DNA from: Pristiophorus japonicus
Taxonomy: Eukaryota
Length of the DNA stretch: 64,000 nucleotides
Direction: 5' to 3'
Assembly (NCBI RefSeq): GCF_044704955.1
Contig: NC_091989.1
Coordinates: 104,718,001-104,782,000 of the forward strand
The notes beneath the pieces are model-generated. The model saw only the letters and a program-made list of their open reading frames with translations. It did no database searches and was not told where the DNA came from. Below are positions 1 to 64,000 of this stretch, piece by piece; the stretch's first letter is position 1; each line of letters begins with the position of its first letter. Made by a program: the position numbers and the translations under genes.

Positions 1-922
1 AATGTTAATCTGTCAATTCTCTATATCTCAAGATATATTGAACGTTACGGTAAAAGAAGAATGCTGAGGAAAATGACTGTATAAAAGTCGTCACATTTTT
101 TGCATTTACAACGGAGCTGTTTAACCTCGGCCAGTGACTACTTTTAAACTACATCAGCATCCCATCGAATAATGGAAATGACAAATTGGAAACGATAGCT
201 GGAAGCTAACCAGCATATACTAAGATCATAAATGACAGGACATAGTTTGTATGACAAAATAAATCCCAGGTTATCCCCAATGTGGCCCTGATTCAAATGA
301 CCATTAAACTCCAATTTCGCAAAATTGGACCTTGAATTTTCTTACCGAATTACAGTTGGCACCTCTGCTCGTGAGAGCTGTTCCACAGGGGCGCGTCAAG
401 GTTGGAAACGCTAATGTGAGGTGGCTCTGTTCGGACCCGTTGAATTGTCCGTTAATAGTTTGGAAGGAGCATACATTTGAAATGAAGTTGAATGGTTATA
501 TGTTTAACATTTAAATACCGCGTTTTCAGGTTTAGAATAATATTTCCTATTGCTTTTCAGGGATCGGAGGGTTTGTTATTTAGATTTAGGACTAATCCAA
601 TGACTGTTTCACTTAGACCAGAAGAGTGCAAGCTGAAGCCGGCGGGCCAGATGCAGTGGACGAACCCTTACAATCCTTTCCCCTTTGAGACACTCGCCCT
701 CTTGAAGGCCACTCCTGAATTGACGGCCGCAGCACCAGCACACCTTAAAATAGATGTTGGAACTTAATTTAGGGAGGAATTGCTCTCCTGTTTAATCCTG
801 GAACGTGGGTGTTTGTTATTGTGATTCCTTATATGTTGCTCCAATATACAAAGTGATACAGTTAGACAGCCAATGAGTTGCAATTTGTTATAATAATTTT
901 GCAACAATAGTTAAGGACCACT

Positions 923-1036
923 GGGCGTAATTTTAACTTTGTGCGATCAATGGAAATAAAATTTGAGAGAGTTGTAAAGTGAGCTGTCGATTCGCTATCA
1001 TCCCTTTAACTAATGCACAAAGTCAAAATTACCCCC
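923..1036. mobile_element. Small MITE, PIF/Harbinger-like
   Basis: TIRs GGGCGTAATTTTAACTTTGTGC / GCACAAAGTCAAAATTACCCCC; 3-bp TSD ACT on both sides. Confidence 0.7.
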
Positions 1037-2436
1037 ACTTTCTTCACAGTCCGACTCCTGAGAGAAACGTCCCTCTGAATGCACAGCGATTTTTGGCGTT
1101 TGTTTAAAATAGACGATATTTGATCCGCCGCCTGTTCTACATCTATTCAGCATTTTTTTAAATTAAATGAAGGCAGAAGAGCTAAACATACACTTAATAC
1201 AGCCTGTGCTAATGAATAGGTCGCGGTAATATTTTTCATGTTTGATTTACAGCATAGATCGTGCAATGACTGCAGTCGGCGGTATGCCATAATCCGGTAG
1301 CAACCCGCCATCCCTGAATAATTCTTCTGATCCCTGTGTGGAATTACACAGAGTTTCGGGGAATTTATTCGTTGGTTATTTGGCGCAAACTGGTACATAG
1401 TGTCAACCATTTCACTCGAGATGCCTAACCAGAGGAAATCTCCACTCGTGTCTACACCGACGGGAAGAGAGAAATCCTACCCCGGGGCCATTTAGAATGA
1501 ATCATTGCTTCACCCTCCCGTGGGTTAGGGTATCTGTTAATTGGCTTCAGTTTCGCTGGCAGTTTCTCAATGTATCCTGGACAGCAGCCTTGAAATTCCC
1601 AGCTTACTTTCAATTCTGTTTTCATGGTTGTGAGATTCCCTTCCATGGGCAGAGCCACCTTACACTGCAAGACATTGTAACTGAATCCAACTGGGCGGGT
1701 ATTTTTAAAGCCACTAATCTGCAGAAAACATTGCAGTTTTCCTTACAGAAATCTTGCCCAACAAAGCTTCAATGTTGCCCGGTACGAGTTGAAATATTTT
1801 CGATCCGCGGCCGACCAGGCAAAGACTTGGCCGAGGTTTCCGCTTCTGTGCTGCCCAGCCCGCGATTTTCCGTTCGGAAAACCTCGACGAACTGATTTTA
1901 AGGGGTAAGAATGAAATGTTTAGATTGTATTTTAATTACCACATTTCATTCTAATGTAAAACATGCAAGACTGGAGGGCAAGTTAGAGATTTCACTGGAC
2001 AGGAGGTGATGGATAAGAAACGCTCGTTTCATTTCAAATCAACATCCTGTAACTGCCAGAGACGATTGTGGAATGTACTTTAAAAATAACGTTTTATCTT
2101 CTGCAGTAAGTGATGTTGAAATAGCTGTTAAGGTAGGAGCCTGCGGTAACAACAGACGAATGCCGAGGTAAGAGATGAGTTGTGAAATATTCAGCTCTCT
2201 GCTTTCTTCTCTCAACCTTCACTCGAAGATGAACAAAAGCCCCGGCCTCCCGTAGCCACAGTGACTGATGCTGGGTACAGCTGCACCAAAGTTCTTTCAG
2301 CTCCCCAGTCACCGCCACAACGGTCTGCCGTGCACTGCTTAGTCTGTAAGGGTCCCATAATGAAGAGTCGTAAATGAGCAATTAATGGCAATTCGCTTTA
2401 TCCCACACCGCCGTTCTCTCACTCCATCCCTCTGAC

Positions 2437-2683
2437 GTATCTCACTGGCCCGGTAATCTATCTCACTGGCCCGGTATTCTAGCTCACTGGCCCAGTGCCC
2501 CATCTCACTGGCTTGCTAATCTATCTCACTGGCGCAGTGTCCCATTTCGCTGGCCCGGTGTCCTATCTCGCTGGCCCGGTAATCTATCTCACTGGCGCAG
2601 TGTCCCATTTCGCTGGGCCCGGTGTCCTATCTTGCTGGCCCGGTGTCCTACCTCACTGCTCCCGTATCCTATCTCACTGGCCC
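2437..2683. repeat. Minisatellite, ~21-bp unit (TATCTCACTGGCCCGGT core), ~11-12 copies, in the intron 3' of the V exon
   Basis: Visible tandem copies of tatctcactggcccggtaatc / catttcgctggcccggtgtcc. Confidence 0.9.
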
Positions 2684-2725
2684 GATTTCCAATATTTGTA
2701 GAAACCGCTGAGAATGATCACTCAC

Positions 2726-3031
2726 CCCTTACATTAAGCTTCACTCCGGTACTATTTCCGACATATTGACCTTCCACTCTGCAATAATAGACTCCAGCAT
2801 CTCCGAAACGCACGTCCAGAAGGCGCAACGTGGCGCTCGCTTTACTCTCAACCTTGAAGTTTCTCCTGGGATCTTGTCTTAAGAATTCCCGCGTACCTTC
2901 TTTCCACCAATGGACTGCGATTTTATTTTTATCTCTGAACAGGGGGAACGAGCAGTGAAAAGTCGCGGTCTGTCCTGTGATTATATCGTTTTTATCAAGC
3001 CACTGATTCACTGTGGCGTCGCCGGCGGCGG
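2726..3031 (-). CDS. Ig-superfamily receptor, exon 2: single-exon germline-joined VJ-type V domain (NKp30/NCR3-like family)
   Basis: Acceptor tgtttgcag|CC at 3031, donor AGG G|gtgagt at 2726; 306 nt, phase 1-1 as typical of Ig domains. Translation ...DATVNQ...TATFHCSF...VHWWK...ATLRLLDVRFGDAGVYYCRVEGQYVGNSTGVKLNVR has B-strand Cys, C-strand Trp, DxGxYYC and a J-like G strand. The family assignment rests on motif resemblance only. Confidence 0.88.
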
Positions 3032-3102
3032 CTGCAAACACAAACATTTATTTACGGAAGGGAGGACACGTGGAAATTAATACTTCGAGAGGAAAACGGG
3101 GC

Positions 3103-3197
3103 AACAACGTCCCCTCTAGTCGCTAAGTGCTGGCGAGCTGCTTTCAGAGTTTCGCTAGCCCCTGCCCTTAAACATATAGCGACCAGAGGAACTGTTA
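3103..3197. mobile_element. Small MITE (hAT-like) in the leader-V intron
   Basis: Imperfect inverted ends aacgtcccctctagtcgcta / tagcgaccagaggaactgtt. Confidence 0.45.
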
Positions 3198-3337
3198 GCC
3201 TCCAAAGAACAAAATGAAACTACTTCAATCATAAATAGAGATATCATTCAATGCAATATACATAAACTGTGATTTTTTTTCTTCAGTTTAACTTATAGCT
3301 TGTTCTATGTAAGGCTTGTTAAAATGAAAACATTTAC

Positions 3338-3407
3338 CTGTGCAAATAACAGCTAGGATGAGTATAGAGTAAAGTTGAGCTCTTCCAAACATACTGAGCA
3401 CAGGCAT
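3338..3407 (-). CDS. Ig-superfamily receptor, exon 1: signal peptide (leader) exon
   Basis: ATG at 3407 gives MPVLSMFGRAQLYSILILAVICT(G) with a hydrophobic core. Donor ACAG|gtaaat at 3338 is phase 1, in frame with the V exon. An in-frame second ATG (MFG) is an alternative start. Confidence 0.8.
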
Positions 3408-3479
3408 TTGGATCTGAGCACCGGCTGGGCAGCAAACCCGGACTTGGTTTGCGGGGGTGGGGGGAGGAGAGTATTGTTT

Positions 3480-3590
3480 TCCAGTTAATGTGGTGTGCAA
3501 TCCAGATGAGCAACACCACCACATGATGTCGCTCTGCCCCCCGCGCAATGGAGAACAAACATCGCACTTGCAGGCTTGCGGTTTCAGTAA
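3480..3590 (-). promoter_or_regulatory. Putative promoter of the Ig-domain gene with clustered RUNX-type motifs
   Basis: TGTGGT 3489-3494, ACCACA 3518-3523 and TGCGGTTT 3577-3584 lie within ~180 bp upstream of the leader ATG. Motif match only. Confidence 0.3.
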
Positions 3591-4102
3591 CTGCGCTGGG
3601 AGGTGAGATCTGCAGACCATGTTGAGCGCTGGAAGTTAAAATCGAGGCGTTCTGGTTTCTCGCTCTTGATCTATTCAAGCGATCACATTGTTAATCTGAA
3701 GCAGAAATCAAAGGTCACGCCATGCGCGGTGGGTAGAGCGATAAGTGTTGTTCATCTGGTTTCCTGCCTTCGGGCCCGTGGTCCAGTCTCAAGACCCCAC
3801 ACCTGCACACAAGTTGGCTGTAACATTAACAGCTCCACAATAGCTAAACGCTCCTCCACAATACCTGCCTCCTTAACACTGTCTAACTCCCTTACCCGTA
3901 TCTACAAGCTCAACACCCCACTCCCTCTCCCCCCAGCCTCCAAACAGCGCACGGTGCAGAGGTTAAAGGTGGACCTTGCACAACACGCGAGCTCCTCCCC
4001 ACAGCCGAAGCCAAAGGAGGTCTGCATCTGATTTGTTCATTTAAAGAGAAATGGTCCCCACAATTAGGATATTTCAGGGACAGCTATTACTCAGGTTTAT
4101 TC

Positions 4103-4920
4103 ATTATCATAGGCAGTCCCTCGGAGTCGAGATGACATGCTTCCACATTAAAAATGAGTTTTTAGATGACTTAACTCCAATGCGGGAGCTACAGTCTCTG
4201 TCGCAGGTTGGACAGATGGTGGTTGAAAGTAGGTTGACTGAAGTGCTGGTTTTTTAAAGTGCTTGGGTTGTCCTGCGCTCCTTCCGCCGTATGCGTTGGG
4301 TCTCCGCTTGCTCCCAGCGAAGAGACTCGAAGTGTTCGACACCCTCACGGATTATTCTCTTCCATTTTGAGCGACCTTGCGCCAGGGATTCCCAGGTGTC
4401 GGTGGGGATGTTGAACTTCTTCAAGGAGGCCTTGAGGGTGTCCTTGAAGTGTTTCCTCTGCCCACCTGGGGCTTGTTTGCCCTGTCAGAGCTCTGAGTAG
4501 AGCGCTTGCTTTGGGAGTCTCGTATCGGGCATACGGACGATGTGGCCTGTCCATCGTAACTGGTTGAGCGTTGTCAATGCTTCGATGCTGAGGATGTTGG
4601 CCTGTGCGACAACACTGACATTGGTGCACCTATCCTGCCAATGGCTATGCAGGATCTTCCTGAGGCAGCGTTGATGGTACTTCTCCAGTGCTTTGATGTG
4701 CCTGCTGTATATAGTCCATTTCTCAGAAGCATATATGAGGGCAGATATCACTACTGCTCTGTAGATCATGAGCTTTGTGCTGGTTTTAAGGTTCTGGTCT
4801 TCAAACACTCTATTCCTTTGGTGATCAAAGGCTGCACTGGCACACTGAAGGCGGTGCTGGACCTTGTCAATGATGTTTGCCCTTGTTGACAGTAGGCTCC
4901 TGATGTATGGAAAATGGTTT
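4103..4920 (-). mobile_element. RTE-clade LINE, 3' fragment
   Basis: ORF 4485..4808 (KLMIYRAVV..LIYASE.W..LRWTGHIVRMPDTRLPKQALYSEL) matches the RTE ORF2 C-terminus; 3' tail reads catcataggcagtccctcg-like on the + strand. Confidence 0.85.
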
Positions 4921-5011
4921 ATTACCTGTTGTCACATTAACTGTTTTAGTGCTGTCCTTGTAGCCGGTGGGCTTGTTACATCGAATGTACAGCACAGAAA
5001 CAGGTCATTAA

Positions 5012-6842
5012 TAAGAACATAAGAATATAATAGAAGCAGGAGTACGCCATACGGCCCTTCAAGCCTGCTTCGCCATTTAATAAGATCATGGGCTCAGGTC
5101 CACTTCCCTGCCGCTCCTCATAATCCCTTAATCCCTTATCGGTTAAGAAACTATCTCTGTCTTAAATTTATTCAATGTCCCGGCTTCCACAGCTCTCTGA
5201 AGCAGCGAATTCCACAGACTTACAAACTTCAGAGAAGAAATTCTTCCTCATCTCAGTTTTAAATGGGGGGTCCCTTATTCTAAGATTATGTCCCCTAGTT
5301 CTAGTCTCCCCTATCAGTGGAAACATCCTCTCTGCACCACCTTGTCAAGCCCCCTTATAATCTTATACGTTTTGAAAAGATCACCGCTCATTCTTCTGAA
5401 TTCCAATGAGTAGAGGCCCAACCTGCTCAACCTTTCCTCATAAGTCAACCCCCTCATCTCCAGAATCAACCTAGTGAACCTTCTCTGAACTGCCTCCAAA
5501 GCAAGTATATCCTTTTGTAAATATGGAAACCAAAACTGCACACAGTATTCCATGTGTGGCCTCACCAATACCCTGTATAACTGTAGCAAGACTTCCCTAC
5601 TTTTATTCTCCATCCACTTTACAATAAAGGCCAGGATTCCATTGGCCTTCCTGATCACTTGCTGTACCTGCATACTAACCTTTTATGTTTCATGCACAAG
5701 TGCCCCCAGGTCCTGCTGTACTGCAGTACTTTGGAATTTTTCTCTATTTAAATAATAACTTGCACTTTGATTTTTTTCTGCCAAAGTGGATAACCTCACT
5801 TTTCACATTATACTCCATCTGCCAATTTTTTGCCCACTCAGTTAGCCTGTCTATGTCCTTTTGTATATTTTTTGTGTCCTCCTCACACATTGCTGATAAT
5901 ACAAAGATGGGAGGAAAAGCAAACGTCGCTACGTTACACTCGGTCCTTTCTTCTGAAGTCGTTAATATAGATTGCAAATAGTTGGGGTCCCAGCACTGAT
6001 CCCTGCGGCACCCGACTAGTTACTGATTGCCAACCCGAGAATTAACCATTTATCCCGACTATGTTTTCTGTTAGTTAGACAAACCTCTATCCATGCTAAT
6101 ATATTACCCCCCAATCCCATGAACTTTTATCTTATGCAGTAACCTTTTATGTGGTACCTTGTCAAATGCTTTCTGGAAGTCCAAATACACCATATCCACT
6201 GGTTCCCTTTTATCCACCCTGTTGGTTACATCCTCAAAGAATTCCAGCAAATTTGTCAAACATGACTTCCCCTTCATAAATCCATGCTGACTCTGCCTGA
6301 CCAAATTATGCTTTTCCAAATGTCCTGCTACTGCTTCTTTAATAATGGACTCCAACATCTTCCCAGCCACAGATGTTAGGCTAACTGGGCTATAGCTTCC
6401 TGCTTTTTGTCTACCTCCTTTTTTAAATAGGGGCGTTACAGTTGCAGTTTTCCAATCTGCTGGGACCTCCCCAGAATCCAGGGAATTTGGGTAAATTACA
6501 ACCAATGCACCTACTATCCCTACTGCTACTTCTCTTAAACCCCTAGGAAGCAAGCCATCAGGTTCAGGGGATTTATCCGCCTTTAGTCCCATTATCTTAC
6601 TGAGTACCACCTCCTTAGTGATTGTGATTGTGTTAAGTTCCTCCCCCCCCGATAGCCCCTTGACTATCCACTGTTGGAATATTATTAGTATCCTCTACCG
6701 TAAAGAGTGATACAAAATATTTGTTCAGAGTTTCTGCCATCTCCATGTTCCCCATTACTAATTCCCCGGTCTCGTCCTCTAAGGGACCAACATTTACTTT
6801 AGCCACTCTTTTCCTTTTTATATACCTATAGAAACTATAGCA
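5012..6842 (-). mobile_element. CR1-clade LINE, 5'-truncated, degenerate RT
   Basis: RT fragments ([35 protein letters not shown]; LVRPHMEYCVQFW); 3' (TTCTTATG)n-type tail at 5012. Confidence 0.92.
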
Positions 6843-6999
6843 ATTAAGCCCAATAGGTCGATGTGTCAATGCTCCACACTAGCCTCCTCCCAACCTTATT
6901 CATCTAATCTTATCAGCATAACCTTCTATTACTTTCTCCTTCATGTTTATCTAACTTCCACTTAAATGCATCTATTGACCTCAAATACTCTTTGTTTTC

Positions 7000-7415
7000 T
7001 TTTTATTCGTTCAGGGGATGTGGGCGTCACTGGCAAGGCCAGCATTTATTGCCCATCCCTAATTGCATTTGAGAACGTGGTGGTGAGCAGCCTTCTTGAA
7101 CCGCTGTAGTCCAAGTGGTGAAGGTACTCCCACAGTGCTGTTAGGGAGGGAGCACCAGAATTTTGACCCAGTGACGATGAACAGCAATATATTTCGAAAT
7201 CAGTAGTGTGTAACTTGGCGTGAAACTTGACGGTGATGGCGTTCCCATGAACCTGCTGCCCTTGTCCTTCTAGGTGACAGAGGTCGTGGGTTTGGGAGGT
7301 TACTGTTACAAAACTTGGTGAGTTGCTGCAGTGCATCTTGTAGATAGTTCACACTGTAGCCATGGTGCGCTGGTGTTGGAAGGAGTGAATGTTTAAGGTT
7401 GCCAATCAAACGGGC
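7000..7415 (-). mobile_element. Non-LTR retroelement 3' fragment (family also at 17610-17780, + strand)
   Basis: Shared 3' sequence ggcaattagggatgggcaataaatgctggccttgccag at both sites; degenerate ORF2-like C-terminal frames. Confidence 0.6.
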
Positions 7416-8409
7416 TGCTTTGTGGTAGCGAGTTCCACCTTTCTCTGGGTAAAGAAGTTTCTCCTGAATTCCCTCGAGGATTTGTTGGTGATTATCTTAC
7501 ATTTATGCCCCCCTAGTTTTGGTCTCTTTGTCTACCTTATCAAACCCTTTCATAATCTTGAGGACCTTTATCAGGTCACCCCTCAGCTTCAAGAGCACCA
7601 GCCTGTTCAATCTTTCCTGACAGGTATAACCTCTCAGTTCTTATTGTTTTGGTAAAAGTACAGAAATCGCTCGACATGCATAGCACATCCGTCAATAATC
7701 AGAAAAGAGAAGTTTGACAGCTGGAGTACAACTCCACCAGAACTCGATCGGAAGAAAAATCTCTTTAAAGCGCCGATCGAGAAAAGGGGAGAACCACAGT
7801 AAACCACCAGGGTTAGTAACACATGTTACAGGGAAGCAGTTCATGGGTTGAAAAGACTGCAAAGTGGTTTAAAAAAAAAAACTGGAAAGAGCTGAAAACT
7901 AAGAGGTGAAATAGGAGGACAAGTTCACTTTTCCTTTCCGGGTGCTCGCAGACTTGTACACTGTCTACTCTTATTTCAGACTTCTAACAGTTGCAGTTTA
8001 TCTCTTAATTTTTTTGTGTTATTTTAAGACAGACACAGGGGCTGCTAGGCCTTGCTTAGGGTGAATATGTTAGCATAGAATGTTGGAATACTAACCATAT
8101 TTACTTTTATTTGTAGCCATGCAATACACAAGCCTTCCCTTGCCAGGACAATCCATGGTCATTCTTCACCTGGGCATAAATTAAATGGGTGTACATGATT
8201 CTACCTAAATGATCCATTTAAGGGGAAGCTAAATAGGTACAGGAGGGAGAAAGGAATAGGATATGGTGATAGGGTCAGATGAAGTAAAGCGGAGGGGGTG
8301 GGAGCGGATGGAAGGAAGTTCATGTGGAGCATAAATACTGTTATAGACCTGTTGAGTCAAATGGCCTGTTTCTATGCTGTAAATTCTACGAACTTGGGTA
8401 TAGCGACAA

Positions 8410-11400
8410 TATAAGAAATAGGAGCAAGAGCAGGCCATATGGCTCCTTGACCCCTTATCCTGAGACTATGACCTCTAGTTCTAGACTCAACCATTCAATA
8501 AGATCATGGCTAATCTTGTACATCAACTCCAGTTTCCTGCCCTATCTCAATATCCCTTGATTCCCTTAGTGCCCAAAAATCTATTGATCTCAGTCTTGGA
8601 ATATACTCAATGACTGAGCATCAACAACCCTCTGGGGTAGAGAATTCCAAAGATTCACAACCCTCTTGCTTGCCCCTTATCCTGAGACTGTGACCTCTAC
8701 TTCTAGAAACATCTTGCAGCATTTACCCTGTCGAGCCCTCTAAGAATTTTATACATTTCAATAAGATCATCTATCATTCTTCTAAACGCCAGAGAATAAG
8801 AACATAAGAAATAGGAGCCGGGGTAGGCCATTTGGGAGCCTGCTCCGCCATTCAATAAGATTGAGAATGTAGATAGAAGGTTTGAGAATGTGTTAGTAAG
8901 GGATTATGGGAAAATGGCCAAGAGAAATTGTCCAGCTGTGATATTTGCCCTGTCGACACAAAGGATTGTGGTCAAACACGAGTTACGCGAAAAAGCAAAA
9001 GTCAGACATGAGTCAGACGAGGGGCTGCTATATCCAGCCATGAAATAGGGAAATGCTATGAAAATCGAAACAATAAACACATCCCTGCAGCCCGCCCTAT
9101 GTCAAAGAGTTGTTAGCCTGCAATTGGGTATGCTATGGGGGAAATCGACCAATGATTGTATAAACTGAGTGTCACTCAAATGTGTTCTGCTGTAACAATG
9201 TATAAGTGTTGAGCTTTTGTACTGTTACGGGACTTGTCAGGAGAAAGGTGGACAGGCTCGAATCGAGAGTGTTCCCTTTATCTTAACAGGTCCCGGCCGG
9301 AGAATCTACAGAATAAAGGTCTTAGGTTGCTAAGACTAAAAGTGTTCGTGTGTCAGTGAATTCGCTGAAACAGATTGAAGGGAAAAGAATCCAGTATCAA
9401 CAAGATCATGGCTGATCTGATCTTGGCCTCAACTCTATTTCCCTACCGGTTCCCCACAACCCTTGACTCCCTTGTCATTCAAAAATCTGTCTATCTCTAC
9501 CTTAAATATATTCAATGACCCAGCCTCCACAGCTCTCTGGGGTAGAGAATTCCAAAGATTCATGACCCACTGAGAGAAGAAATTCCTCCTCAACTCTGTT
9601 TTAAATGGGCGACCCCTTATTCTGAAACTATGCCTATTAGTTTTGAATTCACCACAAGGGGAAACATCCTCTCTGCGTCCACCCTGTCAAGCCCCCTTAT
9701 GTTTCAATAAGATTACCTCTCATTCTTCTAAACTCCAATGAGTATAAGCCCAGCCTGCTCAATTTTTCTTCATAAGGCAACCCCTTCATCTCAGGAATCA
9801 ACCTCATGAACTGTCTCTAAACTACCTCTAATATATCCCTCCTTAAATAAGGAGACTAAAACTGTACACAGTATTCCAGGTGTGGTCTCACCAACGCCCT
9901 GTAGAGTTGTAGCAGGACTTCCCTACCTTTATACGCCATCTCCCTTGCAATAATGGTCAACATTCCATTTGCATTCCTAATTACTTGCTGTACCTGCATA
10001 CTAACTTTGTGTTACATGTACAAGGACCCCCAGATACCTCTGTACCACAGCATTTTGTAATCTCTCTCCATTTAGATAATAATTAGCTTTTTTATTTTTC
10101 CTACCAAAGTGGATAACCTCAAATTTTCCCACATTATACTCCATCTGCCAAATCTTTGCCCACTCACTTAGCCTGTCTATATCCCTTTGCAGATTCTTTG
10201 CGTCCTCCTCAGAACTTGCTTTCCCACCTGCCTTTGTAAAATCAGCAAATTTGGCTAGATTACACTTGGTCCCTTCATCCAAGTCGTTAAGAGATTGTAA
10301 ATAGTTGAGGCCCCAGCACTGATCCCTGTGGCACCTTACTAGTAGTTACAGTTTGCCAACCTGAAAATTACCCATTTATCCCGACTCTCTGTTTTCTGAG
10401 TTAGCCAATCCTCTATCCACGCTAATATATTACCCCCAGCCCCAAGAGCTCTGGTGCAGTAACCTTTTATGTGGCACATTATTGAATGCCTTCTGGAAAT
10501 CCAAATACATAGAAACGTAGAAAATAGGTGCAGGAGTAGGCCATTCCGCCCTTCGAGCCTGCACCACCATTCAATAAGGTCATGACTGATCATTCCCTCA
10601 GTTCCCCTTTCCTGCTTTCTCTCCATACCCCTTGATCCCCTTAGCTGTAAGGGCCATATCTAGCTCCTTCTTGAATATATCCAATGAACTGGCATCAACA
10701 ACTCTCTGCGGTAGAGAATTCCACAGGTTAACAACTCTCTGAGTGAAGAAATTTCTCCTCATCTCAGTCCTAAATGGCCTACCCCTTATCCTAAGACTGT
10801 GTCCCCTGGTTCTGGACTTCCCCAACATCGGGAACATTCTTCCCGTATCTAACTTGTCCAGTCCCGTCAGAATCTTATGTTTCTATGAGATCTCCTCTCA
10901 TCCTTCTAAACTCCAGTGTATAAAGGCCCAGTTGATCCAGTCTCTCCTCATATGTCAGTCCAGCCATCCCTGGAATCAGTCTGGTGAACCTTCGCTGCAC
11001 TCCCTCAATAGCAAGAATGTCCTTCCTCAGATTAGGAGACCAAAACTGAACACAATATTCCAGGTGAAGCCTCACCAAGGCCCTGTACAACTGCAGTAAG
11101 ACCTTCCTGCTCCTATACTCAAAACCCCTAGCTATGAAGGCCAACATACCATTTCTCTTCTTCACCGCCTGCTGTACCTGCATGCCAACTTTCAATGACT
11201 GATGAACCATGACATCCAGGTCGCGTTGCACCTCCCCTTTTCCTAATCTGCCGCCATTCAGATAATATTCTGCCTTCGTGTTTTTACCCAAAAGTGGATA
11301 ACCTCACATTTATCCACATTATACTGCATCTGCCATGCATTTGCCCACTCATCTAACCTGTCCAAGTTACCCTGCAGCCTCTTAGCGTCCTCCTCACAGC

Positions 11401-11790
11401 TCACACCGTCACCCAGTTTAGTGTCATCTGCAAACTTGGAGATATTGCATTCAATTCCTTCATCTAAATCATTGATGTATATTATAAAGAGTTGGGGTCC
11501 CAGCACTGAGCCCTGCGGCACTCCACTAGTTACTGTCTGCCACATTTACTGGTTCCCGTTATCCACCCTGAATATAGGCCCATTATACTCAATCCCTCCT
11601 CGGAGGACAACTCTCTCATCCCAGGAATCTATCTAGTGAACCTTTATTGCAGCCTCTCTAAGGCAAGTATATCCTTCCTTAGGTAAGGAGACCAAAACTG
11701 TACACAGTACTCCAGGTGTGGTCTCATCAAAGTCCTATATAATTGCAGCAAAACTTTCTTACTATTATAATCCAATCCCCTTGCAATAAA
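8410..11790 (-). mobile_element. Cluster of nested CR1 LINE fragments (younger CR1 at ~10506-11543 inside an older one)
   Basis: RT frames [18 protein letters not shown] and [10 protein letters not shown]; several CR1 3' tails (atagaaac.., ataagaac..). Confidence 0.88.
8862..9402 (+). mobile_element. Solo LTR (ERV-like) inserted in a CR1 3' end
   Basis: TG...CA termini and 4-bp TSD AGAT (8858-8861 / 9403-9406) splitting the CR1 motif ccattcaataagatcatggctg; internal TATA-like TGTATAAG and AATAAA (~9312). Confidence 0.72.
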
Positions 11791-11801
11791 GACTATTGCG
11801 T

Positions 11802-11815
11802 TTTAATAGTTTATT
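11802..11815 (-). terminator. OGFOD1: Candidate OGFOD1 polyadenylation signals (AATAAA, ATTAAA)
   Basis: tttatt 11810-11815 and tttaat ~11802-11807 on + strand, at the end of ~1.2 kb of unique AT-rich sequence after the stop codon. Confidence 0.5.
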
Positions 11816-13010
11816 CTGTCCATAGGACTGTCCTTATCTAAATCTTTGTCTTATACCCATTCTCAATCTGCATCAACCTCATTCTCTGCTCACAGCATTG
11901 CTGTCCTAAGTCATGTGTTGTATGTCAACCTAGTTTCCACTGCATATAGATAGCTAATTTGGTTCACTCGTCACTGTGAAGGATGTAAGTGAGGAAAGAG
12001 TGGAATGCCTTTCCTATTTTGTGCACCAAGAGCCAAGAAACACAAACAGAAAATACACGCATCCTGGGCCAGGCAAATATTTTTCTGCAGCATGGTTAGA
12101 TGCAGAGAATGTATCTTCTGAATTCCCAATCTCAGAACAGTAGCCCCTCTTGCACACTGGCAACACTTGTATTTCCCACGACAATCATCTTTGTTGTTTC
12201 TCTGAGTAAGACCATCAGTTTCACATAAATTAGTGCCTAATTTTATGATGTAGGGAAAAGCAAAGAAGCAGTTGTTGCCTCAGCTACCCATGTACCTTTC
12301 AGCAGCCTGCTTCAAAGCAGAATTGGCAGAAGACTAGCAACAGGTCCCCTACCCATCCTCTCAACCAAGGACTGGTGCATAGCAGAGACTGTGATGGAGA
12401 GGAAAGAATGTAAACTGGAGGAAACACAAACAGAAAATACACCAAAAAAAACATAAATACCATCACAAGATTATATCACAACAAAAGTAAACACCCACTA
12501 AAAGTAGCATCACTATACCTGCTGCAACGAACAACAACATTCAGTTTATAAAATACTTGAAATTTAATGGCGACCTCCACAAGGAACTTGCGTCTTGCAA
12601 GATGAAGATAGATGATTGTAAAGATGGCCAACTTCAGAGACAAAGGAAATTAAAGAAGGTGTAACTCACAATTGTTAAAAAAATGTTTTTAATTTAAAAA
12701 AAAATCACAATTGTTCAAAAAATATTTCAATAATTATTACATTAGACTGATAAGGCAATTGAGACTTTAACGCCGCCCTCTCCCAGGCCAAATGAGTCTT
12801 TCTTCAAATGAACAAGTGTCTGGCAAAGCCAGTAACAGCCCGTACAAAGTGCAGTAGTATTCTAACTGCCACCATCATATATCAGATTTTGGAAGGCACT
12901 GGTACACATACCACAAAAAGCCTCTCATCAGTAAGACCATGTCATTCAGTATTTTGATGCTTCATCCCACATCAGATGCAAAGGTTTAGTCAGAGAAGGC
13001 AGATGCGCCA

Positions 13011-13172
13011 TCACTCATAATACACAAAGGAAAAGTCCCAGAACCCCCTTCTCTCATGCGTCCTTTTACACTGACTGATACTTCGCTGGTTAATGTGTTT
13101 CACAAACTTCAGTGTTTCTTTATCTCGGTAGATCAAGGCCAATGAGTTGTCTTCTGGGCAAAGGGTAAGTAA
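13011..13172 (-). CDS. OGFOD1: OGFOD1 exon 13 (terminal, TGA at 13011-13013)
   Basis: atttcag|[31 protein letters not shown]...[11 protein letters not shown]. Confidence 0.96.
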
Positions 13173-16100
13173 CTGAAATACAACATAAACCGTTTATTAT
13201 AGTAAGTTAACACTTCATTTCTTCTTTTCCTCCTCTCCTAGACTCCATACTTACACTTTGGGGCCGAAATTGCCCCTTTCCTTAAGGCCTGTTGCCACCA
13301 CAAATCGACGGCCACACTGCGGAGTAGAGTGACCGCCGACTTTTGGTGGAATGGCTGCTGATTGCCCAATTGCCTCCTGAATTTTCCCGGCAGTGCCCCG
13401 ATTTCCCCCCCCCCCCGCCAATCACACCCCCCCACCGCTCCGCTGCTGCCGATCCGCTGTATACGCATCATCACTGCGCGCACCACCGATCTAACTCCCC
13501 GACGGCGTAATTGCCCTCCGAAAATCTTTGGCCCGCTCAGCAGTGCCAAAACAAGCTTTCACCCGATGGTCCAGTGAGGCTGTGGCCTTCTACAGCGGCG
13601 GTGCGGCTTTCCTTAAAGGGGAGCGCCTACTGCCGTTGCCGCCATATTTTTTGTTGTCGGCCGACTACCATGTTGGCCCGACAAATATGCCTCCGGGTTC
13701 AGCCGGGCCACCAACAGGTAGCCTAGCACCCTTTCTTGGGTGCCAGGCCATTGGCCTGGCTGAAATCTTCCCTGGTGGCCCAGTGGCCAGAAGTTTTAAA
13801 AGCACGGAGGCTCTCCCCATTAAATGAAGGGGAGAGCCGGAGTGATGTGGCGCCGTGATGACTTCATCATAGTGGTGACTCTGCTCCGCACCCAACCTCT
13901 GCCCCACAGTTGCTGTCAATGCTGCATTTTTGCCCCTCAGGTGTAGTCACTGCCCCCATTATGACCGACTTCCAGATCAAAACAAAAAAAAAAAAGCGCA
14001 ATTTCAAGAAAGAGTCGACCTGAACCGCAGCTGCATTAAAAACCACCGAAACGGGATGGGAGCAATCTGTACCCCTTTATCATGGGAGGCACATGACCAG
14101 CAAAGTACCAGCACCCAACAAAACAGCAGAGGCCTGGGAATTGGTCATATGCCTCCTATCTTTACCAGGGTGATTTACTATCCACATTTTTCTCCTTCCC
14201 CATACATGGCTGTCAATTACTGCCTCATTAGAATGACATGGTTCCCTTCCCAGTGACTTGGCTAAAACAAGGAGCTCACTGTATGGATAATCACATTCAG
14301 AATCATGCCACGCTACTGCAGGCCACAATTAACCGCACAACTCTTCCACCCCCAAAAAGTTATTGTTCCATTAAAGTTGTAAAACTTTTTATTTCCCCAA
14401 GATCTCCATGCGAATGAACATTCGCCACACGGGACAATGGGTTTGTCCCCAGTGGCCACTGCCAGTGCTGCTCTCTCACTGGCTGTCTTACAGGCCCCAT
14501 CTCAGATGGAGAGAATGTCAGTTTTAACCTCCCCAGATGCAGAATGCCATGGCTGCACACAGGGCTGCTTTTGGAATGCCAGCTGTTATCAGATGAGACT
14601 TATTCAAATGAAACAAGTAAATTATAATGCTGGGCATTTCTGCACATCAAACTCATGAGCTACTGGCTGAAAGGCAAGTGATAGTCCACTTGGGTTACGA
14701 GACTGCTTGAGATTGTTATTTTCCTATCTGTCACAATCTAACACAAGTACAACTAAGGACAAGAAAAGGCCACTTTGCCCGTGAAGCTCATATTTCTGGG
14801 GCTCCAAATCCTCCAGGCTAGCATCCAACTGCAGTTTGAATGTTCCAATGTCTTTATGGCAATTATATGGCAAATTATTCTCAATATTTATTATCTTTTG
14901 AGTGAGTAAGATTTTTTTTTTTAAATACCTGCTTTAAATTATTTCTTACTCATTTAAATTTATGTTGTCTGATCCTACTGCCCTGACTTACCTTGGACTA
15001 ATATTCTGGGTTCCCTTTAGCATTTGATACTTTGTAGATCTTCATTAAGGTCACCACATAACCTTCTTCACATCCCACTCGAGACTTGAAGGTATTCCAA
15101 GCTGACATCAGTGCAGTATTGAGGGAGTGCTGCACTGTCAGAAGAGCCAATCTTTCAGATGAGACATTAACTCCTTCTGTCTTCGCACGTGAACGTAAAA
15201 GATCCCATAGCAGTATTTTGAAGAAGAACAGGAGAGTTCTCCCCAGTGTTTTGACCAACATTTATCCCTCAACCAACATCACTAACTCTTATTATCTGGC
15301 CATTATCTCACTGTTGCTTGTAGGATCTTGCTGTGTACAATATGGCTGCTAAGTTTCCTACATTACAACAGTGACTACCCGTATAAATTACTCCATTGAT
15401 TGTAAGGCGCTTTGGGACATTCTGAGGTCATGAAAGGCACTATACACATGCAAGTTCTTTCTTTTATCACTGAATTGAACTTGAATAAACTCAGAACGTA
15501 CCTCTTCATCTTCCCCTTTAGCGATGTATGAAGTAACACCACCAAATTCTTCGTCCCAGCCTGAAACAAAGAAAAAAACATACTGACTTTCCTAATTAGA
15601 TCCCTTTCTGGTGACTTCTGTTGCCATGTTTTCCTCTTCCCCACAATAGCAGGACAGCCGTTGGATTTTCAACAATGTCATCCCATGATCATTGGGCAGG
15701 ATGGTGGTTTCACCCAGGCAAGCCAGGCTCTTGAGAATTATTCCCACCTCCTTTCAATAGACTGTTCTCCACCGCTATACTGTGGCTCAACTAAGCAAAC
15801 CACCCAGTGAAGGCAATCAATTCAAACCGAACCTTCTTCAGAGCACAGTCCAACCCAACTCTCTCAGGACAGAGAGTTGAACCCGAACATCCTAAGGGCA
15901 GAAGGTCCACCAGCTAAACTACACAGTTGCTAAAATGGAACTTATAGTCTCCATTACAAAATCACCACTGTTCAGGGGTATAGGTATTATAAATAACATT
16001 GTCCAAAGTTTGCTAAATAGGAAGGAGGAAGTTGGAAAAAAAACAACCTTAAAAGCCATTGGAATGGCATTAGCCCAAGGCTGATGATACCATCGAGGGT

Positions 16101-19100
16101 ACTGGCTTGAGGGAATCGTCCAGGCTAACCGTAGTGGTGTGAGACAATTATTAGAGACAGATTATAAACCCTCCAAGGATGATTCGCATCAAGTATGCTT
16201 GCGTTACACAGTTGATCTCAGTAACTACTCTTAGCCAGAACACTTATGTTATCGCTTCCACTGTTAATTAAGCTCACCCATACTGCTGGGTTCTGAGACC
16301 CTTTAAAATCAGTGCTCCTGATAATGTTAGTAATTGCAGTTTAAACAAACATATTTAAAATCACATTGAAATGAACAGACAAAAAAAGGATGTTAATGTT
16401 AAATCATAATTCTGTGCAGCAATTTGATTTTTAAAAGTGGACCCGATAGGAAAACTCTCATTAGTTTGCGTTATCACGAATAACTATTATATTAAAACCA
16501 ATAAACACTATAATAGTATCAATATCATTTATACTCTTAAAGTACTATTACCAGAGAATGATCAAGTTTAAGATTAAGGGTGCCAAGCCTAGATAATAAA
16601 GATATTTTCTGGAGAATCTTAGCTTACAGGAAGAAAGGAATTCACCAAATAGGTTGGGGGGCTAAACACTAACTCACAATGCAATAAATATCTTCATGAG
16701 GTATTTAAACTCATTGGAGACCAAGGGTGCAGTAGCTCCTAATGAAAGTAGTTCCAACAAGTCTAGGGAAGGTAAGGCAACTGTTCACACGGATGATGAA
16801 GGCCATTTGGGCCATCTTTTCATCCATCCAGAGATGTTCAATTTCTCCCATTTCAGCATTCAATTCTTTCTGTAAAGATGCCAGAGTTTTCACCTCCACT
16901 GCTCTATGACATACATTGATCACATGATCTATATGGAGTACAGAGATGAGGGTTCTTGGCTCAGCCCGAGTCTCACAATGTTCACCTAGATATTCAACAA
17001 GCACAGGCACATCTGATTCGTACAGCTTGCAAAGTCTGCATATCATAACAGCCAGTGACATTAAACCCAAGATAAAGATGCAGGTTAAACCAACAAAAAC
17101 AACACGAATTTTCAAGATGGGTATCTGGTACACTGATATATAATAAAATCCACGATAAACATCAGTACCTCAACAGAAATGGAACAGACTATTGTTTACA
17201 CTTTATTAAAATTTGTCTCCAATTTTGCCAATTTTCTTCCTCCTCCCACCACATTTACAAGATCCTTCTTGGGTCACTAGTGATCCCTACTCCAAAAGCA
17301 AGTTACTAATACACATGCTGCATAGTAAAACTAGCAAGATTTACCTTCACACCCACAGCACAACAGCAGGTCCAGAGCAAACTCTGAATTTTCCACATTG
17401 GTATCATGGATAAGCGTGTAGTATCCGTTTCTCCAGTGTCGTAATTCCCCTCGGCAAACAGGAACATCAGGATCTGGGAAGGACAGACGTAATGAAAGCA
17501 CTTTCAGAGTCTTTAAACCATTGTTGTTGAGTACGGTTATTTTTAATTTTAGTATCTTATCTACTTTTTTTTCTCGTTTCCCTGGGACATTCACCAATCC
17601 TTCATCATCGTTGGGTCCAAGTCCTGGAACTCCCTACCTAACAGCACTGTGCGAGTAGCTTCACCACACTGACTGCAGCGGTTCAAGAAGGCGGCTCAGC
17701 ACGACCTTCTCAAAGACAATTAGGGATGGGAAATAAATGCTGGTCTTGCCAGCGATGCCCACATCCCATGAATGAATTTAAGAATCAACACACAGGCGAC
17801 CTGGTCTCAGTCCAGTGTCAGTGCTAATCAGACCTACATAAGTAAACCTACAGCAACATGCTCCAGCTTAGTGGGAAAGCTTCGGGTTTCTTCTCACACT
17901 CTTCAGCTGCATGCTACCCCCTCAGTCATAGCATGTGCAAGCACAAGCTCAGTTCTCACACGTATGCCAACACACACAACTCTGTACCCCCAGCGCTGAC
18001 TCCAGAGATGTTGCCTGTCGTATCAAGTCCTAGAGAAGCTGAAATTTCCTGAAGCTCAATATCAAGACTGATGACACCTTGTGCGGCTCTTGGCAGCATC
18101 TGCATGCCTCCAACTCCATCAATTTCCCTGGCTGCAAATGGAGACTGAACTCAGTGGTGTATAATCTCAGTGTTTTGTGCAATCTTTGTTCAGTTTGTTG
18201 TCAAGACCATCTTCTCCCTCCTCCAGAACATTTATACTACTAAATACTTCTCCATGCCTGCATCTAGTCACGGATTGATTTCTGAAACAATGGGGGCAAT
18301 TTTAACCTAATACTCCCATCGAGAAACTGACGGGATCGGGTGCAACATTGATTTTATATCCTGCCCGATTTTATCTCCTTTGAAGTCAGTGGAGAGTAAT
18401 ATCAGAGATTCCACCTGATCCGGTCAGTTTCCCGACTGGCAGGTTAGGTTAAAGTTTCCCCCAATGTCCTCACCAGCTTCACAAACATCAGCTAATCAAG
18501 ACTATTCTTTATGGTTTAGTACTATACCTGGACATGTCGTTATCCATTTAGGCCACTGTGACAGCTTATCTAATTAAATTAAACCGTCCATTGAAACTCA
18601 CTGTACTGAATTCCACACATGCTGTACACATGCTCACAGCTATCTGTAATCTCATTAGGTGAGATTGTTGAATATTCTTTTTATTTTATTTTGCCCTGTT
18701 GCTGTGTATCCTGCACATTTTATATTATTCTCAGGAGTCTGGGAATAAAAGATTTCCAAACATGAATATTGGCTTCTAAAAGCAGAGCTTCAATATAATT
18801 ATTTTACTAGCCTCATTTCCAAAATGCCTTCAAACCTCCAGTTCTGAACCCAGAAGAGCACTTATTCACCTGCTAGAATTTTAGAGTGTTTTTCAGTAAA
18901 ACTTACTTCTCGGACTCTCTCCTGGCATCTCGTTTTCCGTTGTTCCAACCTTTCCTTCCTCTCTGCTCTCATCGCCTTTGTGATCTGTTGAATCAGATTT
19001 TGTGTCTTTTTCAGTGCTAGAGCATGCGTGTTCATTGCCATCGGAGTCCTCCACTTCATCCTCTTGCTCATCCTCCTCATCATCATCATTATCTGAGGCT

Positions 19101-22100
19101 GCGAGGAAATGCAGTTTTAAGCCAGTAAAATTGGATAGAAGCAGGAACATGGCCTCAGAACAAAACAGCTCCATACATTTGGCAAGAATGTCAGGGAGGC
19201 CATCTTCCTCTGCTTGATCATAGCATCTATAAAACAAAGAGGTAATATCACAGGGCCTGTCACATATCTGAGAAATAAAAGGGCCAGATACCTCAACATT
19301 AACAAGGTTTGTCATTTATTTCAATGGTGCAGTGGTACCTGTCATATCTCAAAAGTCTGCAACATACTTCAACACCAACCGGGCTCTCACATGTCTCTGT
19401 GCTAAAAGGACCAGTCACATACCTCAGCATCAGCAGGATATGTATACTGGGACATAGGATGCAGGCCGAGGCTGGGCCTCCAGTTGAGGTATAGTAAGGA
19501 TGTGCGTAAGGTGGCAGTCAGACCATGAGTGTGGCACACTGTAGCAAGGATAGAGGCAGAATCAGACTCGGAGCAGAAAAGGGAAGGCAAGCTGCAGAGT
19601 CAGATGGGAGCAGGGATGCTAGTGTAAGATCAAACATGGGCACTTTGTTTTCATAGTTATCAATGTGATGGGTCTCTGTTAATCACATAACCGATAATAC
19701 CACATAACTATCACAGACCAAATAGTAAGTCCCAAAGGACTCTAACATGACATGAAGCAGACACGTATTCACACAGAGAATTCACATGTATTCACACGCG
19801 CCCCCACCCCAACCGCTATAAGTGAAAGCTTCAGTTTGCTCCCTATGGAGTCTGGTGAACAAACAAAATGTTTTTGGAGGGAAGCACAGTGTGTTATAGC
19901 AACAACATATAGCATCACAGAGCAAAGGGAGAGATGCTCAATTGTACAATTGTGCAGAGTCCATCATCCACACTGCTGTGGGGAATGCAAAATTAGGACT
20001 GTCAAAGGCAGGCCCATTATACAACTCTAGTAAGAGCAAGCTGCTGACAGGGCCTGTGAGTAGGTTATTAATCCCACCTTCTCAGTATGTGGAAGAAAAA
20101 AAAAAAGATAGAGAAATTAAATAAAGGTTCAACATTTTTGTACGTGTATATTGTAGTGCAATCAAATACATTCTCTTTTCCTAAAATGAGGAAGTGTTGT
20201 GACATTGCTGTTCTCTTCTGTCCAGGTTTGGACCTTGATTTTTAGTCTGATATAGGGTTACAGAAATGCCCTGCTGCATCTCCACTGTAGGTGCTTCTTG
20301 GTAAAGCGCACTCATGGTTCAATGTGCTTTTAATCATTCTGTAGCTTTAATATCCATGAGCGCCAATGTTTTCAGAGTTCTGATCTACCTACCTCTTGTT
20401 GGCAGGTCCTCTTCTCTTCCATTTAATCTCTGGGCTGTGCAAAGCCTCACACACCATCTGAAACTTTTCTTTCTGCACAAGTGGAGGAAAATGTGAGTGT
20501 TATGGTTACACTCTGGGGTGCCAACATGCCAACAGCAATTCCATTTGTACAGTACATTGCTGGTAAAAAAAACATTTACTCCATCTAATACTGCATGGTT
20601 CATGTATTTCTTGGTACACCTGTATGGCTCACATAAATTTCAGTGTCAGCTCCCTCACATGTACAGTACATAAGAAATCGGAGCAGGAGTAGGCCTTACA
20701 GCCCCTCGAGCCTGCTCCGCCAGTTAATACGATCACGGACGATCCGATCATGGACTCAAGCCCACTTCCCTGCCCACTCCCCATAACCCCTTATTCCCTT
20801 ATCGTTTAAGAAACTGTCTATCTCTGTCTTAAATTTATTCAATGACCCAGCTTCCACAGCTCTCTGAGGCAGCGAATTCCACAGATTTATAACCCACAGA
20901 AGAAATTTCTCCTCATCTCAGTTTTAATTGGGCAGCTCCTTAGATTAAGATTATGCCCCCGATTTCTAGTCCCCCCTATCAGTGGAAACATCCTCTTTGC
21001 ATCCACCTTGTCAAGCCCCCTCATAATCTTATACGTTTCGATAAGATCACCTCTCATTCTTCTGAATTCCAATGAGTAGAGGCCCAACCTACTCAACCTT
21101 TCCTCATAAGTCAACCCCCTCATCTCTGAATCAACCTAGTGAACCTTCTCTGAACTGCCTCCAAAGCAAGTATATCCCTCCTTAAATATGGTAACCAAAA
21201 CTATACACAGTATTCCAGGTATGGCCTCACCAATACCCTGTATAACTGTAGCAAGACTGCTTTTATACTCCATCCCTTTTGCAATAAAGGCCAAGATTTC
21301 ATTGGCCATCATGATTACTTGCTGTACCTGCATACTAACCTTGTGTGTTTCATGCACCAGGACCCCCAGGTCCCGCTGTACTGCAGCACTTTGCAATTTT
21401 TCTCCATTTAAATAATAACTTGCTCTTTGATTTTTTTCACCATAAAGTATGTGTCTTGGTGTCAATTCTTCACTATTTACAGTACACACCAGGTAAAAGG
21501 CAATACTATACTCCTAATAAAGCAAAGTTCATTTCTCAAAGTCAAGTTCTGTACATGTATGATGTAAACTGCTGTATGAGAAGCTATAGCAACCTAGACA
21601 CTGAAAGGTTTAATGTGTCTGCACGAGACAGGTACCACACGGCAAGATGGTTATTAGATATCTGTTTCATGCTAAGATCCAACCAGACATTTCCAACCAA
21701 AGCCAATGATACATTTTGGGTTTTTCCCACCACCTTTTTCCTCATGCAAGCATCTCAAAAGTTTCCACAAGCAGAAAACATCTTACAAACTAAAACTAGA
21801 CTCTGCTGCATAGCCCAGGACTAACACTTAACCATGATTATGCTTACTGGAGAACACATAGAATGCCCACTCCATCTCCCGCCAATTTAAAAAGTGGAAG
21901 ATAATCATAATAGTCAATAGCTTAAACTAATACTCAGGTTTATTTACAGTGCTAGCCTTGGCCCAGTCGTAGCACTCTTGCCCGAGTCAGAATGTTGCGA
22001 GACTTGTGGACATAATCTGGGCTGACACTTAACTAGAGTATTGAGGGTGCTTTGCACTGTCGGAGATGCTGTCTTTCAAATGAGACCTTAAATTAAGGCC

Positions 22101-25100
22101 CCGTCTGCCTGCTCAGGTGGGCGCAAAAGATACAATTGCACTATTCAAAGAAGAGCAGAGGAGTTCTCTTGGTGTCCTGGTTAACATTTACCCATTAACC
22201 AACATTACTAAAACAGGTCATCTGGCTATTATCTCATTGTTGTTTGTGGGAGCTTGCTGTGTGCAAATTGGCTGCCACATTTCCCTACATAACAACACTG
22301 AGTACACTTCAAAAGTACTTCACTGGCTGTGAAGTACTCTGGGACATTCTGAGATCATGAGAAGCACTGTGTAAATGCTAGTTCTTTCAAAATAAACTAA
22401 TTCACAGAAACAGAAACACAGGCGAAATAATAACTGGCACATTCAGTAATTTTTATAAATGTATAACAAAGATGACAGTTTAAAGAAGTTTGCAGTTCTT
22501 TGAGCTTGTTAGAAATTTGATACTGTCATAGATACCTTCTCAGGTTCAGTGGCACCAATCGCTCCTGTAAGTGGTTTGAGCATCTTATCTTTAATTGGAG
22601 TTGAATCACACTGCCGATAGCTACTAGTATGGTACCGAGACCCAGGATTGTGACAAAAGAATCCCCTTGCATTCCAGACCAGGTATCGGTGTCTTTTGTA
22701 TTTGTATTTCTTCAATTTCTCTGAAGGATGACTAAGTTAAACTAGGTGAGGCAAAGATTGCTTTGAATTCTTAAACTGCTCTGCAGAATTCAGCAAGGTG
22801 AAATGTATACAGAATAGGTCACTTACTTTAAATCAATACAATTCACTTCACATAATGGTATTAAAAAAATGAACATTATTCTACGTTGGTGGATGGGTCT
22901 TCTTACTTAACCTAAACAGAATAAGCCCTCTGCATTCTGTCCTACAATCCTGGGTGGGACCTTTCTCCCTTCAGTCTCTCATCTATCACAGGCTTTTGCT
23001 GCCTATACAGTCGGTTTCCAAAAACCAAATTAGCTTTCGACGTCCACGTCTCTTTCATTGTAAGCCTGACTCCAGTATCAGTTTTTAGTCAAAAAGTAAG
23101 ACCCCTCCTCTGCCAAGTGCAGATTCTACCATCATGCATGACATCTGTATGATGAACATCACAAAAAAATCAGCAATGAATAATAAAAGACACCTCACAG
23201 TGACATTTCAACAAAGAAATGGATTCACTCCAAGGGCCCTCCCATGGCCAATGTCACTGAACCATTTCCCTGTTCATGCTCTACAAGTATTTTCTAAAGG
23301 GCTCTTGACTTTCAACTGAATTAATCCCCTACCGAGTTCTCACCTTGAAAAAATTCTTTAAAAGTATCTCAGATTTCTCCTCAAACTCCTCCTGGATCTG
23401 GGCTTGAGCTGAAATATCCAGGTAAATTGGATTGATCCAGTCATAAAAAATTTGTTCCTGAAACATATAAAAGGAAACATATTTCATCTGATCGGTGCCA
23501 CTGTAATACTGAGATCATCCTTATCTGTCAACTTCCTGCTCTGTTACATTACAGGTACAATGTCCCGAATCCGGCTGTCCGAAAACCGGAATTGTCCGAA
23601 AACCAGACATTTTTCAGGCGGCCAAGATGGGCGGCAAGGGGCAAGGAGCGCCGGGGGGCCACAAGAATCAGCGGGCAGAGAGGAGCGGTGGGAATCGGCA
23701 GGCGGCAAGGAGCGGCGGGAATCGGCAACCAGTGAGGAGCGGCAGGAGGCGAGCATTGGTGGATGGCGAGAATCAGTGGATCGGCGGGCGGTGAGGAGCA
23801 CCAAAGCGAGGTCAGAAATCTGGCAAAATCCGAAAACCGGCACGGTCTCGGTCCCGAGGTTTACGGATTTCGGAAAAGAAAGTCAATACGTCTGAAATCT
23901 GACAAAATCCGAAAACCGGCATGATCTCTGGCCCAAGGTTGGCGGATTTCAGACATTATACCTGTACTGCGTTGTTGCTGTGCTCTAGTTAGGTGTTCAC
24001 CCTAAGCTCTGGAATACTCCGCCTGGCCTCTCTCTCCTCCTTTAAGACACTTCTTAAAACCTACCTCTTTGACCAATCTTTTTTTGACCTGTCCTACCAT
24101 CCACTTAGCTATCAAATTTATTTGATAACACCCCTCTGAAGCACCTTGGGACATTTTACTATGTTAAAGGCGTTATATAAATGCATGATATTCTTTCTGC
24201 CACTACATCACAGTCTATCCTGGTAATTTCCGGAATTTTTCCACTTAAAAAATATAAACACAGCAAAATGGGAATTTGCCGCTAAAATGTAATTGAATAA
24301 TTAGACTTATCCTGCTACTGAAATAATGATGCAGCGGCTTCTTGTGGTGGAATCTGGGTACTGCACCATGTTGCACTCGGTGTGTTATGGGCAGAGGCCT
24401 GTGAGTAGGCTAATGGCTAGGACACAATAGTTAGAGACCTCTTAGTTGAGGAATGGTGTGTGGCACAGGAATTCCACCCTGTGGATTAGCAAAAGGAGCT
24501 AAAATAAAATAGTAAAACAAATGATTTAATATAGTTTTATGTGGGAGAGGGTCTCCAGTAAATCTTCAAATTATAAATGTAATTCAGAAACCAATAAGCA
24601 CCCTTAAATCTGTATCTGAAACATTTCTACTATGTCAAGATCAGGCTGCATCTCAAACTCAAAAACTGGAATATGTACTATAATTCACCAGAACAATCTG
24701 TGGTTTAGAGGATTAAATTCTGAGGACAGAACAAAAATTTGGCATGTATTACTTTGAGTATAGCAGATTGAGAGGTGATCTAATTGAGATGTTTAAAATG
24801 TTAAATGGATTGGATAGGATTGATACAGAGAAACTATTTCCTCTGATGGGGAAATGAAGAACAAGGGGATATAATCTTAAAATTAGAGCCAGGCCATTCA
24901 AGAGGGAAATCAGGAAGCATTTTTTCACACGAAGGGTAGTACAAATCTGGAACTCTCTCCCCCAAAAGGCTGGGGATGATGGGACAATTGGAACTTTCAA
25001 GACAGAAATCGATAGATTTTTGTTAGGTAAAGATATCAAGGGATTTGGAGCCATGATCTAATCAAATGACAGACCAGGCTCAAGGGCTCAATGGCCTATC

Positions 25101-28100
25101 TTTTTCATCATTTTTAACATTTTTTGATGAATATTACATTAATTTAAGTGAGGGACATCAGTGCTGGGAAATTGAGCGCTTTGGATAGCCATCATCGCCA
25201 TCAATCACTCACAGATCAGGTATAACACAGGTTAGACACAGAGCAAAGCTTCCTTACTCTGGCCAACAACAGACCTCGGCCCCAGAACAGCAACCACTAC
25301 CGTGTCAGTGTGATATTTTCCATTTCCAATGCCAGCTGTTTTTGTACCAATTTGTGCCAGACGATGGGCATATTGATAAAGTGGTTTGTGTCCCAAGCTC
25401 ATTTCATGTATTATACAGCTAAGAGGGAGACCTTTTACAACCCATCTGTCTTGTACTGGGTTGGAACCCAAGTCTCAGGGGTGAAAGGGCACTATGATAT
25501 TCCACGGCAGCATTCAGTTCCCCTCCCCCAAAAGCATATTATTTTAATCAGACTAAGATTTTGGTGTGTTGAATGTGACCGAGATGGTGGGATCGGAACT
25601 TACATCGCATTCGATATGGGGGCATTGAGGAGAAAGAGGTTCGATGTAACGAGGTGGCCTCTCCTGCAATGGCCCATGGAACCAGCCGCTGACAGAAAGA
25701 CGGCACATGCCCTCCGACAGAACTTCAGACACCTGGACAGGTAATGCATGCAGCACAGCATTAGGCATCGAATGTTAAAACTCAGACAGGCATGTTACAC
25801 ACTGCACTGAGAACAAGTTATTTACTACTTCACTAAATCACATTTCAGCAAGGAGTTTCCTTATAAATAGCAAACCCTCCCTTACAATGAAATTGAAACA
25901 GTAGCAATTCCTAACATACCCTACTATATGGCACGGAAACCAGACTAGTGAAAAAGCTATATTTCACACTTTCAACATCAAACGATAGTGGATTTTGCGA
26001 TTGAGCCTTAATTAGTCAGGCGATGTGTTATAAGCACCTGCCTGCCATTATGTGCTGACCCCACCTAATTTTTCAGCTCCATTTACGAAGTGGACAAGCT
26101 CCCAGTCAACATTGGGCCTGGTAATTGGGAGCTCGCCAGAGGGGGGCAGGAAATCGTATACCAGCAGCCTTAAAGGGTCAAGTGGCTACATACGGGGATA
26201 AAAATGTTCCTCACCTTTAAAAATATTGGCAGTACTTTTAATGCATGTATAATGATTTGCAAATGTCGTTTGGATGACAAACATGCCTGGCAAAACTTAC
26301 TGGCTTGGCGGTAAAATGTATGGCAGGAGGTTGAGTGCGTAGCCAAGTGCTGGAGTGGGGCAAAATTCCAATCCAAGTTTAATGGCTGGTGAAGTGGAGG
26401 TGGTACAAAATGAGCTGAAAGTGAGGAGGGCAACCCTGCTTTCCACTCCAGGGTACCCCTGACAGCACTGCAATATGCCTAGAAGGAGGCAGAGCATTTG
26501 AGGTCATAGTTAACCACTTTATGCTACACATTAGCTACTGTGTCCTTGCAACAGGTGGCACAGCTCTGCATCTGCCTCTCTGCAGAGTCTACGTAGTCAG
26601 TTCCACACAATCTTTGTCAGGTAGGGGTTGTCTGTAAATGTGGGTGGGCGCAGTCTGTCTCAGTTTCAGCCTGACCTGCCCGGCATTCCTCTATTCCTGC
26701 TCCTTTTACATAGCTTGGCAGGTGGATGGGAACCTGAGAATAGATTCAGAAGGGAGGGGAGTAAAGCTGGAATTAGAAAACAAAAATAAAGAAAGTGAAT
26801 TTGAAGGATATAGGAAACAAGCAGGAAAAAAGGGTAAAAAAAAAACAACATTTAAAGGCTCTTTGTCTAAATGCACATAACATTCATAACAAAATAGATG
26901 AGTTGACAGTACAAATAGATACAAATGGGTATGATCTGATAGTCATTACAGAGACGTGGTTGCAAGGTGACCAGGACTGGGAACTAAATACTCAGGGGTA
27001 TTTGCCAATCCGGAAGGACAGATATAAAGGAAAAAGAGGTAGGGTAGCTCTGTTGATAAAGGATGGAATCACTGCAATAGTGAGAAACGATATTGGCTCA
27101 AATGATCAGGATGTTGAAACAGTTTGGGTGGAGATAAGGAATCATAAGGGGAAAAAGTCACTGGTGGGCGTAGTCTATAGGCCCCCTAACAGTAGCAACT
27201 CTGTTGGTCGGAGTATAAACCAAGAAATAGAGGGGACTTGTAAAAAGGGAACAGCAATAATCATGGCCGATTTTAACCTCCATATTGATTGGACAAATCA
27301 AATTGGTCGGGGTAGCCTTGAGGAAGAGTTCATAGAGGGCATAAGGGACGGGTTCCTTGAGCAGTATGTATCGGAACCAACCAGGGGGCAGGCTATCTTA
27401 GATCTGGTCCTGTGTAATGAGACAGGATTAATAAACAATCTCCTAGTAAAGGATCCCCTTGGAATGAGTGATCATAGCATGGTTGAATTTCAAATTCAGA
27501 TGCAGGACAAGAAAGTTGGATCTCTAACCAGCATACTAAGCTTAAATAAAGGAGACTACAAAGATATGAGGGCAGAGTTGGCTAAAGTGGACTGGGAAAA
27601 TAGATTAAAGTGTAGGACGGTTGATGAACAGTGGCGTAATTTTAAGGAGATATTTCACAACTCTCAAGAAAAATATATTCCAGTGAGGAGGAAAGGGTGT
27701 AAGAGAAAAGATAGCCATTCGTGGCTAACTAAAGATAAAGGACGGTATCCAATTAAAAACAAGGGCATACAAAGTGGCTAAAACTAGTGGGAGGACAGAA
27801 GATTGGGATGCTTTTAAAAGCCAACAAAGAATGACTCAAAAAATGATTAAGGGAAGATAAACTATGAAATATAAAAACAGATAGCAAGAGTTTCTATAGG
27901 TATATAAAAAAGAAGAGTGGCTAAAGTAAATATTGGATGACAAGACCTCCAATTACTAAGGGAATTAGTAATGGGGAACATGGAGATGGCAGAAATTCTG
28001 AACAAATATTTTGTATCGGTCTTTACGGTAGAGGACACTAAAAATATCCCAACAGTGGATAGTCAAGGGGCTGTAGGGGGGGGGGGGGAGGAACTTAACA

Positions 28101-31100
28101 CAATCACAATGAGGTGGTACTCAGTAAGATAATGGGACTAAAGGCGGATAAATCCTCTGGACCTAATGGCTTGCATCCTAGGATCTTAAGAAAAGTAGCA
28201 GCAGGGATAGTGGATGCATTGGTTGTCATTTACCAAAATTCCCTGGATTCTGGGGAGGTCCCAGCAGATTGGAAAACTGCAACCGTAACGCCCCTATTTA
28301 AAAAAGGAGGCAGACAAAATACAGGAAACTATAAACCAGTTAGCCTAACATCTGTGGTTGGGAAAATGTTGGAGTCCATTATTAACGATAACGGAATAAA
28401 GGGTTATGGGGAGCAGGCAGGGAAGTGGACCCGAGTCCATGATCGAATCATCCATGATCGTATTAAATGGCGGAGCAGGCACGAGAGGCCATCTGCCCCA
28501 CTCCTGCTCCAACTTATTATGTTCTTATTAAAGAAGAGGTAGCTGGACATTTGGATAAGCAAAATTTGGTCAGGCAGAGTGGATTTATGAAGGGGAAATC
28601 ACGTTTGACAAATTTGCTGGAATTCTTTGAGGATGTAACGAACAGGGTGGATAAAGGGGAACCTGTGGATGTGGTGTATTTGGAATTCCAGAAGGCATTT
28701 GACAAGGTGCCACATAAAAGGTTACTGCACAAGATAAAAGTTCACAGGGTTGTGGGTAATATATTAGCATGCATTGAGGATTGGCTAACTAACAGAAAAC
28801 AGAGAGTCGGAATAAATGGTTCATTCTCGGGTTGGCAATCAGTAACTAGTGGAGTGCTGCAGGGATCAGTGCTGGGACCCCAACTATTTATAATCTATAT
28901 TAATGACTTGGAAGAAGGGACCGAGTGTAACGTAGCCAAGTTTGCTGACGATACAAAGATGGGAGGAAAAGCAATGTGTGAGGAGAACACAAAAAAACAG
29001 CCGAAGTGAATGGGCAAAAATTTGGCCGATGGAATATAATGTTGGAAATTGTGACGTTATGCACTTTGGCAGAAAAAAAATCAAAGAGCAAGTTATTATT
29101 TAAATGGAGAAAAATTGCAAAGTGCTGCAATACAGCAGGACCTGGGGGTACTTGTGCATGAAACACAAAAGGTTAGAATGCAGGTACAGCAAGTGATCAG
29201 GAGGGCCAATGGAATCTTGGCCTTTATTGCAAAGGAGATGGAGTATAAAAGCAGGGAAGTCTTGCTAATTATACAGGGTATTGGTGAGGCCACACCTGGA
29301 ATACTGCGTGCAGTTTTGGTTTCCATATTTAAGAAGGATATACTTGCTTTGGAGGTAGTTCAGCAAAAGGTTCACTAGGTTGATTCTGGAGATGAGGGGG
29401 TTGACTTATGAAGAAAGGTTGAGTAGGTTGGGCCTCTACTCATTGGAATTCAGAAGAATGAGAGGTGATCTTATCAAAATGTATAAGATTATGAGAGGGC
29501 TTGACAAGGTGGATACAGAGAGGATGTTTCCACTGATAGGGGAGACTAGAACTAGGGGGCATAATCTTAGAATAAGGGGCCACCCATTTAAAACAGATGA
29601 GGAGGAATTTCTTCTCTCAGAGGGTTGTAAATCTGTGGAATTCGCTGCCTCAGAGAGCTGTGGAAGCTGGGTCATTGAATAAATTTAAGACAGGGATAGA
29701 CAGTTTCTTAACCGATAAGGGAATAAGGGGTTATGGGGAGCGGGCAGGGAAGTGGACCCAAGTGCATGATTGGATCAACCATGATCGTATTAAATGGTGG
29801 AGCAGGCTCGAGGGGCTGTATGGCCTACTCCTGCTCCTATTTCTTATGTTCTTGTATGTTCTTATAAGTAAAGGAGGATTCCCATTTAGAAACCCAGCAT
29901 TCTAATATTGTAAACATACTTAAATAAAGAATAGCAGTGCCAGAACACTTGGCCCAAAACCTCCTGACCAAGTAAATGGAAAGAAGAACAAAGGTTCAGA
30001 AATAGTCTCTCTATTATTCATGCATAACTTCATTGTCCACAGCTAGTTACTGCCCAGCTTATCCTGAACTTTATCACATCTTTACCTGATGGTGAGACGT
30101 GGGGGAAACCTCAAAGAAAACTAATGTGTTCCACGAAGGAGTTAAAGACTTAGCAATCTGCTGAGGCTGATAACGATCTGTAAAAAACAATTAATTCAGT
30201 TGCATAATCATAAGGCTGCAGAGTTCGGAGTCATGCATGTAGAGTATATTTATTTAATTGCTAGTTATAAATTGCAATATTATTTTGTGTTCATTTCATA
30301 TTGGAATCATCAGATCTAAAACTTCTACCCCACCCCCAAGTCTGTCCTGACCTTGAACGAGAGACTGGAAGTGAAACAAAATAAATCTAATCAATTGCAT
30401 CATCCAGTTCTGCATCAGGCAGTGGAGACTTTCAGCCACAATGCAGAATTGAGATTCAAGTTGGAGCTCAAGTTATTGGACAGGGATCTAATCCATTGCA
30501 CCATCCAGTCCTACATTCAAAAGAGACCTTAATTTTCGAAGCCACAGCTGGGTTTGTAGCAGAATGCCAGACCTAAAAAGGAGAGTCTTCTGACACAATT
30601 CCTTGTATGACAGTACAGTGGCAGTCTAATTTCACTGCACGAGATACCCTTACTTACACAAAATAACCTGTTTGTTACTTCCTCATTTTAATTTGATCTG
30701 ATACAATAGTCATTTTAATTCTGAATTCCACCATGAGAAACTGGCCTGAGATTGCGAGGTCCTTTTACCCTGCTGTAGCCTCACAGTCAGTAAACACACT
30801 GAATCCTACCAACAGCATTAATACACAGTGCTAGTACATGGGTGCATTGTGATAACACAATGGTTATGCCCAGTACCCAACAGTGTGCCAGGGTATTCAT
30901 AACATCAATTGTCGAGAAATGTAACTTCAAGTTCGACACAAAACTAATGCCCACAACTATGCTGGGGCTCAGATAGACACCTCTGGGGTGGAGGCTCTAA
31001 TGAGTCAGGGCTAAAGCTACAACAATCAGTTATATTTAGTAAATCCTACTCACCATCTGCATCATAAAGGTCCAAAGTGCCACCGTCACTTGTTGCCCAC

Positions 31101-34100
31101 TCAGGAACAAGATACAAGATGAACGCTATTCTCCGCCCTTCTAACTCATCATCGTGACACAGCAACACATCTGCAACAGCGTCAACATTTTAGAGCAGTT
31201 GTTATCTAAACAATGCTTACTGATGCTTGAGCATTTCATTTTCAGTTTAACAATTTTCACTGATACATTTACGGATTTAAAAAAAAATGTATTCCTCTGG
31301 GGCTCTGCTGATGGCTTAGTGAGTGACATCAAACATCCTGTACACTAAACTACACAGGCCAGGCGGGTTCCAGATTCCATTACTGGTCGGTATGGAGTTT
31401 GCCGATCCTAGCAATTGCAGTAATGGGAACACTACAAATTAGCCTTGCATCCAATTCAATTGCCCCTGCTGTAAGGCTGTGTTCAGTTACGATGGCCCCA
31501 TAATCAAGTATTCAGTTAATACTCAGCGTCCAGACTCATGCGAGGAATGACATTTTGTGCGAAGCCTTGAACATCTGTCCGCTGCCATGGAACTGTCACC
31601 ACTTTCAAGGGAGAAAGAGATGGGGGGCTGGGCAGGGGGAATGCTTCTGATCAGTCTTCACAAGATCTCCCAGAATAAAGAGATTTCCTAACCCATATCA
31701 ACCTCAGCTTGGCTTACTTGGCAGCAATGTTCCTGCTAAGCTGCACGCACACGGCCGCACAGTAATCCGAAAGATCTCGTGCAGACCGCTAACCGGCCCT
31801 TACATTGCAAATACCGCACATGTGCAGAAATTTAAAGGGACCATGCATTAAAAGAAACAGGTCACGCAGAGCAAAGCGAAGCTTACAGGTAACATTGCTT
31901 GGCAGCACCCTCAACTCTTACTTAGATTATAAAACCAAATCTCACTCCAACATAATCCAGGTTGACACTCCAGTGTAGCGCTGCAGTAGTGCTGCATTGC
32001 TAAAGGTGCATCCTTCCGACAAAACCTCAAACGCAGGCCAAAGCAGGGAGTACCCCTAATGTCCTGGTCAACAATTCCCGCTCAAGCAACACCAAAAATA
32101 AATTCACTGGTTATTCATCTCACTGCTATATAAAAAATAACTGTCATAAGAATAAAAGAATTAGGAGCAGGAGTAGGCCATACGGCCCTTTGAGCCTGCT
32201 CCGCCATTCAATAAGGTCATGGCTGATCTTCTACCTCAACTCCAGCTTTCCGCCCGATCCCCATATCCCTCGATTTCGCTAGAGTCCAAAAATCTATCGA
32301 TCTCCGCCTTGAATATACTCAACTGTTGCGTTTACCCACATAGCAAGTCATTGTACTTCAAGGACAGTAGTTATGCACAAAACATTTTGTGACCTCTGTA
32401 AGGGACATGATAAGATGCTGTATAAATCAAATCCATCTCTCTCTCAAAACTTTGATTTTTTTTTCAGTCTTGTAGTATCTGGTTCTGTATGGCCTTCAGC
32501 TACATATAAAAACTACATCAGATGTGGTCTATGCTTTTATCTCAACAAATCCAGTACATTGCATCCAAAACAAATTTAAAACTAGGGAAAACATTTTTTT
32601 TTGCTGACGTTTGTGTCATATTGGGCCATCAGGATAACTTTAAACAACAACTTGTATTCATATAGCATCTTTAACGTAGTGAAATGTCCCAAGACGCTTC
32701 AAAGGAGTATTATGAGCTAAAAATTTGACACCGAGCCCAGTAGAAATTAGCACAGGTAACCAAAAGCTTGGTCAAAGAGGTGTGTTTTAAGGAGGGTCTT
32801 GAAGGAGGAAAGAGAGGTAAAGAGGCAGAGAGGTTTAGGCAGGAAGTTCCAGAGCTCGTGGCCTAGGCAACATAAGGCACAGTCACCAACGGTTGAGCGA
32901 TTATAATCAGGGATGCTCAGGAGGGCAGAATTAGAGGAATACAGACATCTCGGGGTTGTGGGACTAGAGGAGATTAGAGAGATAGGGAAGGGCGAGGCCA
33001 TGGAGGGATTTGAAAATAAGGATGAGAATTTTGAAATTAAGGCATTGCTTAACCGGAAGCCAATGTAGATCAGCGAGCACAGGGATGATGGGTGAGCAGG
33101 ACTTGGTACGAGTTAGGACATGGGCAGCCGAGTTTTGGATCAACTCTAGTTTACGTAGGGTAAAATGTGGGAGGCCAGCCAGGAGTGCGTTGGAATAGTC
33201 AAGTCTCGAGTAACAATGGCATTGATGAGGGCTTCAGCAGCAGATGAGCTGAGGCAAGGGCTGAGACGGGCAATGTTACGGATGTAGAAACAGGCGGTCT
33301 TAGGATTAAAGACACATCCTTACAACAGTGTCAAATTAGTTAAATTTCTGCAATATTCCCAGGGCATACCATAACATAATACTACCATGTATTATTACTG
33401 GTGTATACCACAGCTTCGGTACACCAAATGTGCAGTATTCTCAGTGGTATGACCTTGCCAGTTTGATCTCATGATACAGTATCTCCAATGTAATACTGTT
33501 CATGCAATGTGCCCTGTGCATACTACAGTGCCAGTGAAATGCCACAAATGCAATATCTCCAGTGTAATACAACAGTGCCAGTGTGATATCATGTGCGCAA
33601 CAACCCCCGTATAATACAACATGTGCAGTCCCCAGTAAAATAGAAGTGTGCAATATCCCCAATGTGTACCACACTATGTACTTAGTGTTGTATACCTGTG
33701 TATTCATATTTAGCACAGGATAAATCCACTGTGCTTTCTAGTTTTATACCAGCAATATCTGACAGCCATGTACGAAAGTCTTCAAAGAGTACCTTCCTGG
33801 AGAAAGAGAATAAAAATAGCTGAATGACTGAATCTTAGCTAAACCTGAATTAAAACACAAATTCCACAAAATTTAAACACAGATTGGGGAGAGAAAAATT
33901 CTACAAAACTATAGATAGTATCTGAAATTATAGTACATTACTTCACCAGGTACCTAATGAGAAGCTAGGTTCACACCAATACTGACATCTCAGTGAAGGA
34001 TGGTACAGTGCCTTTTTCAAAGAGGAATACTGTGCAGTAGCTGCTAAGTTTAGCCAAGCTCCTGCCTGGCACCCCCTTAATGAAGGATAAAGATTTTATA

Positions 34101-37100
34101 GCACATATGCCCCAGCAAATCTTGGGTGGAAGGAGTGCAAAATGGTCAAACTATCCACTCCCCTTTAAATAGGCAGTCAGATGGCATGTTCTGTCACTTT
34201 TAGGGATTCAATCTATACAATTAATGCTTTAGCAATGAATATTCAGAAAGTGATTGGCAATGTGCACTCTCTGCTGGTCAGGGAACTGTTCTGCATGATC
34301 TGCAATTACCTTAGCTTTCTGTACAACCCAAAAAATACAGCTGACTGTACTGTACCATCTTCCTTTGAAATCTGTCACTAACATTAACCTGTGATTGGTG
34401 TCCCATCACCTGCTGCACTTGCTCCCTGCAGAATATATGAGGAAGGGGCCAGGAGGTGGACAAAGCTCGCCACTGAAAGTCTCCAGAGAGTCCACAAGGG
34501 AACAAATTGAGAAGACAATCTATCATTAAATGTATCAGATAGGTTTCCACATCGTGTCAAGTTGCTGGAGATGATGTGCCGGAGAACGTGTCGGGGAAAG
34601 GCAATCCATGAATACTTTCTTATGTAATTGTAATTTGCCAGGCAATGGCAATAAGACACAAACTTTATGGTCATTCAAAATGCAGTTGGATACTAGACAG
34701 ATCAGTTTTGGTGGACTCAGTGGAAAGTTGTGTTCCCATGTCTTATGGACAGGGTACTCACTGAAAGTGTTGGCGGGAGCACAATGCAATATGTCGAAAA
34801 GATCATCAGTGAATATTTCAGAAAGGAAATATGATTGAGGGTCTGTGAGAAAACGTTTTGGAGAGAGCACAGTAAAGTGTATGGGGCTAGAACAGGAACG
34901 CAAACACTATCGGCATGAAGGGCAAGAGTGATACAGGCTAGCATGAGGGTGAAGGGTTAAATTGGTCAGTCTCAGCCAGAGAAAGTGTCTAGAACACATG
35001 ACCAAAGAAAAGAAGGAACCTTTTTTTTATAAAAAGGACAGGAAAAAAACATTTGCATGAGATTCCCATGCAGGAGCTTACAGAATTCACAAACAGAATG
35101 AAAGCAACAATAAATATGCTCTGTGCAGCAAGATGGCTTGGCTAAGTTTAACTTGCTTCTGAAAAAAGTTTTGTACCAATGAATCTTCAAACTAGTTTAT
35201 TCCTACTACAGTTCACCCAAATGTGCAGCAGTAGCTTGGTCTCAGAAATGCTAACTTCACCCCTCCCACTTGTTTCCACAACACATACAAAGCATACTGG
35301 AGACGACTCAACAGGAAACCAGTGTTGCAACAAGAGAAATATGCTTGAAAACAACACATTTTAGTCCAATAAATCAGTTCAAATTGTGCCCTGAGCAAGC
35401 TCAGAGAGGATGGGTTCACAGTAACTCACCTGAGTGCTGAGATATGATATTCTTTCCTCCTCCTGAGGTCATCAGACTGTCAGGAAAAAAAACATAATAT
35501 TTACATCTAGAACCTCAATGCCAGTTCTGCCTGAGTATTTACATCTAGAACTTTTCCTTTATTAGCTCCATCTGATTACCTACATCGGGAAACTCAATCA
35601 GTTCTGAATATTCACATCTCGAACCTTACTCTGTCACCTCAGTCTGAATATTTACATTCAGAATCACATCTCCCCAGTGCAACAGACAGACATTTCAAGC
35701 ATCACAATATGGAGGTTGGCTGTATTTTATCCCCTCCAGTCTCTTTTGAATATATTAGCAAATACTCAGAAGTTAAAAAAATGTCCACAACCTTGGTATG
35801 TCTTAAGAGACTAGAAATGGCAGCAGTGATTGTAAGTGGATAGACGGCACAAGTAATTTGCTTGCCCTACATCACTCTGGCAAGACTCTTCCACACCAGA
35901 ATTTCTGTTGTACAAGAATCACCCCGCCCTACATCAGTCCAGGATTTCTGCTGTACAAGAATCACCTCACCCTGCATCAGTCTAGGATTTCTGCTGTACA
36001 AGGATCATCTCATGCTACATCAGTCCAGGATTTCTGCTGTATAAGAATCACCTCACCCTACATCAGTTCAGGATTTCTGCTGTATAAGAATCACCTCACC
36101 CTACATCAGTTCAGGATTTCTGCTGTACAAGGATCATCTCATGCTACATCATTCCAAGAATTTTGCTGCACAAAGACCTTCCAAGATTACAAGAGTGACT
36201 ACACTTCAAAAGTACTTAATTGATTGTACAGCGCTTCAGAATGTCCTGAGGTTGTCAGAGAGGCACTACATAAATACAAGTTAATTCTTTCTTTCTTTCA
36301 TCTGACTCTATCACTCCAGTGTGCCCATTCCACTCTGTTGCAGTGATTCCTCTTGCCCTACATTACTCCAGTGTATCTGGTCCATCTGCTGTTCAGAAAT
36401 CCTGTCAGTCCATATCACTCCAATATCTGTTGCACCATGATACGTGAGGTACTTTCATTCAATACAGTCTGAAAACAATGGAAGCAGCAACTGATGTGCA
36501 CATCGCAACAGTTCTTACCTCTTATTATCAAATTCACTTTGTTATCTCTCTGCACTTAACCCTTCCATTTACCATAATCTGTTTCTCACCTGCTTGAATT
36601 TATAGAGATCGTTGGATTTTTCATGAAAGTTCAGCTGCAGAAGCTCATTCTGAAGCCCCTCCAGGAACAGTTGACTCTGGATAAAATTTGAAATGACACA
36701 GTGTGTAAATGGCCGAGTGCCCAGCAGCAGACTCTGCTCTGCAAAGGGAAAAGGAAAGACACGGTTAAATACGTTGGCAAGGAGCTGTTTTGCTGCAATA
36801 AATTACAGACATGGGAATGTATATGTTACAATTCAATATCTTTGCAAAAGTAAAAAGGAAGTTGAATTGTCACAGACACCTAAAGACCACAAAGAGCAAA
36901 TATCCATACACTGTTACAAGTACCAGTAGCTGCAGTCATAGTTCCAGCCAAGCACGCTCTCATTTATGTTGCCTGGTTTGGACTGAAATTTTTCTGACCA
37001 GGGAAGAGCTCAGCATCTGCAGCGCTCTCCTCCTGGCCATTAATGTTTTAATGTACAGATTGTGCAGGTCAGTGTCTTCGTGTATTCTTTCCATTTAAAT

Positions 37101-38417
37101 CAAATCAAATGTGCTTAAAATATATTTAAACGGTCAAATAGACTTCCTGTGCATTTTATGAATACAGTTTTGACATCAAACTGGAGCTACTCCCCATTGT
37201 CAAGCCCGGTGAGTCTGCTCCCAGAGAGAATCTCACACCGCTTCTCTCCAGAGTCAGATCAAGACCGGACCCCAGATTTATACTGCAACCTTAGCGTCAA
37301 TGTGAAGCAGACTTCGCTTCTCAGTGACTCTAAAATCAGTGGATAAATGTACCATCAGGTTTACATGTCTTATACTTTAAAGCTTACAGTTAGAAACAGC
37401 CTGCAAGTTGTGACAGCACCACTAACCTTCAAAGCAGGCATCGGTGGGCAACATCCATTCACCTTAACTCTTGGTTTCCTGTCCAGCAACCAACTTTGTA
37501 TCCATACTGCTAGATTTCCAGGCACCACTACATTTCCTCTTCCTGAATTTTTCTAACAAGCCTTTTTGTGAGAAACCTTATCAAATGATTTCATAAAATC
37601 AATACATATATCTTAATACTATCCAGTCATCTCTGCAAAATAAAACCTTATTAAAATTTGCCAAACGTGCCTTTCCTTTAGCAAATCCATGCTGGCTGTC
37701 CTTGATTAACCTGTACATTTCCAAATGCTCACTAATTTTATCTTGAATTATAATGGATTCAAAAGCTTTGCTCTTTTATCCCAAAGACCTTCTTCACATA
37801 TAGGCAAAAAGTGCAGCCGAGTTTCCCACAAGCTCCCACGAACTGCAAATAGATGAATGGCCAGTTAATCTGTTTTCAGTGATGTTGGTTGAGAGATAAA
37901 TGTTAGTCAGGACACTGGGAGAACACCCCTGCTCTACTTCAAACAGTGTAATCAGATCTTTTACATCCACCTAAACAGGCAAATGGAGCTTCGGTTTAAT
38001 GTCTCATCTAAAAGACAGCACTCCGACAATGCAGCGCTTCCTCAATACTGCACTGAAGTGTCAGCCTCGATTATGTGCTCAAATCTTTGAATGGGGCTTG
38101 AATCCATGATTCTGACTGACACAAGAATGCTCCCACTGAGCCACGCTGACATGTGAATTGTTTCTCCGGCCTTGGGATCTGTCACTGTCTCGCCTCCTGC
38201 CTCTCTTCGCCATCGGAGAGTTGCAGCCCCTTCTCCCAGTCCCATGCCCTTGCTTCCCCTCACCATGCGAGTACTCGAGCCCCCGGCTCCAGGCCTCGCT
38301 CACTCGCTCCTTCGCTTCCAGCAGCAATGGGTTGAGTTCCGCGAGCTCCTGTCGCTTTAGCTGTCGCTTCCTTCCGACCCCACTCTCCTGATCGCTCCGC
38401 AGCCTCTTGGAGCTCAT
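13011..38417 (-). CDS. OGFOD1: OGFOD1, prolyl 3-hydroxylase (2OG/Fe(II) oxygenase), 13 coding exons, 550 aa (gene span)
   Basis: Spliced exon lengths 154,149,47,101,117,92,129,114,80,320,129,59,162 sum to 1653 nt as an open frame. All introns are GT-AG. Peptides match human OGFOD1 throughout ([41 protein letters not shown]). Confidence 0.97.
13260..14075. mobile_element. GC-rich non-autonomous DNA transposon, PIF/Harbinger-like
   Basis: Imperfect TIRs GGGGCCGAAATTGCCCC / GGGAGCAATCTGTACCCC; abrupt GC-rich block in OGFOD1 intron 12. Confidence 0.55.
15065..15465 (+). mobile_element. DeuSINE (SacSINE1/AmnSINE-like) with L2-type tail
   Basis: Deu-domain-like cagtgcagtattgagggagtgctgcactgtc..tttcagatgagacattaa and tail gcgctttgggacattctgaggtcatgaaaggc. 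Confidence 0.75.
15502..15560 (-). CDS. OGFOD1: OGFOD1 exon 12
   Basis: gtttcag|[20 protein letters not shown]|gtacgt, 59 nt. Confidence 0.94.
17345..17473 (-). CDS. OGFOD1: OGFOD1 exon 11
   Basis: ttcccag|[42 protein letters not shown]|gtaaat, 129 nt. Confidence 0.95.
18292..18462. mobile_element. Palindromic MITE, PIF/Harbinger-like
   Basis: TIRs GGGGGCAATTTTAACCTAA / TTAGGTTAAAGTTTCCCCC; TSD AAT on both sides. Confidence 0.7.
18907..19226 (-). CDS. OGFOD1: OGFOD1 exon 10 (includes acidic linker)
   Basis: tttatag|[56 protein letters not shown]...ESPR|gtaagt, 320 nt. Confidence 0.94.
20393..20472 (-). CDS. OGFOD1: OGFOD1 exon 9
   Basis: tgtgcag|[26 protein letters not shown](R)|gtaggt, 80 nt. 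Confidence 0.93.
20668..21440 (-). mobile_element. CR1 LINE 3' fragment
   Basis: RT C-terminal frames ([29 protein letters not shown]) and 3' tail. Confidence 0.9.
21955..22390 (+). mobile_element. DeuSINE copy
   Basis: tRNA-like head (ttggcccagtcgtagcactcttgcc), Deu domain and L2-type tail as at 15065. Confidence 0.75.
23344..23457 (-). CDS. OGFOD1: OGFOD1 exon 8
   Basis: gtttcag|[38 protein letters not shown]|gtgag, 114 nt. Confidence 0.95.
23552..23964. mobile_element. Tc1/mariner (Tigger/pogo-like) MITE
   Basis: TA TSDs (23550-23551, 23965-23966); TIRs CAGGTACAATGTCCCGAATCCG / CGGATTTCAGACATTATACCTG; subterminal ccgaaaaccgg repeats. Confidence 0.8.
24720..25100 (+). mobile_element. Old CR1 3' fragment
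   Basis: agattgagaggtgatctaattgag..ttttcacacgaagggtagt..tggaactctctccccca CR1 3' motifs. Confidence 0.7.
25140..25530 (-). mobile_element. LF-SINE-like ancient SINE
   Basis: Minus strand shows ccctttcacccctgagacttgggttccaacccag, tgaaatgag, tggcacaaattggtac, ggaagctttgctctg..tatacctg, collinear with the LF-SINE consensus as recalled from memory (not aligned). Confidence 0.5.
25604..25732 (-). CDS. OGFOD1: OGFOD1 exon 7 (2OG-binding Arg, RxS)
   Basis: tgtccag|[43 protein letters not shown]|gtaagt, 129 nt. Confidence 0.96.
26690..29865 (+). mobile_element. CR1 LINE ORF2 (APE endonuclease + RT), degenerate, with a short nested CR1 tail at ~28385-28527
   Basis: ORF 26795..27781 (ITETWL, VYRPP, DFN, LDLVL, SDH), frameshifted RT and (TATGTTCT)n tail. 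Confidence 0.93.
30086..30177 (-). CDS. OGFOD1: OGFOD1 exon 6 (distal His)
   Basis: tttacag|[31 protein letters not shown]|gtaaag, 92 nt. Confidence 0.96.
31054..31170 (-). CDS. OGFOD1: OGFOD1 exon 5 (HxD iron-binding motif)
   Basis: gttgcag|[39 protein letters not shown]|gtgag, 117 nt. Confidence 0.97.
31725..31897. mobile_element. hAT MITE inserted in a DeuSINE head
   Basis: TIRs CAATGTTCC..TAAGC / GCTTAC..AACATTG; exact 8-bp TSD CTTGGCAG (31717-31724, 31898-31905). Confidence 0.82.
32643..33300 (-). mobile_element. L2-clade LINE 3' fragment
   Basis: ORF 32747..33001 ([26 protein letters not shown]); L2 tail aacaacttgtattcatatagc. Confidence 0.85.
33696..33796 (-). CDS. OGFOD1: OGFOD1 exon 4
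   Basis: tctccag|[33 protein letters not shown]|gtatac, 101 nt. Confidence 0.95.
34380..34900 (-). mobile_element. Possible highly decayed piggyBac-like transposase fossil
   Basis: Frames give [26 protein letters not shown] and [11 protein letters not shown], in the order of piggyBac P..YF..FFTD.L / YW / I...M.R.RF / HFND motifs. Confidence 0.35.
35430..35476 (-). CDS. OGFOD1: OGFOD1 exon 3
   Basis: ctgacag|[15 protein letters not shown](R)|gtgag, 47 nt. Confidence 0.93.
35914..36171. repeat. 43-bp minisatellite, 6 units in A-A-B-A-A-B order
   Basis: Units start at 35914, 35957, 36000, 36043, 36086, 36129; A = aagaatcacc.., B = aaggatcatctcatg.. Confidence 0.9.
36590..36738 (-). CDS. OGFOD1: OGFOD1 exon 2
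   Basis: tttgcag|...[42 protein letters not shown]|gtgag. Confidence 0.95.
37800..38150 (-). mobile_element. DeuSINE copy in OGFOD1 intron 1
   Basis: Reverse complement of the Deu domain (tttaatgtctcatctaaaagacagcactccgacaatgcagcgcttcctcaatactgcactg) plus tRNA-like head. Confidence 0.75.
38264..38417 (-). CDS. OGFOD1: OGFOD1 exon 1
   Basis: ATG 38417: [28 protein letters not shown]...[13 protein letters not shown](G)|gtgag; basic NLS-like N-terminus; GC-rich context. Confidence 0.9.
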
Positions 38418-38479
38418 GGCTATCCAGGAGCGGATGTCCCAACGCTGCGAGTGACCTCCACACACCGCCTGACGGGAGG

Positions 38480-38498
38480 ACTACATTTCCCGGCAGCA
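38480..38498 (+). promoter_or_regulatory. OGFOD1 promoter ACTACAnnTCCC motif (ZNF143/THAP11-type SBS) in a CpG-rich region
   Basis: ACTACATTTCCCGGCAGCA ~63 bp upstream of the ATG; CpG-rich ~38150-38600. Confidence 0.7.
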
Positions 38499-38954
38499 TT
38501 TAGCGCGCCTCAGGGAACGGCGTCTCCCACAACAGCGCCGCCGAAAGGTGGAGCACGAGTTGCAGCCTCTTGGGCAGCGCCTCCAGTGGTGGAGTGCACG
38601 AACATTGGCAACTGCAACACTGCTCATCAGAAACTTGAGTGACTTCCAGTTGCAGCAAACGTGACTGCTGTCATCTAAGAACAAGGAGCAAGAGTCACTT
38701 TTAGCAATATTTGTCATTCCTTAAGATCAGCATCACAAGAGTTGCCATGGCTGACATTCTAGAAACAAAAGAACATCATCAATCCTCGTCAATCCAAAAA
38801 CCCCTCATAAACCATCCAACAACAATTTGCATTTATATAGCGCTTCTAAAGTAGTAAAGCTTCCCAAGATGCTTCACAAAGAGCGTTATCAAACGAATTT
38901 GAAACCCAGCCACATAAGGAGACACTTGTACAGATGGAGGTAGGTTTTAAGGAG

Positions 38955-40281
38955 GGTCATGATAGGTTCCAAGTCAGCATGGATTTGTGAAAGGGAAATC
39001 ATGCTTGACAAACCTTCTGGAATTTTTTGAGGATGTTTCCAGTAAAGTGGACAAGGGAGAACCAGTTGATGTGGTGTAGTTGGACTTTCAGAAGGCTTTC
39101 GACAAGGTCCCACACAAGAGATTAATGTGCAAAGTTAAAGCACATGGAATTGGGGGTAGTGTGCTGACGTGGATTGAGAACTGGTTGTCAGACAGGAAGC
39201 AAAGAGTAGGAGTAAATGGGTACTTTTCAGAATGGCAGGCAGTGACTAGTGGGGTACCGCAAGGTTCTGTGCTGGGGCCCCAGCTGTTTACATTGTACAT
39301 TAATGATTTAGACGAGGGGATTAAATGTAGTATCTCCAAATTTGCGGATGACACTAAGTTGGGTGGCAGTGTGAGCTGCGAGGAGGATGCTATGAGGCTG
39401 CAGAGTGACTCAGATAAGTTAGGTGAGTGGGCAAATGCATGGCAGATGAAGTATAATGTGGATAAATGTGAGGTTATCCACTTTGGTGGTAAAAACAGAG
39501 AGACAGACTATTATCTGAATGGTGACAGATTAGGAAAAGGGGAGGTGCAACGAGACCTGGGTGTCATGGTACATCAGTCATTGAAGGTTGGCATGCAGGT
39601 ACAGCAGGCGGTTAAGAAAGCAAATGGCATGTTGGCCTTCATAGCGAGGGGATTTGAGTACAGGGGCAGGGAGGTGTTGCTACAGTTGTACAGGGCCTTG
39701 GTGAGGCCACACCTGGAGTATTGTGTACAGTTTTGGTCTCCTAACCTGAGGAAGGACATTCTTGCTATTGAGGGAGTGCAGCGAAGATTCACCAGACTGA
39801 TTCCCGGGATGGTGGGACTGACCTATCAAGAAAGACTGGATCAACTGGGCTTGTATTCACTGGAGTTCAGAAGAATGAGAGGGGACCTCATAGAAACGTT
39901 TAAAATTCTGACGGGTTTAGACAGGTTCGATGCAAGAAGAATGTTCCCAATGTTGGGGAAGTCCAGAACCAGGGGCCACAGTCTAAGGATAAGGGGTAAG
40001 CCATTTAGGACCGAGATGAGGAGAAACTTCTTCACCCAGAGAGTGGTGAACCTGTGGAATTCTCTACCACAGAAAGTAGTTGAGGCCAATTCACTAAATA
40101 TATTCAAAAGGGAGTTAGATGAAGTCCTTACTACTCGGGGGATCAAGGGGTATGGCGAGAAAGCAGGAAGGGGGTACTGAAGTTGCATGTTCAGCCATGA
40201 ACTCATTGAATGGCGGTGCAGGCTAGAAGGGCTGAATGGCCTACTCCTGCACCTATTTTCTATGTTTCTATGTTTCTATGT
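38955..40281 (+). mobile_element. Young 5'-truncated CR1 (open RT C-terminal half, 366 aa)
   Basis: ORF 39080..40180; (TATGTTTC)n tail; same subfamily as the CR1 at 46147-50738. Confidence 0.93.
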
Positions 40282-40816
40282 CTTAAAGGAGGAAAAAGAG
40301 GTAGAGAGGCGGAGAGGTTTACGAAGGGAATTTGAAAGCTTAGAGCATAGGCAACTGAAGGCACGGCCATCAATGGTGGAGCGATTAAAATTGAGGATGT
40401 GCAAAAAACCAGAATTGGAAGAGCGCAGAGGTCTCGAAGGTTTGTAGGGCTGGAGAAGGTTACAGTACAAAGCTAGGAAAGGGCAAGGCCATGGAAGGAT
40501 TTGAAAACAAGGACAAGAATTTTAAAGTTGAGGTGTTGCAGGACTGGGAGCCAATGTAGGTAAATGAGCACATTGGGGATGGGTGAATGGGAATTGATTC
40601 GAGTTAGCATATGGGCGGCAGAGTTTTGGATGAGCTCAAATTTATATAGGGTGGAAGATGGAAGGCTGGTCAGGAGAGCATTGGAATAGTCAAGTCTAGA
40701 GGAAATAAAGACATGGATGAGGGTTTCAGCAGCTGATGAGCTGAGGTGAGCAGAGTCAGGCTATGTTATGGAGGTGGAAGTTGGCAGTCTTGTTGATGAA
40801 GTGGATATGTGGTAGG

Positions 40817-41028
40817 TATTAAGTTCAGAATAACTCCACGAGACTGTGTTATAAGCTCAAACTATTGTGATCTTGGTCTCTTTAATATAACTCCAAAGTG
40901 AGGCAGCAGCATGGTGGACTGCCTTTTATACCTGCTTGCTCCAGGGTACACAGGTGACCCATAGGTCTCCCACAGCTGTGCCCCCTAGTGGCAAGTCTTA
41001 CACAAAGGTTAGGTTCACATACATAACA
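40817..41028 (-). mobile_element. Solo Gypsy-type LTR
   Basis: Ends in catacataaca (TGTTATGTATG on minus); near-TSD GTAGG/GTCGG; splits L2 sequence. Confidence 0.65.
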
Positions 41029-42447
41029 GTCGGAAGCTCAGCTCAGTGTCAAATATGACACCAAATTTATGAATGGTCTAGGTCAGCCACAGACAGTTGT
41101 CAGGGAAAGGGTGGAGACAGTGGCTAGGGAGTGGAGTTTGTGGTGGTGACCGAAGACCTTGATCTTCCCAATATTTAGTTGGAAGAAATTTCTGCTTATC
41201 CAGTACTGGATGTCCTTGAAAATGCCAAAAGCAAAGGTTCATACATTAATACTTCTGGCCATGAAGCACTGCTCCAAATCGTGTCGTAACCTAGAACTCT
41301 ATTCATAGGAACACAGATAGGAAGAGAAGTAGGCCATTCAGCCCCCTGAGCTTGTTCCACCATTCAATGAGCTGATCAATATCCTAACTCCATCCACCTG
41401 CCTTGGGTCCATATCCCCTAACAGCCTTGAATAGCAAAAATGTATCAATCCCAGATTTAAAATTATTAATTGAGCTAGCATCTACTGCTTTTTGTGGGAG
41501 AGAGTTCCAAACTTCTACCACCTTTTGCATGAAGAAGTGTTTCCTAACTACTCACCTGAATGGCTGAGCTGTGATTTAAAAGTTATGTCCCCTTGTCCTA
41601 GATGCACCCAACAGAGGAAAACGTTATTCTACCCTATCAATTCCTTTCAAAATCCTAAAAACCTCAATCAAATTACCCCTTAATCTTTTATATTCCAGGA
41701 AATATGTGCCTAGTTTATGTAAGCTCACCTCATAATTTAACCCTTGGAGCTCTGGTAACATTCAGGTGAATCTGTGGTGCACTCCTTCCAAGCCCAATAT
41801 ATGGGGCCCGCATTTGGTGAAACCTAGGTTCCACCCAAGTACCGTCGAAAGGACTGCTAAGATCCTGACGGTACTTTGAGTGGAAGTTTGATGAAAAACC
41901 GGGGGGAAAATTGGGCCTTACACGCCGATTCTGGGTGGCAAATGTGATCCTCGGCAAAGAAACGCTGAGGAAAGCGTCAGGCCCAGAGAGGGGGGAGAGG
42001 CAAAAATAAAAAAAATTCAAAGCAATAAAAGAAATACCAGAAATCCTTCAGAGGACCCCATCGACCAAAATCCCTGCAAAAGAAATAAAGAAAACAAGTG
42101 CACTAACATTTTCTTGCAGATCTTCATACTTACCATTCAGGTAAGACCAGCCTCCATGCGGCAGTCTCTTCTACTGCTGGAGCGGAGGACCGCCCAGACC
42201 AATCTGGGGAGGGAACGGGCGGGAGGACTTCTGTTGGCATTGCACGCTAGCGGATGCCAGCGGTTGCTCCCCAGCAGTCTTCTCTCCCCACCGGCTTGAG
42301 AGCTTGACCAAACTCGCTCAGAGGGGAGAGCGCCCAGAAAACATTGAGACCGCTGAGAAAACACGGGCCCTCGTTTTCTAAGTTGCAGTGCCCAGAACTG
42401 TACAGTTCTACAGATGTTGTCTAACCAGGGCTTTGTATAAGTGTAGC

Positions 42448-43013
42448 TGCTCGTGGAGGCCCTGACCTGCGAAAGACCATCAGCGGCAGGTCAGGACCAT
42501 AAAAGGAGCGTACGTGCGGCCCTGGGAGCAGCGTGGAGGCATACCCCTTCAGGGAGCAGTGCGTGCAGGAGGGCGATGGCAGCGAAGTGTGACATCATCA
42601 AGATCCAGATCGGTGCTTGGAGCGTGGGCAGGTACCGCAGGATTGGCGAGATCGGAGTGAAGGAGCGGCGAGAGACAGTAGAGGGACGTGATCGGGGCCC
42701 AGGGGAGGCATGAGTTCTGGGCCAGGGGCCCAGGGGCAGCACGGGCCAGCCCACACTGCGATATGAGTGCGCACTAGGTCTGTGTAGCAGAGCTTGTCTC
42801 CAGACATCTTACGAAATCCTTGCCACTGGACCAAGACCTAGCTCTGTCAAGCCCATGTGGTGGCTGGTGTGCAACGCCCACCACATGTTAAAAAAAATTC
42901 ACGCACATGCATCTTCCACCCTTCAGGATGTAGTTCGGGTCCTTCATTGAAACACCCGTGAACTCATCCATTTTTGGTATGGAAGCAAGTCATGCTCGTT
43001 TCGAGGGATGATG
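42448..43013 (+). mobile_element. Non-autonomous retroposon with RTE-type 3' tail, inserted in a CR1
   Basis: 11-bp TSD ATAAGTGTAGC (42437-42447, 43014-43024); tail ggaagcaagtcatgctcgtttcgagggatgatg matches the RTE 3' ends at ~4110-4145 and ~56915-56950. Confidence 0.75.
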
Positions 43014-43614
43014 ATAAGTGTAGCAAACCTTCGCCCCCTACCCCCTTTTAATTCTAGCCCTTTAGTTATAAAAGCTAACATTCCATTAACCTTTCTGATT
43101 ATTTTTTGTACCTGACTACTGCATTTTAGTGATCTGTGTACATAGACCCCTAAATCTCTTTGGCTAGCCACTGTTTCTAACTTTTCACTGTTTAAAAAAA
43201 TCTTGGAATTAACCTTTTTTAGTCCAAACTGGATGACCTCACACTTACCTGTGTTGAACTTCATCTGCCACAGTTTTGCCCACTCACTTAATCTATCGAT
43301 GTCTCTTTGTGATTTTATACTCCCATCCACACTACTTACAATGCCACTGTTTGCGGCAAACATTCCTTTAATGCAAAAGCTCAAATACAGAGTTTAGTCA
43401 CTTATTATGCTGGGTTAACAGATGCATTGAATTGCATCCCAATACAATTACATGCATGTCCCAACAACCAAAAGATTCAAATTTATTAAATATATTTTCC
43501 TTGTTACAGTTGGCTTTAACTACAGCTTGTTCTTAAAACTATTGCGTGCTATTATATGCATTTTTAGCCTCTGAGAAAATAATCCTTTAAGAGTCAAAGC
43601 ACAAAACTAGACAT

Positions 43615-44387
43615 AGGGCTGGAAATTCACCATATTACTACCCACTACCGTCCACCTACCACCCAGAAATGCGAATTTGATCAAAAAAAATCAATTACTG
43701 CCCGCTTACTGCCCACATTCCCACCGGCGGTAAATTCATCAGATATTTACCACCGGCAGTAATCCATACTGCCCACCCATCGGACAAGGCCCCAAAAATG
43801 CAAATTTGATCACTAAGATCCATTTACTGCCTGCCCTAAATACCGTCCTGAAAAGTAAGGCCTTACCTGATCTTAGCCGATCTTAAGCGGACGGTACTTA
43901 CCCTTCTCATGAAAAAGTTCCTTAGATCTACTTAGAATTACACACTCTCAACCCTTCCAACACAGTTCAATTGAGACCAAGCTCCTTGTGGTCCCGATCT
44001 CCACACTCACTCACCAGTCCCCAGCCCACTGCCCCCAGACTCTTGTGGTCCTGAGCTCCACAACTCACTCACCAAATCACAGCCCACTCACCAAACTCCT
44101 TGTGGTCCTGAACTCCACACTCACTCACCAATCCCCAGCCCATTCCCCCTGTAATAACTTCAATAACCTTAATAAAAAATCGCGCATGCGCATTAAAAAA
44201 TCTTTGCCGAGTCTAATGGCCTGCACCGCCCGCCAACACCCACTACATGTTGCTCCCGCTGCCGCCCGCTACATTTCTATCAAAGTTTCGCTGGAGGATT
44301 GCAGCAGCAGCAGGTGGTGAAAAACCATGGACCGCCCGAATACCACCAAGAAACAGGCGCCAGTGGGACATTAACAATTTCGGCCCC
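43615..44387. mobile_element. Harbinger-like non-autonomous element
   Basis: Ends GGGCTGGAAATT / AATTTCGGCCCC; internal tactgccc repeats and a 62-bp duplication (~43984-44140). Confidence 0.5.
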
Positions 44388-46146
44388 ATGGACTACTATA
44401 GTAAATAAATATGAATAATATTTTTAATTGCATTGTACCTGTAAACTACGTGTGAAGCCAGAACAGCTTTTTATTTTTTGTGTTCTATATAAATGACTTC
44501 GACTTGGGTGTAGGAAGTACAAATTTGAAGTTTGTGGATGATACTAAACTTGGCAACATAGTAAATAGTGAGCAGAATAGTAGCAGACTTCAGGAGCACA
44601 TAGGCAGACTCTGAAATGGGCATACACATGGCAGATGCAATTTAATGCAGATAAGTGTGAAGCGGTCACTTTGGGAGCAACAACATGGAGAGGCAATATA
44701 ATCAAAATGTTACTTTTTTGAGGGTGGTCACCACATTACAGGAAAGATATGATTGCACTAGAGCAGAATGATCTGGTAGTGTTTATTGTAAGAAATCATG
44801 AATTGGAAGAAATTGTGAATTGTAAAAGACATCATAGTTTTGAAAAAGGTCATGGGTTTGCCTAGCTCAGCAGCCATGATAAGTTGATGACATAGAAGGA
44901 TTCCAGTCATGTCAGGTAAAGATTTTCACAGAGAGCTCTCATTTATAAGGGCATAACACAGAAGCATGCCTTCATAAGAGGTTGAGCAAGGATCCTGCGA
45001 TAAGCTAGCTGTCCAAGACAAGGTTAATATGTCCTTTCTATACAGTACAAATGCACACGAGGCCCATACTAGAGAGAAGGTCACTCTGGGACCAGTAACC
45101 TTTATTAGCCAGCAATGAAGTGGAGAAGATGGGTAAAGCTTCCCCTTTTATACCTGAAAGTCCAGGTTAGGAGTGTCTCCCACAAGTTCACCACTTAGTG
45201 GTCAGTGTTCTCACGGTGTACAACTTAGGTCAGTTTATACATGGATTACAATGACAGTTGAATACATGACATCACCTCCCCCGCCAAAGTCTTATTGGGA
45301 TCACAGGTTAAGTCTCTCTGGTGGTTTACGCTCCCTTGTAGAGCGCCTGAGTTGGGGCTCCAGTTGTTGGGCGCTGGCCTGAGTGTCTGCTGTTTGCGGT
45401 GCCTCAGGTCTGTCCGGATTGCCCACAGTGACTGGGCTCTCCTCCACTTGGTTCTGGTGTTCGGTCACCTGTGTTGGAGTGAACTCTACATCGTGTTCTT
45501 CCTCTGCTTCTTCTATGGGGTTGCTGAACTTCCTTTTTGTTTGATCCACGTGTTTGCGGCAGATTTGTCCATTGGTAAGTTTAACTACCAGAATCCTATT
45601 TCCCTCTTTGGCAATCATAGTGCCTGCGAGCCATTTGGGCCCTGTAGCGTAGTTGAGGACAAAGACAGAGTCATTGACATCAATACATCACGCCCTCGCA
45701 TTCCCATCATGGTAGTCACATTGTGACCGGCGCCTGCTCTCAACAATTTCTTTCATGGTGGGGTGTATAAGGGATAACCTGGTTTTGAGCGTCCTTTTCA
45801 TTAGCAGCTCTGTGGGTGGAACCCCTGTGAGCGAATGTGGTCGGGATCTATTGGCCAACAGGAGGCGTGATAAGCGGCTTTGTAGGGAATCCCCTTGGAT
45901 TCTGAGCATTCCCTGTTTGATTACCTGCACTGCTCGTTCTGCCTGGTCGTTTGAGGCCGGCTTGAACGGTGCCGTTCTGACATGGTTGATACCATTTCCT
46001 GCCATGAAGTCCTGGAATTAAATGCTTGTAAAGTACGGGCCATTGTCGCTGACCAAGACGTCCGGTAAACCATGGGCGACGAACATTGCCCGTAGACTTT
46101 CTACCGTGGCAGAGGATGTGCTTGAATTGAGAATGTCACACTCGAT

Positions 46147-49100
46147 ATTTTTCTAAAGGGCAGTTGGTGAGGCGCGAGTCCGGAGTCGGAGGCCTATAAA
46201 AGGCCCAGCGGCAGCGAGAGGCGGCGGCAGTTGGTGAGGCGCGAGTCCGGGGTTGGAGGCCTATAAAAGGCCCAGCGGCAGCGAGAGGCGGCGGCAGTTG
46301 GTGAGGCGCGAGTCCGGGGTTGGAGGCCTATAAAAGGCCCAGCGGCAGCGAGAGGCGGCGGCAGTTGGTGAGGCGCGAGTCCGGAGTCGGAGGCCTATAA
46401 AAGGCCCAGCGGCAGCGAGAGCCGGCGGCAGTTGGTGAGGCGCGAGTCCGGGGTCGGAGGCCTATAAAAGGCCCAGCGGCAGCGAGAACCGGCGGCAGTT
46501 GGTGAGGCGCGAGTCCGGGGTCGGAGGCCTAAAAAAGGCGTGCTTGTGCAGCTACAGGGAGAAGGCAAAAAAGAAATAAAAAGAAACAGAAAGGTGACGT
46601 CACAGCCAAAGGGGTAAGTGATTGGCTGGTGATTGGTGAGTAGTTTTTCTTCTTCTCTTTAACAGTGAGTAAACTTTAACATTATTGTTGCCTATCTAAA
46701 GGTTAAGTCATGGCAGAAGAGCTCAGTCGCGTGTTATGCTCCTCCTGTACCATGTGGGAACTCAGGAACGACTCCAGTGTCCCTGACGACTACGTGTGCA
46801 GGAAGTGTATCCACCTCCAGCTCCTGACGGTCCACGTTGCAGAGTTGGAGCTGAGAGTGGATTCACTCTGGAGCATCCACAATGCTGAGAATGACGTGAG
46901 TAGCATGTGTAGCGAGTTGGTCATACCACAAGAGAAGGGTCCACAGCTAGATAGGGAATGGAAGACCAGCAGGAAGAGCAGTGCAAAGAAGGTAGTGCAA
47001 GGGTCCCCTGTGGTGATCCCCCTGCAAAACAGATACACTGCTTTGAGTACTGTTGAGGGAGATGACTGATCAGGGGAGGGCAGCAGCAGCCAAGTTCATG
47101 GCACCGTGGCTGGCTCTGTTATACAGGAGGGCAGGAAAAAGATTGGGAGAGCGATAGTGATAGGAGATTCAATTGTTAGGAGAATAGATAGGCGTTTCTG
47201 CGGCCGCAACCGAGACTCCAGGATAGTATGTTGCCTCCCTGGTGCAAGTGTCAAGGATGTCTCGGAGTGGGTGCAGGACATTCTAAAAAAGGAGGGGGAA
47301 CAGCCAGTTGTCGTGGTGCACATTGGTACCAACGACATAGGTAAAAAAAGGGATGAGGTCCGATGAAACGAATTTAAGGAGCTAGGAGGTAAATTAATTA
47401 GTAGGACCTCAAAAGTAGTAATCTCGTGATTGCTACCAGTACCACGTGCTAGTCAGAGTAGGAATCGCAGGAAAGCACAGATGAATAAGTGGCTTGAGCA
47501 GTGGTGCAGCAGGGAGGGATTCAAATTCCTGGGGCATTGGAACCGGTTCTGGGGGAGGTGGGACCAGTACAAACCGGACGGTCTACACCTGGGCAGGACC
47601 GGAACAATGTCCTAGGGGGAGTGTTTGCTAGTGCTGTTGGGGAGGAGTTAAACTAATATGGCAGTGAATGGGAACCAATGGAGGGAGACAGAGGGAAACA
47701 AAAAGGAGATAAAAGCAAAAAACAGAAAGGAGATGAGAAAAAGTGGAGGACAAAGAAATGCAAGACAAAGAACAAAAAGGGCCACTAAACAACAAAATTC
47801 TAAAAGGACAAAGGGTGTTAAAAAAACAAGCCTGAAGGCTTTGTGTCTTAATGCAAGGAGTATCCGTAATAAGGTGGATAAATTAAATGTGCAAATAGAT
47901 GTTAACAAATATGATGTGATTGGGATTACGGAGACGTGGCTCCAGGATGATCAGGGCTGGGAACTCAACATCCAGGGGTATTCAACATTCAGGAAGGATA
48001 GAATAAAAGGAAAAGGAGGTGGGGTAGCATTGCTGGTTAAAGAGGATATTAATACAATAATTAGGAATGACATTAGCTTGAATGATGTGGAATCTATATG
48101 GGTAGAGCTGCAGAACACCAAAGGGCAAAAAACGTTAGTGGGAGTTGTGTACAGGCCTCCAAACAGTAGTAGTGATGTTGGGGAGGGCATCAAACAGGAA
48201 ATTATGGGTGCATGCAATAAAGGTGCAGCAGTTATAATGGGTGACTTTAATATGCACATAGATTGGGCTAACCAAACTGGAAGCAATACGGTGGAAGAGG
48301 ATTTCCTGGAGTGCATAAGGGATGGTTTTCTAGACCAATATGTCAAGGAACCAACTAGGGGAGAGGCCATCTTAGACTGGGTGTTGTGTAATGAGAGAGG
48401 ATTAATTAGCAATCTCGTTGTGCGAGGCCCCTTGGGGAAGAGTGACCATAATATGATGGAATTCTGCATTAGGATGGAGAATGAAACAGTTAATTCAGAG
48501 ACCATGGTCCAGAACTTAAAGAAGGGTAACTTTTAAGGTATGAGGCGTGAATTGGCTAGGATTGATTGGCGAATGATAATTGAGGGGTTAACTGTGGATG
48601 GGCAATGGCAGACATTTAGAGACCACATGGATGAACTACAACAATTGTACATTCCTGTCTGGCATAAAAATAAAAAAGGGAAGGTGGCTCAACCGTGGCT
48701 ATCAAGGGAAATCAGGGATAGTATTAAAGCCAAGGAAGTGGCATACAAATTGGCCAGAAATAGCAGCGGACCCGGAGACTGGGAGAAATTTAGAACTCAG
48801 CAGAGGAGGACGAAGGGTTTGATTAGGGCAGGGAAAATAGAGTACGAGAGGAAGCTTGCAGGGAACATTAAGACGGATTGCAAAAGTTTCTATAGATATG
48901 TAAAGAGAAAAAGGTTAGTAAAGACAAATGTAGGTCCCCTGCAGTCAGAATCAGGGGAAGTCATAACGGGGAACAAAGAAATGGCGGACCAATTGAACAA
49001 GTACTTTGGTTCGGTATTCACTAAGGAGGACACTAACAACATTCCGGATATAAGAAGGGTCAGAGGGTCTAGTAAGGAGGAGGAACTGAGGGAAATCCTT

Positions 49101-50738
49101 ATTAGTCGGGAAATTGTGTTGGGGAAATTGATGGGATTGAGGGCTGATAAATCTCCAGGGCCTGATGGACTGCATCCCAGAGTACTTAAGGAGGTGGCCT
49201 TGGAAATAGCGGATGCATTGACAGTCATTTTCCAACATTCCATTGACGCTGGATCAGTTCCTATCGAGTGGAGGGTAGCCAATGTAACCCCACTTTTTAA
49301 AAAAGGAGGGAGAGAGAAAACAGGGAATTTTAGACCGGTCAGCCTGACATCGGTAGTGGGTAAGATGATGGAATCAATTATTAAGGATGTCATAGCAGCG
49401 CATTTGGAAAGAGGTGACATGATAGGTCCAAGTCAGCATGGATTTGTGAAAGGGAAATCATGCTTGACAAATCTTCTGGAATTTTGTGAGGATGTTTCCA
49501 GTCGAGTGGACAAGGGAGAACCAGTTGATGTGGTATATTTGGACTTTCAGAAGGCTTTCGACAAGGTTCCACACAAGAGATTAATGTGCAAAGTTAAAGC
49601 ACATGGGATTGGGGGTAGTGTGTTGACATGGATTGAGAACTGGTTGTCAGACAGGAAGCAAAGAGTAGGAGTAATTGGGTACTTTTCAGAATGGCAGGCG
49701 GTGAGTATTGGGGTACCGCAAGGTTCTGTGCTGGGGCCCCAGCTGTTTACACTGTATATTAATGATTTAGACGAGGGGATTAAATGTAGTATCTCCAAAT
49801 TTGCGGATGACACTAAGTTGGGTGGCAGTGTGAGCTGCGAGGAGGATGCTATGAGGCTGCAGAGCGACTTAGATAGGTTTGGTGAGTGGGCAAATGCATG
49901 GCAGATGAAGTATAATGTGGATAAATGTGAGGTTGTCCACTTTGGTGTTAAAAACAGAGAGACAGACTATTATCTGAATGGTGACAGATTAGGAAAAGGG
50001 GAGGTGCAACGAGACCTGGGTGTCATGGTACATCAGTCATTGAAGGTTGGCATGCAGGTACAGCATGGGGTTAAGAAAGCAAATGGCATGTTGGCCTTCA
50101 TAGCGAGGGGATTTGAGAACAGGGGCAGGGAGGTGTTACTAAAGTTGTACAGGGCCTTGGTGAGGCCACACCTGGAGTATTGTGTACAGTTTTGGTCTCC
50201 TAACCTGAGGAAGGACATTCTTGTTATTGAGGGAGTGCAGCGAAGGTTCACCAGACTGATTCCCGGGATGGCGGGACTGACCTATCAAGAAAGACTGAAT
50301 CAACTGGGCTTGTATTCACTGGAGTTCAGAAGAATGAGAGGGGTCCTTATAGAAACGTTTAAAATTCTGATGGGTTTAGACAGGTTAGATGCAGGAAGAA
50401 TGTTCACAATATTGGGGAAGTCCAGAACCAGGGGTCACAGTCTAAGGATAAGGGGTAGACCATTTAGGACCAAGATGAGAAGAAACTTCTTCACCCAGAG
50501 AGTGGTGAACCTGTGGAATTCTCTGCCACAGAAAGTTGTTGAGGCTAATTCACTAAATATATTCAAAAAGGAGTTAGATGTAGTCCTTACTACTAAGGGG
50601 ATCAAAGGGTATGGCAATAAAGCAGGAATGGGGTACTGAAGTTGCATGTTCAGCCATGAACTCATTGAATGGCGGTGCAGGCTAGAAGGGCCGAATGGCC
50701 TACTCCTGCACCTATTTTCTATGTTTCTATATTTCTGT
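46147..50738 (+). mobile_element. Near full-length CR1 LINE nested in the Gypsy integrase
   Basis: Tandem-repeat 5' UTR; ORF1 Zn finger (CSSC..CRKC) + SGNH esterase (IGDS..GTND..DGLH) with stops; ORF2 47658-50639 broken only by TAA at 48534-48536; tail tatgtttc; GAT duplicated at both junctions. Confidence 0.95.
46158..46539 (+). repeat. 67-bp tandem monomers (~5.6 copies) forming the CR1 5' UTR
   Basis: cagttggtgagg recurs at 46161, 46228, 46295, 46362, 46429, 46496; the five complete units carry GGCCTATAAAAGGCC. Confidence 0.95.
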
Positions 50739-53700
50739 GATCCATTTGGCTTAGGCGTCTACTACAACCAAAAACATTTTTCCCATGAAAGGACCTGCGT
50801 AGTCCACATGGATGCGTGACCATGGCTTGGCGGATCAGGACCAGGGGCTAAGGGGGGCCTCCCTGGGCGCATTACCCAGCTGGGCACACATGTTGCATCT
50901 GCGAACACAAAGTTCCAGGTCTGCATCTATCCCTGGCCACTAAACGTGTGACCTGGCAATTGCCTTCATCATGACAATGCCCGGGTGCTCATTGTGGAGT
51001 TCTCGGATGAATGCCTCTCTGCCCATCTGGGGCATGACTTTTCGGTTTCCCCATAGTAGACAATCAGCCTTAATCTAGAGTTCATCCTTGCGCCTGTGAA
51101 ATGGTTTAAATTCCTCAGGGCATGCCCCGTACGTGGCTGTCCAGTCCTCATTCAGGACACATTTCTTGACTAAGGACTGTAGCGGATCTCTATTTGTCCA
51201 GACTTTGATCTGACGGGCTGTCATGGGTGAGCCTTCGCTTTCGAAAGCTTCAACAGCCATAACTATCTCAGCAGCATGCTCGGTTGCCCCCTCGGTGGTG
51301 GCTAGTGGGAGCCTGCTGAGTGCATCTGCGCAGTTTTCAGTGCCCGGTCTGTGCCGAATTGTGTAGTCATAGGCGGCTAACGTGAGTGCCCACCTCTGTA
51401 TGCGGGCCAACGCAATTGCATTTATGGCCTTGTTGTCGGCCAAAAGGGACATTAGGGGTTTGTGATCTGTCTCCAGCTCAAATTTCCTGCCAAACAGGTA
51501 CTGGTGCATTTTTTTTACTGCATATACACATGCAAGTGCTTCCTTTTCTACAATCCCATAGCCCCTTAATGCCTGAGACAGACTTCTGGAGGCATAGGCT
51601 ACCGGCTGTAACTGACCCTTGGCATTAACATGCTGCAACACACACCAGATTGTTGGAGCATAACAAATTGCATGCTCTATCAAAAGCCCTTTCCTGACTG
51701 TCCCCCCAGACCCATTCGCGACCTTTGCGTAGGAGCACGTGTAGCGGCCCTAACAGCGTGCTCAATTTGGGAAGAAAGTTGCAAAAATAGTTCAGGAGCC
51801 CCAGGAACGAACGCAGCTCCGTCGTGTTACGGGGTCTGGGTGCTCTCTGGATCGCTTCCATTTTGGACGCAGTAGGTCTGATCCAATCTGCTGCTACCCT
51901 CATCCCCAGGAATTCTACCTCTGGAGCTAGGAAGACCCACTTCACCTTTTTCAGTCGCAGACCTACCCGGTCCAGTCTGCGTAGCACCTCCTCCAGGTTG
52001 TGGAGGGTTCTTCAGTATCGCAACCCATGATGAGGATGTTGTCTTGAAAAACCACCGTCCTTGGAATCGACTTGAGGAGACTTTCCATGTTTCGTTGAAA
52101 GATCGCGGCAGCTGAGCGAATCCCGAACGGACATCTGTTGTAATCAAACAACCCCTTGTGTGTCATGATGGTGGTCAGCTTCTTCAACTGACTCGCCAGC
52201 TCCTGGGTCATGTAAGCTGAGGTCAGGTACAATTTTGAAAAATGTTGCCACCGGATAGCATCGCAAAGAGGTCCTCCGCTCTCGGTAGCGGGTACTGGTC
52301 TTGGTGTGGCACCCAATTGATGGTGGCCTTGTAATCACTACATATCCTGACTGACCCATCCGCCTTGAGCACCGGCACAATCCGACTCGCTCAGTCACTG
52401 AATTCGACTGCGGAGATGATGCCTTCCCTCAGCAGGTGGTCCAATTCGCCTTCTATCTTTTCCCTCATCACGTACGGCACCGCTCTGGCCTTGTGGTGTA
52501 CTGGCCTGGCGTCCGGGTTTATGTGAATCACTACCTTGGTCCCCATGAAAGTGCCAATGCCGGGTTGAAATAGTGAGTCAAATTTGTCCAGGACCTGTGA
52601 GCATGATATTTGCTCCACAGAAGAAATTGCATTGACATCGCCCCATTTCCAGTTCATGGCAGCAAGCCAACTCCTCCCCAGCAGTGCGGGACCATCCCCC
52701 GGGACAATCCAGAGTGGCAACCTGTTCTCTGAATCTTTGTGGGTCACGACTACCGTGGCGCTGCCTTGCACCGGAATGATCTCCTTTGTATATGTCCGTA
52801 GCTGTGCATCAATCGGCAATAATTTCGGCCTCCTGGCCTTGGACGCCCACAACTTGTCGAACTGTTTGATACTCATCAGGGACTGGCTGGCTCCCGTGTT
52901 TAGCTCCATTGATACTGGGATGCCATTGAGGAGCACTTTCATCATTATCGGTGACGTCCTGGTATATGAACTGTATATGTGCTCCACATGAACTCGCTGA
53001 ACTTCAGCTTCCAGCGATTTCCCCCAGTGTCCATTTGGTCTCGTAGAGCTTACATTGGGCCCGTCCTCCTCGTACATCAACCTGGCTGCAGGCTTCCTGC
53101 ACATACACAGCAAGTGACCGCTGACGTTGCAATTTCTGCAGATATATTGCTGATATCTGCAAGCTCTGGCTGTGTGTTTGCCTCCACACCTCCAACATGA
53201 GCAGTTGTTGGAAACAAAAGGTCCATTACCAGTCGATCGTCTCTGTCTCTATAACTGTCCTTAAACGCACCATTGACAGGTGTTGATGGCCCCATTACTG
53301 GCCTCATTGTCCCTTGCGATGGCATGAATCGCCATTCAGCTAGCCATTATCTCTGTTGAATTCCCCCTTTGGGTTCGACTACATGCTTGGGCATGTCCGA
53401 TTGCCCCTGTCTGCCTGGAGAACTGTGTGCCGTGTTAACAATGTTGACTCCCTGTCCATTTGTTGCATTTAAACCAAGATTTTTGTTAAACATCATTCTG
53501 GTCTCTTCCTCCCCTGAGATAAATGTCTGGGCCATCAAAGCCACCGTTTCCAGGGTCAAGTCTTTGATCTCAATCAGTTTCCTGAAACCCCAGCGTACCC
53601 GATGCCCTCAATAAAAAAGTCTCGCAGCATCTCCGCTCTGCATGTATCTGGAAACTTACATAGGCTCACCAATCGCCGGAGGTCGGCCACGAAGTCTGGA

Positions 53701-54589
53701 ATGCTTTGCCCTTCTCGCTGCCGGTGCGTGTAAAACCGCTGTCTCGCCATATGCATGCTGCTCATCGGTTTAAAGTGTTCCCCGATCAACTTACTGAGCT
53801 CTTTAAAAGTCTTGTCCACCGGCTTCTCTAGCACTAGCAGATCCTTCATCAGGGAGTACATCCTGAATTCACAAACCATCAGGAGATGAGCCCTGCGTTT
53901 GTCGGCCAAATCCTGTCCCAGCCATTCCTTAGTGACAAAACTTTGCTGTAGTCTCTCAATAAAATCGTCCCAATCATCACCAAAATAGTACGTCTCATCT
54001 GTGCTGCTAGTGTCCATGCTCGCATGGTTTAAATCCCAGTTTCTCGTCGCAAATAATATGTCCTTACTATACAGTACAAATGTACACGAGGCCCATACTG
54101 GAGAGAAGGTCACTCTGTGACCAGTAACCTTTATTAGCCAGCCCTGAAGTGGAGAAGATGGGTGGAGCTTCCCCTTTTATACCTGAAAGTCCAGGTTAGG
54201 AGTGTCTCCCACAAGTTCACCACTTAGTGGTCAGTGTTCTCACAGTGTACAACTTAGGTCAGTTTATACATGGATTACAATGACAGTTGAATACATAACA
54301 AAGGTAACCAGAGAACCAAACAAGAGATAAGCAAAGGAATAATCTCATGGGACGGGGAGGGTTTTCATCTGAAAGTTGAGACAAAGAGCTCAGCATACCA
54401 TTGGGCACCTAGGAAGAGCCCTTACAGGTTAGATAATCCTGTCCATCTTCTACCCCAGACCCACCCCTGATAAGAGAATAAAAGAGATATCTAAAGAGCT
54501 TTTAGCACAGACGGAGGAGAGAAGAGCTATTCACGCTCACCAGCCATGAGTCTGATCGGGACAGATACCAGCTGCTTGTCACAGTCATA

Positions 54590-55720
54590 TGTCTACTGGA
54601 GAAGCTGGGATTGTTCTCCTTGGAGCAGAGAATGTTAAGGAAAGACCTAATAGAAGTATTCAAAATTATGAGGGGTTTTGATAGAGCGAGTAGGGAGAAT
54701 TCTTTTCCTCTGCAAGTGGATCAGTGACCAGAGGTAATAGATTTTAAATAATTGGCAAAAGAAGTAAAGGAGAAATAAGGAGAACATTTTTCACATAGAG
54801 GGTTGTTAAGATATGGAATCCATTATCTGAAAGGGTGCTGGAATCAGATTCTATAGGAACTTTCATAGAATCAAAGAAATTTATAGCAAAGAGGGGAGTC
54901 ATTCAGCCCATTGTGTCTGTGCTGGCCAAAAAAGAGCTATCCGGCCTAATCCCACATTCCAGCTCTTGATCCGTAGCCTTGCACTTCAAGTGCATAACCA
55001 TGTACTTTTTAAATGTGATGAGGGTTTCAGCCTGTACCATCCTTTCAGGCAGTGAGTTCCAGACCTCCACTACTCCCCGGTGAAAACTATTCTCCTCAAC
55101 TCCCCTCTAATCCTTTTACCAATTACTTTAAATCTATGACCCCTGGTTATTGACCTCTCTGCTAAAGGAAATATGTCCTTCCTATCCATTCTATCTAGGA
55201 CCCTCAGAATTTTATACACTTCAATAAGTCTCCCCTCAGCCTCCTCTGTTCCAAAGAAAACGATCCGAGCCTATCCAATCTTTCCTCGGAGCTAAATTCT
55301 CCAGTCCTGGCAACATCCTTATAAAACTCCTCTGTACCCACTCGAGTGCAATCACATCTATCCTGTAATGTGGTGAGCAGTACTCTAGCTGTGGCCGAAC
55401 TAGTGTTTTATACAGTTCGAGCATAACCTCCCTGCTCTTGTATTCTATGCCTCGACTAATAAAGGCAAGTATCCCGTATGCCTTCTTAACTATCTTATCT
55501 ACCTGTTTTGCTACCTTCAGGGGTCTGTGGACATGCACTCCAAGGTCCCTTTGTTTCTCTACACTCCTCAGTATCAAAAGCTAATTGGACATATACTTGA
55601 AGAGGACTCATTTGCAGGGTTATGGAGAGAAAGCTGGGGTGTAGAACTAAATTAGGCAGGTCTTTCAAAGAGCTGGCACAGGCACGACAGGCCTAATGAC
55701 CTCCTTCTGTGCTGTAAGAT
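54590..55720. mobile_element. Nested CR1 3' fragments (both orientations)
   Basis: ORF 55236..55577 (LVRPQLEYC) inside an older + strand CR1 3' end. Confidence 0.75.
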
Positions 55721-56909
55721 TCTATAGATTCTTTGAATTGTGAACATTCTTTAATGATACTGATTTTTTTCAGTGTTGCAAGGGCAGATTCTTTATGACA
55801 TCACAGATATTACAATGTCTAGCAACGAACTTCCTTGCACACTACTCATTATTGTATGGGTTTAGCTGAGTGCTGTTACTCTAAAGGGAACGATAAGCAC
55901 AGTGTAATCTGCATGAGTCCAATGCTGAGGAGGGAGAAGTAGAATATCAGCTTATATCAAATGCCAAGGAAGAAGTTGTTCATCCAATATTGTTTATGCA
56001 TGTTAATTGTCTAATAATTAAGTTATTGCAACATTAGATTAGTTTCACCAGCTGTGTATTAGATTACAGACTGCCTCCTCAACTCTAGGACTCATTAGAA
56101 GAGGTAAGTTCTTACTTATAATTTACTTCTCAAAATAATAGGGTTCACAGCATTAAATATCCGATGCCACAGATTCATTAAGTATACAATAATAATTATA
56201 ATTATTAACAATAATTAAACAAACACTTAATAGCAGCACTTACAATAAAACCTTGTGAGCTTTTAGCCAGAGAATCCAAACACGTTAATTTTAATTAGGT
56301 TTATTGTCTAAATTGGTCACTGCATTAAGGTCAATCTTAGTTCAACAGTTCAGTGGTCACTGCATATATGTTAAACATACATGTTTATAAAATGAAGTAA
56401 ACCTGTCGTTTGATTATAACTTTAGTAAACGTCAATGCAGTCTGATTGCATCTTTCCTTACAGACTGGTGTATGAATCCAGCCCAGAATGATGAGATGAA
56501 AATCTCTCCTGTTTTGGCTTTGTTCAGACCCAAGCAACAGAGATGAAAGGACAGTAGGCTAGCACACTGCACTCACCCAGTCTTGACATTTATAAGTTTT
56601 ATATTTAGTGTTATAATTTTTTAACTCATTCCTGTCTCCCTCATAAACCCAATTCACTTTGATCATTTACTGCTCAAATTCATTGAGCAGCTGCTTAAAT
56701 CACAGAGGCCTGCAAACAATTCATTGAACAACACCATTTAAAACTCGGTTTTAGTGACAGCTGAATTCTAACTGTTGTTTTTCACTTCACTAACTGAGCT
56801 TTGAGTATTAGAACTCATGTTTATTTTTTTCTGCTGCTTGCTGTTTGCTGCTTGCTATCAAGTCAGCACCCATTTAGTAACCACCTCCCACAGCAATGCT
56901 GATGCTCAC

Positions 56910-57413
56910 CATCATAGGCAGTCCCTCGGGATTGGAAAGACTTGCTTCCACTCTTAGCATGAGTTCTTAGGTGGCTGTACAGTCCAATATGAGAATCACA
57001 GTCTCTGTCGCAGGTGGGACAAACAGTCATCAAGGGAAGAGGTGGTGGGACTGGTTTGCCGCAAGCTCTTTCCCCGCTGCCTGCGCTTGATTTCTGCATG
57101 CTCTCGACGAGACTCGAGGTGCTCAGCGCCCTCCCGGGTGCACTTCCTCCTTCCTCCACTTAGGGCGGTCTTTGGCCAGGGACTCCCAGATGTCAGTGGG
57201 GATATTGCAATTTATCAGGGAGGCTTTGAGGGTGTCCTTGTAACGTTTCCATTGCCCTCCTTTGGCTCGTTTGCCGTGAAGGAGTTCCGAGTAGAGCGCT
57301 TGCTTTGGGAGTCTCGTGTCTGGCATGCGAACTATGTGGCCTGCCCAGCAGAGCTGATCAAGTGTGGTCAGTGCTTCAATGCTGGTGATACTGGCCTGGA
57401 TGAGGACGCTAAC
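56910..57413 (-). mobile_element. RTE LINE 3' fragment, interrupted by a Gypsy LTR
   Basis: MPDTRLPKQALYSEL..; C-terminal CPTC..H..H zinc finger; catcataggcagtccctc tail. Confidence 0.85.
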
Positions 57414-58777
57414 TGTTATGACTCAATAAAGCAATGTGACTGAGTACTGGAGACTTGAGTAAGTGTGACCTTCGTCTCTTTATTCTGACTCCAGAGTGCT
57501 GGCACAGCATGGGATGCCTGCTTGTTATGCAGTGCTCCCAAGGGATTCTGGGATCCCTTGGGACTCCCAACAGATGTGCCCTCTGATGGCATTAGAATGC
57601 TGGTTACAAGGTGTTGCATACATAACATCACTCCCCACCCACCGCCGCCCCCCCCACCGCTCCCCTCCCGAAGTCAATAGTACACTTAGTTACAGGGTGA
57701 GACGATATGGGGCTTTCCGATCCCGAGTCGATCATCTCAGTACAAACACAGGTGCAGGTGAGTTAGTTGGGCCTTCGCTGGGCCACTGCGCAGCTGGCCT
57801 TGCTGGGCTGCTGGGGATGATGAGTTCAGCTTTGTGGTCAACCGTGATGTCGGTTGCCACTTGTGTGTGTAAAGGAGGGTTGAAGTTGGTGGTGTCCTCT
57901 TCAGGCTGCTCGTGGCTGTCTGTGAATCGCAGTTTGGTTTCGTCCAAATGCTTTCTGCAAGTTAGTCCATTTGCAAGTTTGACCTCAAACACCATACTCT
58001 CTTCTTTGGCTACGACAGTGCCAGCAAGCCATTTGGGACCAGTGAGTACAAATACAGAGTCATTGACTTCAATATCGCGTGACAAATTTGCGCGATCATG
58101 GTACATGCTTTGTTGATGCCGCCTGCTCTCGACATGATCATGGAGATCAGGGTAGACAAGAGAGAGCCTTGTTTTGAGCATTCAATCCATTTTGAATAAG
58201 CATCCACGACAACCAAAAACATTTTGCGAAGAAACGGGCCCGCAAAGTCAACGTGGATCCTGGACCACGGTTTGTAGGGCTATGACCACAAACTTAGCAG
58301 TGCCTCTCTGGATGCATTGCTCAGTTGAGAGCAAGTGTTGCATTGGCGCACTCATGACTCTAAATCTGAGTCAATACCGGGCCACCACACATGGGATCTG
58401 GCTATAGTTTTCATCATTACTATGCCTGGGTGGGTACTGTGTAGGTCGGGTATGAACATTTCCCTGCCTTTCTTAGGCAAAACCACGTGATTACCCGACA
58501 AAAGACAGTTCGCCTGTATGGACATTTCGTCTTTGCGCCGCTGGAACGGCTTGATCTCTTCATGCATCTCCGCTGGGACGCTGGACCAGCTCCCATGGAG
58601 GACACAGTTTTTTACAAGGGACAGTAAAGGACCCTGGCTGGTCCAGGTCCTGATCTGGCAGGCTGTAACGGGTGACTTTTCATTTTCAAATGCATCCATC
58701 ACCAAGAGCAAGTCTGCAGGCTGTGCCATTTCCACCCCGATAGTGGGTAATGGTAGTTGACTGATAATATCAGTTTA

Positions 58778-61700
58778 ACATAGTAACAGAGAAAATAGGT
58801 ACAGGAGTAGGCCATTCAGCCCTTCGAGCCTGCACCTCCATTCAATAAGATCATGGCTGATCATTCACCCTTTCCTGCTTTCTCTCCATAGCCCTTGATC
58901 CCTTTAGCCGTAAGGGCCATAACTAACTCCCTCTTGAATATATATAATGAACTGGCGTCAACAACTCTCTGCAGTAGAGAATTCCACAGATTAACAACTC
59001 TTTGAGTGAAGAAGTTTCTCCTCATCTCAGTGCTAAATGGCTTACACCTTATCCTTAGACTGTGTCCCCTGGTACTGGACTTACCCAACATCGGGAACAT
59101 TCTTCCCACATCTAACCTGTCCGGTCCCGTCAGAATTTTAATTGTTTCCATGAAATCCCCTCTCATCCTTCTAAACTGCAATGAATACAGGCCCAGTCGA
59201 TCCAGTTTCTCCTCATATGTCAGTCCTGCCATCCCGAAATCAGACTGGTGAACCTTCGCTGCACTCCCTCAATAGCAAGAACATCCTTCCTCAGATTAGG
59301 AGACCAAAACTATTCCAGATGAGGCCTCACCAAGGCCCTGTACAACTGCAGTAAGACCTCCCTGCTCCTATACTCAAATCCCCTAGCTATGAAGGCCAAC
59401 ATACCATTTGCCTTCTTCACCGCCTGCTGTACCTGCATGCCAACTTTCAATGACTGATGTACCATGACACCCAGGTCTCGTTGCACCTCCTCTTTTCCTA
59501 ATCCGCTGCCATTCAGATAATATTCTGCCTTCGTGTTTTTGCCACCAAAGTGGATAACCTCACATTTATCCACATAATACTGCATCTGCCATGCATTTAC
59601 CCACTCACCTAACCTGTCCAAGTCACCCTGCAGCCTCTTAGCGTCCTCCTCACAGCTCACACTGCCACCCAACTTAGTGTCATCTGCAAACTTGGAGATA
59701 TTACACTCAATCCCTTCATCTAAATTATTAATGTATATTGTAAGTAGCTGGGGTCCCAGCACGGAGCCCTGCGGCACTCCACTAGTTACTGACTGCCATT
59801 CTGAAAAGGACCCGTTTATCCCGACTCTCTGCTTCCTGTCTGCCAGCCAGTTCTCTATCTACGTCAGTACATTACCCCCAATACCATGTGATTTAATTTG
59901 CACATCAATCTCTTGTGTGGGACCTTGTCAAAAGCCTTTTGAAAGTACAAATACACCACATCTACTGGTTCTCCCTTCTCCACTCTACAAGCTACATCCT
60001 CAAAAAATTCTAGAAGATTTGTTAAGCATGATTTTCCTTTCATAAATCCATGCTGACTTGGACCGATCCTGTCACTGCTTTCCAAATGCACTGCTATTTC
60101 ATCTTTAATAATTGATTCCAACATTTTCCCCACTACCGATGTCAGGCTAACCAGTCTATATTTACCCGTTCACTCTCTCCCTCCTTTTTTAAAAAGTGGT
60201 GTTACATTAGCTACCCTCCAGTCCATAGGAACTGATCCAGAGTCGATAGACTGCTGGAAAATGATCACCAATGCATCCACTATTTCTAGGGCCACTTCCT
60301 TAAGTACTCTGGGATGCAGACTATCAGGCCCCGGGCCTTCAATCCCTTCAACTTCCCCAACACCTTCAGGGGAGGGGAACCAGTGAGTGTAGAACGGAAC
60401 TCAGCCTGAGTCAGCACCTTCAGGGGAGAGAACCAGTGAGTGCAGAGCAAAATCATGGGCTGCAGGATGATATCAATCTACTGGTCAGGTGGGCAGAGCA
60501 GTGGCAAATGGAATTTGATTCAGTGAAGGGTGAGGCGATACACTTTGGGAGGGCTAATAAGAAAAGGGTATACACATTAAGCGGCAGGCCACTTAATAAT
60601 GTAGATGAACAAAGGGACCTTGGAATGCTTGTCCACAGAGCCCCGAAAGTAACAGGCCAGGTAGATAAGGTGGTTAAGAAGGCAAACAGAACGCTTGCCT
60701 TTATTGGCTGAGGCATAAAATATAAGAGCAGGGAGCTTATGCTTAAATTGTATAATACTTTGGTTAGGCCACAGTTGGAGTACTGCCTGCAGCTCTGGTC
60801 CCATATTATAGAAAGGACGTGATTGCACTAGAGAGGGTGCAGAGGAGATTTACTAGCATGCTGCCTGGAGTGGAGAATCTTAGTTGTGAGGACAGATTGG
60901 ATAGGCTGGGTTTGTTCTCATTGGAACACAGGAGGATGAGAGGAGACCTCATTGAGGTGTTCAAAATATTGAGGGTCCTGGACATAGTGGATAGTAAGGG
61001 TCTATTGCATTGGTGGAGGGGTCTATTATGGGGTATAGTTTTAAGGTGGTTGGTGGAAGGTTTAGAGGGGATTTGAGGGGTGGGGCTTCTTTACGCAGAG
61101 GGTTGTGAGGATCTGGAACTCGCTGCCTGGAGTGTAGAATGTTTCAGTATAAGGGGTGTCACAGTTATGGTGAGGCAGGTGCTCTTTGTCTTTCCGTCAT
61201 TGTTCATAGGTTTATATGTAACATTTAGGGCTGCTGACCAAGGGCCATGTGGCTCTTTGTCGGCCGGCGCGGATACGATGGGCCGAAATGGCCTCCTTCT
61301 GCGCTGTAAATTTCTATGTTTCTATGTTTCTAACACAATTTCCCACCGAATAATGATTTCCTTCAGTTCCTCCTTCTCACTAGACCCTCGGTCCCCTAGT
61401 ATTTCTGGAAGGTTATTTATGTCTTCCTTCGAGAAGACAGAACTAAAGTATTTGTTCAACTGGTCTGCTATTTCTTTGATCCCGATTATAAATTCACCTG
61501 AATCTGACTGCAAGGGATCTACATTTGTCTTCACTAATCTTTTTCTCTTCACATATTTATAGAAGCTTTTGCAGTCAGTTTTTAAATTCCCAGCAAGCTT
61601 CCTCTCATACTCTATTTTCCCCCTCCTAATTAAACGCTTTGTCCTCCTCTGCTGAATTCTAAATTTCTCCCAGTCCTCAGGTTTGCTGCTTTTTCTGGCC

Positions 61701-62910
61701 AATTTATATGCCTCTATCTTGGATTTAACGCTATCCTTAATTTCCCTTGTTAGCCACGGTTGAGCCACATTTCCCGTTTTATTATTACACTAGACAGGGA
61801 TGTACAGTTGTTGAAGTTCATCCATGTGATCCTTAAATGTTTGCCATTGCCTATCCATCATCAATCCTTTAAGTATCATTCGCCAGTCTTTTCTAGCCAA
61901 TTCACGTCTCGAAGTTACCTTCCCTTAAGATCAGGACACTAGTCTCTGAATCAACTATGTCACTCCCCATCTTAATAAAGAATTCTACCATATTATGGTC
62001 ACTCTTCCACAAGGGGCCTCACACAACAAGATTGTTAGTAAGTCCTTTCTCATTACATATCACCCAGTCTAAGATGGCCAGCCCTCTAGTTGGTTCCTCG
62101 ACATATTGGTCTAGAAAACCATCTCTAATACACTCCAAGAAATCCTCCTCCACCGTATTGCTACCAATTTGGTTAGCCCAATCTATATGTAGATTAAAGT
62201 CGCCCATGATAACTGCTGTACCTTTATTGCACGCATCCCTAATTTCTTGTTTGATGCTGTCCCCAACCTCACTACTACTGTTTGGAGGTCTGTACACAAC
62301 TCCGACTAGCATTTTCTGGCCTTTGGTATTCCGTAGCTCCACCCATACAGATTCCACATCATCCAAGCTAACGTCCTTCCTTACTATTATGTTAATTTCC
62401 TCTTTAACCAGCAACGCTACCCCGTCTCCTTTTCCTATCTATCCATCCCTCCTGAATGTTGAATACCCCTGGATGTTGAGTTCCCAGCCTTGGTCACCCG
62501 GAGCCATATCTCCATGATGCCAATTATATCATATTCGTTAATTGCTGCCTGCTCAGTTAATTCGTCCACCTTATTACGAATACTCCTCGCATTGAAGCAC
62601 AGAGCCTTCAGGCTTGTCTTTTTAACACAATTTGTCCCTTTAGAATTTTGCTGTAATGTGGTCATTTTTGATTTTTGCCTTGGGTTTCTCTGCCCTCCAC
62701 TTTTACTTTTCTTCTTTCTATCTTTTGCTTATGCCCCCATTCTACTTCCCTCTGTCTCCCTGCATAGGTTCCCATACCCCTGCCATACTAGTTTAACCCC
62801 TCCCCAACAGCACTAGCAAACACTCCCCCTAGGACATTGGTTCTGGTACTGCCCAGGTACAGACCGAGAGGTTTGTACTGGTCCCACCTTCCCCAGAATC
62901 GGTTCCAATG
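58778..62910 (-). mobile_element. CR1 LINE (EN+RT, degenerate) nested in the second Gypsy
   Basis: ORF fragments 58861-60133 and 61322-62665; 3' tail at ~58780. Confidence 0.9.
60364..61331 (+). mobile_element. Internally deleted CR1-type element nested in the CR1
   Basis: Duplicated head caccttcagggga..aaccagtgagtg joined directly to the RT C-terminus; (TTTCTATG)n tail; AACAC at both junctions. Confidence 0.75.
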
Positions 62911-64000
62911 TAGTTTTCTGTGCCTAGCCTGTGGTGAATTACATAGTTATATGCAGACAGCGTGATCGCCCATGTTTGGATGCGAGCAGAGGCATTGGTA
63001 TTAATATCTTTCCTCTCTGAGAATAGCGATATGAGCGGCTTATGGTCAGTTTCTAACTCGAACTTAAGCCCAAACAGATATTGGTGCATTTTTTTCACCC
63101 CATAAACGCATGCCAGAGTTTCTTTTTCAATCATGCTGTTGGCACTTTTGGCCTTGGACAAACTCCTGGACCATTAGCGACCGGTTGCAATGTTCCCGAT
63201 TCCGTTGCTTGTTGTAACACACACCCGACCCTGTAAGAAAACGCATCGCAAGCTAACGCTAAGCATTTACATGGGTCATACAGAATAAGCAGTTTGTTGG
63301 AACATAACAGATTTCTGGCTTTCTTAAATGCAGTCCCTTGTGATTTCCCCCATATCCACTCATCTCCCTTGCATAGCAACACATGTAGAGGTTCTAGCAA
63401 TGTGCTTAACCCGGGTAGGAAATTACCAAAATAATTGAGGAGTCCCAGAAACGACCGCAGCTCCATCACGTTCTGTGGTCTCGGTGCATTCTTGATGGCC
63501 TCCGTCTTGGCATCGGTGGGTCTGATGCCATCTGCCGCGATTCTTCTTCCTAAGAACTCGACCTCTGGGGCCAGGAAAACACACTTCGAGCGTTTCAACC
63601 TGAGTCCCACATGATCTAGCCAACTTAGAACCTCTTCCAGGTTCTGCAAGTGTTCGATGGTGTCCTGACCTGTGATCAATATGTCGGCTTGGAAAACCAC
63701 GGTGCATGGAACCGCCTTTAGCAGGCTCTCCATGTTCCTTTCAAAAATAGCCGCAGCTGATTGAATCCCAAACGGGCATCTTTTGTAGATGAACAGACCT
63801 TTGTACGTGTTGATGCAGGTGAGGCCTTTTGAAGATTCCACCAGCTCCTGCATCATGTAAGCCGAGGTCAGGTCCAACTTGGTGAACGTCTTCCCTCCTG
63901 CCAGCGTCACAAATAGATCGTCTGCCTTGGGTAGCGGGTACTGGTCCTGCAGCGAAAAACGGTTAATCGTTACTTTATAGCCCCCACACATTCTGACCTT

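Follow-up and report, generated by a model that had tools for sequence, protein, structure and literature searches.

A single exon of Pristiophorus japonicus that encodes a whole immunoglobulin V domain already joined to a J-like strand raises the questions of whether it belongs to a working gene, whether its short, IgNAR-like V domain is kin to the V domain of IgNAR (VNAR), and what a receptor of this build might do. The exon lies in a window of 64,000 nucleotides (G000:C13:104718001-104782000), which is the whole stretch of DNA that was analysed. The gene is on the minus strand of this window and its remainder lies beyond the window start.

A spliced, non-rearranging gene

A reading made from the window's sequence only had proposed a leader exon and a single phase-1 exon holding the whole V domain and a J-like G strand. 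We confirmed both exons with canonical splice sites (Table 1). Spliced transcripts and downstream exons, for which it had suggested a search, were found as well: C1, TM and tail exons were located in the 200 kb past the window start, 8-26 kb outside the window. The protein of 330 aa that results from splicing the five exons, all with GT-AG introns, is the same as P0012, a P. japonicus model in UniRef with the automatic name SIRP-alpha-like. In a contig of run X1 position 3338 is joined directly to 3031 and the 306 nt between them, which have CT..AC ends, are left out; this is the leader-V splice. A contig of run X2 passes from position 2726, where the V exon stops, to the opening codons of C1, which is the V-C1 splice. 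Both runs are from one study and their kind is unrecorded; the spliced joints in their contigs imply transcripts. The leader-V and V-C1 joints were taken from these contigs, and the C1-TM and TM-tail joints from the database model. The species has three database models of the gene, none of them TM-skipped. Database isoform X3 (P0013) skips the V exon and joins the leader to C1.

Table 1 Features of the gene and its surroundings (plain numbers are window positions)
Feature	Position	Length	Strand	Remark
Exon 1, leader MPVLSMFGRAQLYSILILAVICT	3407-3338	70 nt	-	ATG at 3407; GT donor, phase 1
Exon 2, germline-joined VJ domain	3031-2726	306 nt	-	between TTTGCAG and GTGAGT; both ends phase 1
V-C1 intron, 5' part	1..2725	11 kb (whole intron)	-	remaining gene past window start
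C1 exon	G000:C13:104709434-104709730		-	Pfam C1-set 51.5 bits
TM exon	G000:C13:104706997-104707113		-	uncharged; end Cys-rich
Tail exon	G000:C13:104692451-104692653		-	CIRC motif; without ITIM/ITAM
Alternative last exon of isoform X2	near 104695.7 kb, C13		-
Minisatellite within V-C1 intron	2438..2684	21 bp, 11.7 copies	no strand

The absence of an RSS after the YYC, also claimed earlier, held: the RSS scan of the V exon found neither heptamer nor nonamer there, and in controls from the same genome it found them after the YYC in 3/3 segments (one IgL V and two VNAR). An RSS look-alike at 3015 (CACAGTG, 13-bp spacer, 2 mismatches) is coding and sits at the 5' side of the V exon, the wrong end, and was taken as chance. 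ITIM or ITAM exons, which the sequence-only reading had suggested looking for, are not part of the gene, which lacks an ITIM, an ITAM and a charged TM. The minisatellite of the V-C1 intron is probably unrelated to function. Upstream of the leader, LINE-like fragments were read from the sequence at window positions 4254-4931.

Stops in 6 of the 36 V matches in the genome show that the surrounding cluster holds dead copies, and the V exon itself has lost 2 residues and has a Gly-to-Ser substitution of its own, as might be expected of an orphan or pseudogene exon. Against such a reading stand the open five-exon frame, the canonical splice sites, the spliced contigs and orthologues with 55-69% V identity in sharks and rays; we regard it as refuted and leave it next to no credence. 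The gene is intact, spliced and non-rearranging, with a leader-VJ-C1-TM-tail build.

The compact V domain and its likenesses

The VJ exon encodes ...FHC...VHWW...DAGVYYCRVEGQYVGNSTGVKLNVR. Cys50 and Cys107 are 57 residues apart and Trp65 is 42 from Cys107, in agreement with the earlier statement that the canonical cysteines stand close together and that the stretch after the C-strand Trp is short. The spacing is 57 because of the 2-residue deletion relative to the orthologues, which have 59. Across the family it was 54-60 in 55/55 V domains measured, and compactness was therefore rejected as a mark of the gene itself. Comparison spacings were 61 in VNAR, 61-64 in sauropsid SIRPs, 63-70 in NCR3-like domains, 66 in IgL and 54-55 in I-set domains. 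The G strand reads GNSTGVKLNV, and Ser117 does occupy the first Gly of G-x-G-T-x-L-x-V as had been noticed; but Gly is found in 8/8 aligned orthologues, so that Ser117 is private to the species among those aligned and was rejected as a defining feature. The substitution leaves the N116 glycosylation sequon intact.

Structure prediction had been named as the check on loss of the C'/C'' region. An AlphaFold model of the V domain (pLDDT 95.6, 63-row alignment) has strand C at 35-40, a 12-residue link with one bridge residue and strand D at 53-59, and no C' or C''; loss of both strands is thus predicted. A fold search placed VNAR first (Z 13.4, rmsd 2.5, 96 aligned, 21% identity), with near ties for NCAM2 (13.3), titin (13.0) and CD79b (12.7), and with NKp30 at 12.2 and 29% identity. 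Foldseek gave VNAR ranks 1-3, the E-values of VNAR, NCAM, nanobodies and NKp30 lying within a factor of two. VNAR, a compact V domain without C'/C'' like the predicted one, is the best structural match by a small margin, and its top matches are tied with I-set, CD79b and B7 domains at 21-27% identity. The best matches in another fold search were Fab chains. A PDB profile search ranked UrIg2 second and SIRP-alpha fourth; with a V-only profile, the best 60 matches contained no VNAR, NKp30 or SIRP and were filled by multi-domain I-set proteins, which makes them uninformative for membership. The ESM Atlas returned generic V/I-set clusters only, and phmmer with the V domain gave no VNAR among the 20 matches listed.

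We compared these domains in trees. The V tree had 66 rows and 104 columns, single-domain trees in general about 100 columns; family rows were chosen manually (27 for V, 25 for C1), the I-set outgroup did not form a single clade, and 17 redundant isoforms or cluster members were removed before the V+C1 tree was built. VNAR, IgL, UrIg-like, B7-like and NCR3-like V exons came from the same genome and SIRPs from birds and reptiles. L105 is a confirmed VNAR and the best natural match of L102 is NKp30; the other locus names (VNAR, UrIg-like, B7-like, IgH) are read from sequence. The gene and its relatives form a monophyletic family in both the V tree (99/95) and the C1 tree (99/98). AU tests rejected the grouping of family V with VNAR (p=0.021) and kept those with SIRP (0.067), UrIg (0.068), turtle tandem-V (0.118), NCR3-like (0.153), turtle plus NCR3-like (0.166) and I-set domains (0.194). 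Among these seven tests on 104 columns VNAR alone was rejected, and even that rejection is modest.

Relationship to the IgNAR V domain by descent, as precursor or as germline-fixed derivative, would account for VNAR structures standing first in both fold searches and for the lack of C'/C'' in both. It has against it the ties with NCAM, titin and CD79b at low identity, the phmmer matches, the AU result, a spacing of 61/47 in VNAR vs 57/42 in the gene, and the position of the IgNAR genes found in the genome on other contigs. VNAR also has an RSS, D and J segments and several constant domains, whereas the gene has no RSS, D or J segments and a single C1 followed by a TM. We consider descent very improbable and largely refuted. 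The IgNAR-like V domain of the sequence-only reading therefore stands as a shape and falls as a pedigree; the likeness is probably convergence, the short V having arisen independently of VNAR. A separate VNAR-like exon, L116:2730-3086 (minus strand, G000:C23 near 64.675 Mb), is germline-joined through a J-like YGAGTNLTV, has a C exon of IgNAR type 1.5 kb downstream and groups with two rearranging VNARs in the V tree.

The gene had also been likened to NKp30- and CD28-type receptors. The germline-joined, non-rearranging VJ domain was upheld, and the V-only build was not, the gene being V-C1-TM. NCR3/NKp30 has a single-exon VJ domain as the gene does and a TM Arg as do the activating members of the family; in NKp30, however, an Arg-bearing TM follows the V domain directly without C1, while the gene has C1 and an uncharged TM. 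The G-N-G-T-G-x-x-L-x-V G strand is common to the family, L101/L102 and turtle tandem-V proteins. In the best V tree NCR3 is not the sister of the family, and the AU test keeps a joint clade (p=0.15). NCR3-like genes of this genome lie on C19 with MHC class I and have a Cys-Cys spacing of 63-70, whereas the family is on C13 and has C1 and inhibitory members. Joined V exons of NCR3-like type, 8 or more in number, form a cluster at L088-L102 (G000:C19:15.9-17.8 Mb), and the MHC class I cluster on the same chromosome is of the split-exon kind. Nine intronless MHC class I alpha1-alpha2 matches (scores nearly equal at about 181 bits, long open frames, both strands) were seen at G000:C3:316.6-319.3 Mb and one stop-broken intronless copy at C13:26.08 Mb; we read these as retrocopies or element-borne.

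CD28, CTLA4 and PD-1 have a single V domain, a PPP or EIP motif in the FG loop and a tail Tyr motif (PMC11599192). These features are absent in the gene, which has RVEGQY as its FG loop, a C1 domain and no Tyr motif. At L122:2712-3305 and 3-317 (minus strand, G000:C11:80.65 Mb), outside the family studied, a C1 exon comes after a joined VJ exon whose FG loop holds EIPPP (CD28H-like), and the two may be a PRARP-like pair; a second C1 match lies at C11:81.07 Mb on the opposite strand. PRARP and tetrapod VJ-C1 genes, named in PMC10751288, have a non-rearranging VJ followed by C1, as the gene has.

UrIg and UrIg2 likewise have a non-rearranging VJ followed by C1. UrIg has 3 and nurse shark UrIg2 has 9 C1 domains, with MHC or Ig/TCR linkage (PMC12227049). 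UrIg differs in its long V (69-75) and three or more C1 domains from the gene, which has one C1 and a compact V and belongs to a multigene paired family. UrIg-like V exons on C19 and C4 formed a separate clade (100/97). One of these loci, L114:2529-2972 (plus strand, G000:C4:117.29 Mb), is a UrIg-like joined V exon with C1 exons downstream and is not on the MHC chromosome.

I-set adhesion molecules were a further comparison. The V domain scored 37.4 bits as V-set and 37.1 bits as I-set in Pfam, both above the cut-off, and its spacing is I-set-like. Placement with I-set adhesion molecules, which the sequence-only reading had named as an outcome that would count against it, was kept at AU p=0.19 on 104 columns. 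The J motif, the C1 domain and the paired tails of the family argue against this assignment.

A C13 family with a paired-receptor layout

To the 36 V matches in the genome a paralogue query added 3, so that the V exons number 39 or more. Every one of them is on C13, where they form groups at 85-86, 98, 101-102.5, 104-105 and 111 Mb. Paralogues are 27-43% identical to the gene in V. For 30 of the 36 matches a downstream same-strand C1 exon of their own lies within 20 kb, so that these are separate V-C1 genes, and a translocon, with V segments using one common C, was rejected. In a survey of six blocks behind neighbouring V exons and of 264 kb around the gene, three neighbours (104.10, 104.36 and 104.88 Mb) had open exons with ITIM/ITSM-like tail motifs and one (C13:104.478 Mb) had an Arg where its TM begins and what looks like a short tail.

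The family extends beyond this genome. A profile search found 74 members within the best 150 representatives (50% identity), and 14 members looked up by name were from sharks, rays and Callorhinchus. Of 53 representatives with a TM, 23 had long ITIM/ITSM tails, 14 had an Arg near the TM start and a short tail, a class assigned by a crude rule and including some incomplete models, 3 were of the CxxC type of the gene studied and 13 were outside any class. This is the layout of paired receptors, with on/off signalling predicted from the motifs. The best scores on the family V profile outside the family, 49-52 bits, belonged to turtle tandem-V domains; multi-V joined-VJ receptors were seen in Chiloscyllium (P0105) and turtles (P0133, P0150, P0109).

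Among known systems SIRP has the same arrangement, a joined VJ with C1-set domains and clustered ITIM/ITSM inhibitory, activating and motif-less members. The two differ in number of C1 domains (two in SIRP, one in the family), in the V domain, which is fairly short in SIRP (61-64 in 96 sauropsid SIRPs) and shorter in the family, and in the activating residue, which is a mid-TM Lys in SIRP-beta and an Arg at the TM start in the family. The family could therefore be the SIRPs of cartilaginous fish, with the chromosome changed and one C1 lost, and the gene a SIRP-gamma by descent that would bind CD47. The V-C1 build and ITIM/ITSM tails do resemble bird and reptile SIRPs, the best genome matches of pigeon SIRP-alpha in a first, stricter search are C1 exons of the family (45.9 bits vs 36.9 for the best Ig C), SIRP-alpha ranked high in the PDB profile search, and AU tests keep family and SIRP together in V (p=0.067) and in C1 (p=0.26-0.34). 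However, SIRP V domains (101 proteins) reach 11-33 bits on the family V profile, below the turtle domains, and their group in the V tree, at 96/88, is with Ig/UrIg/VNAR and not with the family; the family also stands apart from the SIRP clade in the best V and C1 trees.

The gene neighbourhood does not favour SIRP descent either. An NSFL1C-like exon, NSFL1C being what we take to be the neighbour of SIRP in tetrapods, lies on C12 without a family match there, one marker in all. The gene is 1.5 Mb away from KATNB1 and shares its chromosome with GPI, which points to a block of the 16q21 type of the human map; a CIAPIN1 marker is on an unplaced contig. The SIRP family has moreover been placed at Tetrapoda (PMC13262535). 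SIRP descent is, in our judgement, distinctly unlikely. From its sequences, the family would work in a SIRP-like way with a G strand common to NCR3-type V domains, and we assign it to neither.

The gene and its orthologues are already known as predicted, automatically named proteins. For one orthologue group, RefSeq and UniRef give 'SIRP-alpha-like', 'NCR3LG1-like', 'CD276 homolog', 'tapasin-like' and 'Ig lambda-like'.

The motif-less member and its possible role

Orthologues of the gene are present in hexanchiform, horn, carpet, ground and mackerel sharks and in rays, with 62-69% V identity in sharks and 55-60% in rays; a chimaera orthologue (43%) probably exists. The orthologue V clade, with ray and chimaera, had support of 100/96 (6 rows of the V tree). 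In the V+C1 tree the shark part had 99/96 and the clade with rays and chimaera 91/34, and the chimaera C1 grouped with the sister gene P0023 in the C1 tree; the orthology of the chimaera gene is weaker for these reasons, and its model is without a TM. The orthologues that have a TM share an uncharged one with adjoining cysteines, and the tails are basic, with C[VIS]RC in 12/12 checked and no conserved Tyr. The tail exon is single-copy, with 1 match in the genome among 73 candidates. A search with TM and tail found 6 proteins among 41 candidates, all from sharks; being word-based, it lacks the power to establish that bony vertebrates have none. The TM exon is cleanly absent in 4/4 short/long model pairs from four sharks, these isoforms being database models. 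New, then, is a family member with a single-copy tail, a neutral TM, no conserved tyrosine and an invariant CxxC; sharks, rays and probably chimaera have orthologues of it, and for four of the sharks there are models that skip the TM.

A sister gene, L002 (G000:C13:111.42 Mb), is 64% identical in V to its counterpart, Heptranchias P0023, which has a similar PWWIY TM exon and a tail with a tyrosine. Given that tail, the comparison suggests that the signal-less member arose through an exchange of tails.

The BC, DE and FG segments had a conservation of 0.79-0.84 in 9 orthologues vs 0.37-0.42 in 44 paralogues. This pattern fits a fixed ligand at the tip of V, and is confounded by divergence time. 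R108, which is invariant, was considered as a sialic-acid site in comparison with the Arg motif of Siglecs and PILR; this is a weak lead, and neither Siglec nor PILR was among the matches listed from two fold searches. Co-receptors have CxH/CxC and LCK itself has CxxC (PMC10768021). An Lck-binding CxC role was not adopted, the TM-adjoining CKC being missing in the aligned carpet sharks and ray.

With about even confidence, we propose that the gene is the conserved motif-less member of a paired-receptor family of cartilaginous fish, which would bind a conserved ligand at the V tip and serve in adhesion or as a co-receptor or decoy, and would not signal alone. Among SIRPs, SIRP-gamma is such a non-signalling, adhesion-type member. 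The tip loops (BC P-L-F-R, DE K-A-S-A and F-strand R108) would form the ligand site. The juxtamembrane cysteines and the tail CxxC may be palmitoylated or bind zinc and so fix a membrane location or a partner, and TM-skipped transcripts could provide a soluble decoy.

The same conserved tip, the single-copy tail, the lack of a signalling motif and a place inside a diversifying cluster could also be those of a conserved self ligand, recognised by its variable neighbours in the cluster, inhibitory and activating alike, CD200/CD200R being a model of such a linked receptor-ligand pair. Several orthologues are automatically named after B7-family ligands; but automatic names test nothing, the B7-like V domains fall outside the family in the V tree, and a single ligand is unlikely to suit so many divergent paralogues. 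We hold this reading rather unlikely.

An invariant partner chain, pairing in a Fab-like way with the cluster's variable V-C1 chains so that two-chain germline receptors result, is a further alternative. Its V-C1-TM build is that of a TCR or IgL chain, Fab chains were the best matches in one fold search, and the aromatic residues W66, F73 and Y106, invariant across orthologues, lie on what would be the Ig V pairing face. The C1 tree unites the family at 94/88 with the C domains of Ig/UrIg and with two B7-like rows, and the lineage of the gene branches early in it. Such pairing is hard to reconcile with the J-motif Phe/Trp position, which is the Asn of an N-x-T sequon whose glycan would sit inside an Fv-type interface, with the lack of a hinge cysteine and with paralogues that have complete signalling motifs themselves; we judge it quite improbable.

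Beyond the proposed motif-less member, a wider and more tentative reading, possible though not one we would expect to hold, is that cartilaginous fish have a germline receptor system, as yet without a name, whose invariant hub is this gene. It would have been kept as one copy since the shark/chimaera split as the self ligand or common partner of some 40 variable VJ-C1 receptors, in membrane and secreted forms as antibody chains are, within a VJ-C1 lineage that has an Ig-type C1 and lost C'/C'' independently of IgNAR.

A literature search returned no title on a chondrichthyan V-C1 paired family; key papers lay outside the search, so that absence from print is not established. PMC12227049, from its abstract to its discussion, treats UrIg, UrIg2 and NCR3 and does not describe the family. 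Intact VJ-C1 genes are sought as models for the gene split by the RAG transposon (PMC12227049). Relevance of the family to antigen-receptor origins is possible, given the grouping of its C1 with Ig/UrIg C domains.

The receptors behind the activation thresholds of innate cells in sharks are, to our knowledge, little known, and the family is a large candidate paired-receptor system in cartilaginous fish. Its V domain would also be a second case of C'/C'' loss among sharks, apparently an independent one. Since the member described here is conserved across sharks and rays, it provides a practical handle for ligand finding and for cross-species reagents.
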